Below, in pieces: positions 1 to 10,702 of a DNA stretch of 10,702 bases; the stretch's first letter is position 1; every line of letters starts with the position of its first letter. The notes beneath the pieces are model-generated. The model was not told the origin of the DNA. It saw only the letters and a list, made by a program, of their open reading frames with translations, and ran no database searches. This DNA comes from Promethearchaeota archaeon (GTDB lineage Archaea > Asgardarchaeota > Hermodarchaeia > Hermodarchaeales > Hermodarchaeaceae), in contig JBHLPH010000045.1 in NCBI GenBank assembly GCA_048939625.1, forward strand, positions 1-10,702, read 5' to 3'. The position numbers and the translations under genes were made by a program.

Positions 1-161
1 GCAATCGAATAAGCCCCCCTTTCAACATTTGCACAGTACTCCTCGAAATATTCAATTGTTGCGTCTATTACTGGCCTGGGAATTGGAGTTGTTGCAGCAT
101 TATCAAGGTAGATGTATTGTTGAGTGATAGGTAGATCGCGACGCATATCATCAGGTTTCAT
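1..161 (-). CDS. Cysteine desulfurase / class-V PLP aminotransferase (SufS/CsdA-like), N-terminal part; runs off the window start
   Basis: Not in the ORF track. Manual translation from ATG 161 gives MKPDDMRRDLPITQQYIYLDNAATTPIPRPVIDATIEYFEEYCANVERGAYSI, containing the YLDNAATT and ANVxRG motifs of SufS-type enzymes. GGAGGT RBS at 172-167. Confidence 0.9.
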   Translation of the reverse strand, partial: MKPDDMRRDLPITQQYIYLDNAATTPIPRPVIDATIEYFEEYCANVERGAYSI

Positions 162-255
162 CAAAGACCTCCGAGAACAAGTTCTTTATAACTCATTTAC
201 CTAAAGAGTTATTGAAGCTTCCCCTCATAACCTTCTAGCATCTTGCACAATTATC

Positions 256-2025
256 CTAACTTGTTTCCCGACCATCAGAATCAACAACTTGCAGCCGTTT
301 ACCAATAAGCTCTAGAAACATGGTATCACGTTTCAGCGACTTTTCGGCTTCGATGGTTTGATCATAGCTAAGGGTGTAGAGTGTTTTGATGTTTTGGAGG
401 TTGCTCCGTATTCGACCAAGACTTTGTTCATATCGAGCTAACGACAAGGTTGTGCCATAATAAATTCCTACATCAGCCTCCGGCAAATCAGTGCCTTTTT
501 CTATCAATCGCTCCGAGGCGAACAAAGCGGATACTTGGCCTACCTTGAATGATTTAATTTGCGAATACTGCTGAGCACCACTCATTCTTCCATGAACGTA
601 AGTACTTGTGATTCCATTTTCTGTGGCACGTCGTGAGAGGAAGCGTGTCATCTCAATAAAACGACATAAGATGAGGGCTCTTTTTCCCTGAGTATTGAAG
701 CGTGCTAGCCAATAAAGGAGCCGCTCCTCTTTCTGATCAGGAACCTGGTTTTTCGTTCTTTCAGCCACTCTTTCCTTAATCAATGATAATTCAGATGAAG
801 CAAGAAGGATACGATTTGTAATGTTGTTTATGAAGGTGCTAAACGAGTGGAAAGTACCTTCAAGAAGATGTTGGCGAGCGACAGTCATAAGAAGATAAGC
901 TCTCGCAACCGCTAAAATTACCAACAGTTGTTGTTCGTCTCCATTGAAATGTTCTAAAAGTTTTTTCTTCAGACCTTTCTTTCCCAGCAAGTCGGTAATG
1001 AAGAGGAGAATGCGATCACTGGGAATGTTCTGGATTCCTGTAATTATTTTGTAGGCGCTATTCAAGCGGTGTAATTGCGCCCGTTTGATATCTGAGATTA
1101 AATTATCAACCAGTGTTATCCATTCATCAAAGACCCGAATTCGTTTCAATTCATAGGCAGGTTGAAATGCTTCAAAATCATCCCCAATGGGTCGAATTTC
1201 TGCAACACGCTCAGCGCCCCCAAAGGTCTTCTTTAGCAAGCCAATTTTTGCGTCTTGCGAAAGAGATGCCGTCAATCCGATGACAATTCGTGTGGATTGC
1301 GAATCTAGGAGATTGAGATGGTGTATGATTGGCGAATAGGTTTTGTTCATCCGATAGTTCTGGAAGCTAAACTCCTGAATCACCTGATCCGCTAAACGGG
1401 ATTCATCGATTTTATAATCAAGAGTATTCGATGCTTCCAGTTCGTGTTTTAAGTCAGTGATAATCTGATTGAAGTTTCGTCCATTTCCGAAGCGATTCTC
1501 AATATAAGCGATAGTATCTTCGCGGGGACGCTTCTTGCCATAACTTTGAGCAAAGATGTCGAGGATTTCATCAATAATAATGACTTTGACTTTGTCAAGA
1601 GTTTCTTTGTCAATACGTTTGTGTCTCCCTGCCACAGCATTCATTAGCAAGATTGGAGTGGCAAAAATGAAGCGAGCCATCGCAGAATGTTGACGTGCCA
1701 TTGAGCTGGGTAGGCTTTTCTGATCATCTAACAGGAAAAGATAACCATGAGAAGTGAGACCATAGGTCTTAGCCATTTCATATAATTGATGTTTGAGTTT
1801 CCGGTCTTGCACAAGGAAGAGGACTTTCTCATCTGATTCTAGAATATCCCGTTCAAAGAGAAGGTCTAGAGTAAGGGTAGAGATAAGGGTTTTTCCCATA
1901 CCTGTAGGCAGAAGCACTAGAAACACACGCTTTTCACTGGTGTCAAGAGTCGCTAGAATTTGGTCCCGCGCGTTCAGTTGATAGAGACGCGGAGTGAATT
2001 TTGTTTTTTCTGCCACAAGAGTCAC
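256..2025 (-). CDS. Divergent superfamily-2 helicase, Hef/Mph1/FANCM (ERCC4-related) or RIG-I-like type, without a nuclease domain
   Basis: Q motif PRLYQ, Walker A LPTGMGKT, Ib ATP, Walker B IIIDEIL, motif III GLTAS, IV LILC, VHG, V LIEKGTDLP, VI QSLGRIRS, and a helical insert between the RecA domains. GTG start with BRE/TATA upstream. Confidence 0.8.
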   Translation of the reverse strand: MTLVAEKTKFTPRLYQLNARDQILATLDTSEKRVFLVLLPTGMGKTLISTLTLDLLFERDILESDEKVLFLVQDRKLKHQLYEMAKTYGLTSHGYLFLLDDQKSLPSSMARQHSAMARFIFATPILLMNAVAGRHKRIDKETLDKVKVIIIDEILDIFAQSYGKKRPREDTIAYIENRFGNGRNFNQIITDLKHELEASNTLDYKIDESRLADQVIQEFSFQNYRMNKTYSPIIHHLNLLDSQSTRIVIGLTASLSQDAKIGLLKKTFGGAERVAEIRPIGDDFEAFQPAYELKRIRVFDEWITLVDNLISDIKRAQLHRLNSAYKIITGIQNIPSDRILLFITDLLGKKGLKKKLLEHFNGDEQQLLVILAVARAYLLMTVARQHLLEGTFHSFSTFINNITNRILLASSELSLIKERVAERTKNQVPDQKEERLLYWLARFNTQGKRALILCRFIEMTRFLSRRATENGITSTYVHGRMSGAQQYSQIKSFKVGQVSALFASERLIEKGTDLPEADVGIYYGTTLSLARYEQSLGRIRSNLQNIKTLYTLSYDQTIEAEKSLKRDTMFLELIGKRLQVVDSDGRETS

Positions 2026-2059
2026 CAGAACACAGGCTTACGGGCTTTTCGAATTTTAC

Positions 2060-2073
2060 TTTATATATTTTCG
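2060..2073 (-). promoter_or_regulatory. BRE/TATA promoter of the helicase gene
   Basis: Minus strand reads CGAAAA-TATATAAA about 35 nt upstream of the GTG at 2025. Confidence 0.6.
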
Positions 2074-2161
2074 GAAAAGTGATTGAAGTCGTTAATCATG
2101 CTTCATAAAGACAACGATTAGTGAGTGGCTAAGACTTAAATTTGACATATGAATCATCAAC

Positions 2162-2174
2162 TTAACATTGTTAA
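2162..2174. promoter_or_regulatory. Palindromic operator candidate abutting the TATA-like element of the HTH gene
   Basis: Perfect inverted repeat TTAACA-T-TGTTAA, running into AT-rich TTAATATTTA, 35 nt before the ATG at 2210. Confidence 0.5.
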
Positions 2175-2209
2175 TATTTACACCTTTCTTCGACTAAGAG
2201 GTTTTCAAT

Positions 2210-2560
2210 ATGGCATTTCCTTGTGAAGCTGTGGTTTGGAAGGCGCTTCCGGCGATCAAGTCATCATTAGCCCGAGCGCTGGTCAACGAGGGAATGACGC
2301 AGGTCCAAGTGTCGAAGATTCTCGGAACAACTGAAGCGACCATCTCTCATTACATGAAAGGTGAACGTGGATCCTCCGTGGTGCTAGAGAAAAAAATCCA
2401 GGAAGCTATCAACACCGTTGCCCACAAAATTAGTACAGGTACAATAGCTGAAGACCAAATTACCAAAGAAGTGTGTGGTATCTGCCAGCAGGTTCGAGAA
2501 AACTCTGCTGTCTCTAGTACAGAAAACTCTCAAGATTGTACAACCTGTTCTCAAACGTGA
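2210..2560 (+). CDS. Archaeal XRE-like HTH transcriptional regulator (COG2522-like) with Cys motifs
   Basis: PCE...LPAIK...GMTQVQVSKILGTTEATISHYMKGERG helix-turn-helix, followed by CGIC and a terminal CTTC. GAGG upstream. Confidence 0.85.
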   Translation: MAFPCEAVVWKALPAIKSSLARALVNEGMTQVQVSKILGTTEATISHYMKGERGSSVVLEKKIQEAINTVAHKISTGTIAEDQITKEVCGICQQVRENSAVSSTENSQDCTTCSQT

Positions 2561-2640
2561 TTCTAAATAGAAGCCGAACTCTTTTGAATAATTATAACAC
2601 AATAACACAGAATAGCACTCAATTCAGGTGACTCAATGTC

Positions 2641-3846
2641 GTGCCATCACTGAAAGAGTTCTTTCGCCGAGAAGGGGTGACTGCTTTTATCATCTTCCTT
2701 TCAGTAGCAGGCATTATTTGGGTCATTTTTCTCTCTTATTCATGGGGCGTCGAATTCGTTCCTGGTTTTGCCCTTGACGATGATACAATGCACAAGACTG
2801 TTATTTACTACATGATAAAGGGCGAAGATTTTTACTCCGCCTGGCGTCATGCTGCTGCAGTAACAGGCGACCTTGGAGATCTGCGTATCTATCGCACTCC
2901 CTTGGTGTTTTACCCGATTGTCTTTCTGACCGGGTGGGCAGGAACAGGATTTGTGTTTCCCCTCAGTGTTGTATGTGTTATTACCGCTGCAACTAACCTT
3001 ATCCTCACTTTTTGGGTAGTTAACAAAATCACTGGCTCCGGATGGGCTGCTTTAGCAGCTAGTTTTGTGCAATATGCATTTTTCTTTAATGTAATTCCAC
3101 TCTTTCAAATTGCCTTATTTGCTATGCCATTCGTCATTCTAGCCGTATACTGGGCTTGGACAGATCACCCGTGGCTGGCTGGAACAGCGATTGCTTTTGC
3201 TTTTCTCATTAAAGAGACCTTTGTATTTGCACTTCCTGCCATTCTAGTGTTTTTTCTGATCCGGCGTCAGTGGCGCTCAACAGGAATAGTCATGGTCTTG
3301 AATATCGTTGCATTGGCCCTATATTTCATTCACACACTAATTGCCCAGCCGATTCCAGACCCCACCATGATGCTTACTGCTAGTGGGCCTGAATTCTTAC
3401 TCAATTTCGGAAGTTTCATCTGGTTTGGATTTGGCGTGCTATCCTACAATGTTTTTGCACCCGCCACCTTCCCTGGTTATTATCCGACAAATCCTTTACC
3501 TGCAATTATCCCCATTCCTCTATTTTACATAATCTTAACATTCCAAGTAATCATTGTGTGGGGAACAATCAGCTGGTGGTTTCTTAAACTGATTCAAAAA
3601 CAACAAATGACATCGGTCCCACTGCTTTCCCTTGCCCTCGTTCTATGGCTTGTTCCAATCCTTTTTGCTGCGACCACACACATCACTGACTTTACTCGAT
3701 ACTGGATGGAATATGCGATTTGGAGATGGTTTGGTGCATCCTATGTTGGTTTCTCACTTCTCGTCGCTCTGAGTTGGACCGAGATGCGAGGAGCAGTTAA
3801 GCAGTTTCTACAGAGACCTCGTCTAATTGCTGTAGATGGGGTCTAG
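2641..3846 (+). CDS. Polytopic membrane protein, probable GT-C fold glycosyltransferase (GT87/PMT-like)
   Basis: About 10 hydrophobic segments. Acidic DDD in the loop after TM1, then YRTP...YP, and an AFLIKE Lys motif typical of GT-C enzymes. AGGTGA RBS at 2626-2631 before the GTG. Confidence 0.6.
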   Translation: MPSLKEFFRREGVTAFIIFLSVAGIIWVIFLSYSWGVEFVPGFALDDDTMHKTVIYYMIKGEDFYSAWRHAAAVTGDLGDLRIYRTPLVFYPIVFLTGWAGTGFVFPLSVVCVITAATNLILTFWVVNKITGSGWAALAASFVQYAFFFNVIPLFQIALFAMPFVILAVYWAWTDHPWLAGTAIAFAFLIKETFVFALPAILVFFLIRRQWRSTGIVMVLNIVALALYFIHTLIAQPIPDPTMMLTASGPEFLLNFGSFIWFGFGVLSYNVFAPATFPGYYPTNPLPAIIPIPLFYIILTFQVIIVWGTISWWFLKLIQKQQMTSVPLLSLALVLWLVPILFAATTHITDFTRYWMEYAIWRWFGASYVGFSLLVALSWTEMRGAVKQFLQRPRLIAVDGV

Positions 3847-3922
3847 CGTCTTTAAAAATAGAGGTTCGGGATGTGCCTTTGAATACACCAGCGCTATAAA
3901 AAGAAACCAAATCCCTTAGCTA

Positions 3923-4105
3923 TGTGTTACTAACGATTCTATACTAGGCATTACTCTTGGCGTTTGCCTCTTGGCGAAGGGCGCCGCTTAACCTCCGACG
4001 CCCTCGCTCCTTTTCCGATTAGTAACGCAGCAGATGCCTGGGAAGCATCAGGGGAGCACCGATGACCCCTCCGGTGTCGAGCCAGGAAGGTGAGGCCTCC
4101 ATCAT
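3923..4105. ncRNA. Candidate structured non-coding RNA of unknown family; strand and ends uncertain
   Basis: Lies between convergent genes. 3961-4100 is 88/140 GC versus about 33-37% in the flanks. 12-bp hairpin 3974-4007, hairpin 4033-4049, and stems 4050-4054/4066-4070, 4037-4041/4082-4086 and 3926-3933/4019-4026. No credible ORF. Confidence 0.5.
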
Positions 4106-4131
4106 TTCATCTTCATTAAACGAACGTTTCG

Positions 4132-5028
4132 TTATGGGATTTTTTTCGAGGTCTTTCGTATTTCCCATATTCGAACTTTGCCATCAGAAGAACCAACAGC
4201 TAGCCAGCGTCGAGTGGGTGAAACGGCAACCGAATAGACACCTTTGACAGGTAGCTCGAATTGCTTATCAAGGTCACCCGTCCGTAAATTCCACATACGG
4301 ACGCCATAATCGATAGCAGCAACCACTTTCTTACTATCCGTTGTAAATGTTAGATCCATAGCACGGGATTCAAGGTTGATGGAATGGATAGGTTCCCAAT
4401 TTTTTGTGTCCCAAATAATGAGGGTTTCTTCGTATCCGAGAGAACCAAGCAGTTGCCCGTCAGGAGAAAATTGAATAGCGTTCACAGCTGTTTCATGGCC
4501 TTTAATCTCTTTCACAAGGTCACCAGACGGAAAAGCCCACAAATAAATATCGTCTCCCAGTCCCCCCGCAGCCAGGTATTTGTCATCAGGAGAAAAATGA
4601 ACCGAACTGATATTTCGTCCTATATTGGTCAGAGTCAAAATTTCGTCACCACTTGCGATATCCCAAATTTTCACATGACCATCATAAGAGCCCGACGCGA
4701 TGAATTTATTTGATGAGGAAACCGCCACAGTCGATACTGTCTTGCGATGCCCACTTAGGGTGTACTCAACTTCACCAGAGGGATAGTGCCAGACTTTCAC
4801 TGTTGTATCCGTTGAACCTGTGACCACAAACTCGCTATTGTGAGTCATGCAGAGAGCATTCACGCTATTAGTATGACCAAAGAACGTGTGTTTCAAGGTC
4901 CAGTCCTGTAATGCCCAGGCATGAACGAGGTTATCCATCCCTGCTGAAAGTAATGCTGTCTTATCAGGAGAAAATAATACTCGTGTAACATAACGAGTGT
5001 GAGCATCGATGCTATTGAGGGATTCCAT
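4132..5028 (-). CDS. WD40-repeat protein, single 7-bladed beta-propeller (about 298 aa)
   Basis: Seven GH...WD-type repeats (e.g. GHRKTVSTVAVSSSNKFIASGSYDGHVKIWD, GHETAVNAIQFSPDG...IIWD). Start placed at ATG 5028 (GTG 5037 also possible) because the ORF-track start at 5151 overlaps the GGR gene. Confidence 0.9.
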   Translation of the reverse strand: MESLNSIDAHTRYVTRVLFSPDKTALLSAGMDNLVHAWALQDWTLKHTFFGHTNSVNALCMTHNSEFVVTGSTDTTVKVWHYPSGEVEYTLSGHRKTVSTVAVSSSNKFIASGSYDGHVKIWDIASGDEILTLTNIGRNISSVHFSPDDKYLAAGGLGDDIYLWAFPSGDLVKEIKGHETAVNAIQFSPDGQLLGSLGYEETLIIWDTKNWEPIHSINLESRAMDLTFTTDSKKVVAAIDYGVRMWNLRTGDLDKQFELPVKGVYSVAVSPTRRWLAVGSSDGKVRIWEIRKTSKKIP

Positions 5029-5099
5029 TTTTTCCACATATCCAAATAGATCAACATCATCTAATGTAACCCTGAAGTTTATACTTGTTCCAAATATAG

Positions 5100-6464
5100 T
5101 TAAGTTTGATAGCCCAAGTCGTGGTAGACACGAACTACTCGGTCCTTCCAAGGCTCGAAGGTGTCAGGAGCTTCAGGAAAATTCTGGTAAAGCGAAAGCA
5201 TCTCGCTCATTCCCTGAGACACTTTTTGGATACGACGGAGTAGTCCAAGTTTTCGCAACCCGCGTAAGAGTCTTCCAGCTTTATCAAAAGCAGATAACTG
5301 AAGCCCTATTCCAGCGTTAGCACGTAGAAGATCCTCGGTAGTTAGAATGCGATTATTTATCACATAATTAAATTCCTCGTTCCCAACCTCTTGGAGAAAG
5401 TGTCGCATCAAATCTAATGAAGCGATTTTTTGTCCATAGTGATTCCGATTATATTCAACATTAAATGACCAAAGCCCTGATGTTGACACATCATTCGCCT
5501 CAATTGCATGTTTAATAACGGGAGCCAAGACATGTCCTGCTTCAATAGCAGATCCAATTCCCCCACCATGGATTGGGTTGACGTGACAACCGCTATCACC
5601 AATAAACGCAATTCCATCAGCGACGTAGCTCCAAAGGGGTCTTCGGATTGGTGCCGTTCCACCTCCCCCATGAATGAGTTTAGCATCTTTGAAAATGGGA
5701 TTAGTGGAAAGGAATTTTGTATAGAGTGCTTTTGGACGATGTCCTTTACCCCCTTGAGTTCCTAAGCCGACGTTTGCGAGTTTTCCTCCACGCGGGAAAA
5801 TCCAAATATAGCCACCTGGACTGTAGCGATCGTTCATGATAATCCAACAACGATCGGCGGGTTCGAAGGGTTCTTGGAGCTCGAGAATTTCCCGGTAACA
5901 GACAGCTTGGTCTCGAAGTGCAATAGTTGATTCGATGAGGGGATTTTTTATTTTCCGCCGAAGAGTTGCAGACATTCCACTTGCATCAACAGTTACTTTT
6001 CCGTGTGCTTCTTTGGTGCGTTTAGTCTGGGTCTCTTTGTACTTGACTCCAATGACTGTATTATTGTCGAAGAGTGGTTCAAGTACATGGGCGTTATCTG
6101 TAATTATAGCTCCAGCCTTTTCGGCGTAGCCAAGGAGCCTTTGTCCAAAATAGATGCGGTCGATTGTCCAGCCATCGCAGGGTTCTCCTTCAACACGTTG
6201 GCTGATCGTTACGTAATTTTTCATGTTAGGAGGATAGATGTCGATACCATTGATCGTATTTCCGAGTTCTTTCCCGGTAGGATATGGAATGTCAGTGTTT
6301 TTGAGGTGATGGAGGGCGATGCCTTCACCGCAGACTTTATCGCCTACTCGTTCGCGTGGGAGACGTTCTAAAACCAAGACATCTAATCCAAGTTGGGAAG
6401 CTCTTTTTGCAAGATGAGCACCTGCAGGTCCAGCACCAACAATTATGAGGTCATGTTGAGACAC
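5100..6464 (-). CDS. Geranylgeranyl reductase family flavoprotein (digeranylgeranylglycerophospholipid reductase-like)
   Basis: GAGPAG FAD motif, KVCGEG, DASG, PGGYIWIFP (PxxYxWxFP), NVGLG, GDSG..VNPIHGGGI. GGAGG RBS at 6477-6473 and TTTTAAGT TATA-like element at 6512-6505. Confidence 0.9.
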   Translation of the reverse strand: MSQHDLIIVGAGPAGAHLAKRASQLGLDVLVLERLPRERVGDKVCGEGIALHHLKNTDIPYPTGKELGNTINGIDIYPPNMKNYVTISQRVEGEPCDGWTIDRIYFGQRLLGYAEKAGAIITDNAHVLEPLFDNNTVIGVKYKETQTKRTKEAHGKVTVDASGMSATLRRKIKNPLIESTIALRDQAVCYREILELQEPFEPADRCWIIMNDRYSPGGYIWIFPRGGKLANVGLGTQGGKGHRPKALYTKFLSTNPIFKDAKLIHGGGGTAPIRRPLWSYVADGIAFIGDSGCHVNPIHGGGIGSAIEAGHVLAPVIKHAIEANDVSTSGLWSFNVEYNRNHYGQKIASLDLMRHFLQEVGNEEFNYVINNRILTTEDLLRANAGIGLQLSAFDKAGRLLRGLRKLGLLRRIQKVSQGMSEMLSLYQNFPEAPDTFEPWKDRVVRVYHDLGYQT

Positions 6465-6563
6465 AGGGTAATCCTCCTAGTGTTGTTCCTTCAATGGACG
6501 GGGTACTTAAAACCTCACTTATTTAGTTAGAGTCGATGAATCTAAGAAAGTCTATAATGAATG

Positions 6564-7448
6564 TTAAAGTATCTTAGCAAGCACAGGATCGACCTTTACT
6601 CGATGTTGAGCAAATCCTAACTTCTGTGGTGGAGTGCCGACAGCAAGGTTGAGGAGCTCAGGATAATAGAAAACAGGGAGAGGTGTTTTGTCCTCAGAAT
6701 CCCGTAGTGCAAGACGTTGCATTAAATCAAATTGAAGAGTGCATGCCGGACAAATCAGTACTAAAGCTTCCGCTCCAGCGCGTTTCATGTTTTCAAGCTT
6801 TATGCCAGTCATTTTTAGGGAAAGGTCACGATCTGCAGGACGAGTACCGTATCCACAGCAGTCCATTTCATCAGGAAAAGTCACCGTTTTAGCTCCTAAC
6901 GCACGGACGAGTTGATGAAGAATCGTCGGTCGTTGAGCATCATCAACGTTGAGTAAATTACTAGGTCGGAGAATGTGACAGCCGACATGGACAGCAGCCG
7001 TCAGGTGGGTGAGGGGATGAACAACGGATTCAGCAATTGTTCCCAAGCCGATATCTTCGAAGAGGAGTTGGATGAAATGCTTAACTTTGACCGGTCCTTT
7101 GTACTCATGACCAGTTTTAGCAAGAATGGTATTGATTTCGTCACGAAGCACCTTATTATCGTCAAGAGAGACTGCTGCACCTTTTAACATTTCAAAGCAG
7201 CCGTTACAGGGTGTGAGAATATTCAATCCTGCTTTCTCTGCTACCGCAAGGTTTCGGGCGGAAATAGCTAAGGCCGCGTGGTGATCAATGTGGGGTAAAG
7301 TAAGGGGATTTGGGCAACAACTAAATCCCCCAATATCCTGGGTTTTGATCTCAAAATACATTAATGTCGCCCGCATCGCCACTTCCATGTAAGGGAGACG
7401 ATTTGGAATCACACAACCCATATACAAAGCCCATTCATCTTCGCCCAT
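6564..7448 (-). CDS. hdrB: Heterodisulfide reductase subunit B
   Basis: Two complete CCG domains: GC..SCCP..PCNGC and GCH..DCCG..CPACTLQFD. ATG overlaps the hdrC stop (TGATG); TTG 7451 is an alternative start. Confidence 0.95.
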   Translation of the reverse strand: MGEDEWALYMGCVIPNRLPYMEVAMRATLMYFEIKTQDIGGFSCCPNPLTLPHIDHHAALAISARNLAVAEKAGLNILTPCNGCFEMLKGAAVSLDDNKVLRDEINTILAKTGHEYKGPVKVKHFIQLLFEDIGLGTIAESVVHPLTHLTAAVHVGCHILRPSNLLNVDDAQRPTILHQLVRALGAKTVTFPDEMDCCGYGTRPADRDLSLKMTGIKLENMKRAGAEALVLICPACTLQFDLMQRLALRDSEDKTPLPVFYYPELLNLAVGTPPQKLGFAQHRVKVDPVLAKIL

Positions 7449-8005
7449 CAAGCCTCCCCTCCTTCTTCAGTAGAGACAATTGCCTTGGTTTCTTGCAACT
7501 TTCGCTGTTTCACCTTTTCAAGGCGTTCAAGGAGCTCAGTAGCTTCAGCAATCTTTTGCAGGTTTTTCCCACCGCGATCATGCAAAGGAATGGGAGGTAA
7601 TCCCAGCTCCGCTCGTTTCTTATTAGCTTGATCGCTAGGGGGTAACGCCCATCCAGTCGCTATGATATTTTCGACTTCGGCAACAATATCATCAGGTGTG
7701 ATTCCAATTGAACTAGCTAAATTCTGAAGATCCCTAATCAATTCTGATACTGGGACTTTTTGGGGACAATGCTCTAAACATGCGTGGCAGCTGGTACATA
7801 ACCATAAGGCAGGCTCTGCGAGTAGTGCAGCAGCTTCGCCTTCTAAGGTTGCCTTGACCACCCGCCGTGGATGATAAATCTCGGAACCAGTTAATCGCGA
7901 AACAGGACACGCCGCAACACATGTGCCACAAGCAAAACAACTTTTAGTATCAACCCGTTTCGCCAGTTTCGCTGAAATTTCTTCGAGTTGTTCATCCAGG
8001 TTCAT
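7448..8005 (-). CDS. hdrC: Heterodisulfide reductase subunit C (2x[4Fe-4S])
   Basis: CFACGTCVAACP and LWLCTSCHACLEHCP, plus RAELGLP. ATGA overlap with the hdrA stop. Confidence 0.93.
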   Translation of the reverse strand: MNLDEQLEEISAKLAKRVDTKSCFACGTCVAACPVSRLTGSEIYHPRRVVKATLEGEAAALLAEPALWLCTSCHACLEHCPQKVPVSELIRDLQNLASSIGITPDDIVAEVENIIATGWALPPSDQANKKRAELGLPPIPLHDRGGKNLQKIAEATELLERLEKVKQRKLQETKAIVSTEEGGEA

Positions 8006-10563
8006 TTCACCTTCACCTTTGCCGTCTTTGTCTTCGCTGCTTTCTGTGCCTTTGAATTAGGCTTTGGTTTTGGCTTTCCCTTCTTCATCAGTTTCGCGAG
8101 TCGCTCTTCAATCACAGGACGTAACCGAGTATTCTCTTCAACAATATAGTCATGTCCCATCTCCTTCAACTGCTCAGCCATTTCAGTTGTAACCGCTGCC
8201 CATTTATCACCTTCAGCAGCGGACACCCATTCTAAACGAAATCGCCGTGGATCCATACCAATTCGCTCAAGATACGCGGACATACGCTTCGCCCGCTTCT
8301 CCGCCCACACGTTCCCACTGATATAATGACAGTCGCTCCCTGTTTCCGTTAGACGACACCCTGACATCAACACCATTCCGGCCCCTAACCGAAAAGCTTC
8401 CAAGATGAACTGATCAGACATTCGTCCAGAACACATCACTCGAATGCCCCGAACATTGCTGGGATAATCATACCGGCTGATTCCAGCCAAATCGGCGCCT
8501 GCATAGCTACACCAATTACATAACATTGCGAAAATCTTGTCTTCCGGATTCTCCCGGAGAAGAGCACGAATCTGGTCCATGATCTGGGCATCTGTAAAGT
8601 GCATCTGCTCAATAGCACCCGCTGGACACTCAGCAACGCATGTGCCACAACCGTGACATTTGGCGGGAGTAACAACTGCAGCTTTACCAGGTTCTGCTGA
8701 GATGGCGCCATATGCACACCGGGAAACGCAGATACCACATTTTCCAGTGGCACTACGGCAGAGCTCAGGGTTGACGACCGCGACGATTGGTTCGATTTCC
8801 CATTCATTTTGGGTGATAATGCGTAAGGCTCGTGATGCGGCCGCACTGCCTTGGGCAACGCTTGCAGGGATGTCCTTGGGTCCTTGGGCGGAGCCACAAA
8901 AGAATACGCCTTCTGTGGCGGCGTCCACAGGTTTGAGTTTGGGATGAGCTTCCATGTAAAAGCCTGAAGGGCCGAGGGGTACATTGAGGACGCGAGCAAG
9001 TTCTTCGGTGCCTTTGCTGGGAATAGCAGCTGTACTTAGGATGACCATGTCGTATTCGCGTTTAGTGAATTTGCCAGAAGCCATGTCTTCGGCTTGGACG
9101 AAGAGGTTACGGGTTTGAGGATCTTCGGTTATGCTAGCGGGGCGACCTTGTTGGAAACGGATGCCTGCGCGTCGGGCACGTTGGTAGAATTCTTCATAGT
9201 CTTTGAAGTTGGTTCGGATATCCATGTAATAAATTGTGATTTCAGCATCGGGATATTTTTCATGGATAAGAAGCGCGTTTTTGATTGTGTACATACAACA
9301 GAAGCCGGAGCAGTAAATATTGCTGCGTTCGTCACGGCTGCCAACGCATTGGATGAAGGCGAATCTGTGGGGTTTGGTTTGATCGGAGGGACGAATGACT
9401 TTTCCTTCGGTGGGACCCGCAGCGTTGATGAGGCGTTCCAATTCCATAGCAGTAATCACGTTGGGGTAGACCCCATAACCGTATTCTGTGATTGGTGTGG
9501 GATCATAAGGCTCATAGCCGGTTGCAACAATGATAGCGCCGATGTCGAATTCATGGATTTTTTCAGCATCATCAGGTATAATGGCTTCTTGACCTGCTTT
9601 ATTACACGCCTCGTAACACATCATACATTCTTTGGGAGTAAGACCTAAACAGTGGTCAGGATCAATCAGATATGCAGCGGGAACTGCTTGAGGATATGGT
9701 ATATAGATGGCGTGTCGCCAGCCAAGATTAGCATCAAAATTATTTGGAACTAGGACAGGACATACTTTCTGACAATCCCCACAACTGTTGCACTTGTCGA
9801 TGTCGACATAGCGTGGTCGTTGAGTAACTTGCACTTTAAAATTGCCTACAAACCCTTCAACCTTTGTAACTTCAGCATTCGTGATTAGCTCGATGTTCGG
9901 ATGTCGAGCGACTTCGGCCATCTTTGGCCCGAGGATACAGATGGAACAATCAAGTGTTGGAAAGGTTTTGTCTAAAAGTGCCATAATGCCGCCAACTGTT
10001 GGGGAGCGTTCAACGAGATAGACTTTGTAACCGGCATCAGCGATATCGAGAGCAGCATGGATGCCTGAGACACCACCCCCAATAACCAGCGCAGTATGAG
10101 TGACTGGAACTTTGAGGACTTCTAGTGGTTGGAGGTGGTGAGCTTTTGCAACAGCGCTAGCAATAAGATCGGCAGCTTTTTCCTGACATCCTTCAGGGTC
10201 ACTAGCGTGACACCATGTACCCTGGTCGCGAATATTCGCCATTTCAAAAAAGAACTGGTTGAGACCTGCATCTTCAGTACACCGGCGAAAGGTTGGTTCA
10301 TGCATTCGTGGCGTGCAAGCTGCAACAACCACGCGATCGAGTTTTTCTTCTTTGACTATCCGTTTGATTTCTTCTTGCCCAGGATCTGCGCAGGTGAATT
10401 TATTGACTTTTGATGCTACAACCCCGTCTAATTTTTCTGCGCCTTTCGCTAATGAAAGGCAGTCGACGACTCCTGCAATATTACGTCCACATTCACATAC
10501 AAAAACGCCGATTCGTGGTTTCTTTTCTTTGGGCTGCTTGGCTTTTGCGATGGCGGCCACCAC
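8002..10563 (-). CDS. hdrA: Heterodisulfide reductase subunit A fused to a C-terminal MvhD (hydrogenase delta) domain
   Basis: IGVFVCECGRNI, AACTPRMHE, IGGGVSG, DKTFPTLDCSIC, ELER, IQCVGSRD, YCSGFCCMYTIK, inserted and C-terminal ferredoxin domains, then MvhD motifs CNWCSYAGAD, RVMCSGR, GC..DCHY, WVSAAEG. Confidence 0.96.
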   Translation of the reverse strand: MVAAIAKAKQPKEKKPRIGVFVCECGRNIAGVVDCLSLAKGAEKLDGVVASKVNKFTCADPGQEEIKRIVKEEKLDRVVVAACTPRMHEPTFRRCTEDAGLNQFFFEMANIRDQGTWCHASDPEGCQEKAADLIASAVAKAHHLQPLEVLKVPVTHTALVIGGGVSGIHAALDIADAGYKVYLVERSPTVGGIMALLDKTFPTLDCSICILGPKMAEVARHPNIELITNAEVTKVEGFVGNFKVQVTQRPRYVDIDKCNSCGDCQKVCPVLVPNNFDANLGWRHAIYIPYPQAVPAAYLIDPDHCLGLTPKECMMCYEACNKAGQEAIIPDDAEKIHEFDIGAIIVATGYEPYDPTPITEYGYGVYPNVITAMELERLINAAGPTEGKVIRPSDQTKPHRFAFIQCVGSRDERSNIYCSGFCCMYTIKNALLIHEKYPDAEITIYYMDIRTNFKDYEEFYQRARRAGIRFQQGRPASITEDPQTRNLFVQAEDMASGKFTKREYDMVILSTAAIPSKGTEELARVLNVPLGPSGFYMEAHPKLKPVDAATEGVFFCGSAQGPKDIPASVAQGSAAASRALRIITQNEWEIEPIVAVVNPELCRSATGKCGICVSRCAYGAISAEPGKAAVVTPAKCHGCGTCVAECPAGAIEQMHFTDAQIMDQIRALLRENPEDKIFAMLCNWCSYAGADLAGISRYDYPSNVRGIRVMCSGRMSDQFILEAFRLGAGMVLMSGCRLTETGSDCHYISGNVWAEKRAKRMSAYLERIGMDPRRFRLEWVSAAEGDKWAAVTTEMAEQLKEMGHDYIVEENTRLRPVIEERLAKLMKKGKPKPKPNSKAQKAAKTKTAKVKVK

Positions 10564-10592
10564 CAGTTCTCCATCAATTCACTCCGCTTTCG

Positions 10593-10635
10593 CTTTATAT
10601 TTTTGCAACTTGCATTACTAGGTTGCAAAAGCAAC
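10593..10635 (-). promoter_or_regulatory. hdr operon promoter (BRE/TATA) with overlapping inverted repeats
   Basis: Minus strand GCAAAA-ATATAAAG about 30 nt upstream of the GTG. Inverted repeats TTTTGCAAC-N12-GTTGCAAAA (10601-10630) and GTTGC-N4-GCAAC (10622-10635). Confidence 0.6.
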
Positions 10636-10702
10636 TTAGAAGGGTTTCCATGTTGAATAGAATAGTTTACACTTAGTCAATACTTGTGATGGTTGGTCAC
10701 AC

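What the first reader, a model, noticed from the sequence alone, without database searches (positions are those of the whole stretch)
3923..4105. Unexplained GC-rich, multi-hairpin island between convergent genes: candidate novel ncRNA
Seen: 63% GC over 3961-4100 with an abrupt edge at 4100. On the minus strand GCGAGGGCGUCG-GAGGUUAAG-CGGCGCCCUUCGC, GAUGCUU-CCC-AGGCAUC and GCGUUACU/AGUAAUGC all pair fully using G-U wobbles that would be A-C mismatches on plus. A U-rich tract (about 3906-3898) could terminate a minus transcript, although the same tract reads TATAAAAA (3895-3902) on plus. I could not match it to tRNA, 5S, SRP, RNase P or a riboswitch. Being 3' of both neighbours argues against a 5'-UTR element. 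Inference: a stand-alone RNA or one processed from the WD40 3' UTR.
Basis: partly seen in the sequence, partly recalled or inferred. Interest (0 to 1): 0.75.

Follow-up and report, generated by a model that had tools for sequence, protein, structure and literature searches.

The report
New K-turn small RNA in Hermodarchaeia
The GC-rich gap holds a real, conserved, folded non-coding RNA gene of about 180 bases.

Summary
The GC island is real: 62.9% GC over 3961-4100, against a genome mean of 44.6%. Only 0.07% of 140-nt genome windows reach that level. It is a single-copy, syntenic element present in all 14 Hermodarchaeia (Asgard) genomes where the locus is assembled. It is more conserved (77-94% nt identity) than both flanking genes (69-83%).

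A six-helix fold is supported by covariation. 91.8% of cells are paired, against 37-56% with slid partners. Twenty pairs changed on both sides, and 0/500 shuffles matched.

The plus strand is favoured by four things:
- an almost invariant TATAAAAA box (3895-3902) lying 21-24 nt before the conserved 5' GUUAC (3926);
- a T-rich 3' tail;
- more G-U than A-C pairs, and a lower consensus energy in 11 of 14 sequences;
- a plus-strand-only kink-turn (CC-GAU-GA ... Y-GA-GG) in 16/16 sequences.

Rfam and ARAGORN find nothing. RNase P RNA and 5S rRNA lie elsewhere in this genome, and SRP RNA lies elsewhere in relatives. The C/D-box, H/ACA, SECIS and U3 readings all fail defining tests. The WD40 neighbour is absent in the sister genus.

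The best reading is an independently transcribed, probably L7Ae-bound, structured RNP RNA of unknown function. The scan already found this family in other Hermodarchaeia genomes (e1-5395738, e1-5477664).

The parts
3870..3892 (+). Conserved upstream element (GATGTGCCTTTnnnTACACMAGC; imperfect palindrome TGTG-N10-CACA). Possibly a transcription-factor site ahead of the promoter.
   Evidence: Mean majority fraction is 0.84, against 0.45 in the left flank. The motif is unique in the genome. Its role is inferred.
3895..3902 (+). TATA box (TATAAAAA, followed by G3903)
   Evidence: Almost invariant across the aligned sequences (one T/A variant); majority fraction 0.92. A variable spacer of 21-24 nt separates it from the conserved GUUAC. 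The same geometry (box ends about 24 nt before the RNA start) is seen at the SRP RNA gene of a relative and at omega-RNA-like genes.
3926..4107 (+). Predicted RNA body, about 182 nt (5' GUUAC ... CUCC-AUCAUUU 3')
   Evidence: Conservation rises at 3926 and drops after 4107. The covariance model hits 3926-4111. The ends were not mapped experimentally.
3926..3935 (+). P1, 5' strand; pairs with 4016-4026 (A4018 bulged)
   Evidence: 6 of 8 pairs in helix 2 changed on both sides (UA/CG, AU/GC ...). The sister genus has U-G and G-U pairs here.
4016..4026 (+). P1, 3' strand
3946..3969 (+). P2 hairpin (AGGCA/UGCCU, 14-nt loop). Deleted in the sister genus, so dispensable.
   Evidence: 88.6% paired, little variation.
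3970..3976 (+). Conserved pyrimidine-rich junction strand (CCUCUUGG spans 3967-3974)
   Evidence: Columns C42 C43 T44 T46 T47 G48 are invariant.
3977..4005 (+). P3 hairpin (GAGGGCG.CG / CG.CGCCCUC). In this genome A3977-C4005 is a mismatch; the other sequences have G-C.
   Evidence: 95.1% paired, with G-U/U-G variants on the plus strand.
4006..4015 (+). Conserved junction strand (GCUCCUUUUC)
   Evidence: T83 C84 C85 are invariant; T86, T88 and T89 nearly invariant.
4027..4032 (+). Conserved single-stranded linker (GCAGCA)
   Evidence: Majority fraction 0.93 for 4027-4049.
4033..4049 (+). P4 hairpin (GAUGC-CUGGGAA-GCAUC); the loop fits the T-loop-like pattern UGNRA
   Evidence: 97.6% paired; 3 pairs changed on both sides. 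The T-loop reading is inference.
4053..4060 (+). K-turn C helix, 5' strand (GGAG..CC); pairs with 4094-4100
   Evidence: Helix 6: 4 of 6 pairs changed on both sides. CC/GG becomes UC/GA, CU/GG or UU/GA.
4061..4066 (+). K-turn core, bulged strand: 3-nt bulge GAU, then G4064 and A4065 (sheared pairs with A4093 and G4092), then 3b C4066
   Evidence: GAUGA is invariant in 16/16 sequences.
4067..4090 (+). K-turn NC helix plus variable apical hairpin
   Evidence: Helix 7: 5 of 7 pairs changed on both sides. The sequence is variable (0.64) but the pairing is kept.
4091..4100 (+). K-turn core, non-bulged strand (U-GA) followed by the C helix 3' strand (GG.CUCC)
   Evidence: Y/A-GA in 16/16 sequences.
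4101..4107 (+). 3' tail AUCAUUU. T-rich in all relatives (up to T6); a likely archaeal oligo-T termination site.
   Evidence: Termination is inferred.

Best explanation
The interval 3926-4107 (plus strand) encodes a stand-alone, stable, structured small RNA of about 180 nt that is specific to the Asgard class Hermodarchaeia.

Transcription. It is transcribed from its own archaeal promoter: a TATA box at 3895-3902, preceded by a conserved upstream element at 3870-3892. It ends at a T-rich tract.

Fold. A 5' domain is closed by P1 and holds P2 and P3, with two conserved pyrimidine-rich junction strands. A conserved GCAGCA linker follows, then a small hairpin P4 with a CUGGGAA loop. The 3' hairpin contains a canonical kink-turn: a C helix, a 3-nt GAU bulge, tandem sheared G-A/A-G pairs and an NC helix.

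Proposed mechanism. The kink-turn most likely recruits an L7Ae-family protein, of which the genome encodes two. The RNA would then act as the RNA subunit or scaffold of a small RNP. The conserved unpaired tracts (CCUCUUGG, CUCCUUUU, GCAGCA, CUGGGAA) would serve as contact surfaces for further protein(s) or an RNA partner.

What is shown: conservation, single-copy synteny, covarying helices, the kink-turn sequence signature and the promoter-like geometry.

What is inferred: transcription itself and its ends, L7Ae binding, and RNP function.
For: Distribution.
- BLAST and covariance-model hits occur in 11/14 genomes of the genus and 2/4 of the sister genus. All are single copy and in the same HTH-GT87-[RNA]-(WD40)-GGR context.
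- In the 5 genomes without a hit, the locus is cut by contig ends or not assembled.

Conservation.
- The RNA is more conserved at nucleotide level (77-94%) than the flanking coding DNA (69-83%) in all 11 comparisons.
- The conservation profile is: flank 0.45, upstream element 0.84, TATA 0.92, spacer 0.65, RNA 0.64-0.93, downstream 0.47.

Structure.
- 42 pairs, with 91.8% of cells paired against 37-56% with slid partners.
- 20 pairs changed on both sides, against 3-10 with slid partners.
- 0/500 shuffles reach any of the five measures.

Strand.
- 36 G-U against 20 A-C cells on the plus strand.
- The consensus-fold energy is lower on plus in 11/14 sequences, summing to -442 against -370 kcal/mol.
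- Sister-genus P1 and P3 each carry two wobble pairs on plus.
- The kink-turn signature CC-GAU-GA...Y-GA-GG occurs in 16/16 sequences, with covarying helices on both sides.
- The distance from TATA to RNA start equals that of the SRP RNA gene and of omega-RNA-like genes.

L7Ae-family genes are present.
Against:
- The TATA box is nearly palindromic. Read on the minus strand it is a U-run that could terminate a minus transcript.
- The G-U/A-C counts were made on an alignment fitted to a plus-strand model, and the sequences are related, so the 36:20 ratio overstates independence.
- In this genome alone the minus strand folds slightly better (-43.0 against -41.7 kcal/mol).
- In two genomes (G004, G009) an omega-RNA-like mobile repeat sits between P4 and the kink-turn hairpin. 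The intact RNA may therefore be dispensable, or the two halves may work separately.
- No target or partner was identified. Complementarity to SSU and LSU rRNA is no better than for shuffled sequences.
Confidence: 0.75

Rival explanations
1. The RNA is on the minus strand. It is either a stand-alone RNA or a piece processed from the 3' UTR of the WD40 (or, in the sister genus, GGR) mRNA. It would carry a C/D-box-like module at its 5' end (AUGAUGG 4104-4098, CUGA 4042-4039) and terminate at the U-run 3906-3898.
For: - In this genome the minus strand folds marginally better on the consensus structure (-43.0 against -41.7), and A3977 gives a G-U on minus.
- The conserved T5 run lies downstream of the structure on minus in every genome.
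- The element is 3' of a minus-strand gene in both genera.
Against: - Across relatives, plus has more G-U than A-C cells (36:20) and a lower energy in 11/14 sequences.
- The C-box-like word is not conserved. Its plus-strand spelling CCATCAT becomes CCAACAC, CCACCAT, CGACCAT, CCTTCAT and CTCTTCA, which destroys the UGAUGA G-A steps.
- There is no C'/D' pair and no 12-nt guide spacing.
- The invariant GAUGA/GA internal loop has no known meaning on minus but is a canonical kink-turn on plus.
- No conserved promoter lies upstream on minus (4108-4131 scores 0.47).
- The conserved block 3870-3892 beyond the supposed 'terminator' would be left unexplained.
Confidence: 0.1
2. A plus-strand cis element: the structured 3' UTR of the GT87-like glycosyltransferase mRNA, or an sRNA processed from it, rather than an independent gene.
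For: The RNA always lies directly downstream of the GT87-like gene on the same strand, in both genera.
Against: - An almost invariant TATA box with a fixed 21-24 nt variable spacer sits between the gene and the RNA. A UTR element would not need it.
- The gap to the stop codon varies from about 25 to about 140 nt.
- The sequence between the stop codon and 3870 is unconserved (0.45).
Confidence: 0.08
3. A eukaryote-like or Lokiarchaeal-type SECIS element: an AUGA...GA kink-turn hairpin that directs selenocysteine insertion in a neighbouring gene. HdrA/MvhD homologues, which are classic archaeal selenoproteins, lie in the window.
For: - The kink-turn core reads AUGA ... GA, as in SECIS.
- An HdrA-MvhD fusion is encoded at 8002-10563.
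Against: - SepSecS was not found in the genome, which is 87.6% complete.
- All neighbouring ORFs are uninterrupted.
- The kink-turn is on plus, while the Hdr/Mvh genes are on minus and 4 kb away.
- There is no conserved apical AAR motif.
- The element has its own promoter and three further conserved helices that a SECIS does not need.
Confidence: 0.02
4. A highly divergent copy of a known universal or guide RNA (RNase P, SRP, 5S, H/ACA, U3-like), or the end or remnant of a mobile element.
For: - The 5' domain is a hairpin with a large internal loop, and some sequences have ACA after P1.
- In genus 1 a WD40 gene is adjacent, recalling U3-Rrp9.
Against: - RNase P RNA and 5S rRNA are found elsewhere in this genome, and SRP RNA elsewhere in relatives.
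- Rfam gives no hit even at E<=10.
- ACA is not conserved, and it lies about 20 nt from P3 rather than 14-16.
- The kink-turn is in a separate hairpin, with its C helix proximal, opposite to H/ACA.
- rRNA complementarity is no better than for shuffles.
- The WD40 gene is absent at the locus in genus 2, and no orthologue was found there.
- The element is single copy and syntenic, so not mobile.
Confidence: 0.03

Closest known systems
Archaeal box C/D sRNA terminal kink-turn (L7Ae-Nop5-fibrillarin RNPs)
   Same: The kink-turn has its C helix on the outside, a 5' strand ...AUGA and a 3' strand ...YGA, as in box C/box D. L7Ae-family genes are present in the genome.
   Different: There is no C'/D' pair and no guide segments. 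The NC helix continues into a closed hairpin. The RNA is about 180 nt rather than 50-70, with a large 5' domain. No Rfam C/D family matches.
Archaeal H/ACA guide RNA
   Same: A hairpin with a large internal loop of conserved single strands, plus a kink-turn, in an archaeon with L7Ae.
   Different: The kink-turn is in another hairpin and in the opposite orientation. ACA is not conserved and is wrongly spaced. No bipartite rRNA complementarity was found.
U3 snoRNA B/C kink-turn with the WD40 protein Rrp9 (and U4 5' stem-loop with Snu13)
   Same: A 3'-proximal kink-turn hairpin in a longer structured RNA. In genus 1 a 7-blade WD40 gene lies next to it. The host is an Asgard archaeon.
   Different: There is no Rfam U3/U4 match and no pre-rRNA complementarity above chance. 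The WD40 adjacency and the WD40 orthologue are missing in the sister genus, which keeps the RNA.
Eukaryotic/Lokiarchaeal SECIS
   Same: An AUGA...GA kink-turn core.
   Different: No Sec machinery was found and there is no UGA-containing neighbour. There is no apical AAR motif. The element has its own promoter and extra domains.
Archaeal intergenic trans-acting sRNAs
   Same: A stand-alone intergenic gene with its own promoter, and C/U-rich conserved single strands that could pair with purine-rich (SD-like) sequences.
   Different: It is far more structured, with six covarying helices and a kink-turn. No target was identified.

Membership tests
Kink-turn (k-turn) motif | [quoted passage not shown] | tested here: met
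   CC-GAU-GA ... (U/C/A)-GA-GG in 16/16 sequences. GAUGA columns are invariant.
Kink-turn (k-turn) motif | A Watson-Crick C helix abutting the bulge and an NC helix after the G-A pairs, with a non-Watson-Crick 3b-3n position | tested here: met
   In the C helix, 4/6 pairs changed on both sides; in the NC helix, 5/7. The 3b-3n position is C-U, U-U, C-C, C-A or A-U.
Kink-turn (k-turn) motif | Binding by an L7Ae-family protein, or a kinked geometry | not testable with these tools
   Two L7Ae-family genes are present in the genome. Binding was not assayed.
Archaeal box C/D sRNA | Conserved C (RUGAUGA) and D (CUGA) boxes, plus internal D'/C' boxes with 10-12 nt guides; length about 50-70 nt | tested here: not met
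   The minus-strand 'C box' is not conserved. On plus there is only one kink-turn, whose NC side is a closed hairpin. Length is about 180 nt. No Rfam hit.
Archaeal H/ACA sRNA | An ACA/ANA box 14-16 nt 3' of the pseudouridylation pocket | tested here: not met
   ACA is present in only about half of the sequences, and lies about 20 nt from the base of P3.
Archaeal H/ACA sRNA | A kink-turn or K-loop in the upper stem of the pocket-bearing hairpin | tested here: not met
   P3 has no G-A motif. The kink-turn lies in the separate 3' hairpin, with the C helix proximal.
Archaeal H/ACA sRNA | Bipartite complementarity of the pocket strands to rRNA or tRNA | tested here: inconclusive
   Duplex scans against SSU and partial LSU rRNA of relatives were no better than shuffles. 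rRNA from this genome is not assembled.
SECIS element | The host encodes Sec machinery, and an adjacent gene has an in-frame UGA | tested here: not met
   SepSecS was not found (genome 87.6% complete). Neighbouring ORFs are uninterrupted.
RNase P RNA / SRP RNA / 5S rRNA | A match to the family covariance model; one such gene per genome | tested here: not met
   No Rfam hit at the locus. RNase P RNA lies at C62:8144-8521 and 5S at C63:20-138. SRP RNA lies on other contigs in 10/12 genus members.
U3 snoRNA-like RNP with a WD40 partner | U3 boxes and pre-rRNA complementarity; a conserved WD40 (Rrp9-like) partner | tested here: not met
   No Rfam hit and no SSU complementarity above chance. The WD40 gene is absent from the locus in genus 2, where the best WD40 hits are 27-34% identical pieces of much larger proteins.
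Archaeal BRE/TATA promoter | An A/T-rich 8-mer about 24-27 nt upstream of the transcript start, with a non-conserved spacer | tested here: met
   TATAAAAA at 3895-3902 with a 21-24 nt variable spacer. The same spacing is seen at the SRP RNA gene and at omega-RNA-like genes. The TSS itself was not mapped.

The most novel reading that the evidence does not exclude
The RNA is the core of a previously unknown Asgard-specific kink-turn RNP that is neither a C/D nor an H/ACA guide. In its boldest form, it is an L7Ae-bound RNA that in genus 1 also works with the adjacent 7-blade WD40 protein. That would be a prokaryotic counterpart of the Snu13 + WD40 arrangement seen on the U3 B/C motif in eukaryotes. 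My evidence weakens this reading but does not exclude it: the RNA is kept in the sister genus, where there is no WD40 neighbour or orthologue.
Probability: 0.06. Interest if true: 0.9.

Novelty: new variant of a known kind. Interest (0 to 1): 0.55.

Why it matters
Asgard archaea are the closest known prokaryotic relatives of eukaryotes, and their non-coding RNA repertoire is almost unexplored because nearly all of them are uncultured.

This RNA is conserved across a whole class, folds into six covarying helices, and carries a kink-turn. It fits none of the known archaeal L7Ae-binding classes (C/D, H/ACA, RNase P, SRP). It is therefore a candidate new RNA family (a new Rfam entry) and a candidate new RNP.

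It gives a concrete, testable object: one hairpin for L7Ae binding assays, and one locus to look for in sediment metatranscriptomes. If no special function emerges, it remains a useful lineage marker. It is also a worked example of how reading a single sequence can pick the wrong strand.

Tried and rejected
- Rfam at gathering scores over the whole window, and at E<=10 over 3800-4200: no hit. Rfam on the two insert-bearing loci gave only a chance SNORD15 hit at E 0.62.
- ARAGORN: no tRNA or tmRNA in the window.
- Single-sequence folding: z-scores were not significant on either strand.
- The bacterial promoter/terminator scan is irrelevant for an archaeon and found nothing.
- A covariance-model search of 132 other Asgard genomes gave only chance-level hits at E 0.015-0.05. 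The order-level and class-level searches returned the same 19 genomes as the family search.
- A recurrent weak model hit in G001:C37 lies inside a protein-coding region (its translation looks like an aminoacyl-tRNA synthetase, by eye). It is a chance match to 'AGCAGCA + CUGGGAAGC'.
- RNase P, SRP and 5S identities were rejected because those genes lie elsewhere.
- SECIS was rejected.
- rRNA antisense or guide function: duplex scans of the conserved single strands against SSU and LSU rRNA of relatives were no better than shuffled strands. A genome-wide search for an H/ACA-type bipartite target gave only chance hits.
- A search for the upstream motif elsewhere in the genome found it only at this locus.

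Full report
**Observation**

The window is a whole 10.7-kb contig (C72) of a 2.3-Mb, 87.6%-complete MAG. The finding lies in the 285-bp gap between two convergent genes: a GT87-like glycosyltransferase gene (+, 2641-3846) and a seven-blade WD40 gene (-, 4132-5151).

GC is 62.9% over 3961-4100 and 37% just to the right. Only 0.07% of all 140-nt windows in the genome reach 63% (mean 44.6%, sd 4.8%). ARAGORN and Rfam find nothing, whether at gathering thresholds on the whole window or at E<=10 on 3800-4200.

On the single sequence, neither strand folds better than dinucleotide shuffles (z -0.61 for minus, -0.35 for plus).

**Who has it**

Record titles of exact-pattern hits name the lineage as Hermodarchaeota / 'Candidatus Hermodarchaeum' (Asgard archaea). 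In the genome collection, class, order and family are the same 19 species genomes in two genera.

BLAST and two covariance models find the element once per genome in 11/14 genus-1 and 2/4 genus-2 genomes, plus a few metagenome contigs. In the five genomes without a hit, the locus is not assembled. The GT87-like gene either runs into a contig end (G008, G016, G017) or is not found at all (G002, G010). The RNA is thus present wherever it can be assessed.

A model search of 132 other Asgard genomes gave only chance-level hits.

The context is always HTH - GT87(+) - element - WD40(-) - GGR(-). In genus 2 the WD40 gene is missing and the element sits between GT87 and GGR. No orthologue of this WD40 protein was found in the four genus-2 genomes. 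The best hits there are 27-34% identical stretches, mostly of much larger multi-WD40 proteins, against 63-83% identity for genus-1 orthologues.

**Conservation**

The element is more conserved at nucleotide level (77-94% to the window) than the flanking GT87 (69-83%) and WD40 (70-81%) coding DNA in every comparison.

Mean majority fraction by segment:

| Segment | Coordinates | Fraction |
|---|---|---|
| Left flank | 3840-3869 | 0.45 |
| Upstream element | 3870-3892 | 0.84 |
| TATA | 3893-3903 | 0.92 |
| Spacer | 3904-3925 | 0.65 |
| P1-P3 domain | 3926-4026 | 0.81 |
| Linker and P4 | 4027-4049 | 0.93 |
| Kink-turn core strands | 4053-4066 / 4091-4100 | 0.88 / 0.79 |
| Variable apical hairpin | 4067-4090 | 0.64 |
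| Downstream | 4108-4131 | 0.47 |

**Structure**

I annotated a six-helix structure by hand, built model R2 from it and realigned. The 42 pairs form a standard pair in 91.8% of cells, against 37-56% when the 3' partners are slid by 1-3 columns. Twenty pairs show changes on both sides, against 3-10 in the slid controls. None of 500 column shuffles reaches any of the five measures.

The helices, in window coordinates:
- **P1**: 3926-3935 with 4016-4026. 6 of 8 pairs in its main run changed on both sides.
- **P2**: 3946-3950 with 3965-3969. Deleted in genus 2.
- **P3**: 3977-3986 with 3996-4005.
- **P4**: 4033-4037 with 4045-4049, loop CUGGGAA.
- **P5**: 4053-4060 with 4094-4100.
- **P6**: 4067-4074 with 4082-4090.

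Between P5 and P6 lies a canonical kink-turn. The Watson-Crick C helix ends in C-G. It is followed by a 3-nt bulge GAU (4061-4063), then G4064-A4093 and A4065-G4092, then a non-Watson-Crick 3b-3n pair (C4066-U4091), and then the NC helix. This signature is present in 16/16 sequences, with covariation in both flanking helices. The genome encodes two L7Ae-family proteins.

**Strand**

That rests mainly on one lineage-specific substitution: A3977, where the other sequences have G.

Several lines favour the plus strand:
- Across the family it has 36 G-U cells against 20 A-C cells.
- The consensus structure is more stable on plus in 11 of 14 sequences, summing to -442 against -370 kcal/mol. In the window itself, minus is marginally better at -43.0 against -41.7.
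- In genus 2, P1 (GUUAUUAGCGG/CCGUUAGUAAC) and P3 (GAGGGUGUC/GAUGCCCUC) each contain two wobble pairs that would be A-C mismatches on minus.
- The kink-turn exists only on plus.
- The almost invariant TATAAAAA box (3895-3902) is separated from the conserved GUUAC by a variable spacer of fixed length (21-24 nt).
- The RNA ends in T-rich sequence, up to T6 in relatives.

The promoter spacing matches that of other RNA genes in this lineage. At the SRP RNA gene of a relative the TATA 8-mer ends 24 nt before the RNA start. At the omega-RNA-like genes described below it ends about 24-25 nt before, and both spellings (TTTTTATA and CTATAAAAG) occur on the sense strand.

On minus, the putative C box (AUGAUGG) is not conserved, there is no conserved promoter, and the conserved block 3870-3892 would be unexplained. 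I put the plus strand at about 85-90%.

**What it is not**

- RNase P RNA (C62:8144-8521) and 5S rRNA (C63:20-138) are found elsewhere in this genome.
- SRP RNA is found on other contigs in 10/12 genus members, though it is not assembled in this genome.
- Box C/D is excluded: only one kink-turn, no C'/D', no guides, and about 180 nt long.
- H/ACA is excluded. ACA is not conserved and lies about 20 nt from P3. The kink-turn is in a different hairpin and in the opposite orientation.
- SECIS is unlikely. SepSecS was not found, the neighbouring ORFs have no in-frame stop, and there is no apical AAR motif.
- A U3-like reading has no support from Rfam, from rRNA complementarity or from the WD40 distribution.
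- The conserved single strands (CCUCUUGG, CUCCUUUUCC, GCAGCAG, CUGGGAA) pair with SSU and LSU rRNA of relatives no better than shuffled versions do.
- A genome-wide search for an H/ACA-type bipartite target gave only chance hits.
- It is not a repeat or a mobile-element end, being single copy and syntenic.

**Most likely mechanism**

The element is a stand-alone gene for a stable, structured RNA of about 180 nt, transcribed on the plus strand from its own TATA promoter. A conserved partly palindromic element upstream (3870-3892) may be a regulator site.

The 3' hairpin presents a kink-turn that most likely recruits L7Ae. The 5' domain and the linker/P4 present conserved unpaired tracts, which are likely protein or RNA contact sites. 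The degree of structure and the conserved junction nucleotides fit an RNP subunit or scaffold better than a simple antisense sRNA.

Shown: conservation, synteny, covarying helices, the kink-turn signature and the promoter-like geometry. Inferred: transcription and its ends, L7Ae binding, and RNP function. The biological role is unknown.

**A natural experiment**

In G004 and G009 a 230-250-bp insert separates P4 from the kink-turn hairpin, yet the hairpin is still intact downstream. The insert core is a multi-copy repeat: 3 copies in this genome and 6-11 in the relatives searched.

One copy in this genome overlaps the 3' end of a TnpB gene, with OrfB_IS605 and Cas12f1-like TNB domains. The repeat is therefore a TnpB omega-RNA scaffold. 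Other copies are ORF-less, with their own TATA box and a variable 3' 'guide'.

The insertions show one of three things: the intact RNA is dispensable in those two species, its two halves can act separately, or the insertions are recent.

**Relation to earlier notes of this scan**

The same RNA family was already found on other Hermodarchaeia genomes. Note e1-5477664 saw the GAU-bulge kink-turn. My tests agree with both.

Notes on this window proposed a C/D-like module on minus (e1-5552303), an rRNA-antisense mosaic (e1-5552302) and a WD40-RNA module (e1-5552304). None of these is supported by the tests here.

**Verdict**

This is a real, conserved, structured non-coding RNA gene and a new family with a known building block (the kink-turn). 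It is restricted to Hermodarchaeia and its function is unknown. Interest is moderate (0.55). It would be higher if an unusual RNP partner or an activity were shown.

Noticed in passing
L033:1300-1580 (G004) and L031:1290-1530 (G009); copies in this genome at C36:435-568, C43:300-404, C19:45914-46004: A multi-copy ~140-nt repeat (GTCGCCGC..GGCGGAGAC...CGATGATGCAGGAACCGAACAC...GGGTAAGTTTCGGACAACGG) is the omega-RNA scaffold of a TnpB. The C43 copy overlaps the 3' end of a 458-aa OrfB_IS605/Cas12f1-like TNB gene. Many copies are ORF-less, with their own TATA box about 25 nt upstream and a variable 3' 'guide', which makes them look like orphan omega-RNA genes. Two such copies are inserted into the K-turn RNA gene between P4 and the K-turn hairpin.
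   Followed up: partly
window 3870-3892: A conserved, partly palindromic element (TGTG-N10-CACA) lies just upstream of the TATA box. It is unique in the genome and may be a transcription-factor site controlling the RNA gene.
   Followed up: partly
L069 (G005:C71:619-4212) and G015:C142:2337-5006: The SSU rRNA genes of relatives span 2.7-3.6 kb for a 1478-position model, or appear as separated pieces. This suggests large insertions or introns in the 16S rRNA genes of Hermodarchaeia.
   Followed up: no
G000 whole genome: ARAGORN finds only 13 tRNA genes in 2.3 Mb. No SSU, LSU or SRP RNA is assembled in this MAG. Many tRNAs may be intron-containing or unassembled.
   Followed up: no
window 6564-10563 (-): A gene string encodes an HdrA-like flavoprotein fused to an MvhD/FlpD domain (853 aa), a 4Fe-4S dicluster protein (185 aa) and a CCG-domain HdrB/C-like protein (295 aa). 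It is followed by a geranylgeranyl-reductase-like gene (5100-6464), whose longest ORF overlaps the start of the longest WD40 ORF by 52 nt.
   Followed up: no
window 3850-3861: A second A/T-rich word, CTTTAAAAATAG, lies directly after the GT87 stop codon. It is not conserved in relatives and may be the terminator of the GT87-like gene.
   Followed up: no
L036:1472-1542 (G001:C37): The words AGCAGCA + GUGC-CUGGGAA-GCAC recur inside a protein-coding region that by eye looks like an aminoacyl-tRNA synthetase (peptide ...EAASAWEAQG...). This is a chance match that the covariance models report at E about 0.01-0.03.
   Followed up: yes
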